Shown here: positions 1 through 64,000 of the stretch, piece after piece
How positions within the stretch are numbered: the stretch's first letter is position 1
Layout: the number at the start of each line of letters is the position of its first letter
Assembly (NCBI GenBank): GCA_965204745.1
Contig: OZ242010.1
Coordinates: forward strand, 960,001-1,024,000
Length of the DNA stretch: 64,000 nt
From: Candidatus Latescibacterota bacterium
GTDB taxonomy: Bacteria > Latescibacterota > UBA2968
Direction of reading: 5' to 3'
Position numbers and translations under genes: made by a program
Notes under the pieces: generated by a model
Told to the model about the DNA's origin: nothing
Seen by the model: the letters and a program-made list of their open reading frames with translations, nothing else
Databases searched by the model: none

Positions 1-612
1 CTCGAAGTGATCCCAGGTGCTGTGGAACCGATCTTCGCCATCGGCGGCTGTGATATCGAAGTCGCGGTAGTCGACCGTATGCGGCGGGCATTCGATCTGG
101 ATAAACCCCCCTGCGCGAAACCCCACGTCTTCTCCCGGCGGCAATTCGAGCACCAATTCCTTGATGAAGGTGGCGACATTGTAATTGGAGAGCACCTTGC
201 ACTGCCACTTCTTGACGCTAAACACCTCGGCGGGCACTTCGATATTCATGTCGCCCTTCACCGTCACCTGACACGAGAGCCGGCATCCCTCGCGCGCTTC
301 CTTGCGGTTGATGTGCGATTTCTCGGTCGGCAAAATATCGCCGCCCCCTTCGCGAATCCCCACCTTGCACTGACCGCAGGTGCCCCCGCCGCCACATGCG
401 GAAGACACAAAAATTCTGTTGTCCGCCAATGTGTTGAGCAACTTGCCGCCCACGGGCACCGAAATGCTGTGGTCCGGATCGTCATTGATCACGATGCGCG
501 CCTGACCGGCCGTCACCAACCGCGATCTGGCAATGAGAATAATCGCCACGAGCATGAGCACGATGGTCGTGAACATCCCCACACCGAGTAGAATCAGTTT
601 GACGTCGTCCAT
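1..612 (-). CDS. nqrF: Na+-translocating NADH:quinone reductase subunit F (partial, runs off the window start)
   Basis: Manual translation from ATG at 612: [22 protein letters not shown]...[14 protein letters not shown]...RLSCQV (2Fe-2S motif); follows nqrE. Confidence 0.95.
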
Positions 613-627
613 ACCCTCTCCACATTG

Positions 628-1236
628 CTAAAGTTGAATCCCAGAAAAAAGCATAAAGGCCATCGCCATCAACCCCACGGTCATAAACGTAATGCCCAAC
701 CCGCGCAGGGCCGGCGGCACATTGCTGTACTTCAGTTTTTCGCGTATCCCGGCCAACCCGACGATGGCGAGTGCCCAACCCGTGCCACTGCCCAAGCCGA
801 ACACCACGCTCTCGGAAAAATTGAAATCGCGCTCGACCATCAGCAAGGACCCGCCCAAAATCGCGCAGTTCACCGTGATCAGGGGCAAGAAGATGCCCAA
901 GGCGTTGTACAGGCTGGGAACGTATTTGTCCAACACCATTTCCAAAATTTGAATCATCGCGGCGATCACGCCGATGTACGTGACCAAGCCCAAAAACGTC
1001 AAATCGCCGTCAAACCCGGCCCAAGACAGCGCGCCTTCGGTCAGCACATGGGTAAAAATCAAGTTGTTGATCGGCACGGTGATCGTCTGCACCACGATGA
1101 CCGCGATGCCCAACCCGACCGCCGTCGTCACCTGCTTGGAAACGGCGAGGTACGTACACATGCCCAAGAAAAAAGCAAGGGCCATGTTTTCCACAAAAAC
1201 GGCTTTGACAAACAAGCTAATATAGTGTTCGAGCAT
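628..1236 (-). CDS. nqrE: NQR subunit E
   Basis: [45 protein letters not shown]; operon order. Confidence 0.97.
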
Positions 1237-1237
1237 T

Positions 1238-1915
1238 TTAGTCCTCTTCCACTTGTTCGGGTTTCCAGGCGCGCACGATCCAGATAAAGAACCCGATTAA
1301 GAAAAACGCACTCGGCGACAACAACATCAAACCGTTGGGCGCGTACCAACCCCCTTCGGTGACGAGCGACAAAACTTCAACGCCCAAAATTTTGCCCGAT
1401 CCCAAGAGTTCGCGGAAAAACCCCACCGCGATCAGAATCGTACTGTAGCCCAAGCCATTGCCCACGCCATCCAACAAGCTGTGCATGGGTGGGTTTTTCG
1501 ACGCAAACCCCTCGGCGCGCCCCATGATGATGCAGTTGGTGATGATCAGCCCGACAAAAATGGACAACTGCTTGGAGATGCTGTACGCAAACGCCTGAAT
1601 GAGCTGATCCGCGATGATCACGAGCGCGGCAATAATGGTCATTTGAACGAGGATGCGGACGCTCGACGGAATGTGACTTCTGATCGCGCTGACCGACACA
1701 TTGGACAGTGCCAGCACGAAAATGACCGCCAACGACATCACGATAGACGTTTCCAACTTTGTCGTCACCGCGAGCGCGGAACAAACCCCGAGCACCTGAC
1801 GCCCGATGGGATTGTCGTCAAAAACAGGCGTGAACAACAGGCTCTTGGCTTCTTTCGTTGTCAGCGGCGGCGATGGCGCTATCGCGCGTTCTTCTCTTTC
1901 GATCACTTCAGCCAC
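1238..1915 (-). CDS. nqrD: NQR subunit D
   Basis: [33 protein letters not shown]. Confidence 0.97.
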
Positions 1916-2705
1916 GAACCCCTCCTTGGTTTAGCGTTTTTAAGAATGCACCGTATCCCTTCTCGCCCAGCCAATAATTGATCATATTGTGGACGCCGCG
2001 CGTGGTAATGGTCGCGCCGGACAGGCCATCGACCTGGTATTGTGCTTTTGCCCCCTTGGGATCAACCTGCCCTTTGATCACGGAAAGGGCGACATTGCCC
2101 GCGTCGTCAAACGCCCGTTTGCCCGGCCACAACGCCTTCCATCGGGCATTATCGACCTCGCCTCCCAGGCCCGGGGTCTCGCCGTGTTCGTAAAACGCGA
2201 TGCCCTGAATGCTCTGCAAATCGCTGCCCAGCGACACAAACCCGTAGAGCGTGGACCACAGGCCATACCCGTAGATGGGCAAAATAACGCGCTGCAATTT
2301 GTCGCCTTCCATCACCTGATACACGAAAATGTAGTTCGGGCGGTTGCGGATATTGGCGATGTCTTCGCCCGGATCGACAGGCCGCCCAAACGCGGGGTCA
2401 ACGGCCATTTTTTTCAGATCATACGCCCCCACGCTGATTCCGTCCGGGTAGTCTTCCTGGCTCAAAATCCGCCCGGTATCCAGTTCGATCAGCAAGGGCA
2501 CGACCTTGTCTTCGTAAACCGCCTGCACATCGACCTCGGGATCGTACAGCCCACCTGCGACCAAAATATTCTTCACCATGTCGAGGCGTTTGTTTTCCCT
2601 TTGGATATCATCGAGCAACACCGCGGCCAGCGACACGAAGAACGAACACACCAAACACAGCGCGACCGCGACGAAGATCGTTTTTTTGATGCTGTCATTT
2701 TGCAC
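1908..2705 (-). CDS. nqrC: NQR subunit C
   Basis: GTG start at 2705; [23 protein letters not shown] site [10 protein letters not shown]. Confidence 0.95.
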
Positions 2706-3897
2706 GGGCGAGTCTCCTCTTGATATTGCGGTTGATAAACACGCGGTCGATGATGGGCGCGAACACATTGCCGAACAAAATCGCCAGCATAATGCCTTCG
2801 GGATAGGCCGGGTTGGTCACGCGGATCAACACGGTCATGCCCCCGATCAACACCCCGTACACCCACTTGCCCCCGCGCGTTACAGCCGCGCTGACGGGGT
2901 CCGTCGCCATAAATACCGTGCCAAATGCAAACCCGCCGATGACGAAATGCCACGCGGGAGACACGTTGAACATCGGGTTGGTCGCGCTACCGACCCAGTT
3001 GAAAAACAACGCACATCCCACCATGCCGAGGGTGACGCCGGCCATGATTTGCCACGAACCCACGCGGGTCAAAATCAACACTCCCGCGCCGAGCAAACAG
3101 CAAAGCGCGGAGGTCTCGCCCATCGACCCGGGCAGAAAGCCGATAAACGCCTCCCACCACGTATAGGAAAAATCCATCTGCTGTGGATCCGCGTACGCGG
3201 CCAATGGCGTGGCGTGGCTATACCCATCTACGGCCACCCAAACCGCGTCGCCCGAGATTTGCGCGGGATAGGCAAAATAGAGAAACGCGCGGCCCGTCAG
3301 CGCGGGATTGAGGAAGTTCATCCCCACGCCGCCGAAAATCTCTTTGCCGATGACCACGCCAAAAATAATGCCGAGCGCGACTTGCCACAGGGGAATCAGC
3401 GGCGGCAATGTCAGCGGAAACAGGGTGCTGGTCACGAGAAAGCCCTCGTTGATCTCGTGTTTGCGAATCACGGCAAAAATGGCCTCGCACAGGCCGCCCG
3501 CGGCCACGGTCATCAGCTGTACGGGCACGAAGTAAATCGCGCCGAGCGCAAAACAACTCAGCACGTCATCGGGTTGAAACGACAAGCCCAAGGCCTGGCC
3601 GAGCCACACATGCCAATCGCCCGCGCCCACCGCGCCGAGCGACGCATAAGCCAGACTCGCTTGCAGGCCCGTATTGTACAGGGCCATCAAAATGCACGGC
3701 TGCAACGACAGCACCACCGTAATCATCATCCGCTTCAAATCCATGCCGTCGCGCACATGGGCATCGGCACGGGTCACTTCGCCGGGGGTGTAGAGGAACG
3801 TGTCGCCGGCTTCGTAAAACGGATACAGTTTCTCGAGCTTGCCACCTTCTTCAAAGTGCTCGGCCTGTTTGTCGAGTAAATCGCGTAAAGGCTTCAC
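2695..3897 (-). CDS. nqrB: NQR subunit B
   Basis: [31 protein letters not shown] site [17 protein letters not shown]. Confidence 0.97.
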
Positions 3898-5249
3898 TAT
3901 CCTTCCTTTTCAATCTCGGTGAGGTTTTCGCGCAAAATGGGTCCAAAATCCATTTTTGACGAACACGAAAAGGTACACAATGCGAGGTCTTCCTCGTCCA
4001 ATTCCAAGATGCCCAGATTCTCGGCATCGTCGAGGTCGCGGGTCACGAGGGCGCGAATCAAAAAATTGGGCAAAATATCCAAGGGCATCACGTCGTCGTA
4101 ATTGCCGTGCGGCACCAGGGCGCGATGGCTACCGTTGGTCGACGTGGTCAAGTCGAGGCGTTGCCCGAAAAACAGTTTGGACAGGGCCAAATTCTTGATG
4201 GTGAAAAATTCCAAGCCGGGCGTGACCCAGCCCAAAAACGCGCGTTTGTTGCCCTCTTCGAGCGCGGTGATCTGCTGGTGGTACCGCCCCAAAAACGCGC
4301 GGTGATCATCCGCTTTGCGCCCGGAGAACACGGACCCGCTGATGACCCGATTTTCGACATTCTCGAGTTCGCCCGAGGTCAGATCCTCGAGGGACGCGCC
4401 CAGCCGCGTTCGGATCAATCGGGGGTGTTTCACCGTGGGCCCGCCCAAAGCCACCACGCGCTCGGTCATAATCCGCCCGGTTGAGAACAGATGCCCCCAC
4501 GCGATCACATCCTGAAGCCCGAGGTGCCAGACGGTTTTGTTGCGATGTACGGGGTCCAAAAAGTGGATGTGCGTCCCCACCAAGCCGGCCGGGTGCGGCC
4601 CGGAAAATTCTTCGACCTGCACGCGATCAGAATCGACTGCGGGCAATGCCAACTCTGGGGACTTGCACACAAAAATCGTCCCATCTACGAGTTTTGAGAC
4701 GATTTCCAAGCCCAGTGCAAAACGGTTCTCTCGCCCCGCCAAGACCCGCGCCATGTCGGGGGCCAAGGGGTTGGTGTCCATGGCATTGACGAAAATGGAT
4801 CGCGCCGCTGTCGCCGGGTCGACCACTTTGCCAAAGGGCCGCGCCCTGAGGGCCGTCCATTGCCCGGAATCCACGAGTTGTTTTTTGACCGCATCCGGAG
4901 CCAAACGCCCGATCTCGTCTTCCGAGTGGGATGCGAATGTGACCTCGTCGCTACCATCCAAGCGAATCACCATGGCCAAGAAAGCGCGTTTCGCCCCCCG
5001 ATGAATGGCGACCACGTCGCCCGCGCCGGGCGACGTGTATTGCACACCCGCCATTTTTTTGTCGGTGAACAGCACCTCGCCGAGTTTGACGCGCTCTCCC
5101 ACCTGCGCCACGATTGTGGGCCGCATGCCCACGTAATCCTCACCCAAGAGGGCCACCGTTTGCACGGGTTTGCCATTTCGCACCGCCGATTGATCGGGCA
5201 CGCCGCTGATGGGCAGGTCAAGCCCTTTTTTAATTTTTGTCAATCCCAT
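3897..5249 (-). CDS. nqrA: NQR subunit A
   Basis: [39 protein letters not shown]. Confidence 0.97.
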
Positions 5250-5547
5250 ATCGCCTCAATTTCCCAACCAAAAAAAAACAACCACCACTGTCAGTACAAC
5301 CGGCCCTTGCAGGCGCGGACGAACAGCGCAGTTGCAATGTGTTGGGACAATCAACACCTACGTGGGTAGGAAACAAATCCATTTCAATCCAATAAAGAAC
5401 AGACGCCAGCGCGAAACTGACGCGATATGTCGCCAAAATTTCGACAGAGAACCAACCATCCCGCGATGGAAATAATTTAGTACAAGCCCTTTTAATTGTC
5501 AAGAAAAACGATGTGACAAAACCGCCACGCCGCTCCGCCGATTCCCC

Positions 5548-7217
5548 CTACGGTGCCCAAGCCTGTGGTGCGATGCCTTCGAGGTGGGTTTTGACATCGA
5601 TGATCGCGGGTTTGCCCGAGGCGAGGGCTTGTTCCAACGCGCTCGGCAATTCGCTCGGGCGATAAACTGTCGTGCCAAAGCAATCCATAGATTGTGCGAT
5701 CTTGGCGAAATCCGCATCCGTGAGGATCCACAATTCGTCAGAGCCGGGGGTCTGCCCCCGTAAGTGCGCTCGTTGATGCCCTTTTCTTGGTTCAGGGAGC
5801 GGTTGTTGTTGACAATCGTCACCGTGGGAATGTCGTATCGCAAAGCCGTGTCGAGTTCGGTGAGGTGATACCAGATGCCGCCGTCGCCTGTGAAGCAAAT
5901 CACCGGGCGGTCTGGCTCGGCGCATTTGGCTCCGATTGCCGCGGGCAATCCCCAGCCGAGGGACCCAGCGCAGCGGATGAACATCTGCTCCGGGTGTTTG
6001 AGATCCATCATCGTGCCCGTCCAAATCCCCGAATGGCCCGTGTCCGAGACGAGGATGGCGTCGGCTGGCAGGAGATCCGTGAGTTCCTTGCACAGGCGTT
6101 CCGGGCGCATGGGCATGTCGTCTGAATCGACGAGCGGCGCGACTTCGGCGCGCCAGTCGCGCACCAATGCTCGGACGCGGCTGACCCAGGCCTCGCGTTC
6201 TGCGATGGGGTCCGCATGGTCGATCAACTTTCGTAGCGTTGCCCGCACGTCGCCTTGCAGGCCGAGCGCGAGGGGAAATGACCGACCGAGTTCCGCCGGG
6301 TTGATGTCCAGTTGGATAATGGTCGTGCCCTTGGGCGGGATTTTCCACTCATTGGTGACTTGCCCGCCTGTGTGGCTGCCGATGAAAAACACGAGATCCG
6401 CTTCGCAGACGGCCTTGTTCGCGCATGCCCGCGAGTAGTGCCCGCAAACCCCCACCGCGAGCGGATGGTCATACGGGAAGGTCTCTTTGGCGTTGAGGGA
6501 GGTGGCGACCGGAATGGACAATTTCTCCGCAAATTCGATGAGCTCCGCGCCCGCCTGCGAATAGGTGACGCCCCCGCCGGCAATGATCACGGGCCGCTCT
6601 GCGCGGGCGAGCAACTGAATCGCTTCTCGCACGCGCGACAGTTCCGGCTCTGGGCGAAACGGCGGCACTCGCACAAATTGCCCTTCGATGATGACGTCCA
6701 ACTCCGCTTCGGCTTCTGCGATGTTTTGCCCGATAAATCCCTCAAAGTCGAGATGCACCGGGCCGGGCGTGCCCGAGACGGCTTCCCGAAATGCCTGACG
6801 CAGAAAATACGGCAGTTGCTCGAGCGCGTTCACGTTGACGCTGTATTTTGTGACCGCGCCAAAAGGGCCCTTGTGATCGACTTCTTGATACGCATGCCGA
6901 TGCTGGTTGATCTGCGTCTGCCGTCCGGTAATGGCGATCACCGGCGCGCACGCGAGATAGGCGTCTTGCAGGCCCGCCGCGAGGTTGGCCGCGCCGACCG
7001 ATTGGGCCATGCAAATGCCGGCGCCTCGACTGATGCGGGCGTACGCATCCGCCATGTACGCAGCGGCTTTTTCGCCGTGTGTCATAATGCGTTTGATGCC
7101 CAAATTTTCCATTTCATACAACGCCTTGGGCGCGATGACGGGCATAAAAAAAACGTGGGTAATGCCGTATCCCTTAAAGGTTTCGGCGATGAACCGACCG
7201 CCGGTCATTTTGGGCAT
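5548..7217 (-). CDS. Thiamine pyrophosphate-dependent enzyme (acetolactate synthase-like), with one frameshift near 5755
   Basis: HGEKAAAYMADAYAR and TPP motif GDGG...NN; the C-terminus (DFAKIAQSMDCFG...PAIIDVKT) is in another frame after a C5 run at about 5755-5759. Confidence 0.85.
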
Positions 7218-7636
7218 GGTGTTCTCCTTATCGCGGTTTTACGCAGGGCGATTGATTTTTGAAGACGCCATCAATATAAGCCCAAAAACAAAGTTATCAA
7301 GGGTTCAAGCACCGCGGGAAAACCACTTATTCCCCTCCCTACGCTAAAGAGATGGAATTTTAGGTAGTGTCTCACTTTGCAATTCGCCGACATTCGCAAC
7401 AAAATGATCGACATTTGAATCGGCAATCCGCCCAGCGCGATAACCATGGTTGCTGACCCAACGCAACGCGGGTCAGCCGAATGGTTGGCGCAGATGCCTT
7501 TTCGCCGTCGGATGGGCATTGCATGCCTTGATTTTGAACGGACAAATGTGTAAGTTTGAGGGTGTTGTGGTCGTCATTAAAAAGTCCCGGACTGGGGCTG
7601 AACGCTTTCGGGAAGTGCGTCGTGGATAAAAATTTT

Positions 7637-8584
7637 ATGGCTTTTGATTCCATCGTCGAAGAGGTCGCGCCGGATATGGCGTCGGTGAATGCGTCCATGC
7701 AAGCCCTGATGGGCGAGTTGGACAATTTTCAGGATATCGCACGGTACGTGAAGCCACTGCCGGGGGAAATCCCCATGCTCGATGGTGTGGATATTTACGG
7801 CGAGACCATTCCGCTCAACGGCATCGTGGGGGGCGATCACGTCGTCTATGTCGATTTTAAGACGCGCTACGATCTGAATGCGCGCATCGAGAAGGCCCGC
7901 GACCGGGGGCAGGAGCACGTCGTGAGAGAATTGGAAGCATGCAGGTTCAAGGCCGGGGTTGCTTTGGCCGATGTGTCCGGGCATCTGATTACGGACGCGC
8001 TGCTCGCCGCGATGCTGCATCAGGCTTTTCTGCTCGGCGCGATTTACGAAATGGATTACTACGGCAATATCACGCCCAAGTTGTTTGAAAATCTCAATAC
8101 GCGGTTTTACAACTCGTCTAGCTTGAGCAAGTTCATCACGATGATCTACGGAGAAATTTCCCGGGATGGGCATTTCCAATTTTTGTCGGCCGGGCATCCG
8201 ATGCCGATGGTTTATTCGCGCAGGTACGAGGCGATTGTCGATGTGCCCGAGTCCAAAATGATCGCCTGTCCGCCCATTGGCACGCTGCCGTCTGGCCGGG
8301 ATATCGACCGCAATGCGAACAAGAGCGTGCTCGGGTACAAGGAAGAATACGAGATTAACGAATGGGATTTAATGGGCGCGGGCGATATTCTCATTCTGTA
8401 CACGGATGGCTTGGTCGAGCACCACCGCCATGGCGAGTTGTACGCGCCGCATTATCTCGAACAAAAACTCCACGCGATCAGGGACCTGTCCGCCAAAGAA
8501 ATTTTCCACGCCCTCAAAGAAGACCTCATCGCTTTCACCAAGCCCGAAGACGACATCAGCTACGTCGTCATCAAGCGGTACTGA
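7637..8584 (+). CDS. PP2C/SpoIIE-family Ser/Thr phosphatase
   Basis: VGGD, ADVSGH, SAGHP, LYTDGLVE, DDIS motifs; ATG at 7637. Confidence 0.88.
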   Translation: MAFDSIVEEVAPDMASVNASMQALMGELDNFQDIARYVKPLPGEIPMLDGVDIYGETIPLNGIVGGDHVVYVDFKTRYDLNARIEKARDRGQEHVVRELEACRFKAGVALADVSGHLITDALLAAMLHQAFLLGAIYEMDYYGNITPKLFENLNTRFYNSSSLSKFITMIYGEISRDGHFQFLSAGHPMPMVYSRRYEAIVDVPESKMIACPPIGTLPSGRDIDRNANKSVLGYKEEYEINEWDLMGAGDILILYTDGLVEHHRHGELYAPHYLEQKLHAIRDLSAKEIFHALKEDLIAFTKPEDDISYVVIKRY

Positions 8585-8621
8585 GGCCCCCTCTCCGCAC
8601 ATCCCTCCTTACTTTTTGCCC

Positions 8622-8659
8622 TTGACACACCCTTAAATTCTAACTATACATGTGTGCAG
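8622..8659 (+). promoter_or_regulatory. Sigma70 promoter overlapped by a candidate LexA box
   Basis: TTGACA(8622)-N17-TATACA(8645); imperfect palindrome CTATACATGTGTGCAG at 8644-8659. Confidence 0.6.
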
Positions 8660-8683
8660 TAATTGCTCGCATGGAGGCGCGCT

Positions 8684-9622
8684 ATGTCGGTTCGGGAAAA
8701 AATTCGGAAACGCTATGAGCAGGCCCTGGCGGCACTCGTGGAAAAACTCGAGCGAGACCGCACGGTGCTCGCGGCGATTCTCTTTGGGAGTTTGGCTTAT
8801 GACGAGGTGTGGAAGCACTCGGATATCGACTTGTGGATCATCATGGAGGACGGGCAAAAACAAGGAGGGGTCACGCTTTGCGAGGACGACGTCAACATCC
8901 ACGCCCAGCGCATTTCCCGCAGCGTTTTCAAACGCCGCATCGAAGGCGACCTCAGCGGAGGGTGGCTCGACTTCACGTTTTCCAACAGCGCGCTGTTGTT
9001 CACCAAAGACGACTCGGTGGCGCGGTGGTACGCCACTATCGACCACATCGGCACGCGGGACCGGGCATTCCAACTGATGCGGAACGCGGCCTTTTTGCTG
9101 CCCTCGCTCCACAAGGCCGAGAAGTACTTTTACTTAAAAGAGGACTGCGAATACAGTTTTTGGTGGCTGATGCAGGTCGTGCGCGGGTTGGCGACTATCG
9201 AAGTCCTGTTCCACAACCGAGCACCCGCGCGCGAGGTCATCCACCAGGCCCTGCAATTCAATCCGCAATTTTTCACGCGCGTCTATGCGGATTTTGTCAA
9301 CCAGCCCAAAACGCGCGAAGCCGTTGCAAGCGTGCTCGATCTGGTCAACCGGTATTTGGAAGACAAAACGCACGCCCTCTTTCGGCCCCTGCTCGACTAC
9401 CTCACGGAAGCGGGCGACGTGCGGACCCTGTCTGAAATCGACGATTACTTTCGCAAAAAAATTCAGGGCGGGGGCCTCGAGGAAGCCTGCGAGTGGCTCG
9501 TACAACAGGAAGTCATCGAAAAGCTGTCGTGCCCCATCCACCTGACCGAGAAAAGCCGCGTCGAAGTCGAAGAGCCCGCGTATTATTGCGACGGGGATGT
9601 GGTGGACTTGTTTGAGCAATGA
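8684..9622 (+). CDS. Nucleotidyltransferase-domain protein (Pol-beta superfamily)
   Basis: LFGSLAYDEVWKHSDIDL (GS..DxD motif); GGAGG RBS. Confidence 0.75.
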   Translation: MSVREKIRKRYEQALAALVEKLERDRTVLAAILFGSLAYDEVWKHSDIDLWIIMEDGQKQGGVTLCEDDVNIHAQRISRSVFKRRIEGDLSGGWLDFTFSNSALLFTKDDSVARWYATIDHIGTRDRAFQLMRNAAFLLPSLHKAEKYFYLKEDCEYSFWWLMQVVRGLATIEVLFHNRAPAREVIHQALQFNPQFFTRVYADFVNQPKTREAVASVLDLVNRYLEDKTHALFRPLLDYLTEAGDVRTLSEIDDYFRKKIQGGGLEEACEWLVQQEVIEKLSCPIHLTEKSRVEVEEPAYYCDGDVVDLFEQ

Positions 9623-9632
9623 GGAGATCGAC

Positions 9633-12548
9633 ATGAGATCGACGATTGAAGTCAAAGGTGCACGGGAGAACAATTTGCAAAATATCCATCTCGAAATTCC
9701 GCGAGACAAACTCGTGGTGGTCACGGGGGTCAGTGGTTCGGGCAAATCTTCTTTGGCGTTTGATACGGTGTATGCCGAAGGGCAGCGGCGGTTTATGGAG
9801 TCGCTTTCCACGTTTGCGCGGCGGTTTGTCTCGCAGCTCAAAAAGCCGGATGTCGATTTTGTCAATGGGTTGTCGCCCGTGATTTCCATCGAACAGAAGA
9901 CCGTCATGAAAAACCCCCGGTCCACCGTGGGCACGATGACGGATCTGTACGATTATTTGCGGATGCTCTTTGCAAATATCGGGCAACCGCGCTGTCCGAT
10001 CACGCATGAAAAAGTCAAGGTGTGGACGCCGCATCAGATGATGGAACACATGCTCGCGCTGCCCGAGGGCACAGAGGTCGAAGTTCGCGCGCCCGTGCTC
10101 AAAATTTACGGCGAGGATTACGCCTATCTCTTTGACGACATTCGCACCAAGGGCTATCGCCGCGTGCGGATCGACGGCGGGGTTTGCGATCTCGGCGAAG
10201 AGATGGATTTGGACGAAGACAAAAATTATTTCATCGAAGTGATCGTGGATCGCTTTGTCATTCGCAAGGGCATGGACAAGCAGATCGTCACGTCGCTCAA
10301 GCACGGGCTCGAAGTCATCGGCGAGGGCTTTTTGAGTTTTCGCGTTCTCAAGAGCAAACGCAAAAAAGCCACCGAGACCTTTTACGAAAAACTCGGCGGC
10401 TCGTCTGTGCGCGTGGTCGCAGGGCGCATGCACCACGGCATGTTCACGTTCAACGACCCCTTGGGCGCGTGCATCACTTGCTCGGGCTTGGGCACGTATC
10501 TCAAAGCCCATCCGGACTTGGTGGCCCCAGACAAAGACCGCAGCCTGCGCGATGGGGCATTTGTCAAAGAGGCGTTGAAGTACGATGTCAATACGTGGGG
10601 CGGGCGCATGTTGTACAGTTTGTCGAAAAAGTACGGGTTTGACTTGGACATGCCGTACAAAGCCCTCGCAGACGATGTGAAGGACTTGCTCCTGTACGGC
10701 ACAAAGGGCGAGAAGGTCGTGATCAAACACCCCCCCGGCGCGAAACTCGGCGCGAAGTACGCGGGGCGCGAGTTTAGCTACGACGGCGTTATCAACCAGA
10801 TAGAACGCCGCTACCGCCGGTACCGGCAAAAGGGCGTCGCGCACGGTGGCATGGAAGATTATTTGCGAAAGGTCATGGTCGAAAATCCGTGCCCGGACTG
10901 CGGGGGCGAGCGCCTGAAAAAACAACGCTTGTCGGTCACGATTGAGGATCACAACATCCACAGCTTGGGGCAAATGCACATGCCGGAATTGTTCGCGTTT
11001 CTCACGCAACTCGCGTTGCCGCCCAAGCACCGGGAGGTCGCGTCTCAAATCATCTACGAAATCACGTCTCGCCTCGAACTCCTCATGGGCATCGGCTTGG
11101 ACTATCTCAACCTCAACCGGCCGTCGGGCACGCTTTCCGGGGGCGAATCGCAGCGCATTCGCCTTTCCACGCAAATCGGCTCTGGGCTGATGGGCATGCT
11201 CTACGTGCTCGACGAACCGAGCATTGGCTTGCACCCCAAGGACAATGTCAAGATGATCAACACCATGCGGCGGTTGCGCGACATCGGCAATACGGTGATT
11301 GTGGTGGAACACGACGAGGGCACGATCCGCGCTGCGGATCACATCGTCGAGATGGGGCCTGGGCCGGGGGTTCACGGCGGGCATGTGGTCGCAAGCGGCC
11401 CGCTATCGGAGGTGGTCAAATGCGCGGAATCGCCGACCGCGCAATACCTCAGCGGCAAGCGGCACATCGCGGTTCCGTCCCAACGCCGAGAAAAGAACGG
11501 CCAAGCCCTGTTCATCAAGGGCGCGCGCGCGAACAATCTCAACGACATTGACGTGGAAATCCCGCTCGGCATGTTCACCTGCATCACCGGGGCATCCGGG
11601 TCGGGCAAAAGCACCTTGATTCACGAAGTCCTGTACAAGAAACTCTACAATCTGTACCACGACAGCCGGGTGTTTTCCGGGGATCACGACGACCTCATCG
11701 GGCACGAACACCTCGGCGATGTGATCAATATCGACCAATCGCCCATCGGACGCTCGCCGCGGTCCAACCCCGCGACGTACATCGGCTTTTACGACAACAT
11801 CCGCAGATGCTTTGCGCGCACCCCCGAAGCCGAATCGCGCGGGTACACGGCGTCCCGGTTCAGTTTCAACGTCAAGGGCGGTCGTTGCGAGGAATGCGCG
11901 GGCGAAGGCGCGATTAAGACCAGCCTCGCGTTTATGCCGGACGTGGAAATCCCCTGCCCCACCTGCAAAGGCGCGCGCTACAATGACGAGACCCTCGAAG
12001 TCGCTTATCGGGACAAGACCATCGCCGATGTGTTGGACATGTCGATAGAAGATGGGGTCTCGTTTTTTTGCGACGAGAGACTCGTCGCCCACAAACTCTC
12101 GGTGCTCGACGACCTAGGCTTGGGCTATCTCAAAATCGGCCATCCGGCCACCATCCTCTCTGGCGGCGAGGCGCAGCGCGTCAAACTCGCCAATGAACTC
12201 GGCAAGGTCAAACGCGGGAAGCACAACCTCTACATTCTCGATGAACCCACGACGGGCTTGCACTTGGCGGATATTCAAAAGTTGCTCGACGCGCTCGACA
12301 AGTTGGTGGATGCGGGCCACGCGGTTGTGGTGATCGAACACCACTTGGACGTGATCAAAACCGCGGATTACGTCATCGACCTAGGCCCGGAAGGCGGGCA
12401 CAATGGGGGCGATGTGATCGCAACCGGGCCGCCGGAGGCAATCGTCCAAATTGAGCAGTCTTATACGGGCCAATTTTTGAAATCGCATCTGAATGGAGAA
12501 ATGTCCTATGGCGACAAAAAACCTGACGCCGCTGTTGCAGGTCTATGA
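9633..12548 (+). CDS. uvrA: Excinuclease ABC subunit A (divergent UvrA)
   Basis: Two ABC domains (TGVSGSGKSS, TGASGSGKST), LSGGESQRIRL, FSFNVKGGRCEEC zinc finger. Confidence 0.93.
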   Translation: MRSTIEVKGARENNLQNIHLEIPRDKLVVVTGVSGSGKSSLAFDTVYAEGQRRFMESLSTFARRFVSQLKKPDVDFVNGLSPVISIEQKTVMKNPRSTVGTMTDLYDYLRMLFANIGQPRCPITHEKVKVWTPHQMMEHMLALPEGTEVEVRAPVLKIYGEDYAYLFDDIRTKGYRRVRIDGGVCDLGEEMDLDEDKNYFIEVIVDRFVIRKGMDKQIVTSLKHGLEVIGEGFLSFRVLKSKRKKATETFYEKLGGSSVRVVAGRMHHGMFTFNDPLGACITCSGLGTYLKAHPDLVAPDKDRSLRDGAFVKEALKYDVNTWGGRMLYSLSKKYGFDLDMPYKALADDVKDLLLYGTKGEKVVIKHPPGAKLGAKYAGREFSYDGVINQIERRYRRYRQKGVAHGGMEDYLRKVMVENPCPDCGGERLKKQRLSVTIEDHNIHSLGQMHMPELFAFLTQLALPPKHREVASQIIYEITSRLELLMGIGLDYLNLNRPSGTLSGGESQRIRLSTQIGSGLMGMLYVLDEPSIGLHPKDNVKMINTMRRLRDIGNTVIVVEHDEGTIRAADHIVEMGPGPGVHGGHVVASGPLSEVVKCAESPTAQYLSGKRHIAVPSQRREKNGQALFIKGARANNLNDIDVEIPLGMFTCITGASGSGKSTLIHEVLYKKLYNLYHDSRVFSGDHDDLIGHEHLGDVINIDQSPIGRSPRSNPATYIGFYDNIRRCFARTPEAESRGYTASRFSFNVKGGRCEECAGEGAIKTSLAFMPDVEIPCPTCKGARYNDETLEVAYRDKTIADVLDMSIEDGVSFFCDERLVAHKLSVLDDLGLGYLKIGHPATILSGGEAQRVKLANELGKVKRGKHNLYILDEPTTGLHLADIQKLLDALDKLVDAGHAVVVIEHHLDVIKTADYVIDLGPEGGHNGGDVIATGPPEAIVQIEQSYTGQFLKSHLNGEMSYGDKKPDAAVAGL

Positions 12549-12912
12549 TATGAAGGCATCCGTTGCGTTCTATTGTGATGTACTCGGATTCGAGGTGGTA
12601 CATTCTTATGAACCCGATGGGCATTTTTATTGGGCGTCTCTCGAATTGGGAGGCGCGAAACTCATGCTCAATGCCCGTTACGAAGACGACAAACGGCCCG
12701 CTGAACCCGAAGCGGATCGGATAAATGCACACGGAGATACAGAACTGTATTTTGAATGCGACAATGTGGCCGAGGTGTACACTTCAATCAAAAAGAGAGG
12801 CGTTGATCTCAGCCCGCCGGCAGAATCCAACTACGGGGCAATGGAAATCGAATTGCGAGACCCCGACGGCTTTGGCATATACTTTTTTCAACCGACAGAA
12901 CAGACCTTCTAA
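12508..12912 (+). CDS. VOC/glyoxalase/bleomycin-resistance family protein
   Basis: LTPLLQVYDMKASVAFYCDVLGF...LRDPDGF. Confidence 0.88.
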   Translation: MATKNLTPLLQVYDMKASVAFYCDVLGFEVVHSYEPDGHFYWASLELGGAKLMLNARYEDDKRPAEPEADRINAHGDTELYFECDNVAEVYTSIKKRGVDLSPPAESNYGAMEIELRDPDGFGIYFFQPTEQTF

Positions 12913-12940
12913 CGGGTTTTGAACAATAGGTCTCGATACC

Positions 12941-13876
12941 GTGATCCGCAATTTTCTCATCGTTGCCATTCGCAACACGATGCGCCGCAAGGGCTATGCG
13001 GCCATCAGTTTGGGCAGTTTGGTCATTGGGTTGACGTGTGCGATGCTCATCCTGCTCTCGGTTCGCTACGAGATGAGCTTCGACGCGTTTCGCCCGCATG
13101 CGGATCGCGTGTATCGCAAGGAACGGGATGCGCGTGGGCAAATCGAATGGCGCGGCGTGTTGCCCACCCAGGTCGCAACGCATTTGCGCGAGGAATACGC
13201 CGAGGTGGAGGCGGTTGTGCAGTTTCGGCGGATTACGTCCTGATTTCGCGTTGAGGGCCGGGTGTTTCAACACCGCCTTTGTCCCGCGCGTGGGGATGTC
13301 ATCGACTTTTTTGGGCTCGAGATCGTCCGCGGGGATGCCACCGCGCTCAACCGCGGGGATGCCGCCATCGTTTTGACCGAGAGCCTCGCGGCCAAACTCT
13401 TTGGGCAAACAGACCCCATCGGGCGCGTGGTCGAGGTGCAGCACGAGACCGCTGTGCAGTCTTTCGCCGTGGTTGGGGTGATGAAAGATCGCCCGCCCAA
13501 CACGCGCTTGGACTTTGACAGCGTGACCTTTTTCGCGTCCGATCTATGGGCCATCCGATCTGCGCCGATTTACGTGCGGATGCGTGCAGATGCCGATGTC
13601 GCCGCACTCGAGCGGGCGTTGGGCGAGCGATTTCCCGATGATTCGCAAGATGCGACCTATCATTTCCAAGCCCTGCCGCGCATCCATCTGTATTCCAAAC
13701 TCGATTTGGAGGGCTTTACCGGGGATTCGGGCATGCCGTACCGGGATGTCCGCGATTTGTATCCTCTGGCTGTTTTGGGATTGTGCATTTTGCTCATCGC
13801 CTGCATCAATTTCATGAATTTGGCGACCGCGCGTTCTGCCACGCGCGCCCGAGAGATTGGCTTGCGCCGAGAGTAA
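12941..13876 (+). pseudogene. MacB/FtsX-type ABC permease pseudogene (in-frame TGA at 13241, truncated at REIGLR)
   Basis: MIRNFLIVAIRN...; ORFs 12941 and 13262 share one frame; ends at IACINFMNLATARSATRAREIGLRRE*, well short of typical family length. Confidence 0.85.
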
Positions 13877-13927
13877 TGATCACCCGTTGCTTTCCACATG
13901 AGATGCCAAGCAAAGGATGCCAAAACA

Positions 13928-15040
13928 ATGGATAATTTGACGGTCATTGACTTGTTTAGCGGTTGTGGTGGCATGTCTTGGGGGCTTTCAAAGGCGGGTT
14001 TTGTGGTGCTTGCCGGCATTGATAATTGGGTGCCTGCACTCAATACGTTTCTTATGAATCATCCGGGTTCTCGAATCATCAATGGCGATATAACACGTCT
14101 TGATCCCGAAGATGTTATGGAGCAGTTGCATCTCAAAAAAGGAGAATTGGATTGTATTGCCGGCGGCCCTCCATGTCAGGGGTTTTCAAAAAATGTGCCA
14201 TCTTCGTATAGATTCTTAGAAGATCCAAGAAATCAACTCTTTAGAGATTTTCTCAGATTTGTTAAAATCCTATATCCCAAAACCGTGTGCATGGAAAATG
14301 TCGCGGAAATTTACAATGCCTATTCTGGAATCGTTCGCGATGAAGTCATCGGTATTCTGAATGCGGCGGGCTATGAGGTGGCGGTCAAGGTTATTTACGC
14401 GCCCGATTACGGGGTTCCACAAAAGCGGCGGCGGTGCTTCTTTTTTGCGTCGAGAACAGGTGTGTCGCCTTCGTTTTCTCCTCCTAAATTCGGGTCAGTT
14501 GAGAAATTGTCCCTTTGGCAACGTCATACAGCACAATATCGATCTGCTTGGTCGGCGTTATCCGATTTACCCGTTTTGGAAAATGGCGAAGGGTTTGAAC
14601 CTATGGCATACGACAAAGAACCCGAGAATGAATTTCAAAATCAGATGCGTGGCGATTCGACAAAACTTTACGATCACATCACGCGCAAATTGAGACCGAA
14701 GCAATTTTCGAGAATCGCCTCGCTAACCCCAGGTCAGGGTATCAAAGACCTGCCAGATCACCTAAGACCCAAGTCTGGATATAGTGGCGCGTATGGACGG
14801 TTGGATTGTGAAATGATTGCGCCAACGATCACGCGATGGGTATTTCATCCGGGGTCGGGGAGATTTTGCCACCCAAAAGAAATCCGCCTCATCACAATAC
14901 GAGAGGCGGCGCGGTTACAATCATTTTCTGACGATTTTAGATTTACGGGAACGTACATCCAAAAATCCCAACAAGTGGGCAATGCGGTTCTCCCTTTATT
15001 GATGGAGGCGTTCGCCGAAGATATTAGGCGGTGTTGTTGA
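13928..15040 (+). CDS. DNA (cytosine-5) methyltransferase
   Basis: DLFSGCGG, GGPPCQGFS, MENV, PQKRRR, REAARLQSF, QVGNAV; AT-richer than its flanks. Confidence 0.95.
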   Translation: MDNLTVIDLFSGCGGMSWGLSKAGFVVLAGIDNWVPALNTFLMNHPGSRIINGDITRLDPEDVMEQLHLKKGELDCIAGGPPCQGFSKNVPSSYRFLEDPRNQLFRDFLRFVKILYPKTVCMENVAEIYNAYSGIVRDEVIGILNAAGYEVAVKVIYAPDYGVPQKRRRCFFFASRTGVSPSFSPPKFGSVEKLSLWQRHTAQYRSAWSALSDLPVLENGEGFEPMAYDKEPENEFQNQMRGDSTKLYDHITRKLRPKQFSRIASLTPGQGIKDLPDHLRPKSGYSGAYGRLDCEMIAPTITRWVFHPGSGRFCHPKEIRLITIREAARLQSFSDDFRFTGTYIQKSQQVGNAVLPLLMEAFAEDIRRCC

Positions 15041-15397
15041 GTTGATCCAACAACAGATCGACAACCGCATCAATTGACAATCGCTTGGGTTCAATCGAAA
15101 AAATGTACGCGTTTTCCGGGAGAATAAATCTTTCAAAAAATTGTTTTTGATTGGGATACCATCGGAAAACACAAAATCCATCCTTTTTTTAATACCTTGA
15201 AGACCCGTTTTTGTTTCCGTAGTCCATCTCCATTCGAGCTCATCGGGGTTGTAATCTGATAGATCTTCTTCGAGAAAGGCATAGGTTTTGCGGTCTTTTG
15301 ATTTGTGGATTTCGCATTCAAAACCGAATGCTTCTTGATTCAGATTTTTTTTCGTTCTCAAGCGTTTGAGAACTTTTGCAAAAGCTTCGTTTATCAT
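15024..15397 (-). pseudogene. Remnant of an R-M controller (C) protein fused by deletion to a probable endonuclease C-terminus
   Basis: MINEAFAKVLKRLRTKKNLNQEAFGFECEIH is half an XRE HTH, followed by unrelated sequence and a frameshift in a T-run near 15185; convergent with the MTase. Confidence 0.6.
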
Positions 15398-15414
15398 AAT
15401 TGTGAACTTAGAAA

Positions 15415-15451
15415 ATTGAATACTATTAGTCCACAGCCTATAGTATTCAAT
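15415..15451 (-). promoter_or_regulatory. C-box operator
   Basis: 12-bp inverted repeat ATTGAATACTAT/ATAGTATTCAAT; minus strand reads TACTATAGGC-TGTG-GACTAATAGTA, just upstream of the C-gene ATG. Confidence 0.7.
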
Positions 15452-15502
15452 ACGATTGGATCAAATAACAGCGTCGTTCAATCTATTGAGAAAGGAATGG
15501 GT

Positions 15503-17194
15503 ATGACCACAACTGGAAGTTACAAGATCGCGGACCTCTGTGAGGCGGCGGCCGAGGGTGATGTGGGGAAAATGAGGCGGATTCTCGAGGTGCAACCCGA
15601 TCTGGTCAATGTTCACATGGCCGAAAGCGACGAGCATCGCGCCATTCACTATGCGGTCGTGAATGGGCACGCGGATGCGGTGCGCGTGCTGATGGAAGCG
15701 GGGGCCGATCACACGTCGGGCATCTATCCGCACCGCGATGCCACAGACGCGCTGACGATGGCGCGTGAACGCGGCCTGGACGATATCGTTCACATCTTGC
15801 AAGAAGAAGACGAAAGGCGCAAACTCGCGGCCTGCAAGAACATCACCATAACAAAAGAAAATGACGCGCTCTTCGAGGTGGTTCAAGAAGGGCGAGAGGC
15901 AGACGCGCTGGCGATTCTCGACCAACACCCGGATTTGCTCGACGCTTGCTATCGCAATGGCGGCAGTGTGATTCACGCGGCGGCCTCTCGCGGGCGTTAC
16001 CACCTCGTTCAGGAACTGCTCGAGCGCGGCGCGGACATCGCCCATCTCACCCCAGAAGGGCAATCGCCCCTCGATGGCGCGGTTCACAATATTCGCGGTC
16101 GCAACAGGCCGATTGACGAAGGGTGTTTGATTTGCGCGGGGATGCTCCTTCAGGCCGGTTGCACGCAATCGGTCGAATCGGCCATTGCACTCGGGGATTT
16201 CGACTTTGTCCGCGAATACGCAAAACAGCATCCCCAACGCTTTCAATCCAATGACAGGGACCGCGACGGGCTTTTGCAGATCGCGGTGCAAAACGACAAT
16301 GTCGATATGACGCGCTTGCTGCTCGACTTCGGCCTCGACCCGGACGACAAACACCAACTCCACCACTACGAATCCAAGCCCTATTCATGGGGGCAATCCC
16401 TCGCCCATGCCGCGGGCAACGCGCAGTACGAAATCGCCGAACTCTTGCTCGAGCGCGGCGCAGATCCCAATGCCAGCATTTATGCGAGCGGCAATCCGGT
16501 CGAGGCCGCGTACAACAACCGCGACGACGAAATGAAGGGCTTGCTGTTTCGATACGGCGGGGTTTTGACGCACATCACCGCCGGACTCGAAGGCGAGACC
16601 TCTGCGGCTGCGGTCGCGCTTCACAACGATCCATCGCTTGCCGAAAGGTTGCTGTGGGCGGCCGGGTGCGGGGGCGATCCCAATATCGTGGGGATGTGTT
16701 TGCGCCAACTCGACTGGCGACCCGATGACAACCGCTGGTTCGGCTTGCTCGAGCAACCGCTCCGCCTGTGGCGCGCTAGCCCCCATCGCAAATTCCGCGA
16801 CTTTGACCGCTCGGTCTATCCGGAGATTTTTCGCATGATCCTTGACCGCGGCGTTAGCCCCAATCTGATCGGGCGTTTCGGCTACCGCCTCGCGCATCGC
16901 TTGGCCGCGTGCGGCGTGGTTTGGGGGCAAACGATTATGACCGAACCCGAACGCATCGCCTTTGCGACCATTCTTCTCGACTGTGGCGCGGACCTCGATG
17001 TGACCGACGATCTCCTGCTGTCTTCCCCACTCGGATGGGCCGCGCGCTGGGGCAAGTACGACCTCGCGCGTCTCTATCTCGACCGCGGCGCGGACCCCAC
17101 TCTCGCAGGTGCCGAATGGGCAACCCCACTCGCTTGGGCGCAAAAAAAAGGGCATGACGACATTGCGGATCTCATCGGACGGTATGAGAAGTAG
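15503..17194 (+). CDS. Ankyrin-repeat protein
   Basis: Multiple ANK motifs: AIHYAVVNGHADAVRVLMEAGAD, SPLGWAARWGKYDLARLYLDRGADP. Confidence 0.92.
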   Translation: MTTTGSYKIADLCEAAAEGDVGKMRRILEVQPDLVNVHMAESDEHRAIHYAVVNGHADAVRVLMEAGADHTSGIYPHRDATDALTMARERGLDDIVHILQEEDERRKLAACKNITITKENDALFEVVQEGREADALAILDQHPDLLDACYRNGGSVIHAAASRGRYHLVQELLERGADIAHLTPEGQSPLDGAVHNIRGRNRPIDEGCLICAGMLLQAGCTQSVESAIALGDFDFVREYAKQHPQRFQSNDRDRDGLLQIAVQNDNVDMTRLLLDFGLDPDDKHQLHHYESKPYSWGQSLAHAAGNAQYEIAELLLERGADPNASIYASGNPVEAAYNNRDDEMKGLLFRYGGVLTHITAGLEGETSAAAVALHNDPSLAERLLWAAGCGGDPNIVGMCLRQLDWRPDDNRWFGLLEQPLRLWRASPHRKFRDFDRSVYPEIFRMILDRGVSPNLIGRFGYRLAHRLAACGVVWGQTIMTEPERIAFATILLDCGADLDVTDDLLLSSPLGWAARWGKYDLARLYLDRGADPTLAGAEWATPLAWAQKKGHDDIADLIGRYEK

Positions 17195-17243
17195 GGGGCA
17201 ACTATCGCCCATCCATGAGGACAGGCATGGGGCCTATCCCTAC
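17191..17243. repeat. GTAG-type REP-like element
   Basis: GTAGGGGGC...GGACAGGCATGGGGCCTATCCCTAC; related copies near 24244, 27217, 29585, 29664 and 57611. Confidence 0.6.
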
Positions 17244-17347
17244 GGCTGGTGGGAGGCGAGAAACGGGTGGTCACTTGGGATTAACGGCGGGATGGATTGA
17301 CGGGGGATGGGATGGGTGGAGGCCCTCTCCCGTCTTGCGCCTTATCT

Positions 17348-18661
17348 TTATTTCGCCACTATTTCGGTAAATCTGTCAATTAGGTAGGCGGGTATGTGGA
17401 TGATTTTTAGACCTTTAGGCGTCGTGAATTTTCCCGGCAGGTCGAGGTTGACGAGCATGCCCAAGTCGCTGCCGTGGCGTGCGGCGTATTCCGCGATGCC
17501 GCCCGTATCCCGAGGTCTCGTGACGAGCGACGCTTTGCATTCGATGGGCATGGTGTTGCCCAAGTTCGTGCGAAAGATAAAATCGACTTCGGAACTGTTG
17601 ACTCCCTTTTTCCATCCCGTCAGGTGTTGGCCTAATGCCACGAGTTCGGTTGCCAACATATTTTCCAAAATGCCCCCGAGTGGCGTGCGCTGGGCGGCGT
17701 CGAGGTTTGAGAGGAGGTCGATACGCGGCAGGGCGATCAGCCGCAGGTCATTTGCCAAGCCCGGATCGTAGAGATAGCGTTTGGGCGAAAAGTGTTGTCG
17801 TTCTGGGCGCGTGCCGCGGATTTCGCATTTGTGGATGAGTTTCCACGATTCGAGCAATTCCAAAAAATTGGGCACTTTTCTGTAAAGGGCCGATGTCGTG
17901 CGAACCATCTGGGCGTATTTGCTCGGGCTACCGAGGTTTGATGCGACGCCCCGCAAACACTGATCGAACAAAGAGGCTTCGGTTTCTGAAAAAATTCTGG
18001 CGAAGTCACTGCGATAGTCGAAATACAAATCCCGGCGTATTTGTCGCCAGTCCTGTTGGGCAAAAAACGACGACGCAACGGCTGGCAACCCGCCCACATC
18101 GAGATAGGCTTGCACGTATTTGAGAAGGCGTTCGTGTAAGAACAGCGGGATCTGGAAGGGGTCTTCAAAAGCGAGCAGTGTTTCCCGTTTTCCACAGCGC
18201 AGAAATTCTTTGAAGCTGAACGGTTGCAACAGGAATCGCGTGACCCTGCCCACTGGAAACCGCGTTTCCCGGCCGAAAATTCGGGTCATGGAACTGCCTG
18301 TGAGGATGACGGGTGTGTGTTGCCATTTTTCTTTCATAAATCGCACAAACCCGCCCAGGGCAGGGGCTTCTTGCGCTTCATCAATGCAGAGGACGCGCTG
18401 TCCGTCGCCTTTGAACTGGTGTGTGGTCACAAGATAGGTTTCAAAATCTGCGAAATCCCTACAGGAACTGAGGTCGTGAACCGCGCGGTTGTTTTCCTCT
18501 AAATTCAGGTAAAGCATTTCGCGGGCGAGTTTCGGTCTGATGGATTCTACCAGCGTGGTCTTGCCAACCTGCCGCGCACCTTCCAACAGGGCGACATTGG
18601 GATGCTCAACGCGATGGGTCAGATGTGCGATCAGGCGTTTTTCCAAATCTCTTTGTATCAT
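17348..18661 (-). CDS. AAA_14 ATPase with C-terminal DUF4143/PD-(D/E)XK-like domain
   Basis: EGARQVGKTT, IDEAQ, TGSS, PKRYLYDPGL, EVDF...PIECK. Confidence 0.9.
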   Translation of the reverse strand: MIQRDLEKRLIAHLTHRVEHPNVALLEGARQVGKTTLVESIRPKLAREMLYLNLEENNRAVHDLSSCRDFADFETYLVTTHQFKGDGQRVLCIDEAQEAPALGGFVRFMKEKWQHTPVILTGSSMTRIFGRETRFPVGRVTRFLLQPFSFKEFLRCGKRETLLAFEDPFQIPLFLHERLLKYVQAYLDVGGLPAVASSFFAQQDWRQIRRDLYFDYRSDFARIFSETEASLFDQCLRGVASNLGSPSKYAQMVRTTSALYRKVPNFLELLESWKLIHKCEIRGTRPERQHFSPKRYLYDPGLANDLRLIALPRIDLLSNLDAAQRTPLGGILENMLATELVALGQHLTGWKKGVNSSEVDFIFRTNLGNTMPIECKASLVTRPRDTGGIAEYAARHGSDLGMLVNLDLPGKFTTPKGLKIIHIPAYLIDRFTEIVAK

Positions 18662-18791
18662 GGTCTTATCACCCTTTGCATGGTTGCCATTTTTATTTTG
18701 ACAAAAATTAGCTAAAAATTGTCATGTTTTCAACAAAAATGAGCCGAAACAATGAAAATTTTCAAACAAGTGTCAGTTACCACCTCACCCA

Positions 18792-19007
18792 TCTCACGTC
18801 TCACGTCTCACGTCTCACGTCTCACGTCTCACGTCTCACGTCTCACGTCTCACGTCTCACGTCTCACGTCTCACGTCTCACGTCTCACGTCTCACGTCTC
18901 ACGTCTCACGTCTCACGTCTCACGTCTCACGTCTCACGTCTCACGTCTCACGTCTCACGTCTCACGTCTCACGTCTCACGTCTCACGTCTCACGTCTCAC
19001 GTCTCAC
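18792..19007. repeat. Perfect heptamer tandem repeat (TCTCACG), about 31 copies
   Basis: Read directly from the sequence; lies between divergent genes. Confidence 0.98.
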
Positions 19008-19111
19008 CTTTTACCGCTAACCGCATCGAAATTGTTTTCCAATGGCGTTTTCTTTTTGTACCATGAAAGCGATGTGTATCCACCATTTGAAAGTCCAAAA
19101 GGAGATGGCTT

Positions 19112-20053
19112 ATGATTCGCGTATTGATCGGCAGTCGAAATGGCGCGGAGGTCGAGGCGTTGTTGGATGACGCGCCGCCCGAAGCGAAGGTGGTATTTTT
19201 GCCCGAGGGCGAAAAGCAGATGGATTATCTGCCGGGGGTGGAAGTGCTTTTTGGGCGTCTTCCCGAATCCGAATTTGACGCGGCAGACGCGCTGAAGTGG
19301 GTTCAGCAACCCCACGCGGGTGCCGAGGGGCATTTGTACGAAAAGTTTAAGAACAGCGATATCGTCTTGACCAATGCGGGCGGGTTGTTCGGGCCGCAAA
19401 TTGCAGAGCATGCGTTCGCGCTTTTGTTGGCATTGACGCGGCGGATTCACACGCAGTTGGACTTTATGAAACGCAAACACTGGGAGCGCGTGCCGTGTTT
19501 GGAACTGGCCGGCATGACGATGGGCATCATCGGATTGGGGGGTATTGGGCGGGCTATCGCAGATCGCGCAAAAGCCTTTGAGTTCCGCGTGCTCGCGGTG
19601 GATCCCGAAGATATGGCTTGCCCGGACTCGGTCGATCACTTGGGAAAAATGGACGCTTTGCCCGACCTCATGGCGCAGTCCCAAGTGGTGATGAGCTGTT
19701 GCCCGAGCACGCCTGAGACGCACAAAATGATCTCTCGCGACATGTTTGACCGGTTGATGCCGGGCAGTTTTTTCATCAATGTCAGCCGGGGAAAGGTGGT
19801 GGATGAGGAGGCGATGATCGATGCGTTGCGGTCGGGCAAACTGGCGGGTGTTGGGCTGGACGTGACGTACACGGAGCCGTGCCCGGAGGACAGTCCTCTG
19901 TGGACCGAACCCAATGTGATTTTGACCTCGCACAGCGCGGGGTCTTCCCAACACATTCGGCGGCGTGCTCTAGCGCGGTTTGTGGATAATTTGCACCGAT
20001 ATGTGAAGGGCGAGGCGTTGTCCAATGTGGTGGATAAGGAGAAGGGATATTAG
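19112..20053 (+). CDS. D-2-hydroxyacid dehydrogenase family protein
   Basis: [34 protein letters not shown]. Confidence 0.93.
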
Positions 20054-20072
20054 CGGGGTAGCAGGAAAGACA

Positions 20073-20099
20073 CTGGCCTCCAGCTTTCGCCGGAGTGAC
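20073..20099. repeat. Short palindromic REP-like hairpin between convergent genes
   Basis: CTCCAGCTTTCGCCGGAG stem-loop, resembling GTCATTCCCGCGAAAGCGGGAATC-type repeats. Confidence 0.45.
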
Positions 20100-20137
20100 A
20101 TCTGTTTGGCGATAAACCGAGTTGAAAGACGCCGGGT

Positions 20138-20866
20138 TCATTCACCTAAAAAAGATGTTTTCCAAAAGTTTGCAAAAGCGCGCGTGACCCAGGCCATCGG
20201 CTTTTGGGCAAGCGCGTTAAAACCGCCCCATGTCCAGCGCGTGGGGCGGTTTTTTTGTGTGGCTTGCTGAAATGCGGCGCGGCGGTCTGCGTCCAACCAA
20301 TCGAGCGCATTGGACATGTCGATCAACTCGCGTTCGTATTGCAATGAGACCATCGCCTGCATGTGTTGATCGACTTTGTCGGTTTCTTGCAATTTGGTTT
20401 TTGGACACACGGTGTACTGTTCTGTGGCTAAGAAAGCCGATACCCATTGCCACGGCACCTCGCCGTGGACAGCCGCGGCCGTGGCTTTGACCTGTGCCGC
20501 ATCGTTCAAGACCCCGTACGTGCGACACGTCAAGGGGCGCGCGGGATGGATTGAGCAACCGCCTGCATCGGTCAAAAACGGGCACCGCCGCGGGCGTTCT
20601 TCGACGATGTTCAGCAGTGCCCGCTGTTTTTTCGCGTCAAAATGCGAGCGCACGTAATCCACGATGTGGACGTATTCCACGGCGTAAAGCGGGTACATGG
20701 TTGCATAATTGTCCTCGTATTCGGCTTCTGTGAGTTCGCAACAACTCCCCGGCGCGTCGCACCCGGCGCACGATACCGCGGGAATGCGGGCGTACAAGGC
20801 GTTTAAGCGCGTGCGCGTTTGTTCGGGTAAAATTGGCGATGCGATTTGCAACAGGGAATTGCTCAC
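20138..20866 (-). CDS. YkgJ-family cysteine-cluster protein
   Basis: CAGC...SCC; CPFLTDAGGCSIHPARPLTCRTY. Confidence 0.85.
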   Translation of the reverse strand: MSNSLLQIASPILPEQTRTRLNALYARIPAVSCAGCDAPGSCCELTEAEYEDNYATMYPLYAVEYVHIVDYVRSHFDAKKQRALLNIVEERPRRCPFLTDAGGCSIHPARPLTCRTYGVLNDAAQVKATAAAVHGEVPWQWVSAFLATEQYTVCPKTKLQETDKVDQHMQAMVSLQYERELIDMSNALDWLDADRRAAFQQATQKNRPTRWTWGGFNALAQKPMAWVTRAFANFWKTSFLGE

Positions 20867-20878
20867 TTTCGCGCCTTT

Positions 20879-22710
<1,832 letters not shown>

Positions 22711-22715
22711 TGTTT

Positions 22716-22883
22716 GGTAAGAGGTAAAAGGTAAGAGGTAAGAGGTAAGAGGTAAGAGGTAAGAGGTGAAAGGTAAGAGGTAAGAGGTAAGAGGTAAGAG
22801 GTAAGAGGTGAAAGGTAAGAGGTAAGAGGTAAGAGGTAAGAGGTAAGAGGTGAAAGGTAAGAGGTAAGAGGTAAGAGGTAAGA
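22716..22883. repeat. Heptamer tandem repeat (GGTAAGA), 24 units with a 42-bp higher-order period
   Basis: Variant units at 22723, 22765, 22807 and 22849; abuts the IS110 end. Confidence 0.97.
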
Positions 22884-22898
22884 TACTCTCTTAAAAGG

Positions 22899-23906
22899 TC
22901 AAGGGGTTTTCGGGGTGATTCGATAGAATTTTTCGCCCTCAAAATCTTGGTCATGGCGCAACATGCCCCAGATCGAATGGAGCAACTTTCGCATCACCGC
23001 AACGATAGCCTGCAAAGGTTTCTTGCCGCGGGCGATGAGTTGGTCATAGAAGGCTTTGACATGGCCTTCGTGTCTGATGGCCACCCAGGCAGGCATATAG
23101 AGGGCATGGCGGAGGTACTTATTCCCGGTTTTCGAGATGCGTCTTTGTGGATTGGCGGTTCCGGATTGTTTGGGTTTGGGATCCAGGCCTGCATGTGCGA
23201 CCCACTGGGGCGGTTGCATCTCCTCTGGCAAAAGGGTCAACTCGGCCAAGAGCCGCAAGGCACTCGTTTGCGCGATGCCAGGCGTCGAGCAGAGGCGTTG
23301 GTAGGCACGCTTGAGGGGCTCATCGTGCAAAACGAGATCGAGGGCTTGGCTTTCCAAGTATGCAATCCGGCGTTTGAAGTGTCGAATATTCACCTGAATA
23401 TCGCGTGCGATGAGACGTGTGCTGCGGATGTGGTAGCTCTGCGCGTGGTTGCGGCTCTGTTCGCGGATGATCTCCTGCTTGAGTTGGTCAATGCGTCTGG
23501 TGAGGGCTTGCAGTTGAAGCCGTTGCTCGCTCGGCGCTTGCCAAGGCACAAAAGGCATGCGCTCGGCATAGTCGAGGATCAACAACGCATCCTTCGCATC
23601 CGTCTTCGCCCGTTGCATGCAGGCTTGGGCGTACTTGCTCATCGCTTTGGGATTGACGACCATGACCTTTGTGTGGCGATGCCGATGCAAGGCCAAGGCC
23701 ACCCCCAAACTGTAAAGCCCGGTCGCTTCGAGGCACACAGAGACCATGTGCCCGCCCTTCGTGAGCCACTTCAGCAACCGCTTATGCGCTTGGGGATCAT
23801 TGGCAAAGGTCGCTTGCATGACAGCTTGTCCGGGTCTGGACAGGGCAACGGACAACGTGCGGGCACTGACATCAATGCCGGCAAAAGCGGGGTGAGATTT
23901 CGACAT
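22899..23906 (-). CDS. IS110 DEDD recombinase/transposase
   Basis: AGIDVS, CLEATG, RAKTDAKDA (DEDD RuvC domain); QSG catalytic Ser; ISKTGNKYLRHALY; GGAGG RBS. Confidence 0.96.
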   Translation of the reverse strand: MSKSHPAFAGIDVSARTLSVALSRPGQAVMQATFANDPQAHKRLLKWLTKGGHMVSVCLEATGLYSLGVALALHRHRHTKVMVVNPKAMSKYAQACMQRAKTDAKDALLILDYAERMPFVPWQAPSEQRLQLQALTRRIDQLKQEIIREQSRNHAQSYHIRSTRLIARDIQVNIRHFKRRIAYLESQALDLVLHDEPLKRAYQRLCSTPGIAQTSALRLLAELTLLPEEMQPPQWVAHAGLDPKPKQSGTANPQRRISKTGNKYLRHALYMPAWVAIRHEGHVKAFYDQLIARGKKPLQAIVAVMRKLLHSIWGMLRHDQDFEGEKFYRITPKTP

Positions 23907-23959
23907 GGGGGCCTCCTGTGATGAGGGGGTTGTAAGGGATCTGGTGCGCGCTCGGGGTC

Positions 23960-24160
23960 GCGTCCCGACCATTGACGCCAAGTCTACCGGTCTTGTATAT
24001 GCAGCCTCAAGGGGCTTAGATACTCTTCGGCATAGACCCGGCGGTCGGGGGGCCTATCTTACCTACAAGGTCATCGCCTTCAAGAGGGGCCGGCCTTCCC
24101 CGAGCCGGGCATCAAGATGGCTTATCTCGATACGAGGGCGCAACTCCTAATTAACCCTTA
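23960..24160 (-). ncRNA. Bridge RNA (approximate bounds)
   Basis: Two internal loops with guides LTG 24083-91, RTG 24058-64, LDG 24018-26 and RDG 23992-98, matching the target and donor junctions. Confidence 0.85.
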
Positions 24161-24351
24161 CTTCCAAGATACAAGAGGGGAAAGGGTTGGTTAGTCCCAG
24201 TTCATCCTCAAGTTGTCAGTTGTCAGGCCGCCCCCCATCACCCGTAGGGACAGGCCCCTGTGCCTGTCCTCAGTCCTCGGTTAGTCGCTTCGTCATTCCG
24301 ATGCACGCGCAAGCACAACGTCGGTAATTCAGTGACTTGTGTTTTTCGCCT

Positions 24352-24427
24352 TTCCCATCTCACGTCTCACGTCTTGCCTCTTGCCTCTTACGTCTCGCCT
24401 CTTACCTCTTGCGTCTCACGTCTTACC
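24352..24427. repeat. Degenerate heptamer array (TCTYRCS)
   Basis: TCTCACG/TCTTGCC/TCTTACG/TCTCGCC/TCTTACC units. Confidence 0.85.
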
Positions 24428-25396
24428 CGGTGCGCCGGAGGTGAATTTTGCGAGTTGCCGATGCAGATGGGTGCGGAGGTCGGGGTCGTCCGGTTGCAAG
24501 GCGATGGCTTGGCGGATGATGAGGATGGCGCGTTCTGTGTTGCCCAGTCTGTAATGCAATTCGGCGAGGGTGTCCAGGTACGAGGGCGCGTGGGGGCGCA
24601 GGCGCAGGGATCGCCGGGACAAGCGAATGCCCTCGCGCAGGTGAATCCCCTGAATCGCGTAGAGCCACGCGAGGTTGTTCAGGCTACTGTCGTCGAGGGG
24701 ATTGAGTTCGAGGGCTTTTTTGAAGTATTCCTCTGCGCGTTCATAGTCCTCATGCTCGTAGTACACATTGCCCAATTCGCCGTGGGCGCGGGCGTGGAGT
24801 TCGGATTCGCGGTCGGTTTGCGGTTCAATCGCCAACACTTGTCGGTATGATTCTTCGGCGCGCTCGGGCCATTTCAGGATGAGATAGAGCCTGCCGAGTT
24901 GGAAATGTGCCCACAGTGCCTGCGGCCAGCGTTCCACAACGGTTTCCAAGAGCGATTGGGCTTCGGGCAATTGTTCGTGCGCGAGATAGAGAACGATGAG
25001 GTCGCGGTGCGAGTCCTCGTGCGCGGGCACTTGGGCGATTGCTTTTTCCAACCAGCCGATAGCGGCTTCAGGCATGTCCATGGCTTCGCTGACCAGTGCC
25101 AAGTCTCGGTAGATGACGAGGTACTGCGGAGCCAATGCCTGTGCGGTTTCAAACTCGGCTTGGGCCGCGGCGTATTGCCGGCTCCGCAAATATGCCCTGC
25201 CCAACCACCGGCGCAAGACCGCGTCTTTGGGGCAGATTTCCACGGCGGCTTGAAATATCGCCAGCGCGGTTTCGCTGTTGCCATTGGCCTCGTGCGCGAT
25301 GGCGCGGTCCAAATGGCGATACGCCCGATACTCGGCACAACCGGCCAAGAGCAACGCAGACGCGAACAAAAACAGAAGGGGATAGTTGGCGTTCAT
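24416..25396 (-). CDS. TPR-repeat lipoprotein
   Basis: Lipobox LLLAGC; TPR motifs such as AHGELGNVYYEHEDYERAEEYFKKALELNP. Confidence 0.88.
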   Translation of the reverse strand: MNANYPLLFLFASALLLAGCAEYRAYRHLDRAIAHEANGNSETALAIFQAAVEICPKDAVLRRWLGRAYLRSRQYAAAQAEFETAQALAPQYLVIYRDLALVSEAMDMPEAAIGWLEKAIAQVPAHEDSHRDLIVLYLAHEQLPEAQSLLETVVERWPQALWAHFQLGRLYLILKWPERAEESYRQVLAIEPQTDRESELHARAHGELGNVYYEHEDYERAEEYFKKALELNPLDDSSLNNLAWLYAIQGIHLREGIRLSRRSLRLRPHAPSYLDTLAELHYRLGNTERAILIIRQAIALQPDDPDLRTHLHRQLAKFTSGAPGKT

Positions 25397-25513
25397 GGCT
25401 TCGCTCCTTTAGAGGAGTATAGAAATCGCACGGGGGGTTGTCAAGGTGCATCTCGCATCACATTAGGCAACAGCAATTCAATTTGGCGTTACACCATACA
25501 TGGGTTCTCTAAA

Positions 25514-25616
25514 CAGCCCGTAAGACCCCATCCCTTTAGGGTGGGGATATAGTGCTTGCATGTTGTGAAAGTAGGGGGGTATATTCCCCCTGTTTGCAAA
25601 CGGAGGAGTACGTCAC
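25514..25616 (+). mobile_element. Possible miniature IS200/IS605 derivative (ends only)
   Basis: LE-like hairpin CCCCATCCCTTTAGGGTGGGG and RE-like CCCCCTGTTTGCAAACGGAGGAGTACGTCAC. Confidence 0.5.
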
Positions 25617-25631
25617 CCGTTCACCTTTTCG

Positions 25632-26657
25632 ATGGGGTTTGTTATGACGCGCAGGTATTTTGTTTTTTTGCTCGCTTCGGTGCTCTGCCTTTCCTGCGGC
25701 GATGGGCGAGAGGGGATGCAGACGCAGAGTTTGATTATTGCGACTGCCACGCCCGGGGGCACGTATTATCCGGTGGGGGTCGCATTGGGTACGACCATCA
25801 CACAGCGGTTGCAACCCAAAATTGTGGCTTCGGCCATCAATTCCGCGGGGTCGGGCGAGAATATTCAGATGTTGCTCAACCGCGAGGCGCATTTGGCGAT
25901 TTTGCAGGGGTTGTTCGGCGAGATGGCGTATCGGGGGCAAGGCACGTATCAGGGCCAGCCGGTTCGGGAAATCCGCTCTGTTGCGATGCTGTGGGAAAAC
26001 GTCGAGCATTTTGTGCTACGCGCATCCGATGCCAAGACGGGTACGATTGACGATCTGAAAGACCTCGGTCACAAGTTCTCCATCGGCAAGCGCGGGAGCG
26101 GTACCGAAGGCGCGACCCGAGCCATTCTCGCGGCCCTGGGCATTTCTCCGGATGAGGATTTTACGTCTGAGTATTTGGGATATAGCCCGTCTGCTCAGGC
26201 CATGATCGACGGGCGCATCGCAGGGGCCACGCTGTCCGCAGGGCCGCCGGTGGCCGCTGTGACGCAGGCGTTTGCCCAACTCGGCGCGGATGGGGTCGCC
26301 GTGCTCGCGTTTGGGGACGACCACCTCAGCACCATCCAAAAATCGTTTTCGGTGTGGACGCGCTACACCATTCCGGCCAATACGTATCCCGGTCAGTCCG
26401 AAGCGATTGCGACTATCGCGCAACCCAATTTTTTGGCGTGCAGAGCCGACTTGCCCGAAGACATGGTGTACGAGATCACCAAGACCATTTACGAAAATTT
26501 GACGGAGATTCAAAATATCCACAAAGCCACGCTCGCCATGTCGCTCGAAAAAGCCACTGCGGGCCTGTCCGTTCCCCTGCACGCGGGTGCGTTGCGTTAT
26601 TATCGAGAAAAGGGGTTGGATATTGCACAGTCCGCCCCGCCCAACTCCCTTCGGTGA
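25632..26657 (+). CDS. TAXI-family TRAP transporter solute-binding protein
   Basis: IATATPGGTYYPVG, SAGSGENI, GKRGSGTE, VPLHAGALRYYRE. Confidence 0.93.
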   Translation: MGFVMTRRYFVFLLASVLCLSCGDGREGMQTQSLIIATATPGGTYYPVGVALGTTITQRLQPKIVASAINSAGSGENIQMLLNREAHLAILQGLFGEMAYRGQGTYQGQPVREIRSVAMLWENVEHFVLRASDAKTGTIDDLKDLGHKFSIGKRGSGTEGATRAILAALGISPDEDFTSEYLGYSPSAQAMIDGRIAGATLSAGPPVAAVTQAFAQLGADGVAVLAFGDDHLSTIQKSFSVWTRYTIPANTYPGQSEAIATIAQPNFLACRADLPEDMVYEITKTIYENLTEIQNIHKATLAMSLEKATAGLSVPLHAGALRYYREKGLDIAQSAPPNSLR

Positions 26658-26816
26658 GAGGGGAGACGGGAGAGGGCTACCGCACTATTCCGCTCAAGGG
26701 GTCAGTAGTCAGCCCACCCTGCCCAACCCCCTTTGGTAAGACGTGAGACGTGAGAGGGCTACCGCACTATCCCGCTCAAGAGGTCAGTTGTCAGTAGTCA
26801 GTAGTCAGTAGTCAGT

Positions 26817-27200
26817 GGCGTTGTTGCATAAATGTTGTCGTGGCAAAGTTCGTCCCTTTCCCGCGAGATTTAAGCCCCTCTTTCTCTGGGATAGGACACG
26901 GGTTTCGCGATCCTCATCATGCGATTGAGCACCGCACATCCCAACCGCGCTTCCGTTTCTTGGTTCTCCTGACTGCGTGCGCGCAACTGCCGCCCAATGC
27001 GTTGCTTGTACCGGCATAGTTGGGTTTCAACGACCGAGCGACGATGATAGCCACTGGTGCGTTTCCACTTTCGGCGACCTTGACGCCGGATGGCTCGGAT
27101 GATTTCATCGCGGGCGAGGGGGGGGGCCTTCCTGTTTCCATGTTGTTCAATTTTCGCGTCATGGCGCGGGGGAATCAGAGGTCGGATGGGGCCTCCTTGT
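26817..27200 (-). pseudogene. IS5-family (IS903 group) transposase 3' remnant with right inverted repeat
   Basis: Manual translation PLIPPRHDAKIEQHGN...WKRTSGYHRRSVVET...LNRM (stop at 26870); IR GGCGTTGTTGCATAAAT at 26817-33. Confidence 0.88.
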
Positions 27201-27491
27201 TTGGGGGCGGCGCATGTGTTGGGGAGAATAATTATTCGCCCCTACCTTGCGTTTGTCATAGCCGCCATCTGTCAAGGCAGAAGGGAAATACATCTCCCGC
27301 TTGCCTCGGGGATGGGGTATCATTTAACCGCAAAGCGCGGCGGAATTTTTCCGTCGCGCTTTTTGTTTTGGAACGAAAATTGCATAGATCCCCAATAGAA
27401 CGAAATTCCCGCTCAAAACCGCGCCTAAATGTGGTATTTTTTTCACATGTGTATATTTCTTTCACAGTTCAAAAAAGGATGAGATGCTTCC

Positions 27492-28691
27492 ATGAGTCCA
27501 TGTCGCACAACTTTTTATTTTTCTCTATCGCGTTTTTCAACCGCCATCTTCATCACAGCGGCACTCGTGCTCAACGCGATGGCCCCCATGCTCGCACATG
27601 CCGCCACGCAACTCCACGGCGATCAGGTCAATGCCAATGCGCTGGTTCGAGATGCGTACATCGCCATCACCTATCGCGACCGCAACGATCAAAAAAGAAT
27701 GGCGAGGGGCTGGATTGATGCGATAGGCGAGACATCGTTCACCATTCGCAGCGGCGGCCTCAAGGGCAAAACGACTATCGCATACGTCAAAGTCCTGTCC
27801 ATCATCATGAGCACAGAATCCAGCGTGCCCGCGAAACAGATGAACGAGGTGAACAGGTTCATTCGGAATGAACAAATGAAAGCCGTGAGTGTCGCGGTCA
27901 TGACACTCGAGGAGGGCACTCCCGAAAAGATCAAAAAGGGATGGTATGCCCATGTCGTCTATACGTCAGAAGGGGTGAAAGTGACCACAACGGGATGGAT
28001 TACTGCCAAAGACGCGGAGGGTATCGCGATCTATAATGGGGAAGGATTGAAAAAATGGAAAATAGCATACAGCGACATCGACACGCTTGCCGTCGCTAAA
28101 TACCGACGAACTGTTGAAGGATGGCAAAATTTAAGGCAGGCCGTGCAACTTTTCTCGAACGATGATCCAAAATCTGGACAAAGGTTTGATCTACGCAATG
28201 CCAAAGTGCGTTTCAAAGCCCCTTCAATTTCAAAATGGCGAATCGTTGGCAAGGTCGTAGAAATGAATCGGGATACGCTCGTTATCGAACTGCCGAGAAC
28301 TTTCATCCCCGGGCGACAAAAGCGAATCGTGGAAGTGACCGCCGCCACAATCACGAGCCAAGATGGACGGACATTGTATCAAGTGCCCATGGCTTCAATC
28401 TCCAATTTTGAAGTCAGCATTGGACAGCATAGACACACGGACACAGGCTTGTCAGTTGGGCTGATCTTGAGTGCAGGACTGGTCACACTCGCAGCAATTT
28501 CACAAGTGCGATACGTAAGTGTCGGCAATGTCGCAATGAGGGCGTGTGTACCGCTTACCGCCGTTACAACGCTCATTGGTGTTGCAATAAAATCCGAGAA
28601 ATGGGTCGAGGTGCCTCCGCAACGCCTCAACCTGAGCATCGCGCCCACGCCTGAAAAAGGACTTCGCGCCGCGCTCATGGTCAATTTTTGA
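27492..28691 (+). CDS. Hypothetical exported/membrane protein
   Basis: 399-aa ORF with signal peptide and C-terminal hydrophobic segments, ends in F. Confidence 0.7.
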   Translation: MSPCRTTFYFSLSRFSTAIFITAALVLNAMAPMLAHAATQLHGDQVNANALVRDAYIAITYRDRNDQKRMARGWIDAIGETSFTIRSGGLKGKTTIAYVKVLSIIMSTESSVPAKQMNEVNRFIRNEQMKAVSVAVMTLEEGTPEKIKKGWYAHVVYTSEGVKVTTTGWITAKDAEGIAIYNGEGLKKWKIAYSDIDTLAVAKYRRTVEGWQNLRQAVQLFSNDDPKSGQRFDLRNAKVRFKAPSISKWRIVGKVVEMNRDTLVIELPRTFIPGRQKRIVEVTAATITSQDGRTLYQVPMASISNFEVSIGQHRHTDTGLSVGLILSAGLVTLAAISQVRYVSVGNVAMRACVPLTAVTTLIGVAIKSEKWVEVPPQRLNLSIAPTPEKGLRAALMVNF

Positions 28692-28703
28692 AAGGAGACC
28701 CCA

Positions 28704-29537
28704 ATGAATGCAAAGCCCATCGGCAAATCCATCGCCATCTTCATCACAGCGGCACTGTTCATGGCGAGTCTCCTCGTCCTGTTCCCGCGTCTTGTGCAAG
28801 CGCAAGACCGCGTCTCCGTCAACATGGCGGGCGACTGGCTTCGGCGCGATTGGGGCAACTGCCGCGAAAACGTCACCGCGCAGCATCGCAATGGCGCGTT
28901 TGAAATCCACAGCGATCAGGCCGCCGCGCTCTTTTGGCAAGTGCCCACCAAAAACGGCATGTCCTTGCCCGTCGACCGCGAGCAAAATTGGATCAAACGC
29001 TGTGACCGTCCCCCAACCGGATTTGAAAAAACCATCCGCAACCAAGCGCGGGGGCAACACGACCTCATCTCGGCAACCGAATACCCCAACATCTCTTGGC
29101 GTTGGCGCGTGAGCAACACCATAGACGACAGCCGTACCACAGATGACAAAGGGGAAATCCAAAAATCGGGCGACGACTTCGCCGCCAAACTCGGCATCTC
29201 CGTGCTCAACACCAAAGGCGACCTGCGGGAAATCGCCTACTTGTGGACGCGCACCATCCCGGAAGAAACCGCGCTCACGCAGGTGACAACCGTCATTCCG
29301 TGGGTGCTCAAATTCAAATGGTACCGCATCGTCGCCCAAACCGGAGACCAAAACGCGAACCGATGGGTTGCGGAATCGCGCAATTTTTACAACGACTTCA
29401 AACGCTTCTACCCCAAAGAAGAACCCGCAGAAATCGTGCGCGTCTATCTCATGTCCGACTCGGACAACACCGGTAGCACAGTCACGGGCGCATTCGCGGA
29501 TCTCATGTTTCAAAAGTCAAAGAAATCAAAAAAATAA
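28704..29537 (+). CDS. DUF3047-like exported protein
   Basis: PNISWRWRV, KSGDDFAA, RNFYNDFKRF, MSDSDNT. Confidence 0.8.
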   Translation: MNAKPIGKSIAIFITAALFMASLLVLFPRLVQAQDRVSVNMAGDWLRRDWGNCRENVTAQHRNGAFEIHSDQAAALFWQVPTKNGMSLPVDREQNWIKRCDRPPTGFEKTIRNQARGQHDLISATEYPNISWRWRVSNTIDDSRTTDDKGEIQKSGDDFAAKLGISVLNTKGDLREIAYLWTRTIPEETALTQVTTVIPWVLKFKWYRIVAQTGDQNANRWVAESRNFYNDFKRFYPKEEPAEIVRVYLMSDSDNTGSTVTGAFADLMFQKSKKSKK

Positions 29538-29777
29538 ATTGATTTTCTATTGACCTATAGGACACCTCAACCCGTCACTGCTTCGGACAGGCACGGGGGC
29601 TTGTCCCTACGATTCGTGTAATGGGGGACATCCTGTGCGAGCAGGTTGACGTTGCGCCGCCGCGGCCTATCCCTACGATTCGCGTATTTGAAAATGAGGA
29701 CAAATAGAAATCAAATTGGTATAAGCATGGCAGAAGGTGAGGACGCAACAACCGCCCGAAATCGCGACAAATATCGG

Positions 29778-29910
29778 CGTTGCCACGGAAGAGGCGATTG
29801 TCAATGCCATGTGCGTGGTCGATTCTATGGTGGGACGCGACGACCGCGTGATGCCCGCGCTACCGCATGAGGAGTTGATCGAGATTTTGAGGAAGTACGG
29901 GAGAGGTGGG
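29778..29910 (+). pseudogene. C-terminal fragment of a DmpA/P1 (S58) peptidase
   Basis: ATEEAIVNAM...MVGRDDRVMPALPHEELIEILRKYGR. Confidence 0.65.
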
Positions 29911-29934
29911 ATGAACACAGATGAAAGAACAAAA

Positions 29935-29973
29935 AAACAAGCCCGGGTTCGCAAGGAACTCGGGCTTTTTGTT
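29935..29973. terminator. Intrinsic terminator-like hairpin (related copy at 59495-59537)
   Basis: AAGCCCGGGTTC-GCAAG-GAACTCGGGCTT flanked by A/T runs. Confidence 0.65.
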
Positions 29974-30110
29974 GTCTGAATCGCGGATTTGTGCGGATTA
30001 GGGGATTGCGCGGATTACCCTACCCCCTACCACCCCCACTGCGTCCTTCGCACCTGCTACATCCTTTACACCACCTGCACGCTCCGCCCTACCTGCGCCC
30101 CAATCCGCAT

Positions 30111-30428
30111 TCATCCGCTGATCGCCTGGGCGACAGAAGAAATCTGGCCCCGTTTGTTCAGTATGGCGACGATCTGACGGAATACGGTCAAGGTGTGTCC
30201 TTCGTAGTCGGCGTTTTCAAGGCTGTCAATGACCGAGACGGGCATGCCGGTCTGATCGACCAATTCCCGTTGCGACAGGCCAGACGCGGTTCTAAGGTGA
30301 TAGAGTTGAGTGCCGATCTCTGCGTTGATCCGTTCTGTTTTGAGCAAGGCTTCCAATTTCGGGTCGCCCGCGACATAGCGTTTGTGCAGGATTTCCACGG
30401 CATCTGTGGTTCTTTTTTCGCGCATCAT
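30111..30428 (-). CDS. XRE-family HTH antitoxin (HigA-like)
   Basis: LYHLRTASGLSQRELVDQTG...LENADYEGHTL; lies downstream of the toxin. Confidence 0.82.
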   Translation of the reverse strand: MMREKRTTDAVEILHKRYVAGDPKLEALLKTERINAEIGTQLYHLRTASGLSQRELVDQTGMPVSVIDSLENADYEGHTLTVFRQIVAILNKRGQISSVAQAISG

Positions 30429-30798
30429 TCATTCTCCAGCGAATAAGTATGTCGTTCAGGATTCCGTTCAAAGTTTCTTTTTCGGCGAATAGCACGGGCG
30501 ATTTCCGCAGGCGGCACGCGCTGTGTTTTGACAATGCCGTGCGAGAGCACCGCGGCGTTACGTCCATAAAAAAGTAAAGAAGCCGATATTGAATGTTGCG
30601 ATATGCGATGCGAAGTTCGTAAATATCGTCTCTCAAATAATCGGCTTCAGGTCTCCGAAGATCATATCCTAATGTGCTGAGTCGCTCAATTTTTGCAATA
30701 CATTTGGCCCTAACCTTGGGAAGCAGGTCGTCGAGCCACGCCAGCACGGGAACGGTTCCGTTCGCTTCACAATAGAATAGGACCTTAGTTTCCGGCAT
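30425..30798 (-). CDS. RelE/HigB (Gp49-like) toxin, frameshifted at the A6 run 30568-73
   Basis: LRRPEADYLRDDIYELRI...YRLLYFF; adding one base continues YGRNAAVLSHGIVK...ENE*, overlapping the antitoxin ATG. Confidence 0.8.
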
Positions 30799-31314
30799 TG
30801 CGGGTAGTTGTTTCTCAAGTGAAATTCTCGAATCCCTCCCGTGTTTAATCTCGCAAATTTGAGCGCAAGGTCAACCAATATCTCATCCTGACCCGCGTCT
30901 TTCATCCGCGTTCATCGGTAACTCCCCTGCCTTTCGCTACTGAATAACCGCTTCAGCACATGCTTTGCCCGTTACCTTTCTGCGCCCTTCGCCCCACCTG
31001 CGTCGCCCAATCCGCGCAATCCGCGCAATCCGTTTAATCCGCGATTCAGACTTGTTTGAGGTTGTGAAATGGGGAAAAGTGGCTATATTTGTCGCAAGGC
31101 CAACCACTGACCGCTTGAGGGTTCGGGGCGGGGCGGACTGACCACTGACCACTGCTTCGGGCGAGCACGGGGGCACCGCCCAAAAAGGTGAGAGGTGAGA
31201 GGCAAGACGGGAGAATACTTACACTCACTGCTCGCCTTTGAACGGCCTATCGCCATGTACCCCTTTTGTGTCTTTGAACTGGCTATCGCCAGTTGTACCC
31301 CGCTCGTGGCTATC

Positions 31315-31386
31315 CTCGCCTCTCGCCTCTTGCCTCTCGCCTCTCGCCTCTTGCCTCTCCCCTCTTACGTCTCACCTTTTACCCCT
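31315..31386. repeat. Degenerate heptamer array
   Basis: TCTCGCC/TCTTGCC/TCTCCCC/TCTTACG/TCTCACC units. Confidence 0.85.
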
Positions 31387-31400
31387 GACCAAGGAATCCC

Positions 31401-32894
31401 ATGTCCCAACTGCCCATCATCGCAGGTCTTTGTTCTTACGTTTTGATTACCCTGTCGGTCGGCATTTATGCCAGCAGGCGCGTTAAGGATTCGGTGGATT
31501 TTGTGGTTGCGGGTCGGCGGTTGGGCTTGGTGTTGACCACGGGCACGCTGTCCGCCACTTGGTTTGGCACGGGCACGGTGCTCGGCGCGGCGGGTGCGGC
31601 TTACAAAGGGGGGTTTTTGGCTGTGATTGCCGATCCCTTTGGCGCGGCTTTGTGTTTGTTTCTCGCGGGGATGTTTTACGTGCGGATGATGCGGCGGGCA
31701 GGCGTTTCCACAATTGCCGAATTTTTTGAGCGCAGATTTGGTCGGACAGCGGGGGTGTTCGCGGCGGTGTGTACGGTGCCGGCGTATTTGGGATGGGTCG
31801 CGTCGCTGATGGTCGGGTTTGGCAAGATCATCCACGCGGTGACGGGATTGGACGCGGTTGTAGGCACTTGCATCGGCGCGGTTATCGTGCTCGTCTATAC
31901 CACCGCAGGGGGCATGTGGGCGGTGACGCTCACGGATTTTATCCAAGTTGCGGTCTTGACGTTGGGCCTCATTTTTATGACGCCCATTCTCTTGAACGAC
32001 ATGGGCGGATGGGCCGCGATTCGCGCGCAGATACCGGACGACCAGTTTTATCTGTATCCCCGCGACGCGGGCCTGACCTCATGGGCGGCATACATGCGGG
32101 ATTGGTTGGTGATCGGCTTGGGCAATCTCGCCGGGCAAGATCTGTTGCAACGCAGTCTGTCCAGCCGCAATGAGTCCATCGCGCAAAACAGCGCGTATTT
32201 GTCGGGGGTGATTTATCTGACCGTGGGCATGTTGCCGGTGTTTCTCGGCATGGCAGCCACGCTCACCTTTCCCAATTTGGAGGATCCCGAGCAGGTGATG
32301 ATGAAACTCGCACAGACCTATCTGCCCCCGCTGGGCATCGCGGTGTTTCTCGGCGCGTTGATCTCCGCGCTGATGAGCAGTGCAGACAGTGCGTTGCTCG
32401 CGCCCGCCAGCGTGATCGGCAATGATTTGATTCGGTATGTGCGCCCGGATATCGACGCGCAAACCCAACTTCGCCTGTGCCGCCTCTGCGTGCCCATTCT
32501 CGGCGTGGTCGCGCTGTATCTCGCGCTTTCGCACAATACGGTGTACACGCTGATGGTCGATTCGTGGTCCGTGTTGCTAGCGACGCTTTTCGTGCCGTTC
32601 ACCGCGGGGATCTGGTGGCCCAAGGCCAATCGCTCGGGCGCGCTTTGGGCGATGATCGCCGGGGCGATTGCCTATCTCATTTTGCACAAACTCGCGCCGG
32701 ATCAGCCCGCGGATCTCCTCGCGGTTCCAGTCGGAATCCTCGCGCTCATCATCGGCAGCAAAGCCACGATCCAGACCGACCCGCCCCTGCCCATGTGCAA
32801 CGCCGAAGGCGCGCCGCTCGCATATCACAATCGCTTGGGCGTCCTCAACCCGTTTCGCAATTCGCCAGGAGATGATTTTCATGACCGCGCTTAA
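31401..32894 (+). CDS. Sodium:solute symporter family transporter
   Basis: DFVVAGRRL, YTTAGGMWAVTLTDFIQ, SALMSSADS. Confidence 0.93.
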   Translation: MSQLPIIAGLCSYVLITLSVGIYASRRVKDSVDFVVAGRRLGLVLTTGTLSATWFGTGTVLGAAGAAYKGGFLAVIADPFGAALCLFLAGMFYVRMMRRAGVSTIAEFFERRFGRTAGVFAAVCTVPAYLGWVASLMVGFGKIIHAVTGLDAVVGTCIGAVIVLVYTTAGGMWAVTLTDFIQVAVLTLGLIFMTPILLNDMGGWAAIRAQIPDDQFYLYPRDAGLTSWAAYMRDWLVIGLGNLAGQDLLQRSLSSRNESIAQNSAYLSGVIYLTVGMLPVFLGMAATLTFPNLEDPEQVMMKLAQTYLPPLGIAVFLGALISALMSSADSALLAPASVIGNDLIRYVRPDIDAQTQLRLCRLCVPILGVVALYLALSHNTVYTLMVDSWSVLLATLFVPFTAGIWWPKANRSGALWAMIAGAIAYLILHKLAPDQPADLLAVPVGILALIIGSKATIQTDPPLPMCNAEGAPLAYHNRLGVLNPFRNSPGDDFHDRA

Positions 32895-33600
32895 AAAAAT
32901 CGAACAAACCGATGCGCGATTCGCGCCTGCTTATGGGATTTCAGAAGCGGCTCGCCACCTCGGCATTCCGCGCTCTACCCTCTGGTCTTGGACCTCGGGG
33001 ATTCAGGGTGGCTCTGACCGCGGCAATTTTGAACCGGTTATTCTCGTACCCCCATCAGAGATCGTACAACTGTCCTTTGTCAACTTGGTGGAGGCCCATG
33101 TCTTGGTGGCACTTCGCAGAGTTCACAAGGTGCGGTTGCAGGATATTCGGGTAGCACTTGACACGCTTGAAAAACAGTTTCCCGGGAAAACGAAGCATCC
33201 GTTGGCTTTTCAGTCTTTTGCGACGGATGGCAAATATCTGTTTCTCAAGCATCTCGGGCAACTCATCAACCTTTCCAAACGCGGGCAACTGGAAATAGCA
33301 AAGGTCATCGACATGTATCTCCACCGCATTGAGTATGATGCGGGTGGCCCCGTTGTCTTGTATCCCTTTACGCGAGATCCATTCCTGAAAGATGATCAGC
33401 CGAGAGCTGTTTCGATGAATCCATATATTTCTTTTGGGCGTCCCGTGCTCGCGGGAAGAGGCGTGCCGACTGAAATTGTCTTTGAGCGGTTCAATGCGGG
33501 AGAGTTGATCAAAGCACTGGCGAAGGATTATGGACACAAGAGGTGGGAGATTGAAGAAATTATCCGGTACGAATCGGCCAGAAGCCGAAAGGCCGCTTGA
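32881..33600 (+). CDS. VapB45-like antitoxin (HTH plus DUF433)
   Basis: PAYGISEAARHL, LSFVNLVEAHVL, NPYISFGRPVLAGRGV. Confidence 0.85.
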   Translation: MTALKKIEQTDARFAPAYGISEAARHLGIPRSTLWSWTSGIQGGSDRGNFEPVILVPPSEIVQLSFVNLVEAHVLVALRRVHKVRLQDIRVALDTLEKQFPGKTKHPLAFQSFATDGKYLFLKHLGQLINLSKRGQLEIAKVIDMYLHRIEYDAGGPVVLYPFTRDPFLKDDQPRAVSMNPYISFGRPVLAGRGVPTEIVFERFNAGELIKALAKDYGHKRWEIEEIIRYESARSRKAA

Positions 33601-34018
33601 CCTTCCGCCCATTTTTGTGGATCGCGCTCTTGACAGTCCGCGTTTTGTCGAGCCATTGAAGGCAACACAGATCAGGATTGGACATCTCGCCGGGTTTCTG
33701 GAGATTTACGCTCACAACGACCTTTTCGCTCCGGATACGCCCGATGAAATATGGATCAGGCATTGTGGACAAAACGGATGGATCGCATTTACAAAAGATC
33801 GGGCGATCAAATATCGGCAACTGGAAAAACAGGCCGTTCAAGCCTATAACGCACGGCTTTTTAACTTGGCAACGCGCAAGAATATGACCGCAGGGGAAAA
33901 TGCCCAGGCGTTTATCAAGGCGATTCCGCGAATTGCACAGTTCGTAAGGCGACACGATCCACCTTTTATTGCCAAGGTCTCTCGGGACAGCAAGGTCGAA
34001 ATGGCTAGCGATCTGTAA
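33530..34018 (+). CDS. VapC45-like PIN-domain toxin (start uncertain)
   Basis: IFVDRAL, FAPDTPDEIWIRHCGQNGWIAFTKDRAI. Confidence 0.82.
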   Translation: MDTRGGRLKKLSGTNRPEAERPLDLPPIFVDRALDSPRFVEPLKATQIRIGHLAGFLEIYAHNDLFAPDTPDEIWIRHCGQNGWIAFTKDRAIKYRQLEKQAVQAYNARLFNLATRKNMTAGENAQAFIKAIPRIAQFVRRHDPPFIAKVSRDSKVEMASDL

Positions 34019-34109
34019 AAGTCAGAAGGCGCGATTCCAAGGTAAAGGAACCGCGCCTATTTTTGTGTACGGTCTGCAAACAAAGCATCACCTTGTCCGA
34101 GGCTGGGAT

Positions 34110-34304
34110 TCATTTTTTTCGCCTATAAATCATCCAATAAAATCCACTAAATGCGAAAGCACCTACAATGCTACTCATTATTAAGATGAGATCATTGAGG
34201 TGCATCGGCATAAATAGCACAGTGAGGAAGATTGGACCAAAAAAACCTCCTGTGATGAAATTAAGCAACAATTGCCACCAAAAAGAAGAATGGGATTTTT
34301 TCAT
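34110..34304 (-). CDS. Small two-TM membrane protein (candidate immunity protein)
   Basis: 64 aa, two hydrophobic segments, basic termini, AT-rich. Confidence 0.55.
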   Translation of the reverse strand: MKKSHSSFWWQLLLNFITGGFFGPIFLTVLFMPMHLNDLILIMSSIVGAFAFSGFYWMIYRRKK

Positions 34305-34425
34305 TTTCCAGCTCTTTAGAAACTGATGTTACGCATTCGGTCCGCAACCACTCCGGCTCATGCACAAGCACAATGAAAAAAGTCGCTGGATTACTGCGTT
34401 GTGCTTGTGCATGGCTACTTTGGTA

Positions 34426-34788
34426 TTATCCACCATACCCTTTACCGGGATACCATCCAGCTTTTACGCCATTCTCGAAATCTGTAATAGCATCTGATGC
34501 TACATCTAAGACACTATCACAGGTATCAATTATTGCGCTACCAATTTGCTCAAATTTTCCAAAAGTGGCATATACAACAGGAGGCATCCCTCTATTGAGA
34601 GCTTGCTGAGCTGCCCTCTGGACCTTTGGAAGATTTTCTAAAACGTATTGAACCAACCGAGGATTACCACCTTGAAGTCCACTTAAATCGCTTGCGGTTA
34701 AATCTTCTTCCCGCAGGGATAAAGATACACAATTCAAAAAAAATTGTTGAGGGACTGTTGTCAGGCGATTTGCCAACATTTGAGTCAT
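34426..34788 (-). CDS. Hypothetical protein with a double-glycine-type leader
   Basis: AAGGAG RBS; EEDLTASDLSGLQGG motif. Confidence 0.6.
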   Translation of the reverse strand: MTQMLANRLTTVPQQFFLNCVSLSLREEDLTASDLSGLQGGNPRLVQYVLENLPKVQRAAQQALNRGMPPVVYATFGKFEQIGSAIIDTCDSVLDVASDAITDFENGVKAGWYPGKGYGG

Positions 34789-35129
34789 GATTCATTCTCC
34801 TTGAAAAAATTTACTCCGAATAAGTTGCAAAGTCAACTTAAAATGATGGAGTAAAAAGTCTATCCAAAACTGATTCTACCAAATCCCTATAGGTCACGAA
34901 TAGAGTTGATTACCTAGGGACTGATACGATTCGTCTCGTCATCTCTTTCACCTCCTTTCTTCAACATCTCAGCACAAGCAACATCTTTCGGGTGTCAAGT
35001 GTCAATTTAGGGCACCCTGGGCCTGTCGCTGATATGTCGAATTTTGCGAAGCGTTTAGTGGGCAGTGTCGCGTGCCCAACAGGCCGGCTTCAACTTCGTT
35101 TGAATGTCACGTCACATGTAACATATCTC

Positions 35130-35144
35130 GCAATTGCTGTGCCA
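35130..35144 (-). promoter_or_regulatory. Sigma54 (-24/-12) promoter
   Basis: TGGCAC-AGCAA-TTGC on the minus strand. Confidence 0.7.
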
Positions 35145-35400
35145 CTTTTTTAAAAAAACAAAAAAAGTGCCTTAGAATATTCTAAGGCACAATAAAACAA
35201 GGGTATACGTGAAGTGTCTGCAAATGCCTGCTGAGAGGCGACGAGAGCAGATGGATCACAATTTACAGGACAGAATGGGTCACAGGCGTGCGACCATGTG
35301 GCTTTTATCTATCAAAGCGCGTAAAATCAATAGGTTGCGAATATGTACATTTTGTTTTATCGCAATTTGAAAAATTAAAAAATAATGACTAAAAAATAAA

Positions 35401-36162
35401 TCATCGCCCCGTGCGGAGGCGGTTGATTTTGCTCGCTGCGACACCCGCGCCAAAGCCGTTGTCGATGTTGACCACGGTCACACCGGCCGCGCAACTGTTC
35501 AGCATGCCCAACAGCGCGGCCAACCCGTTGAAACTCGCCCCATAGCCCACGCTGGTCGGCACGGCGATGATCGGCACGGCGACCAGGCCCCCCACCACGC
35601 TGGGCAACGCCCCTTCCATACCAGCCACCACCACGATGACACTGGCATCCAAGAGACGGTCTCGGCAGGCCAGCAAGCGGTGGATCCCGGCGACGCCCAC
35701 GTCGTATAGGGTTTCGACCGCATTGCCCATGATCCGTGCGGTTTCCACGGCTTCTTCTGCGACTGGCAAATCGGAGGTGCCCGCGGCCACGATGAGGATT
35801 TCGCCGATGGTTTCTGCGTTGGGTATTGCGCCGGGAACGACGACTGTGCGCGCGAGGGCGTTGACGTGTGCGGCGGGATGGTGGGCAACTAGGGCCTCGC
35901 GCATGTCGGCAGTGGTGCGCGTTGCGAGCAGTGCGGTGCCGGATGAGAGGATGCGCTCGGCGATGGCGACGACCTGATCGACGGTCTTGCCTTCGCAAAA
36001 GATCACTTCGGGAAACCCCTGCCGCAGGGTGCGGTGGTGGTCGATGCGCGCAAACCCGAGTTCTTCAAACGGCAAGTGCGCGAGTTGGGCGCATGCAGCG
36101 TCTGTGTCGATTTGGCCCTGGGCCACAGCCTCTAAGAGGGCGCGGATGCGTTCGGGTGTCAC
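35401..36162 (-). CDS. larB: Nickel-pincer cofactor biosynthesis protein LarB
   Basis: [54 protein letters not shown]. Confidence 0.93.
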
Positions 36163-37022
36163 GCCGTCTCCTCCTCCGGATAATTTTCTCGCGCTTCAAG
36201 TAGAACTTTGGACAGTTGGGCCGCGAATTTGACCTGGCTGTTGTCTTCGGGTTCGTAGCCGATTTTTTTGCGCGCATTGGAGATGGTCCAAAAGTTGTGC
36301 GCGTTGCCGCTGATGCCGTAAAAGATCTGAAAGGGGATGCCGTAGTCGTTTTCGATGGTTTCGGCTTCGATGCTTTTGACGATCAGTTGCACTTGGTCCC
36401 GAATGCTCAAGTACGCGCCTAGGCCGCGGTGCATGCGTTTTAGGTCGCTGGCTTTGGCGCGGTCCATGTCGGTTTCGCGCGGGCCGCCGATGCGAATTTG
36501 CACGTTTTCCAATTTTTGCCCCGCGTTCATCAAGCCGGCGGCAAAGGTGAAGCCCAACAACTCGTATTGCGCTTTTGCCCAGCCGTAAAAGTTGTCGGAG
36601 AGCGGGTACATTTCCGGGGTGACAAATTCCTGCCTGCCCGCCCAGATCGAGTTTTCGTAGTAATCCGCCGCGTGGTTGGAACTGATGATCACGGCGCGGC
36701 GGACTCCTTCCTCCACGCAAGTCTGATACACGTTGTGGGCCATGTCGATGTTCTGCATCTCTGTCCAGAACCGGTCTTCCGAGTTTTGGGCGCGGACGAA
36801 CCCGCAATGGATGATCGCGTCTTGCCCCCTGAAATGCGCTCGGTACGCTTCCCTGTCTCGGTTGGTCAAATCCGCGATGACCACGTCGGGCACTTCCTCG
36901 CCTTCTCGGTTGGTCGTTTTCACGTCTAAGATGGTCAGGTTATACCGCTCGCGAAGGGCGGGCAACATTCGCCCGGCCACGTAGCCCGAGCCGCCGGTGA
37001 TTAAGACGTTTCGTTTTGCCAT
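36159..37022 (-). CDS. NAD-dependent epimerase/dehydratase (uronate dehydrogenase-like)
   Basis: [19 protein letters not shown]. Confidence 0.85.
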
Positions 37023-37051
37023 GGTTGCTCCTCGTAGAATTGATCACGCGG

Positions 37052-38164
37052 TTATTGTGCTGTCTTGTCGGTATCATGATGGGGCTTGAGGTGCTTTTCC
37101 AAAAATTGTGCGGACATTTCAAAGAGCGAGGCCGCGCTGTCTCGCGTGGCGTTGCGAAAGCTGTGATCGGCATTGACGACTTTGTAAAGCGTGACATCTA
37201 GCCCCGCTTTTTTCATTGCTGCATAGAGGAGTTCGCTTTGGTTATAGGGCACGGACAGGTCTTTCTCCCCGTGCATGATGAGCATGGGCGGGTCGTTTTT
37301 GCTGACGTACGCGATGGGATTGGCCGCGGCGACTTTCTCTTTGTGTTCCTGAATGGGGCCACCGATCAAGCGGGATTCAGGGGAATCGGCTGAGTCGTGG
37401 TCGATGCGGCCCTCAAAGTCATTCATACGCAAAAAATCCGTAGGCCCAAACCAGTTGCAGACCGCCTGCACGCGGCTCGAATACTGGCTGTGGTCGGGGG
37501 TTTCAAACGCCATTTCGTCGTGCGTCAACCCCATCAGGGCGACGAGATGACCGCCGGCAGATGACCCCCACGCGCCGATGCGGTCCGGATCGAGGTTGTA
37601 TTTTTTTGCATTTGCCCTGACCCAGCGCACGGCTGTTTTGCAATCTTCAATTTGTGCGGGAAACAGGGCTTCGCCGCTGAGGCGGTATTCCACGGCGACG
37701 ACTGCAAATCCGCGCGTGGTCATGTTGCGTGCGCGACCACCATTGCCCTTAGACCCGCCGCGCCAACCGCCGCCGTGAACCCAGATAACCACGGGCACAG
37801 GGGATGAGGTATCGGGCGGCAGGTAGAGGTCGAGGGGCAATTCTCTGTCCCCGACCTGCCCGTAGATCAGGTCTCGATAGACAGTGACGCCTTCTGGGAT
37901 GTTCACGGTGTTCCTCCGTCTGTTGTTGCGAAAATGCACGTCTTCTTCAAGTGTGACAAAGCCATCTTTGTCCGCGTCGATCTGATCGAACAGACGGCGT
38001 TGTCGTTCGGGAAATTCCTCCCGCGACAATTTGCCGTCTTTATTTTTGTCATTGCGCAAAAAAAAACGCTCAGCCGCGCGTTGGGTGCGGTTTTCCGATT
38101 GCGTTTGAGCGATAGTCGGGCTGGTGATCAGCAGGGCGAGAGCGAGGATTGTGCAAGGTCTCAT
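37052..38164 (-). CDS. Exported alpha/beta hydrolase with N-terminal EF-hands
   Basis: Signal peptide; [35 protein letters not shown]. Confidence 0.9.
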
Positions 38165-38246
38165 GGTAGGGTCTCCTGGGCGAAGTTGCGGAACGGGGTA
38201 CAAGGAACTGACTAGGTTCTGTTGACATTTCATTTTTTTGACATTA

Positions 38247-38580
38247 CGCACAGATTAGCAAATGTGTTGCTTGCTCATTTAATGCGTTTGGTCCTACAGC
38301 TTCGTTGGTTGCCTCCGATGCCTTCGGCGACCTACTTTTTTTTTACAGCAAAAAAAAGTAGGCAAAAAATGCCGCTCTCAAACGCCGAGAGGCTTGCACA
38401 GCGCAAATCGCTTTTGTAACAGAACGATATGCGTCAGCCTGCAAAGTGGGTTGCATAATGGATGTTGGTTGCGAGACGGACTTGCGCGCTGTGCGTGATG
38501 GCTTTAGCTGATGGTTTTTTGCAAGGGCACTTGTTTGATGCCTTCTTTGAACTGCGGAACGTCAAGGCTTGATTTTCTCG
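38247..38580 (-). repeat. 334-bp non-coding dispersed element, copy 1
   Basis: Reverse complement aligns along its length with 61582-61915. Confidence 0.9.
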
Positions 38581-38795
38581 ATAAACCGCTCAAGCCGGTG
38601 CATGGCTCGTAAATGTCAACACGACCTACTGACTTGCCAATATACGCAAGCGAAGCGTTTGTCGAAAGCGATTTGACGAGCGATTGTTTTTTATCGCATG
38701 TCGCGTTGCATCTTGATATATTGGGCTTTGATGGCGCGTCACATTTACCCTTTTGTGCTTTTTGTGGCGCATGCAAAAAATGAAAGGAGACGGTT

Positions 38796-39827
38796 ATGTT
38801 GAGAATTGCGATTGTCACGCCACCGCAGGCCGGGCAGCGGTGGACCCTGATGCGGCAATGCGGTGTCGAATGCGCGGTGGGCGGCATCAATTTGCGACCC
38901 AAGCCTGGTGCCGAGCCAGAGGAACAGCCGTGGGCCTATACGTCATTGGCAAAGGCAAAGGCCGAATACGAGGCGGGGGGCATTCCCCTCGAGGTCATTG
39001 AATCGCGCCCGCCGATGGAGAAGATCAAGATGGGCTTGCCGGGCAGGGACGAGGAAATTGAGGTCGTCTGCGAGTTGTTGCGGAACATGGGCAAGTTGGG
39101 GATTCCGGTTTGGTGCTATGCGTGGATGCCGATTTTGGGGGTGATTCGCACGTCGCGGTCCATCTCGTCGCGCGGCGGGGCGCATGTCAGCGGGTTTGAT
39201 CTCGACGCCCTGGATGCACAAGGGGATCCGACCGCACGTCCGATCCACAATATCGACGGGGTGCCGCTCGATGAGCAAGAGATAGACATGGGGTGCGTCA
39301 CAGAAGAACAGCAGTGGGACAATCTGAAGTATTTTTTGGAGCGCGTGGTGCCGGTGGCCGAAGAGGCCAATGTCAAGCTGGCCCTGCATCCGGATGACCC
39401 GCCGCTTTCGCCCATCCGCGGGATTGCGCGCATTATGAGCAACGTTGAAAATTACCAGAAACTCGTCGATCTCGTGCCGAGTCCGATGAATGGCATTGGG
39501 CTTTGTCAGGGCAATTTCACGCTGATGACCGATGATTTGCCCGGGGTGATTCGACATTTTGGCGAACAAAAGAAGATCCATTTTTTGCACATCCGAGACG
39601 TTGTGGGCAATCCCGAGAAATTTGAAGAGACATTCCACGACGACGGCAAGACCGACTTGGTCGAATGTTTGCGCGCCTATCGGGACATCGGGTTCGACGG
39701 CGTGTGCCGCCCGGACCACTACCCGAAGATGGGCGATGATCGCTATGGCGATGAACACGGCATCGCACGGCTCTTTGCCGTGGGATACTTGAAAGGCCTG
39801 CGAGAAGCGGTCTATGCCGAAGTTTGA
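38796..39827 (+). CDS. uxuA: Mannonate dehydratase family protein
   Basis: VVPVAEEANVKLALHPDDPP, HFLHIRDV, RPDH. Confidence 0.85.
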   Translation: MLRIAIVTPPQAGQRWTLMRQCGVECAVGGINLRPKPGAEPEEQPWAYTSLAKAKAEYEAGGIPLEVIESRPPMEKIKMGLPGRDEEIEVVCELLRNMGKLGIPVWCYAWMPILGVIRTSRSISSRGGAHVSGFDLDALDAQGDPTARPIHNIDGVPLDEQEIDMGCVTEEQQWDNLKYFLERVVPVAEEANVKLALHPDDPPLSPIRGIARIMSNVENYQKLVDLVPSPMNGIGLCQGNFTLMTDDLPGVIRHFGEQKKIHFLHIRDVVGNPEKFEETFHDDGKTDLVECLRAYRDIGFDGVCRPDHYPKMGDDRYGDEHGIARLFAVGYLKGLREAVYAEV

Positions 39828-40064
39828 CAGCTCGGTGAATCACTCGCTTCGAGCAACAGTTCTATGTGTACCGGCTATATTATGGTAACGGTGCATCTAG
39901 GCGATAGATGGATGCTACGAAAACCAAAAAAGAGCGGGCGTGAATGCTCGCTCTTTTGCGTTTCTATAGGCCAGTTCATCTGCGAAGGTGCGTCGGTTGA
40001 TAGACGGGGACTGACCACTTGGTGGCCGGGTCGGGCGGTAAGCTACGCCTGTGCGTCCATTCAT

Positions 40065-41228
40065 CTATTCGTCCCAGAGGCCAGCGGCCCTTTTTAGGGC
40101 GTTGGCCTTGTCGGTTTGTTCCCATGTAAATTCGGCGCGTCCGAAGTGACCGTACGCGGCGGTGGAACGGTAGATGGGGTTGGTCAAGTTGAGGGCCGCG
40201 ATAATGCCAGAGGGCGTCAGGTCGAAATGATCGTCGATGAGGGTAGCGATTTTTGATTCTGCGACTTTGCCCGTGCCAATCGTGTCGATGGCGACCGAGA
40301 CGGGTTTTGCCACCCCAATCGCGTACGCCAGTTGCACTTCGCACCGAGACGCGAGGCCCGCTTGGACGACATTTTTGGCGACCCAACGCGCGGCGTAGTG
40401 CGCGCTGCGATCCACTTTGCTCGGGTCTTTGCCGGAAAACGCGCCCCCGCCATGACGCCCCATGCCCCCGTACGTATCCACGATGATTTTGCGCCCGGTC
40501 AACCCGCAATCGCCGTGCGGCCCGCCCACCACAAATTTGCCGGTCGGGTTGACGTGATAGATCGTCTCCTCGTCCAAGAGATGCGCGGGCACCACCTCGC
40601 GGATCACTTTGCTTTTGATGTCGCGCACAATCTGATCGTGGGCGATGTTTTCATCGTGTTGCGTGGAGACGACGACTGTGTGGACGCGGCGCGGTTCGTC
40701 TCCGTCGTATGCCACGGTCACTTGTGCTTTGGCGTCTGGGCGCAAGTACGACAGGCCGTTGTCCTTGCGGATTTGCGCGAGTTCGCGCACCAAGTTGTGC
40801 GACAGGGCAATGGGCAGCGGCATCAGTTCTGGGGTTTCCCGGCACGCATAGCCAAACATCATCCCCTGATCGCCCGCGCCTTGCTCCGCGTGCAAGCCCT
40901 CGCCCGCGGTCACGCCTTGGGAAATATCGGGCGATTGCTGGTCCAATCGCACCATCACCTCGCAGCTTTTGTAATCGAAGCCATAGCTCGCATCTGTATA
41001 TCCAATGTCTTTGATCACGCCGCGCACCAGCGATTCAAAATCCACGACCGCGGCGCTGGTCACTTCGCCCGCGACCACCACGAGCCCGGTCGTCACCAGC
41101 GTTTCGCAGGCCACTCTGGAGTTGGGGTCTTGCGACAACATGGCGTCGAGCACGGCATCCGAAATTTGATCGGCCACCTTGTCCGGATGCCCTTCAGAAA
41201 CCGATTCAGACGTGAACAAACGGCTCAT
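40065..41228 (-). CDS. metK: S-adenosylmethionine synthetase
   Basis: [35 protein letters not shown]. Confidence 0.99.
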
Positions 41229-41359
41229 AAAAACGACTCCTGTCAAAAAATCAGCGCGATGGGGTACAACTGCGATAGTTGTTCATCTATACATCGTCGA
41301 TCTTTGGGCGGGCACGATACTGGCTTCGATACGTTGTAGGTTACGCCTGTGTTGCGTTC

Positions 41360-43117
41360 TTATGCACTAACTTCTTCCCCATCTTCCTTGGAAAATGCGT
41401 GGGTGATGCGTGCGCGAATTTCTGCGATTACATGCATGGTGAGCACGTCTTCGGCGAGAGATTGGAGTTGGTCAAAGGACGCGGCGCGGATGGCGCGTTT
41501 GACCTCGGGCAAGGCCGAGGGCGTCATGGAGAGTTTATCTATTCCCATGCCCATCAGCAACAGGCCGGAATGCGGGTTGCCCGCCATCTCGCCGCACACG
41601 GTCACGGGGATTTGTTGCGCGTGCGCCGCGTCGATCACGCGCTTGATCAAGCGCAAGACCGCAGGGTGAAATGGCTCGAACAAATAGGCCACGAGATCAT
41701 TGCCGCGATCAACCGCGAGCGTGTACTGGATCAGGTCATTGGTGCCAATGCTAAAAAAATCGACCTCTCGCGCCAATTCATCGGCCACTAGCGCGGCGGA
41801 AGGGACTTCGATCATGACGCCGATGGGACAGCGGTCGTCGAAGGGCACGCCATCTCGCGTCAATTCATCGCGCACCTCGGCGAGCACGGACAGGGCCTCG
41901 CGCAATTCATCGACCCCAGAGATGAGCGGGAGCATGATCTTCACATTGCCGACGACACTCGCTTTGAGGATGGCGCGCAACTGGGTTTTGAACAGATCGC
42001 GGTGCCCCAAGGTCAAGCGGATGGATCGGAGGCCCAAAAAGGGATTCATTTCCGGTTGCGTGTTGAGCACATGCGACATTTTATCGCCGCCCAGATCCAG
42101 GGTGCGAATCACGAGCGGTTGCGGCGCGATGCGCTCGGCCATTTGCGAATACGCGGCGGTTTGTGCCGCTTCATCCGGCAAGCTGTTTTGCGCGAGATAG
42201 AGGTATTCCGTGCGGTACAAGCCCACGCCCTCTGCGCCGTAGGTCAATGCGGAAGACACTTCATTGGACAATTCCACGTTGGCCTGCAATGCGATGCGAA
42301 CCCCATCCGTCGTCTCGGCGGGCAGGTCCCGGGAATCCGCGAGGCCGGCCTTGCGCGCCCTGAGTGCTTCGGACAAGCGGCGATACTGGGCGAGGGTTTT
42401 TTTGTCGGGATTGAGAATAAAACGCCCGCGCCGACCATCTACGATAGCCAGATCGCCCATGCGCGCTTCTGCCAACGCATCGACCACGCTGACCACCGCG
42501 GGGATTTCCAGGCCACGCGCCAAAATGATCGCGTGCGACGTGGGGCCGCCGACTTCTGTGACCAGGCCCGAGACCGTATCGGGTTGCAGATGTGCCATAT
42601 CGTCGGGCATCAAATCGCGTGCCACCACGATTGCCTTGTGGGGCAGGCGGTCTAACCCGGCTTTTTCCCAGTTGCACAATTTCGCCAAAACCCGCTTTTC
42701 AATGCCCAACAAATCCGCGCCGCGCTCGCGCAAATAATCGTCTTGAATCGCTTCAAATTGGCGGCGCAAATTTTGGAAGGTCGTCCAAAAGGCGTATTCG
42801 GCATTGTACGCCTCGTCCCGAATGCGCGCAATGGTGGGGTCGAGGAGGGCCGCGTCTTGCAAAATGAGCAGGTGCGCGTCGAAAATCTGCGCGTGTTCCT
42901 TGCCGAGCATGTCCTCGACATGCGCCCGCGTGGCCGCAAAATCCTCGGCAACCGCCGCTATCGCGTCTCGCAATCTGGCTTCTTCTGCGGGAATATCGGG
43001 GGGATGCACCCGGCGTTGATCCACGAGAAATTCCTCGGGATCGTAGCGGTACACCGGCCCAATCGCAATGCCGGGAGAAGCCTGGATGCCCGTAAAATGT
43101 TTCATTCGTTCAGTCAA
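41360..43117 (-). CDS. ptsI: PTS enzyme I
   Basis: GGPTSHAIILAR, GLYRTE, NPFLGLR, SIGTNDLIQY. Confidence 0.97.
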   Translation of the reverse strand: MTERMKHFTGIQASPGIAIGPVYRYDPEEFLVDQRRVHPPDIPAEEARLRDAIAAVAEDFAATRAHVEDMLGKEHAQIFDAHLLILQDAALLDPTIARIRDEAYNAEYAFWTTFQNLRRQFEAIQDDYLRERGADLLGIEKRVLAKLCNWEKAGLDRLPHKAIVVARDLMPDDMAHLQPDTVSGLVTEVGGPTSHAIILARGLEIPAVVSVVDALAEARMGDLAIVDGRRGRFILNPDKKTLAQYRRLSEALRARKAGLADSRDLPAETTDGVRIALQANVELSNEVSSALTYGAEGVGLYRTEYLYLAQNSLPDEAAQTAAYSQMAERIAPQPLVIRTLDLGGDKMSHVLNTQPEMNPFLGLRSIRLTLGHRDLFKTQLRAILKASVVGNVKIMLPLISGVDELREALSVLAEVRDELTRDGVPFDDRCPIGVMIEVPSAALVADELAREVDFFSIGTNDLIQYTLAVDRGNDLVAYLFEPFHPAVLRLIKRVIDAAHAQQIPVTVCGEMAGNPHSGLLLMGMGIDKLSMTPSALPEVKRAIRAASFDQLQSLAEDVLTMHVIAEIRARITHAFSKEDGEEVSA

Positions 43118-43370
43118 ATTCCGACTCGATCATTTTGGCGAGGTGATCCACGGCGGCGGGGGCGTCTTCGCCTTCGGCTCGCACGGTGATCACAGAACCC
43201 GCTTCTGCTGCCAACATCATCACGCCCATGATGCTCTTGCCGTTGATTGCGAGGCCATCTTTTTCCAAGGTGATTTCGGCAGTGAATTTGGCCGCCGCCT
43301 GCACCAGCAATGCCGCAGGTCGGGCGTGAATGCCCAGTTCGTTTTTAACGCTTGCCCGTTGTTCTGGCAT
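43110..43370 (-). CDS. ptsH: Phosphocarrier HPr
   Basis: GIHARPA, NGKSIMGVMML. Confidence 0.96.
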   Translation of the reverse strand: MPEQRASVKNELGIHARPAALLVQAAAKFTAEITLEKDGLAINGKSIMGVMMLAAEAGSVITVRAEGEDAPAAVDHLAKMIESEFD

Positions 43371-43409
43371 GAAATACGTCACCTTCCGCTCATTGGGGTC
43401 AGTTTGTTT

Positions 43410-44300
43410 TTACTCATCGGCGATTAGGTTCAAGACCTGCTCTTCGCCTTGGATATGGCCTGCGCCGCCGATTTTGGTACACGTTAGGGCCGCGCTCGCG
43501 CTGGCGAATTGCACGCTGCGCGTGAGGGTCCAGCCCTGCAAATACCCGTAGATGAGGCCCGCGCGAAACGCATCGCCCGCGCCGGTGGTCTCGCGTGCAG
43601 AGACTTGGTACGCCCGTTGTTCAAAGCTGTTGCCGTTTTCCTGAAAAACCTGACTGCCCAATTTTCCCCTGGTGATCACCACGGTTTCCACGCCTGCTTT
43701 CAACAGCCCGACCGCCACATCTGCGGGCGTGCCCATCCTGTGGCGGCGCATGTACCCGGCCGAATTGATCACCACGTCGCAGAATTTTGCGAGTTGGTGA
43801 TCGGGCGCCAGCTCGATGGCAAATACCGTCACATTGCATGCCCGCGCGGTCCGTGCGGCGCGGATCGCATTTTCGCCCAAAAAGGGATCGACCGATAGCA
43901 GGGCGACGCCTTCGAGATCTGCTTCGGTCAATGGGCGGCTACGCACGTCCAAAGCATGCCCGCAAATCGTCCGACCGCCATTGACGTCTGACAGGATGAC
44001 GGTGTGCCCGGTGCGAACGCTTGGCTCGATATCCAACTTGCGGATATCCACATTGGATTGACGCATGGCGCGCAGGAAAAACGCGCCCCTGCGGTCCTCG
44101 CCAATCGCGCACCCCATCAACCGCACGTCAACGCCCAATCCGCCCAGGGTCACCGCTGTGTTGGTCGCTTCGCCGCCGACGAACTCCTCGTCTCGCAACG
44201 CACGCGTGTGCCCATTGCGCTCGGGAAACCACGACACTTGAACAATTTGATCGATACCCAAAATACCGTAACACAAAACTGCGCCAGATGAAATCGCCAT
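43410..44300 (-). CDS. PfkB-family carbohydrate kinase
   Basis: GGEATNTA, ETTGAGDAFRAG. Confidence 0.9.
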   Translation of the reverse strand: MAISSGAVLCYGILGIDQIVQVSWFPERNGHTRALRDEEFVGGEATNTAVTLGGLGVDVRLMGCAIGEDRRGAFFLRAMRQSNVDIRKLDIEPSVRTGHTVILSDVNGGRTICGHALDVRSRPLTEADLEGVALLSVDPFLGENAIRAARTARACNVTVFAIELAPDHQLAKFCDVVINSAGYMRRHRMGTPADVAVGLLKAGVETVVITRGKLGSQVFQENGNSFEQRAYQVSARETTGAGDAFRAGLIYGYLQGWTLTRSVQFASASAALTCTKIGGAGHIQGEEQVLNLIADE

Positions 44301-44374
44301 AACAGTACTCTCGCATAAAAAAACCGTCGGCAAAGACGGTGAGACCATACCCTAATGAAAAAATAAAAATGAAC

Positions 44375-45124
44375 TCAGCCGAAATGGTGAATGGCAGAGG
44401 CAAACGCGCCGATGAGCGCGGCGTCCCAACCGGTTTCTTCAAACGCGCTGCCGACCACCACAAAAGACGCGCCGCGTGCGACCCGGTTGGCAGCGGCTTT
44501 GGGATCGCGGATGCCGCCGCCGACGATGATGGGGATGGTGATGTAGTCGCACACCGCGCGCACCATCGCTTCGGGCACCATCCGCTTTGGCCCACTGCCG
44601 GCATCTAAGTACACGCATTGCATGCCCAAATACTCGGCTGCCAGGGCGTGCGCCATCGCGATATCGGGCTTGTCGCGGGGCAAGGGCCGGGTGTTGCTCA
44701 CGTACTCGGTCGTGGTCTGTTGCCCGGTGTCTATGAGCGCGTAGCCGGTGGCGATGGCTTCGATGCCGTGCGCTTTTAACCTGGGCGCGGCCTTGACGTG
44801 TTGCCCGATCAGCAACTCGGGGTTGCGCCCGCTGATGAGCGACAAAAACAAGATCGCGTCGGCAGCTGCCGAGATTTGGCTGGTATCCCCGGGGAAAATG
44901 ATCACCGGCACCGCCACGGCCCGGGCGACCTCGCGCACCATGCGGTCGAAATTGGCGGAAAACAAGAAACTCCCGCCGATCAAAATGGCGTCTGCGCCCT
45001 GTGCTTCGCAAATAGCAGCCGTGCGCGCCAAATCCTTCTTGTCGAGGCGGTCCGGATCCAGATAGGGCAAAAACCCCGCGCCTCGGCGGTTGCGAACACC
45101 CATCAGTTGTTCAAATACCGACAT
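44375..45124 (-). CDS. Geranylgeranylglyceryl phosphate synthase (group II)
   Basis: LDPD, ILIGGS, SLISGRNPELLIGQH, YLDAGSG, IVGGGIR. Confidence 0.9.
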   Translation of the reverse strand: MSVFEQLMGVRNRRGAGFLPYLDPDRLDKKDLARTAAICEAQGADAILIGGSFLFSANFDRMVREVARAVAVPVIIFPGDTSQISAAADAILFLSLISGRNPELLIGQHVKAAPRLKAHGIEAIATGYALIDTGQQTTTEYVSNTRPLPRDKPDIAMAHALAAEYLGMQCVYLDAGSGPKRMVPEAMVRAVCDYITIPIIVGGGIRDPKAAANRVARGASFVVVGSAFEETGWDAALIGAFASAIHHFG

Positions 45125-45129
45125 GGGGG

Positions 45130-47741
<2,612 letters not shown>

Positions 47742-47745
<4 letters not shown>

Positions 47746-48251
47746 TTTTCCTCAACCTCTTCACTTTCGATAGTCGTCCACACTTTTTCGGCCACCTCTC
47801 GCGCGATGGACGCGTCGAACCCCCTGCGGCCCAAAAACCCGTATATCCGCCCCATGGCGCGTTCGCGGGACAAGCCCCGGTAGCGATTCGCCCTGGGCAT
47901 CATCAAACCGAGTGCCATATCTTCGACATCGACATCGGAGAGAGCGTCGTCCAAAACGCAGTCAATTATTTTGGAGGGAACGCCCCTGCGCTTGAGATCG
48001 AACGCAAGCCCCCTTCGGCCCGCGGGGCGCGACCGCAATCGCCGTGCGACGAATTGACGCGCGAACACCGCATCGTCGATCAAATCGAGCCGCTCGAGTG
48101 TGGCGAGGGTTTGGTCGATGGCGCGGCGTGCATGCCCGCGGGCCGCGAGTTTGTCGCGGATCTCCTTTTGGGTATATGCGCGGTTGCCGAGCAGGCGCAG
48201 GGCATACGCCTTGGCCTTTTCGACTGACTCGTCGGTCTCAAACAATTTCAC
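47742..48251 (-). CDS. recX: Regulatory protein RecX
   Basis: ALRLLGNRAYTQKEIRDKL, LIDDAVFA, FLGRRGF; directly downstream of recA. Confidence 0.9.
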
Positions 48252-48346
48252 GGCGACCCCCGCATAAAAAAGAACAACAGAGCGGGTATAAAATAGGCAA
48301 ACCCACTCTGTTGTCAAAGCCTAAAATGCGATTTTTTGGACGGGAC

Positions 48347-49408
48347 TCAAGCGGATTCGGGTTCGAGTTGGAATGCCGGATCGACGGGCAGGCCCACGAT
48401 CTCGCGCACTTGGCGTTCGATTTTTCCGGCCAGGTTCGCGTTTTCTCTGAGGCGCCGCTTGACATTTTCGCGCCCCTGCCCGAGCCGCTCGTCGCCATAA
48501 GAGAACCACGTCCCGCTCTTTTTGACGATGCCGTGCAATTCGGCCATGTCGATGAGGCTGCCTTCTTTGGAAATGCCCTCGCCGAACATCAGATCGACTT
48601 CGCAATCTTTGAAGGGCGGCGCCATCTTGTTTTTGACCACGCGAATCCGCACGCGATTGCCGATGACTTCTTGCCCGTCTTTGATGGAGCCGATGCGCCG
48701 AATGTCTAGGCGCACCGACGCGTAAAACGGAAGGGCCCGCCCGCCCGTGGTCGTTTCCGGGTTGCCGAACATCACGCCGATCTTCATGCGGATCTGATTG
48801 GCAAAAATCAGACAGGTTTTTGATCGACTGATGGGGCCGGTCATTTTGCGGAGGGCTTGCGACATCAGGCGAGCGTGGAGGCCCATGTGCGAATCGCCCA
48901 TTTCGCCTTCGAGTTCGGCGCGCGGCACGAGCGCGGCCACAGAGTCTAGGGCCACGACCTCAAACGCGCCGCTTCGCACGAGGGTATCGGCAATTTCCAG
49001 GGCTTCTTCGCCGGAATCGGGCTGGGCGATCAGCAAATTTTCGAGATCGACACCCAGGCGTTCGGCCAATTCCACATTCAAGGCGTGTTCGGCATCGACA
49101 AATGCGGCCACGCCCCCGCGCTTTTGCGCTTCGGCGATGATGTGCAAAATCAGGGTGGTCTTGCCCGATCCTTCGGGGCCAAATATCTCGACCACGCGGC
49201 CGTAGGGAACGCCACCTGCGCCCAAGGCCACGTCGAGGCTCAAAGACCCTGTGGGGATGACATCGGTCGTGAAGGGTTCGGCCTCTTCGCCGGCCAAGCG
49301 CATGATCGAGCCTTGCCCAAACTGCTTTTCGATTTGGGCAATGGCATTGTCAATGGCTTGTTGCTTGCCCTCGACTTGTTGCGGTTTCTTCGTCCGTCGT
49401 TTCGCCAT
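48347..49408 (-). CDS. recA: Recombinase A
   Basis: [30 protein letters not shown]. Confidence 0.99.
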
Positions 49409-49469
49409 CGGCGTCTCTCCTTACAAAAGGGGGGATTGCGGCGTAGCTCACCTCGTTTTCGCCGCAGAC

Positions 49470-49498
49470 AATATAGTGAACATTTGTGTAGAAGTCAA
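49470..49498 (-). promoter_or_regulatory. recA promoter with a candidate LexA box in the spacer
   Basis: TTGACT-N17-TATATT; CTACACAAATGTTCAC at 49476-49491. Confidence 0.7.
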
Positions 49499-49971
49499 GG
49501 AATATTTACCACCATCGACAACCCGCGCAAAATCAGGTGCCCGTAAATGCCCGCGATGACGTCGTCTGCCACGATGCCCCATCCTCCGGGCAATGCCTCG
49601 GCCTGTCGGGCCGGCGGTGGCTTGACGATATCTAAAATGCGAAACGCGACAAACCCCACAATCCCCATGAACGCGGATTGCGGCAACAAGCTCACCGTGA
49701 CGAAAAACCCGAGAAACTCGTCGATCACCACGTATTTGGGGTCTTTGCCCCAGGCTTTCTCACCGGCGCGAGACGCATAAATGCCCACCAAAAACAACCC
49801 GACCAAGAGCGCGCACCACATCCACGCGGTCAGCGGCGGTAGCGAGCAGTAAATCGCCAGTGCCACCAATGACCCCGCTGTGCCGGGGGCGAAAACCGAG
49901 TACCCCGAAAAAAAACCGGTTGCGATCAACCGCACAAAAAATCGCGGTTTGTAAGGTCGGAAATCGGTCAT
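49495..49971 (-). CDS. pgpA: Phosphatidylglycerophosphatase A
   Basis: APGTAGS, DPKYVVIDE, FRILDIVKP, GIVADDVIAG. Confidence 0.95.
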   Translation of the reverse strand: MTDFRPYKPRFFVRLIATGFFSGYSVFAPGTAGSLVALAIYCSLPPLTAWMWCALLVGLFLVGIYASRAGEKAWGKDPKYVVIDEFLGFFVTVSLLPQSAFMGIVGFVAFRILDIVKPPPARQAEALPGGWGIVADDVIAGIYGHLILRGLSMVVNIP

Positions 49972-50008
49972 GGAAATCTTCGGATTAACAAGCGGCTTAC
50001 GGCTGGCG

Positions 50009-50377
50009 TTATGCCCCAGGGATTGATGCGGCTTCTTTGTTTTGCGTTCCGGGATTTCCGCCAGTATCGCGGCTTGCCATTTTTTTCGTTTCCCGTCTAA
50101 ACGCCAACCAATCGCGTGCTATTGGGGAAAGCGCGAGCGTAATAACGGCTCCCAAAAACCAATAAAAAAAGTTATCAATGCGGTTGTCAATGCTTTCGAG
50201 TTGTCTTTCAATGCGGTCGAGCCTCTTGTCCATTTGCTCAACCGTGCCTATCAACTTGCCGAGTTCTGTTTGGCTTTGCGCTTGATTTTGGCTGACGAGT
50301 TGTTTGGCCTCAAGTGACACCGATGAAACCATCACCGACAAAATACAATACAAGATCAATGTCCGTTTCCCACCCAT
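50009..50377 (-). CDS. Small exported coiled-coil protein with C-terminal TM
   Basis: Signal peptide, MDKRLDRIERQLESIDNRID, TM segment; inserted between pgsA and pgpA. Confidence 0.7.
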   Translation of the reverse strand: MGGKRTLILYCILSVMVSSVSLEAKQLVSQNQAQSQTELGKLIGTVEQMDKRLDRIERQLESIDNRIDNFFYWFLGAVITLALSPIARDWLAFRRETKKMASRDTGGNPGTQNKEAASIPGA

Positions 50378-50396
50378 ATCATGTCCTTTCTGTGCG

Positions 50397-51038
50397 TCAA
50401 AACGTCTTGCGGTTTTCGATCAAATACCGAACGCCCGAAACCACGGCGACGAGGGTGACGAGAGCCACCAGTGCATTCAAAACCCAATAGGAAATATCGC
50501 CCACGAGCACGATGGGTTGGGCCGCCAATTTGGCCTCGACCACGCGCACGTTGATAAAGACCAGAATGCCGAACACGAGCACGAGTTGTAGCATGGTTTT
50601 CCACTTGGCGAGTTGCGAGGTCACCACGGGCTTGCCGCGCCGAATCGCAAAAATTCGCAACCCGGTGATCACGACGTCGCGCAGGAGCATCGCGCCGATG
50701 AGCCAAGCCTCGATCATGCCCAAGCGCACAAATGCGATCAGGGCCGAAGACACGAGCAATTTATCGGCGAGGGGGTCCATAAAGCGGCCGAAATTGGTCA
50801 CTGTGCCGTCTCGCCGCGCAATGCGCCCGTCGTAAAAATCGGTCAACGAGGCCACGGTAAAGACCAACAGCGCGAGGATTTTGAAATACCAGTTGGCGGC
50901 AAAGATCAGCAGCCAGAACACGGGCGTGAGCAACAAGCGCGACACGGTCAACACATTGGGCACGGTCCACAACCGGTCCGCGGGATGCGGCTTGGGCACT
51001 GTCATGCGGTTCGGCTCTATGGTATTTACTTGGGGCAT
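50397..51038 (-). CDS. pgsA: CDP-diacylglycerol--glycerol-3-phosphate phosphatidyltransferase
   Basis: PNVLTVSR, DFYDGRIARR...FGRFMDPLADK. Confidence 0.93.
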   Translation of the reverse strand: MPQVNTIEPNRMTVPKPHPADRLWTVPNVLTVSRLLLTPVFWLLIFAANWYFKILALLVFTVASLTDFYDGRIARRDGTVTNFGRFMDPLADKLLVSSALIAFVRLGMIEAWLIGAMLLRDVVITGLRIFAIRRGKPVVTSQLAKWKTMLQLVLVFGILVFINVRVVEAKLAAQPIVLVGDISYWVLNALVALVTLVAVVSGVRYLIENRKTF

Positions 51039-51632
51039 TTAGTACTCCCGACGTCCTTCTAGCGCGCGCGACAAGGTCACTTGATCGGCCAGGGCGAGAT
51101 CGCTACCCACGGGCAACCCGCGCGCAATTTGCGTGACAGACACCTCGTAAGGCGTCAAACACTGAGACAGGTATTGAGCGGTGGCATCGCCTTCAACCGT
51201 TGGGCCATTGGCTAAAATCACTTCGCGGATTTCCCCGTCTCGCAAGCGGTTCAGCAGTTGGGAAATATTTAAATCCTCTGGGCCGACGCCATCCAAGGGC
51301 GAAATCCGTCCGTCCAACACATGGTAAAGCCCGCGATAAAGGCCCGTGCGCTCAAACGCCAGCAGGTCGCCGATAAAATCGATCACCATCACCCTAGCCC
51401 GGTCTCTACGCTCATCGCTACACACGGAACACGGCTCGACCTCGGTCAGATTAAAACAGACTGAACAACGGCGCACACGGGTCTTGACGTCGACCATCAA
51501 ATCGGCGAGGGCACGCACCGCGTCCGTGTCCCACGTCAACATATCCAGCGCGATGCGCCGTGCGGATTTCGCGCCGATCCCGGGCAATCGATTCAAACCG
51601 GCAATCAGTTTTTCAATGGCTTCCGATGCCAT
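51039..51632 (-). CDS. recR: Recombination protein RecR
   Basis: LPGIGAKSA, C4 zinc finger, ISPLDGVGP, EGDATA. Confidence 0.97.
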   Translation of the reverse strand: MASEAIEKLIAGLNRLPGIGAKSARRIALDMLTWDTDAVRALADLMVDVKTRVRRCSVCFNLTEVEPCSVCSDERRDRARVMVIDFIGDLLAFERTGLYRGLYHVLDGRISPLDGVGPEDLNISQLLNRLRDGEIREVILANGPTVEGDATAQYLSQCLTPYEVSVTQIARGLPVGSDLALADQVTLSRALEGRREY

Positions 51633-51691
51633 TTGAAACTCCAAATGTCGAAGGATACAAAGCGGTCATGCTCATTTGAATGGGCTTATTG

Positions 51692-51904
51692 CTATCTCGT
51701 CTCCGTCGCGCCATTGAAGATCGCATCGCGCTTTGCCATCGCGTCTTTGTCGCCTGCAAACGCTCGGTCATACTTTTGACGCAATTCTCGTTCGCGTTCT
51801 TGACGCCCTTGTTCAACTGCTTGTTTAATTTTAATACGCCGCGCCTCAGTCAACCACTCATAGACGAACATGGCAAGGTCTCCTAAAGTTAAATCTGATG
51901 CCAT
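51692..51904 (-). CDS. Small hypothetical protein
   Basis: MASDLTLG...EQGRQERERE; start region duplicates that of recR. Confidence 0.5.
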   Translation of the reverse strand: MASDLTLGDLAMFVYEWLTEARRIKIKQAVEQGRQERERELRQKYDRAFAGDKDAMAKRDAIFNGATETR

Positions 51905-51945
51905 TTGAAACGCCAAACTTTGTGTAAAATAAAAAGCGGTCATGC

Positions 51946-52218
51946 TCATTTTAGATAGTTCAACAGGCCGATCATCAAAATGCCAATCGCCACGATGAGG
52001 CTGGCGAACCAGGTGAAAAAGGTTTTGACCGCGCTAATATCTGCGCGAATAAACGCCAACTGCTCTAATATTCGTTTATCCGTTTCCTCCACCCGGGTTT
52101 GGCGTTCCCGAAGGTCGGCATGTCCTTGTGCAAGGGTTCGCCGTTCGGTTTCCAAAGTTTTTTGTTGAACTTCTAAAACCGCTTGCTGTTTATCCAGTTG
52201 TTCAATTGTTGCAACCAT
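51946..52218 (-). CDS. Small coiled-coil protein with C-terminal TM
   Basis: GGAG RBS; heptad pattern then FFTWFASLIVAIGILMIGLL. Confidence 0.7.
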   Translation of the reverse strand: MVATIEQLDKQQAVLEVQQKTLETERRTLAQGHADLRERQTRVEETDKRILEQLAFIRADISAVKTFFTWFASLIVAIGILMIGLLNYLK

Positions 52219-52282
52219 TGCTACTCCATGGTGAAATGTTGATCGCGCTCATATCGGCGCGGATAAATGCCAATTCAACAAA

Positions 52283-52687
52283 TCACGCGGTAGGGCTTAC
52301 TTCCGGGCTGTTCGCGGTTGCTTCCATTGCCACAGTTTTATCTTTCTTGGGCGTTCTCCAAAGCCCTAACGCATACGTTACAAAAGCCACGACACAGGCC
52401 ACCATAGCACCGAATAAAGCGATGAGCCAGTTGTTCAATGTATCGATTCGATTATTCGTAACTTCGATCAACTTAAGCGTGGCCTGGTGATTCGCCTCCA
52501 TCTGCTTGAGTGTGGCCTGGTGATTCGCCTCAATCTGTTTGCTCAAGGCTTCATATTGAAGTTTCATGGTCGTTTCAAGTATCGCCAATCTTTCTTCAAC
52601 ACTTGGATTGGTTGAAGCAGGAGAGGGATCCCCAAAAGCAACGCCTGAAAACGACATCACAAATACGACCAAAAGTCTCGCTGACAT
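52283..52687 (-). CDS. Tandem paralog 3 (two 11-aa repeats), signal peptide plus coiled coil plus TM
   Basis: Near-identical to 52729-53166 and 53208-53711. Confidence 0.85.
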   Translation of the reverse strand: MSARLLVVFVMSFSGVAFGDPSPASTNPSVEERLAILETTMKLQYEALSKQIEANHQATLKQMEANHQATLKLIEVTNNRIDTLNNWLIALFGAMVACVVAFVTYALGLWRTPKKDKTVAMEATANSPEVSPTA

Positions 52688-52728
52688 GACATACTCCTTT
52701 CTCCACAGATAAATGCCAATTCAACAAA

Positions 52729-53166
52729 TCACGCGGTAGGGCTTACTTCTGGGCTGTTCGCGGTTGCTTTCATTGCCACAGTTTTATCTCTCTTGGGCGT
52801 TCTCCAAAGCCCTAACGCATACGTTACAAAAGCCACGACATAGGCCACCATAGCGCCGAATAAAGCGATGAGCCAGTTGTTCAATGTATCGATTCGATTA
52901 TTCGTAACTTCGATCAACTTAAGCGTGGACTGGTGATTCGCCTCAATCTGTTTGAGTGTAGATTGCTGGACCGTCTCAATCTGTTTGAGTGTGGCCTGGT
53001 GATTCGCCTCAATCTGTTTGCTCAAGGCTTCATATTGAAGTTTCATGGTCGTTTCAAGTATCGCCAATCTTTCTTCAACACTTGGATTGGTTGAAGCAGG
53101 AGATGGATCCCCAAAAGCAACGCCTGAAAACGACATCACAAATACGACCAAAAGTCTCGCTGACAT
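52729..53166 (-). CDS. Tandem paralog 2 (three 11-aa repeats)
   Basis: Near-identical to the flanking paralogs. Confidence 0.85.
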   Translation of the reverse strand: MSARLLVVFVMSFSGVAFGDPSPASTNPSVEERLAILETTMKLQYEALSKQIEANHQATLKQIETVQQSTLKQIEANHQSTLKLIEVTNNRIDTLNNWLIALFGAMVAYVVAFVTYALGLWRTPKRDKTVAMKATANSPEVSPTA

Positions 53167-53207
53167 GACATACTCCTTTCTCCACAGATAAATGCCAATT
53201 CAACAAA

Positions 53208-53711
53208 TCACGCGATAGGGCTTACTTCTGGGCTGTTCGCGGTTGCTTCCATTGCCACAGTTTTATCTCTCTTGGGCGTTCTCCAAAGCCCTAACACATA
53301 CGTTACAAAAGCCACGACATAGGCCACCATAGCGCCGAATAAAGCGATGAGCCAGTTGTTCAATGTATCGATTCGATTATTCGTAACTTCGATCAACTTA
53401 AGCGTGGACTGGTGATTCGCTTCAATCTGATTGAGTGTAGATTGCTGGACCGTCTCAATCTGCTTGAATGTAGACTGCTGGACCGTCTCAATCTGCTTGA
53501 GTGTGGACTGCTGAACCGTCTCAATCTGTTTGAGTGTGGCCTGGTGATTCGCCTCCATCTGTTTGCTCAAGGCTTCATATTGAAGTTTCATGGTCGTTTC
53601 AAGTGTCGCCAATCTTTCTTCAACACTTGGATTGGTTGAAGCAGGAGATGGATCCCCAAAAGCAACGCCTGAAAACGACATCACAAATACGACCAAAAGT
53701 CTCGCTGACAT
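53208..53711 (-). CDS. Tandem paralog 1 (five 11-aa repeats)
   Basis: Near-identical to the two downstream paralogs. Confidence 0.85.
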   Translation of the reverse strand: MSARLLVVFVMSFSGVAFGDPSPASTNPSVEERLATLETTMKLQYEALSKQMEANHQATLKQIETVQQSTLKQIETVQQSTFKQIETVQQSTLNQIEANHQSTLKLIEVTNNRIDTLNNWLIALFGAMVAYVVAFVTYVLGLWRTPKRDKTVAMEATANSPEVSPIA

Positions 53712-53729
53712 GACATACTCCTTTCTCCT

Positions 53730-54059
53730 TTACAGCAACCCCGGCATATTCATGCCCGGGGGAATCAGGCCCGCTGTGGCTTTTTGCATTTCCGCTTCGG
53801 CCATGGCCGCTGATTTTTCACGCGCCTGCTGAATCGCGGCGAGGACGAGGTCTTCCAGCATGTCCACATCTTCGGGATCGACGACTTCGGGATCGATTTT
53901 CACGGACAAAATCTCCTGATGTCCATTTGCCCGCACCGTCACCATGCCCCCGCCCGAGGTGCCTTCGACCTCTTTTGACCCCAGGTCTTGTTGCACCTTG
54001 GCCAGTTTGGCTTGCAATTTTTGTGCCTGCTTCATCATGGCGTTCATGCTTTTTGCCAT
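53730..54059 (-). CDS. ybaB: YbaB/EbfC nucleoid-associated protein
   Basis: MMKQAQKLQ, SGGGMVTV, DMLEDLVLAA; dnaX-ybaB-recR synteny. Confidence 0.96.
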   Translation of the reverse strand: MAKSMNAMMKQAQKLQAKLAKVQQDLGSKEVEGTSGGGMVTVRANGHQEILSVKIDPEVVDPEDVDMLEDLVLAAIQQAREKSAAMAEAEMQKATAGLIPPGMNMPGLL

Positions 54060-54101
54060 TTTCTAACTCCTTGAAAGTGTGTTCTCAATGCTCGCGCGTT
54101 C

Positions 54102-55826
54102 TCATCCGATTACTTCTCCGCCGAATACCTGCATCACCATTTGCACGCGCTCGTCGGTTTCCGGGGCTTTCTCCTCTGCGACTTGCGCGTTGTCGTCGTC
54201 GTACACGACCTCGCACGAAATGGTGACTGTGCCGCCAAAAACCCCACCTGCTACTTCTTCGACCAGTGCGCGGTTGCGCCGCACTTGATTGGCGTGAAAC
54301 TCGCGGTTTTTTTGGAACGCCACCACCAAACGCCGTCCGTCCATGGATTGCGGCTGGCCTTCGTCCAAAAATGTGCCCACGGAAATTTTCTTGGTCTTCA
54401 CCGCTTGCACGAGTTGTTCCCATCGGCCTTCTACAATTGAAAGATCTGGCGGCTTGCCATTCGACGCGATTGGCGGTGTTTGTTCTTTGACCACGGAAGG
54501 TTCTGGCGCGCGACGGCCATTGCCCTGCGGTTGTGGTGCGGGGCGCGACGATGTGGACCGATGGGATGCTGGTCTGGCGTTGCTCGGCGCGTTTCGCCCA
54601 TGCGATGGTGCGTTTGGTGTGGGGCTAGACGCGGGTTGTTTCCGCACGGCGGCAGGGGCGCGAGGAGATGGTGCGCCTCGGCGTTTTAAGTCGCCCTCGA
54701 GTTGTTCCAAGCGGCTAATCAACGCTTGCAAGTCGACGCTCGCGGTCATCTGCGCCAGTTTCACGACCGTCAATTCGAGCCAGAACCGAGGCTCGGTCAC
54801 GCGACCTATCTGCGTTTCCAACTCGGTCACGGCATTGAGCATCCGCACGAGGTCCGGCTCTTCAAATTGCGCGGCGACCTCTGTGTATTGCTCGCGGTCC
54901 GCTTCTGGCAAGTTTTCATCCGTCAATTCGCCCACCGCGCGGGCGACCAAGAGGTGGCGAAAGTGCGCCATCAGCCCGGCCACAAATTCGCTGAGGTCAC
55001 TGCCCTCGCGCATCAGGCGATCAACGACGCCCAGTGCCCGGGGGCTATCTCGATCCACAATCGCTTGGGTCAGGTCGAAATACACGTCTCGGGGAATCAA
55101 CCCCAGCAAGTTTTGCACCGCGTCTTCGACGATGCCCGAATCTGAAAAGGCGATGACCTGATCGAGCAAGCTCAACGCGTCGCGCATGCCGCCATCGGCT
55201 TTTCGGGCGATCAAAAACAGCGCGGCTTCCTCGGCTTTGACGCCCTCTTCGGCCACGGCCAGTTTGAGTTCTTCCACAATTGCCGCGGGCGGAATGCGCC
55301 GAAAATTGTATCGCTGGCAACGCGACAAAATGGTTTCGGGCACTTTGTGGGCTTCGGTCGTGGCAAACACAAACACGACGTGCGCGGGGGGTTCTTCGAG
55401 GGTTTTGAGCAGGGCATTGAACGCCTCGGTGGTCAGCATGTGTACTTCGTCGATGATATAGACCCTGCGCTTGCCCTGCGAGGCCGCGTATCCCACCTCT
55501 TCGCGCAACTGCCTGATCTCGTCGATTCCGCGGTTTGAGGCCCCGTCGATCTCCAGCACATCCATGCTGTTGCCCTGGCGAATGGCGCCGCACGCCGCAC
55601 ACTGTCCACACGGTTCGGGGGTTGGCCCCTGCTCGCAGTTGAGGGCCATAGCGAGCAAGCGCGCCGTGGTGGTCTTGCCCGTGCCCCTTGGCCCGGAGAA
55701 CAAGTACGATTGCGCCACGCGCTCCAGCCGAATGGCGTTTTGCAACGTGGTGGTCACATGACCTTGTGCAACCACGGTTTCAAATGCCTGTGGTCGCCGC
55801 TTTCGCGCCATGACCGTGTAGGACAT
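54102..55826 (-). CDS. dnaX: DNA polymerase III subunit gamma/tau
   Basis: SGPRGTGKTT, EIDGASN, IIDEVHML, TILSRCQ. Confidence 0.98.
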   Translation of the reverse strand: MSYTVMARKRRPQAFETVVAQGHVTTTLQNAIRLERVAQSYLFSGPRGTGKTTTARLLAMALNCEQGPTPEPCGQCAACGAIRQGNSMDVLEIDGASNRGIDEIRQLREEVGYAASQGKRRVYIIDEVHMLTTEAFNALLKTLEEPPAHVVFVFATTEAHKVPETILSRCQRYNFRRIPPAAIVEELKLAVAEEGVKAEEAALFLIARKADGGMRDALSLLDQVIAFSDSGIVEDAVQNLLGLIPRDVYFDLTQAIVDRDSPRALGVVDRLMREGSDLSEFVAGLMAHFRHLLVARAVGELTDENLPEADREQYTEVAAQFEEPDLVRMLNAVTELETQIGRVTEPRFWLELTVVKLAQMTASVDLQALISRLEQLEGDLKRRGAPSPRAPAAVRKQPASSPTPNAPSHGRNAPSNARPASHRSTSSRPAPQPQGNGRRAPEPSVVKEQTPPIASNGKPPDLSIVEGRWEQLVQAVKTKKISVGTFLDEGQPQSMDGRRLVVAFQKNREFHANQVRRNRALVEEVAGGVFGGTVTISCEVVYDDDNAQVAEEKAPETDERVQMVMQVFGGEVIG

Positions 55827-55861
55827 ACAGCACTCCAAAAGGACTATAAAAAAATAAAAAA

Positions 55862-56134
55862 GGCCGTGCACCGCGCTTCGAACCGCTATCCCAGGGCGTT
55901 CAACGAGCGCTTGCTCCTGCCAGGTGCCCCTGCGGCACACGCGCCGATCTGCTTACCGCTGCTACCTTCCGGTCCTGACGGGGTTCGGCATAGGCACGTT
56001 GCGCAGGACCTGACGATCGACACTGCTCACTCATCGACCGCGATCCAAAATACCAGTTCTCAGACGTGGAATTCGACCCCGCTATAGCGGATTGCGGGCT
56101 ACAGGGCACCGCTATCTCCCCGTCTAGCACGACC
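55862..56134 (-). ncRNA. ffs: Signal recognition particle RNA, large (Alu-containing) type
   Basis: 5' GGTCGTGCTAGACGGGGAG..GCGGTGCCCTGT; helix 8 CCCGTCAGGACCGGAAGGTAGCAGCGG; upstream of dnaX. Confidence 0.95.
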
Positions 56135-56207
56135 TGAAAATCTAAAGTGGATTCAGAACTCGGCTGCGCCCAACGGAGCGGCACACCGAATTCTGATGAT
56201 CATCGTT

Positions 56208-56284
<77 letters not shown>

Positions 56285-56285
56285 C

Positions 56286-56657
56286 CTAAATGGCTTCGAC
56301 CGAGATATTATGCACGCCCGACACGGACTTGAGCACCGTGGCATCGTCTAAAACCCGGCCGATGATATTGACGGGACTGGCCGGGCGAATTTCATCGCCG
56401 CGACTGGCCGGGGTGTGTCCGTAAAAAATGCAGAACGCATGCCCCGGCGGCCAGTACCCGAGTTCGTTTAGCGACACGGTTTCGCGTGGATCTTCGGGGC
56501 CCATGTCGAGGGGAATGGCAAAATAAATCTCGTCGCCCCAAGTATTAAACGAGCACCTGAGTGGCAAAAGCGCGTAAATTTTGCGCGCTGTTTCCGAGTC
56601 GTTCAACTGCGCGGCGAGTTGAATATCGCCAACTGTGATGCGAATGGGATGTGGCAT
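56286..56657 (-). CDS. Cyclophilin-like fold protein
   Basis: NTWGDEIYF, LGYWPPGHAFCIFYGHTP, PASPVNIIG. Confidence 0.85.
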   Translation of the reverse strand: MPHPIRITVGDIQLAAQLNDSETARKIYALLPLRCSFNTWGDEIYFAIPLDMGPEDPRETVSLNELGYWPPGHAFCIFYGHTPASRGDEIRPASPVNIIGRVLDDATVLKSVSGVHNISVEAI

Positions 56658-56717
56658 AACGACCTCGTGCGCTAGCTGGCTGTGATCGGCGTTTCCATCG
56701 CGCCGATCTCGTGTTTT

Positions 56718-56807
<90 letters not shown>

Positions 56808-56859
56808 ACAATAGTTTTCGACTTTTCGCACGCCCTTTGTTGGGCATGTCGGTTTTGTT

Positions 56860-56948
<89 letters not shown>

Positions 56949-56956
56949 GCCGTATT

Positions 56957-57415
56957 TTATTTTTTTCGCAAAGTTTGAAAAAACGCCCGCAATATCCGGC
57001 TGCATTCCCCTTCCAAAACCCCTCGGCGCACGGCCAAGCGGTGATTCAAGCGTTTGTCTTCGACGATATTTCTCAAGGATCCGCAAGCCCCGGTTTTGGG
57101 ATCGCACGCGCCAAAGACCAATCGGGACAATCGGGCGAGCACCATCGCACCTGCACACATCGCACAGGGTTCGAGCGTGGCGTAAAGCGTGCAATCGGTC
57201 AGCCACCGAACCCCCAATTTTTTCGTGGCCCGTTGAAGAACGAGCATTTCGGCGTGCGCGGTGGGATCCTCTCGTTGAACGATGCGATTGTGGTCTCGTG
57301 CGATGACCTCGCCCTTGCACATCACAACCGCGCCAACGGGCACTTCGCGTTCACCTGCTGCTGCCCGGGCTTCTTCAAGGGCGAGTTTCATGCCTGTCAG
57401 ATCATCGTCCTGCAC
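56957..57415 (-). CDS. tadA: tRNA adenosine(34) deaminase
   Basis: EVPVGAV, TAHAE, TLEPCAMCAGA. Confidence 0.95.
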   Translation of the reverse strand: MQDDDLTGMKLALEEARAAAGEREVPVGAVVMCKGEVIARDHNRIVQREDPTAHAEMLVLQRATKKLGVRWLTDCTLYATLEPCAMCAGAMVLARLSRLVFGACDPKTGACGSLRNIVEDKRLNHRLAVRRGVLEGECSRILRAFFQTLRKK

Positions 57416-57661
57416 GCAGACTCCAAAAGTGTGGAAAACAATTCCCGATCACAAGGACAAAAATATACGGGTTTCGCCACATGGAGTCAACCATCAACAT
57501 GAGGGCATCGAGATATTCCACTTGGCGTGCTTTTCCCAAATGCGACACGCGCCACGAGCACACATCCACCGGAGGACAAAACATTGTCCTCATTTTTTTA
57601 TACACGGATCTTAGGGACAGGCCCCCGTGCCTATCCGAAGCAGGGGCGGGTTGAAAGACAT

Positions 57662-58387
57662 TCAGAATCGATCCCGAGTCTCATCTTCCACAGCACCAAT
57701 TTCTCGAACACGCACGGCGTATTGACCGCCTTCAAACGGGGTGCTCAGCCACGTCGCGACGATCTCCTTTGCTATGGTATTGCCCACCACGCCGACGCCG
57801 AGACACAAAATATTGGCATCGACATGGGCGCGGGCAAATTTGGCCGATGTCACATCGTGACACGATACAGCGCGAATCGCCTTTGTTTTGTTGGCGACGA
57901 TGGCAGCACCCGTGCCGCTTTCAGTTGCGACAATGCCCGTCATCAGATTATTCGCTGTCACCGCATCCGCCACCTCTTGGGCTATGCCGACATAAGAGGT
58001 TTCTCGCGGCGCGTGCGTCCCACAATCGATGATCTCCCGCCCGGCATCTCGCAACATTTGCACGATCTGTTTCTTCAGTTCAAATCCTTTGTGGTCTGCA
58101 CCAATCGCCACGACGCTCGATTTCTGGGGGTCTTGAATCGCCGCCTCATCATCAGACGCGACCAGACGCACTTTCTGTTGCCGTATCAAATCGCGTGCCA
58201 GTGGCGTCACAATCGCATTGGGCATCGCATAAACCGCATCGCCACCGCGGTTGATCGCGGATTTGACCAACTCTTCCGTCACCAAACTCGCCGGCGGGTC
58301 AAGCGGTTCAGGTACCGCGTTCCCCTCTAATGCCTTCAACCGTCGCACCACTTCGGCAACGATCCGCTGTATCGATTTTTCGTTCAT
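57662..58387 (-). CDS. RpiB/LacA/LacB-family protein with N-terminal extension
   Basis: AIGADHKGFELK, AHVDANILCLG, TPFEGG; canonical CGTG replaced by TESG. Confidence 0.82.
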   Translation of the reverse strand: MNEKSIQRIVAEVVRRLKALEGNAVPEPLDPPASLVTEELVKSAINRGGDAVYAMPNAIVTPLARDLIRQQKVRLVASDDEAAIQDPQKSSVVAIGADHKGFELKKQIVQMLRDAGREIIDCGTHAPRETSYVGIAQEVADAVTANNLMTGIVATESGTGAAIVANKTKAIRAVSCHDVTSAKFARAHVDANILCLGVGVVGNTIAKEIVATWLSTPFEGGQYAVRVREIGAVEDETRDRF

Positions 58388-58551
58388 TGGTGGTTGTGTC
58401 TCCCGCGTCAATAATAGACGCTCCGCGGGGGTTTGTCAAGGGGAACGCCCGCGATTTTGCGATGCCGAGACCGCAAAAATTGACGGGTGAAAAATTGCGC
58501 TTGACACAGCTATTTACTTCCCGTAAATTTGATCGCCATTGGATATAATGT

Positions 58552-58627
58552 TCCGGCGTAGCTCAGTCGGCAGAGCGAGTGGCTGTTAACCACTAAGTCG
58601 TAGGTTCGAGTCCTACCGCCGGAGCCA
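58552..58627 (+). tRNA. tRNA-Asn(GTT)
   Basis: TCCGGCGTAGCTCAG...CTGTTAA...GGAGCCA; upstream TTGACA promoter and downstream terminator hairpin. Confidence 0.97.
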
Positions 58628-58708
58628 AAAATGAAAAGGCTACGAGATCATTCGTAGCCTTTTTCTCTTTTGCCCTGCAATTTATCCATGTTCACAGGAG
58701 GAACGCCG

Positions 58709-59461
58709 ATGTCAGCAACCGCAAAACCCGATTTTGACGCGATTATGACCGATCTGGATGACCAGGGCTACTGCCTGATTCCCTCGGTCATTTCAGAGCG
58801 CGAGGCCGATGAGGCGCGCGTCATTTTGGAACGGGTGCTCAAAGCAGAGGCCACCGAGCAAGCCGCCAAAACGCAACGGGTGGGGCGCATCGCGGTCAAG
58901 CATCCGATCTTTCTCGAACTGATGGCGCATCCGACTATCGTGACCCTGTGGCGCGAATACCTCGGCGAGGACATGGTCTGTTCCACTTGGTCGGGCAATA
59001 GCATTTATCCGGGTGGGGACGCGATCAACTGGCATTCGGATTATCCGTATTGGTCCATCCGACCGCCCTATCCCCCCGGGCGTTTGGCCGGGCAAACGAT
59101 CTGGTTTCTCAACGATCTGACCGAGGAAAATGGCGCGACCACCATGTTGCCCCAAAGCCATCTGAAGGGCGAACCCCCGCCGCCCGAACTCAAGACGCAG
59201 TGGATTGAGGCTGGAAAAATTCTCACGGGCAAACGCGGCAGTGTCGCGGTCATGCACGGCGCGTGCTGGCACACGGCCCGCCCCAACAAGACCGATCAAA
59301 TCCGCTCTGTTCTGCTGGGGATGTACATGCGCCCGTGGTTTATTCCGCAAGAAGATATGCGCGGGCAACTGGCCGAATTGGAAAATCCGTCCGCATTGGT
59401 GCGCCAACTCATGTGCGCCAACCAACGCGAACCGCGCAGTGTCGGGGAAAATTCGGGTTGA
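58709..59461 (+). CDS. Phytanoyl-CoA dioxygenase (PhyH) family protein
   Basis: WHSD, ENGATTMLPQSH, WH. Confidence 0.88.
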   Translation: MSATAKPDFDAIMTDLDDQGYCLIPSVISEREADEARVILERVLKAEATEQAAKTQRVGRIAVKHPIFLELMAHPTIVTLWREYLGEDMVCSTWSGNSIYPGGDAINWHSDYPYWSIRPPYPPGRLAGQTIWFLNDLTEENGATTMLPQSHLKGEPPPPELKTQWIEAGKILTGKRGSVAVMHGACWHTARPNKTDQIRSVLLGMYMRPWFIPQEDMRGQLAELENPSALVRQLMCANQREPRSVGENSG

Positions 59462-59576
59462 GCCTGACCCGCTACCACTCCGGCGTAAAAAAACAACAAG
59501 CCCGAATTCATTGCGAACTCGGGCTTATTTTTTTTTGAGCGGCCGGGAATCCGCGTAACTCCGCGGTTCAGACAAA

Positions 59577-61409
59577 TTACCGCACGGGTTGCAGGCTACT
59601 TTGCGGATGGGCTTCGAGGATGGCTTCGATCTCGCGTTGAAAGCGGTCGAGGGGTTCGGCGATTTGGTGGCGAAATTCTTCGCGGATGAGTTCGCAGTAT
59701 TCCTGCGCGGCTTTCAACATCACCTCGGCATTGTGTTGCAAGGTGCGATAATCGTCTTGGAAATGGTCAAAACGCCCGTGCAAGGCGTGCATCAATTTGC
59801 TCGCGTAATCCCCGACGTGTCTTTCTCGATAGCCTTCGCTGAATCGCTTCAGGTGATCGAGTGCCTCATCGAGGAAGGTCTTGACCTCATCGACTTGCAG
59901 GGCTTCGCGCGTGGTGAGAATGAGGTGATTGCCCTGAATGGCGAGGCGCAGGCCATCGCCAAAATCCCGGGGGTGATGCGCGAGCATATAGACCAGAAAT
60001 TTCCAGAAGGACCAGCGATACGTGCCGAGGATGCCCTGTCGCCAGATCGAGCGGAAGCACGCTTTAATTTCTGTCCAACCAACGGGCATAGACGAGACGG
60101 GCCTGCGCGTGCGATGGGCGTAATGCGTGCGGCAACGTTCAAAAAATATCTCGGGGCTGTTCAGGGTTTCCACGACCTGGCGATGGCGCGCCAGCAATTC
60201 GTCGGGATCGATGATGGGCACATAGCTCAACTGCCGGCTGAAGATCCCCGAATCGCCGGTGTATTTCACGCCTTCTATCAGGCGGCCCAACCGCTGGTAG
60301 CGTTTGTAATCGGGTGTGTCGCGCAGCACGCCCAAAATGCCGACCATTGCCACGGGGATGCCCGCTTCTCGGATGAATGCGATCATGCGGTCCGCAATGT
60401 CGTCCGGGTCCGTATCCAAGCCCATGATGAACCCGGCCTGAACCTCCATGCCATAGGCTTGCAACACCTTCACCTTGTCCAACAAAGGGGTATCGCCCTG
60501 TAAGTTTTTTTGCGCGCCCATAAACTTCAGGCTTTCGCGCACCGGGGATTCGATTCCCGCGAAAATTTTGTCAAAGCCAGCGAGGTGCATCGCCTCTAAG
60601 AGCGCGGGGTCGTCGCTGACGCGGATGCTGGCTTGGGTGTTGAATTGGAAGGGATACCCGCGTTCTCGTTGCCACGGGATCACCTCTTCCTCCAGGGTTT
60701 GCCGAATCTCCTCGCAGTTGCCGACGAAATTGTCATCGACCGCCATGATCGCGCCGCGCCAGCCCCGGTCGTAGAGCGCGTCGAGTTCTCGAATCACGCG
60801 GCTACTGTTTTTTAAGCGCGTGATTTTGCCGTAGAGCGATGGGATGTTGCAAAACGTGCAGCTTTCCGGACAGCCGCGGGTGATTTGAATGACCATCACC
60901 GTGTAGTCGTCAAAGTCGATCAGATCCCAGCGCGGCAACGGGGTTTTGACGAGGCTTTGAAATTCGCCGCGCCGGTCGATGTATTCGCGCCCCACTTGTT
61001 GCGGTTCGGTCACTAGGCGATCTACCACGTCCATAAAGCCGTTTTCAGCTTCGCCTAAATAAAAGACCGCATCCCCTTCGATTTCCTCGCAATACTGCGT
61101 GGGCAATGGGCCGCCGTTGAGCACGGGCACGCCCACGGCATTGCACTGGGCGATGATTTCTTCAAGGGAGTGCCAGTGGATGATCATGGACGAGGTAATC
61201 GCGATGTCCGCCCAATGCAGGTCGTCATCTGTCAGGGGTTGCACATTGACATCCACGACCCGCAAGTCGTAGTGATCGGGCATCAGGCCGGCGATAGTCA
61301 ACAGCCCCAATGGCGGGAATGCGGACTTTTTCCCGACCAATTTCAGGGCTTCGTCAAAACTCCAAAACGTCACGGGATTTTTCGGATACACGAGAAGCGC
61401 GTTGGGCAT
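59577..61409 (-). CDS. B12-binding radical SAM protein (DUF4070 type)
   Basis: PPLGLLTIAG, RGCPESCTFC, GFIMGLDTD. Confidence 0.9.
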   Translation of the reverse strand: MPNALLVYPKNPVTFWSFDEALKLVGKKSAFPPLGLLTIAGLMPDHYDLRVVDVNVQPLTDDDLHWADIAITSSMIIHWHSLEEIIAQCNAVGVPVLNGGPLPTQYCEEIEGDAVFYLGEAENGFMDVVDRLVTEPQQVGREYIDRRGEFQSLVKTPLPRWDLIDFDDYTVMVIQITRGCPESCTFCNIPSLYGKITRLKNSSRVIRELDALYDRGWRGAIMAVDDNFVGNCEEIRQTLEEEVIPWQRERGYPFQFNTQASIRVSDDPALLEAMHLAGFDKIFAGIESPVRESLKFMGAQKNLQGDTPLLDKVKVLQAYGMEVQAGFIMGLDTDPDDIADRMIAFIREAGIPVAMVGILGVLRDTPDYKRYQRLGRLIEGVKYTGDSGIFSRQLSYVPIIDPDELLARHRQVVETLNSPEIFFERCRTHYAHRTRRPVSSMPVGWTEIKACFRSIWRQGILGTYRWSFWKFLVYMLAHHPRDFGDGLRLAIQGNHLILTTREALQVDEVKTFLDEALDHLKRFSEGYRERHVGDYASKLMHALHGRFDHFQDDYRTLQHNAEVMLKAAQEYCELIREEFRHQIAEPLDRFQREIEAILEAHPQSSLQPVR

Positions 61410-61581
61410 GGGGTCATCCTTTCGCAAAAGGCGCGGACAAATAAGGGCGTAGCAAACGATACGTCTTCCCCAATATACGATATTTTTTGGTTGCTACACC
61501 AAAAAAAATCCCTAACTTAACGGCGCGGAGAAAAGGCGGATCGCGGATGAAACGGATTACGCGGATTACGCGGATAAAAGG

Positions 61582-61915
61582 CGAGAAAATCAAGCCCTGA
61601 CGTTCCGCAGTTCAAAGAAGGCATCACAACAAGTGCCCTCGCAAAACACTTTCCGATCAAGCTATCACGCACAGCGCGCAAGTCCATTGGCAACCCACAT
61701 CCATCTTGCAACCCACTTTGCAGGCTGTCTCATGTCGTGCGATTACAAAAACGATTTGCGCTGTGCAAGCCCCTCGGCGTTTGAGAGCGGCATTTTTTGC
61801 CTACTTTTTTTTGCTGTTGAAAAAAAGTAGGTCGCCGAAGGCATCGGAGGCAACCAACAATGCTGTAGGACCAAACGCCTTAAATCAGCAAGCAACACAT
61901 TTGCTAATCTGTGCG
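61582..61915 (+). repeat. 334-bp non-coding dispersed element, copy 2
   Basis: Inverted copy of 38247-38580. Confidence 0.9.
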
Positions 61916-61967
61916 GGCGGAGCGAGTAACGAGGGCCAGGTGGGCAGGTCCCGAAAGCGAGGGTGTC

Positions 61968-62717
61968 ATGATCGCGGAAGAAGATATTTGGTATTTCAAG
62001 ACCACGGGGTTTTACAGGGTGCGCGAGACATTGCCCGATGATCTGATCGACCGGTTGAATGCCGTGACCGAGAGGCAGATTGCGGACATGTGCGAACCCA
62101 TTGTTTGGGAGGACAAAGGGCCGCAGTGCCCGGCGACTGTGCGGCGGTTGTCGAAAATTTTTTCCCGCGATGCGGTCTATCTCCAAGCCGCGACGCATCC
62201 GATCATCCTCGACGCGCTCGAGGGCATTCTCGGGCCGAACATCGAGGTGTTGACCAACAAACACAATCACGTCATGGTGCGCCCGGCCGGATCGTATCCG
62301 GTGCCGTGGCACGCGGGGGAAGAACCCTACGACCACACGCTGATCACCGGGTTGATTTACCTCGAGGAATCCACAGTCGAAAACGGTTGCGTCCGCATCG
62401 TGCCCGGTAGCCACAATCGCCCGTTTTTGAACCCGCGCCGACCGCAGGCGCAACGGGATGATTTTTACGACAGCGACCACTATTACCGCGCCTTGCCCGT
62501 CCCGATGCCGCGAGGCGGTGTTTTGTTATTTAACGATTGTTGCTATCACGGATCGGATACGAACCGATCCGCGCATTCCCGGCGCAGCATGACCGTGGCC
62601 TATCGCGCCCACGACGCCCACGATGTCGTCAAAGACGATCCGGAGAAACTTCTCGTTCGCGGTGAAAAGGTCTATACCGGTCACCCGCATCCCTATCCCA
62701 TCCCGGTTCAGAAATAG
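61968..62717 (+). CDS. PhyH-family dioxygenase
   Basis: ENGCVRIVPGSH, YHGSDTN; WHAGE at the HxD site. Confidence 0.85.
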   Translation: MIAEEDIWYFKTTGFYRVRETLPDDLIDRLNAVTERQIADMCEPIVWEDKGPQCPATVRRLSKIFSRDAVYLQAATHPIILDALEGILGPNIEVLTNKHNHVMVRPAGSYPVPWHAGEEPYDHTLITGLIYLEESTVENGCVRIVPGSHNRPFLNPRRPQAQRDDFYDSDHYYRALPVPMPRGGVLLFNDCCYHGSDTNRSAHSRRSMTVAYRAHDAHDVVKDDPEKLLVRGEKVYTGHPHPYPIPVQK

Positions 62718-62721
62718 TCCC

Positions 62722-63480
62722 ATGCTCACGATGCGACAAGTCCAACTCTTTCGGAACAACGGATTTTTGCGCCTGCCGAACCGGTTGCCCTCGGACTTGG
62801 TCAAAGACCTGAAGGCCGCGATTATGGCCGATCTCAACGGCGAGGTCAAACCCCTTGTCCGCAACGAGGATGGGCGGGCCGTGCGTATTTCCGCGCTGAT
62901 GGACCGCGCGCCGATTTTCCGAGAAGCCGCCACGCATCTGTTCGCGCTCGACCCGCTCGAATCGCTTTTGGGGCCGAATATCGAAATCCTCACCAACCGC
63001 CACAATCACGCGACCTTGCGAACCTCTGGGGAAAACAAGCGCGACGCCCTGCACCGCGATGTCAAGCAATGGACGCGCAATATTTTCACGATCATTTTTT
63101 ACCTCGAAGAAACCACGGTTGAAAATGGTTGCACCCGCATCGTGCCCGGCTCGCACCACTTCCCCGGCGTCAGCATGTCCATTCACAACGCGGCCTGGGC
63201 GTGCGACGTACTCGCACAAGCCCTGCCCGTGCCCATGCCCGCAGGCGGGATGCTCGTGATCGATAGCATGGTCATTCACGGGCCGGGGGAAAACCACACA
63301 GCCGACACGCGCATGAGCATGACCATCGGCTATCACAGCGTCGACGAACTGATGGACATCCCCAACCCCAAACGCCTGCTCGTGCGCGGCGAGGGGGTGT
63401 ACCATGGAAACGAGGAGTCCGCGAATGTCCGAAATGCGACAAAGACAAAAATTGCTCTTTCTGTATCTCGGCAATTCTAG
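62722..63480 (+). CDS. PhyH-family dioxygenase
   Basis: LHRD, ENGCTRIVPGSH, IHGPGEN. Confidence 0.87.
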   Translation: MLTMRQVQLFRNNGFLRLPNRLPSDLVKDLKAAIMADLNGEVKPLVRNEDGRAVRISALMDRAPIFREAATHLFALDPLESLLGPNIEILTNRHNHATLRTSGENKRDALHRDVKQWTRNIFTIIFYLEETTVENGCTRIVPGSHHFPGVSMSIHNAAWACDVLAQALPVPMPAGGMLVIDSMVIHGPGENHTADTRMSMTIGYHSVDELMDIPNPKRLLVRGEGVYHGNEESANVRNATKTKIALSVSRQF

Positions 63481-63715
63481 CCCAGAGAGCGAAGTCGTTG
63501 CGTGGTCGCTTTACGACGGCACGACTGACGAAACATTTGAAGCGGCAGGCGAACATGCCGAGCCGCCTTACGCATCGGTGCTCGATGCCATGCGCGATGG
63601 CTGGCGCGTCATTCAAGTGCCCGCGCTCAAAACCCCGCAGGTGGGTCGAGAATACGAAAACGATTATCTCGACTTCGAATTTGTGTTGGAGAAAATGGAG
63701 GCGGTAAATGGATAA
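63425..63715 (+). CDS. Small hypothetical protein
   Basis: GAGGAG RBS; PYASVLDAMRDGWRVIQ; coupled to the next gene. Confidence 0.7.
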   Translation: MSEMRQRQKLLFLYLGNSSPESEVVAWSLYDGTTDETFEAAGEHAEPPYASVLDAMRDGWRVIQVPALKTPQVGREYENDYLDFEFVLEKMEAVNG

Positions 63716-64000
63716 GAATCTCTTGCTCTCGTCTGTTGAGATGGCCCAGTTTGTAAGCACGGGTTTTCTGCGGTTCGACAACCTGGTTCCGCGAGAACTC
63801 TGCAAAGCGACGCACGAGGAGATGAGCACGGGCAAGCTCAGACGCCGTGCGCCGATGGGCGCGCCCTTTGGCGAGGTTTGGCCCGACGAAGCCATTGGCA
63901 GGGTTTTTCGCCTGCCCAAAGTGGCGGCGATTATCCACAGTTTGGTGGGCCCCAATCCGCGATACGACCATCACGCGGCGCACCTCACGCCGGCAAATAC
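63708..64000 (+). CDS. PhyH-family dioxygenase (partial, runs off the window end)
   Basis: Manual translation MDKNLLLSSVEMAQFVSTGFLRFD...IIHSLVGPNPRYDHH. Confidence 0.7.
   Translation, partial: MDKNLLLSSVEMAQFVSTGFLRFDNLVPRELCKATHEEMSTGKLRRRAPMGAPFGEVWPDEAIGRVFRLPKVAAIIHSLVGPNPRYDHHAAHLTPAN

Follow-up and report, generated by a model that had tools for sequence, protein, structure and literature searches.

The window, i.e. the whole stretch of 64,000 nucleotides analysed (contig OZ242010.1 of a Candidatus Latescibacterota bacterium, forward-strand positions 960,001 to 1,024,000), contains a 1.29-kb insertion sequence that is an intact member of the known IS110 "bridge RNA" type. The element is read on the minus strand and abuts a host array of tandem heptamers, which extends to within 5 nt of the ATG (22710) of the next ORF and which TRF delimits as 22716-22883, with a period of 7 and 24 copies. 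Features are collected in Table 1, where LT and RT denote the left and right target sequences and LD and RD the left and right donor sequences.

Table 1. Features of the insertion sequence and its surroundings (positions in the window)
Feature	Position	Strand	Remarks
IS110-family insertion sequence including both CT cores	22881-24175	-	1.29 kb
Insertion sequence body	22883..24173	-	1291 bp, from RD TGTAT (24173-24169) to LD AGAGTAT (22889-22883)
Left junction, host side	24174..24182	-	LT TTCCCCT (24182-24176) + core CT (24175-24174), then TGTAT (24173-24169)
Right junction, host side	22876..22882	-	core CT (22882-22881) + RT TACCT (22880-22876) = first array unit
Recombinase gene, DEDD/Ser	22899..23906	-	335 aa; ATG at 23906; AGGAGG 5 nt upstream (7-12 nt upstream)
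Predicted bridge RNA, ~200 nt	23962..24160	-	ends inferred; 5' stem-loops, target-binding loop and donor-binding loop; consensus fold
Target loop 5' strand, left target guide GGCCCCTCT	24083..24091	-	matching part CCCCT-CT (24089-24083)
Hairpin AAGG..CCTT, in target loop	24080-24067	-	
Target loop 3' strand, right target guide AGGTA+AG	24064-24058	-	whole strand 24056..24064
AT, at the IS621 handshake-guide position	24057-24056	-	complementary to LD positions 6-7 (AT)
Left donor guide AGAGTAT+CT, AGAGTATCT	24018..24026	-	donor loop; identical to element right end + core
Hairpin AGCC..GGCT, in donor loop	24016-24003	-	
Right donor guide ATACA+AG	23992..23998	-	reverse complement of CT+TGTAT
TTGACC, candidate -35 box in the circular form only	22897..22902	-	13 nt from right end
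TATCTT, putative partner of TTGACC	24171-24166	-	starts at base 3 of left end; 18-nt spacer once circular
Host heptamer array, ~24 units	22716..22882	-	mostly CTTACCT, with TTTCACC variants
Degenerate array, same unit family, opposite orientation	24358..24427	+	overlaps 3' end of ORF 24416-25396(-)

The recombinase matches PF01548 over residues 9-154 (1.2e-24; 87.3 bits, cut-off 29) and the C-terminal transposase domain PF02371 (4.8e-20). Its full-length PDB matches include IS621 (5.8e-36) and, as the best solved-structure match, the ISCro4 bridge recombinase (PDB 9T56; 7.6e-40, residues 7-326 of 335), the latter being compared at the level of protein sequence. Residues D12, E60, D103, D106 and S248 align with the catalytic residues of IS621, reported as D11, E60, D102, D105 and S241 (PMC11208158); the four acidic residues, which are invariant in four orthologues, stand opposite the GIDtA, cIEATG and KTDtvDA segments of the IS621 chain, and S248 stands opposite the serine in ..ESGS.. 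(the PDB chain being offset by 2 from the published numbering).

The genome carries 52 full-length copies of the element, in all of which the recombinase reading frame is intact. The CT core is present on both sides in every copy, LD AGAGTAT is present in all 52 and RD TGTAT in 51; the element ends, TGTAT.. and ..AGAGTAT, form no terminal inverted repeats, and there is no target duplication. The first-pass annotation had proposed the junctions TTCCCCT-CT/TGTAT and AGAGTAT-CT/TACCT, and had placed the guide strings at minus-strand positions that prove exact to the base, the junctions and hairpins being confirmed likewise; the recurrence of the CT-core junctions across the full copies takes them beyond chance. 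The 35-nt flanks are distinct on the left in all copies and on the right in 51 of them, i.e. the copies are independent insertions. The present copy shares its entire 1291-bp sequence, without a difference, with 30 others, so the element has apparently been active recently. A contig of a strain ~97-98% identical, from an unrelated run, lacks the element, with 22763 joined to 24183; it reads CCAACCCT|CTTACCT, and one TTCCCCT unit is also gone, so that it is not an exact empty site. The 14-mer of the circle junction has no occurrence in the assembly, as is expected of an integrated element, and this lends no support in itself.

Upstream of the recombinase gene, the left end is predicted to encode a structured RNA. 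A consensus fold (RNAalifold) was computed for 24 left ends, which come from Latescibacterota, Gammaproteobacteria, Gemmatimonadota and others. Compensatory change is seen in 17 of its 31 pairs, the paired fraction of cells is 96.5% compared with 20.6-49.1% in a control in which the partners were slid, and the covariation score was reached by none of 500 shuffles. The single-sequence fold is indistinguishable from shuffles (z = -1.21), so the case for RNA structure rests on covariation. A search of 22000-25000 against Rfam, with E-values up to 10, returned chance-level matches only, and Rfam 15 may hold no bridge-RNA model. The consensus structure has two internal loops with target and donor guides in order, as in the IS621-type layout with a CT core that the first-pass annotation had recognised; the position of the guides in these loops rather than in paired segments had been set beforehand as a check on that proposal. 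The TG (24082-24081) that follows the left target guide corresponds to the first two bases of the element, and the right target and core at 22876..22882 are the reverse complement of AGGTAAG in the target loop. The AT next to it occupies the position described for the handshake guide within the IS621 bridge RNA (PMC11208158). The donor guides are nearly constant: the left one reads AGAGTAT in 51 of 52 copies (AGCGTAT in c1297035), and the reverse complement of the right one, CTTGTAT, agrees with RD TGTAT in 51 of 52. In relatives the right donor guide reads ATAGACAAG, which fits the discontiguous 9-on-7 pairing described for IS621 (PMC11208160).

In-phase contiguous heptamer units run across the insertion point in nearly all copies (at least two units in 50/52, at least three in 47/52), consistent with the proposal that other copies would lie in heptamer arrays rather than in unrelated sequence; the 5' edge of the array is where most insertions lie, with a median of one unit on the left and three on the right. 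In the main family the target-loop strands read, as RNA, CCCCUCU and AGGUAAG. The left guide matches the left flank (LT positions 3-7 plus the core) at 7/7 positions in 45 of 52 copies; the right guide matches the right flank at 7/7 in 29 and at 6/7 in another 19, the difference being mostly A/G and readable as a U:G wobble. The left guide had been described as the 9-nt GGCCCCTCT with a 7/9 match; its CCCCT+CT portion stands, and its two leading G match the flank in none of the 52 copies. The target is thus not the repeat as such but a specific two-unit junction, i.e. a ..CCCCT unit followed by a CT-T(A/G)CCT unit. Sites with the perfect sequence CCCCTCTTACCT are mostly filled (20 occupied, 5 free; 20/25), whereas 17 of 82 wobble sites CCCCTCTTGCCT are occupied and 65 are free (Fisher p = 1.2e-7).

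Three minor guide subfamilies lie mostly inside correspondingly altered unit pairs. Four copies with CGCCUCU/AAGUAAG are found in CTCGCCT- or CTCACCT-CT..CT-TACTT or CT-TACCT, and one with UCCCUCU/AGGUGAG in CTTCCCT-CT..CT-CACCT. In the five copies with CGCCT or TCCCT the left guide shifts in step with the flank; in the two TGCCT copies it does not, one of them being c602781, in which the guides UGCCUCU/AAGUAAG are flanked by CTTCCCT..CACCT (matches of 4/7 and 3/5). Further exceptions to the guide rule are four copies with LT CTTACCT (3/7) and two with RT CCCGT (2/5), which reflect either off-target insertion or later slippage.

Related elements in other genomes extend this pattern. Orthologues in G018 and G016 (76-84% protein identity) and in G036 (54%) have the same RNA scaffold and the same donor ends. 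The G018 orthologue, in 18 copies of which 17 lie inside arrays by reading of the flanks, has the guides CTCGCCUCU/GGGAG and the target CTCGCCT-CT-CCC(GT), a different unit pair. The targets of the other two are not tandem heptamers, being ..TCCCC-CT-TTTCT beside a palindromic repeat in G016 and TTGCGC-(A/C)T-AACGT in G036. In more distant relatives (L098, L105, L107 and L109) the right guide, by reading, is the reverse complement of the right flank. Cognate guides fit their flanks far better than do non-cognate guides, and in the cross-genome matrix of guides and flanks the cognate score tops every row, left and right. Of seven guide variants, four in this genome and three in relatives, five shift in step with the flanks, those out of step being UGCCU (two copies) and the mixed G016 copies. 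The central proposal of the first-pass annotation, an RNA guide matched to host heptamer repeats, is supported by the copies, by the loop position of the guides and by this natural covariation; the covariation, within and between genomes, also argues for guide dependence.

In the host genome, arrays of at least three units number 648 and cover only 0.47% of the sequence. A cyanobacterial host with STRR-type heptamers is rejected, the genome having no phycobilisome domain. Among 41 genomes only two are array-rich, this one (1265 heptamer pattern matches) and G018 (1049), the same two in which the element's guides correspond to heptamer units; G001 has 49 matches and no element, and G016, with a related element of other guides, has one match. 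A second, unrelated heptamer family, CTGACNA, is equally expanded in this genome (897 matches). A second IS110 lineage aimed at CTGACNA arrays was considered and rejected, all 57 PF01548 hits being of the present lineage.

Overall, we consider it highly probable that the locus holds an apparently active, IS621-like IS110 element that is RNA-guided into two-unit junctions of host heptamer arrays. Anatomy, copy number, flank specificity, guide-flank covariation and RNA structure covariation were computed here; for the circle, the promoter, expression of the RNA, its pairing and the chemistry we rely on analogy with work on IS621. By homology, excision of the element would yield a circle closed at a CT core. 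Its junction would set the right-end -35 box beside the left-end -10 box to drive the ~200-nt bridge RNA, a promoter role of the joined ends that follows the IS621 work of Durrant et al. (PMC11208160). Of 19 relatives, 13 (counted by eye) have a TTGAC-like hexamer about as far from the right end. A promoter/terminator scan of the integrated locus yielded nothing relevant; the expected promoter would exist only in the circle. The donor-binding loop would then pair with the element's own joined ends, AGAGTAT-CT-TGTAT, and the target-binding loop with CCCCT-CT on one strand and CT-TACCT on the other, the target pairing spanning two consecutive units of the host family TCTYNCN. The DEDD/Ser recombinase would exchange strands at the CT core, giving insertion without target duplication. 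Since the units all start with CT and slippage makes new combinations of them, the arrays would constitute a large, mostly intergenic supply of sites.

An extension of this mechanism, which we regard as speculative and rather unlikely, is that element and repeat landscape are tied in both directions, with guides tracking single-base unit variants and the recombinase moving array segments and perhaps interacting with the 156 solitary sites described below; if so, a bridge recombinase would help to seed or shuffle microsatellite arrays and small intergenic modules, beyond using them as a harbour. It is slightly less likely still that the copies are left over from an earlier burst, the element no longer being mobile. 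The absence of the circle junction from the assembly and the near exhaustion of perfect sites could be read in this way, but the intact reading frames, the 31 identical copies and the lack of the insertion in the closely related strain argue for mobility.

We give little credence to the reading that the heptamer units are carried or made by the element, such that the recombinase seeds the arrays and the arrays follow it. In its favour, three G018 copies that differ in their left flanks are followed by one and the same right flank, 7-8 units long, and the 49-nt array string that they have in common occurs three times in G018, always immediately after a copy, while a fourth locus departs from it by two letters; the unit is as long (7) as core and right target together (2+5); in both available cases a genome rich in arrays has a heptamer-guided element; and a preprint (10.64898/2026.08.14.744561) describes repeats accumulating beside IS110 elements, there with units of at least 50 bp. 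In this genome, however, the right flanks of the copies are distinct in 51 of 52 cases and the left flanks in all, arrays outnumber copies by 648 to 52, and guide changes are mirrored in the left flank as well, which the element could not carry; moreover, G001 has its pattern matches without an element, and the CTGACNA family is equally expanded and is targeted by nothing. That the protein or the structure of the repeat DNA picks the site, the RNA-loop matches being coincidental or only regulatory, is most improbable, for although the matches are short (only 5+2 and 5+2 bases) and low-complexity arrays ease chance matches to pyrimidine-rich strings, five of seven guide variants change in step with the flanks, in distant relatives, whose targets are quite unlike these, the same loop positions again match the flanks, perfect-match sites have a far higher occupancy than sites with one mismatch, and the homologous IS621 is RNA-guided by experiment (PMC11208160).

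Comparison of the present RNA-guided element with IS621 of E. coli (Durrant et al. 2024, PMC11208160; structures 8WT6-8WT9, PMC11208158) reveals a shared domain pair with aligned catalytic residues, a CT core without target duplication, almost the same donor ends (here AGAGTAT-CT-TGTAT) and a left-end RNA with target and donor loops, in which left guides read like the top strand and right guides like its complement. The likeness extends to the handshake-like AU after the right target guide and may extend to a -35 box at the right end. Unlike IS621, the element is hosted by Latescibacterota rather than E. coli, its protein is only distantly related (phmmer 5.8e-36), and its natural target is a two-unit junction in tandem heptamer arrays rather than a REP palindrome. 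The guides differ as well, the left one matching 5+2 bases compared with 7+2 in IS621, and the right one also matching 5+2, longer than the four-base guide used in the analysis of IS621 (PMC11208160). With REP-targeting IS110 members such as ISPpu10 of Pseudomonas putida (10.64898/2026.03.19.712850), it shares a strategy in which numerous copies are all confined to a single conserved family of intergenic repeats; the repeat that those members target is palindromic and dispersed, and its copies are identical, whereas the varying units of the tandem arrays present single-base target differences, alongside which the guides have diversified.

The bridge-RNA mechanism is already known, and the tandem-heptamer target class was not found in print. 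The first-pass annotation was not aware of a description of this class, in agreement with the literature found: no report of tandem heptamers or microsatellites as an IS110 target was found outside the supplementary tables of natural targets, which could hold one. The words 'tandem' and 'microsatellite' have no occurrence in the main text of PMC11208160, and literature on Latescibacter*, sponge, transposase and repeat contained nothing relevant. The element would add tandem, microsatellite-like arrays to the natural targets of bridge-RNA recombinases, which had comprised dispersed palindromic repeats and sites in transposons or integrons. Its 52 independent insertions, four guide variants and graded occupancy (perfect > wobble > mismatch) amount to an unusually clean natural experiment in one genome; together with the retargeted guides of sister genomes, they allow the evolution of guides, their tolerance of mismatches and wobbles, and the saturation of targets to be measured directly. 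With its predicted RNA of ~200 nt, the 335-aa recombinase provides a further compact orthologue for engineering, and some Latescibacterota genomes emerge as very rich in heptamer arrays, a landscape not described so far.

Some minor observations concern this genome at large. Cumulative GC skew, considered with respect to replication orientation, gave no clear two-arm pattern. The idea that small 'CTTGTATCTT + hairpin' repeats are two-ended miniature derivatives is unsupported, as AGAGTATCT occurs only 116 times, i.e. ~2 per element. Separately, 156 solitary 'LT-CT-TGTATCTT + hairpin' sites are present, which resemble left junctions without the element.

The element is a new member of the IS110 family (see table of coordinates). 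Its recombinase carries both IS110 domains (PF01548, 1.2e-24; PF02371, 4.8e-20) and gives nearly full-length matches to the solved recombinases of ISCro4 (7.6e-40) and IS621 (5.8e-36). Its residues D12, E60, D103, D106 and S248 align, with PDB chain numbering offset by two, with D11, E60, D102, D105 and S241, described as the catalytic residues of IS621 by Hiraizumi et al. (PMC11208158). RNA-guided target choice, the loop layout and the CT core are established for the IS110 family, as is a preference for repeated intergenic DNA, including REP elements and transposon ends (PMC11208160). The mechanism itself is not new; the element is a clean case of it, well supported, and makes a good natural experiment. 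What appears to be new is the target class, i.e. unit junctions within tandem heptamer arrays, and the series of guide variants inside one genome. The first-pass annotation, whose quoted sequence strings are all present at their assigned positions, knew of no earlier description of this target class; a literature search, with paper supplements outside its scope, found no such report, and 'tandem' and 'microsatellite' are absent from the main text of Durrant et al. (PMC11208160).

Coordinates of features in the window
Feature	Position	Strand	Remarks
Element body	24173-24169 (TGTAT) to 22889-22883 (AGAGTAT)	minus	1291 bp, CT dinucleotide on either side
Recombinase gene	23906-22899	minus	335 aa, two IS110 domains
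Heptamer array, 24 units	22716-22883		right of element; period 7 by TRF; stops 5 nt short of the next ORF's ATG
TTGACC, putative promoter hexamer	13 nt from element right end		
TATCTT, putative promoter hexamer	from third base of element left end		
Other period-7 arrays	18792-19007; 24211-24226; 26739-26816; 31137-31383		
Array at convergent ORF end	24358-24427		ORF 24416-25396(-)
Hairpin related to that of solitary left-end sites	~24235-24265	minus	
Large tandem repeat	52496-53565		period 479, 2.1 copies, 96% matches, inner 33-bp period; unrelated to element

The window's genome is a single contig (C1) of 5.48 Mb, in which blastn located 75 pieces of the element, 52 of them full length. Thirty other places are identical to the window copy over all 1291 bp, the remaining copies group at ~99, 96, 95 and 89% identity, and every one of the 57 IS110-domain hits in the genome is a member of this single lineage. 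Because the 35-nt flanks of the full copies are nearly all distinct (left 52/52, right 51/52), these copies are separate insertions, not segmental duplications. Two copies (96% and 100% identical to the window copy) stand head to tail at C1:1121594-1124181 with only CTTACCT-CT between them, the younger having inserted upstream of the left junction of the older one, at a distance of one unit, and no sign of target immunity is seen at this pair.

The proposal that the copies sit in heptamer arrays is borne out: with an in-phase unit defined as CT[CT]N[CT][CGT]T and counted strictly outward from the core, at least two units span the insertion point in 50 of the 52 full copies, and at least three in 47. 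The median number of units beside the element is one on the left and three on the right, and the element thus usually lies at the 5' edge of an array. The genome has 648 arrays of at least three units, which together occupy 25.9 kb (0.47% of its length; 1195 period-7 TRF rows genome-wide); on a crude ORF map 502 of the 648 fall outside ORF calls, against ~100 expected at random. The 12-mer CCCCTCTTACCT is found at five free places, whereas 20 full copies occupy such a site; for CCCCTCTTGCCT, 65 places are free and 17 occupied (odds ratio 15, Fisher p = 1.2e-7), with base composition predicting ~1.7 such 12-mers in the genome. These occupancy counts therefore indicate that perfect sites are nearly exhausted and that wobble sites are filling up.

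The target-loop strands are GCCCCUCUU and GUAGGUAAGAUA in 45 of the 52 copies. Scored over the last five left-flank bases plus CT, the left guide matches at 7/7 positions in 45 copies, six in three and five in four; the right guide, scored over CT plus the first five right-flank bases, matches at 7/7 in 29, six in 19, five in two and four in two. The nine-base left guide first put forward was too long, in that its two leading G match in 0/52 copies, but its remaining seven bases match in 45/52. The commonest flank pairs, with 15 copies each, are CTCCCCT-CT..CT-TACCT and CTCCCCT-CT..CT-TGCCT; since the A/G difference lies opposite a guide U, we infer an rU:dG wobble. Most variant guides are accompanied by correspondingly altered flanks (see table of guides), and the misfit c602781 may reflect recombination or off-target insertion. 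Among the five 89% copies (C1:216678, 288681, 1307065, 2197888 and 3989015) the right flanks are alike, TACTT-CTTGCCT-CTTACTT-GGGGATAGGGCTTGCGG, and the left flanks are of the GGTGGG type; GGGATAGGGCTTGCGG is a motif found 24 times in this genome, and it is apparently one specific short-array module that the 89% subfamily uses.

Guide variants and flanks in the window's genome (c-numbers, single copies) and three relatives (G-numbers)
Source	Guides	Flanks or targets
89% group, 4 copies	CGCCUCU / AAGUAAG	CTCGCCT- or CTCACCT-CT..CT-TACTT or -TACCT
c1297035, one 96% copy	UCCCUCU / AGGUGAG	CTTCCCT-CT..CT-CACCT, perfect match
c216678	UGCCUCU / AAGUAAG	CTTACCT..TACTT, 4/7 left and 5/5 right
c602781	UGCCUCU / AAGUAAG	CTTCCCT..CACCT, misfit: 4/7 left and 3/5 right
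G018, 18 copies, 76-78% protein identity	CTCGCCUCU / GGGAG	..C(G/A)CCT-CT..CT-CCCGT
G016, 6 copies, 80-84% protein identity	AUCC(U/C)CCU / AGAAAAG mostly (AGGAAAG in 1/6)	..TCCCC-CT..CT-TTTCT
G036, 3 copies, 54% protein identity	UUGCGCAU / ACGUUAG	..TTGCGC-(A/C)T..CT-AACGT

Close orthologues of the recombinase (at least 54% identity), all of whose full copies were compared, occur in just three of the 40 relatives searched, namely G018, G016 and G036. By inspection, 17 of the 18 G018 copies lie within heptamer arrays; the G016 targets are not a tandem array. When the guides of the four genomes were scored against the flanks of each, the cognate cell topped every row, left and right: guides of the window's genome score 6.7/6.4 on their own flanks versus at most 5.7/5.0 on those of other genomes, and G036 guides 5.3/7.0 versus at most 3.3/4.8. 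At four loci in more distant relatives (L098, L105, L107 and L109) the right flank is, by inspection, reverse-complementary to the sequence at the corresponding loop positions. At three G018 loci (L060, L062 and L063; C1:1447585, 3426643 and 3558818 of that genome) the left flanks are unrelated and the right-flank arrays, 7-8 units long, are identical; the shared 49-nt array string is found in G018 at those places only, a fourth place being two letters off, which suggests that an array segment moved along with the element.

An alignment of 24 left ends was folded with RNAalifold; it covers four variants from the window's genome, the three sister genomes and 13 relatives at greater distance (Latescibacterota, Gammaproteobacteria including Methylococcales, Gemmatimonadota, Thermoanaerobaculia, Terriglobia and unclassified). 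The consensus has two stem-loops, and in both there is a large internal loop together with a small inner hairpin. This is the layout, with guide-bearing internal loops, described for IS621 (PMC11208160), as the first-pass annotation had recognized. Compensatory changes are present in 17 of the 31 consensus pairs, and 0/500 column shuffles, which ignore the relatedness of the sequences, reach the observed covariation score. Paired cells amount to 96.5%, versus 20.6-49.1% with partners slid by 1-3 columns, a control free of the relatedness weakness, although the structure derives from the same 24 sequences. The four guide strings lie in internal loops, the one exception being two pairs (GU/AC) through which the donor guides contact each other and which arise because GTAT is present in both element ends. 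In the right target strand, the core-pairing AG is followed by AU, complementary to left donor positions 6-7 (AT); this AU stands where IS621 has its handshake guide (PMC11208158).

Matches to a five-unit pattern of the TCTYNCN family number 1265 in the window's genome, 1049 in G018, and 49 in G001; none of the other 38 relatives has more than 12 (one in G016, none in G036). The two array-rich genomes are therefore the two with heptamer-unit guides, a correspondence of n=2 among relatives that are not independent. A second heptamer family, CTGACNA, has 897 matches in the window's genome and none in G018, and no element aimed at CTGACNA arrays was found in the window's genome. That CTGACNA is untargeted yet expanded, and that G001 has arrays and no element, speaks for arrays that belong to the host and are exploited by the element. 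These are the two period-7 families of the genome; among the 41 related genomes, only the window's and G018 are TCTYNCN-rich, and only the window's is CTGACNA-rich. A common module order is (CTGACNA)n, CTTGAGGAACAGCGCGGTGGCCTTC, (TCTYNCN)n; another form runs hairpin, AAAAA, inverted array, GGCCACC, direct array. On a rough ORF map, the 3' side of the array (TCT direction) lies at most 30 nt from a convergent ORF end in 170/365 cases, so that many arrays, in the purine-rich sense, come immediately after stop codons.

Twenty public runs from eight studies, several labelled sponge metagenome, contain the stretch or part of it, and in 13 of them half or more of its sampled words are present. In one run, X2, a contig of 3366 nt (depth 2.4; flank pieces with 12-13 differences each) passes straight from 22763 to 24183, without the element and without 18 array units, and shows that a close strain lacks the window insertion; as an empty site it is inexact, since its junction reads CCAACCCT followed directly by CTTACCT.

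With the element ends joined across one CT, TTGACC and TATCTT would stand 18 nt apart, and TTGAC-like hexamers occur at a similar distance in the right ends of most relatives. The two hexamers fit a predicted junction promoter as in IS621, for which a promoter across the circle junction has been described (PMC11208160).

The string CTTGTATCTT, i.e. the core plus the first eight bases of the element, occurs 212 times in the genome, 156 of them beyond any copy; the right-end motif, with 116 occurrences in total, is without comparable excess. The solitary sites (e.g. C1:747869, C1:778369 and C1:1114755) look like element-less left junctions, because pyrimidine-rich, target-like sequence precedes them, and 65 share a ~38-nt hairpin, (T/C)GGGCGAGCACGGGGGCATCGCCCCTACA.
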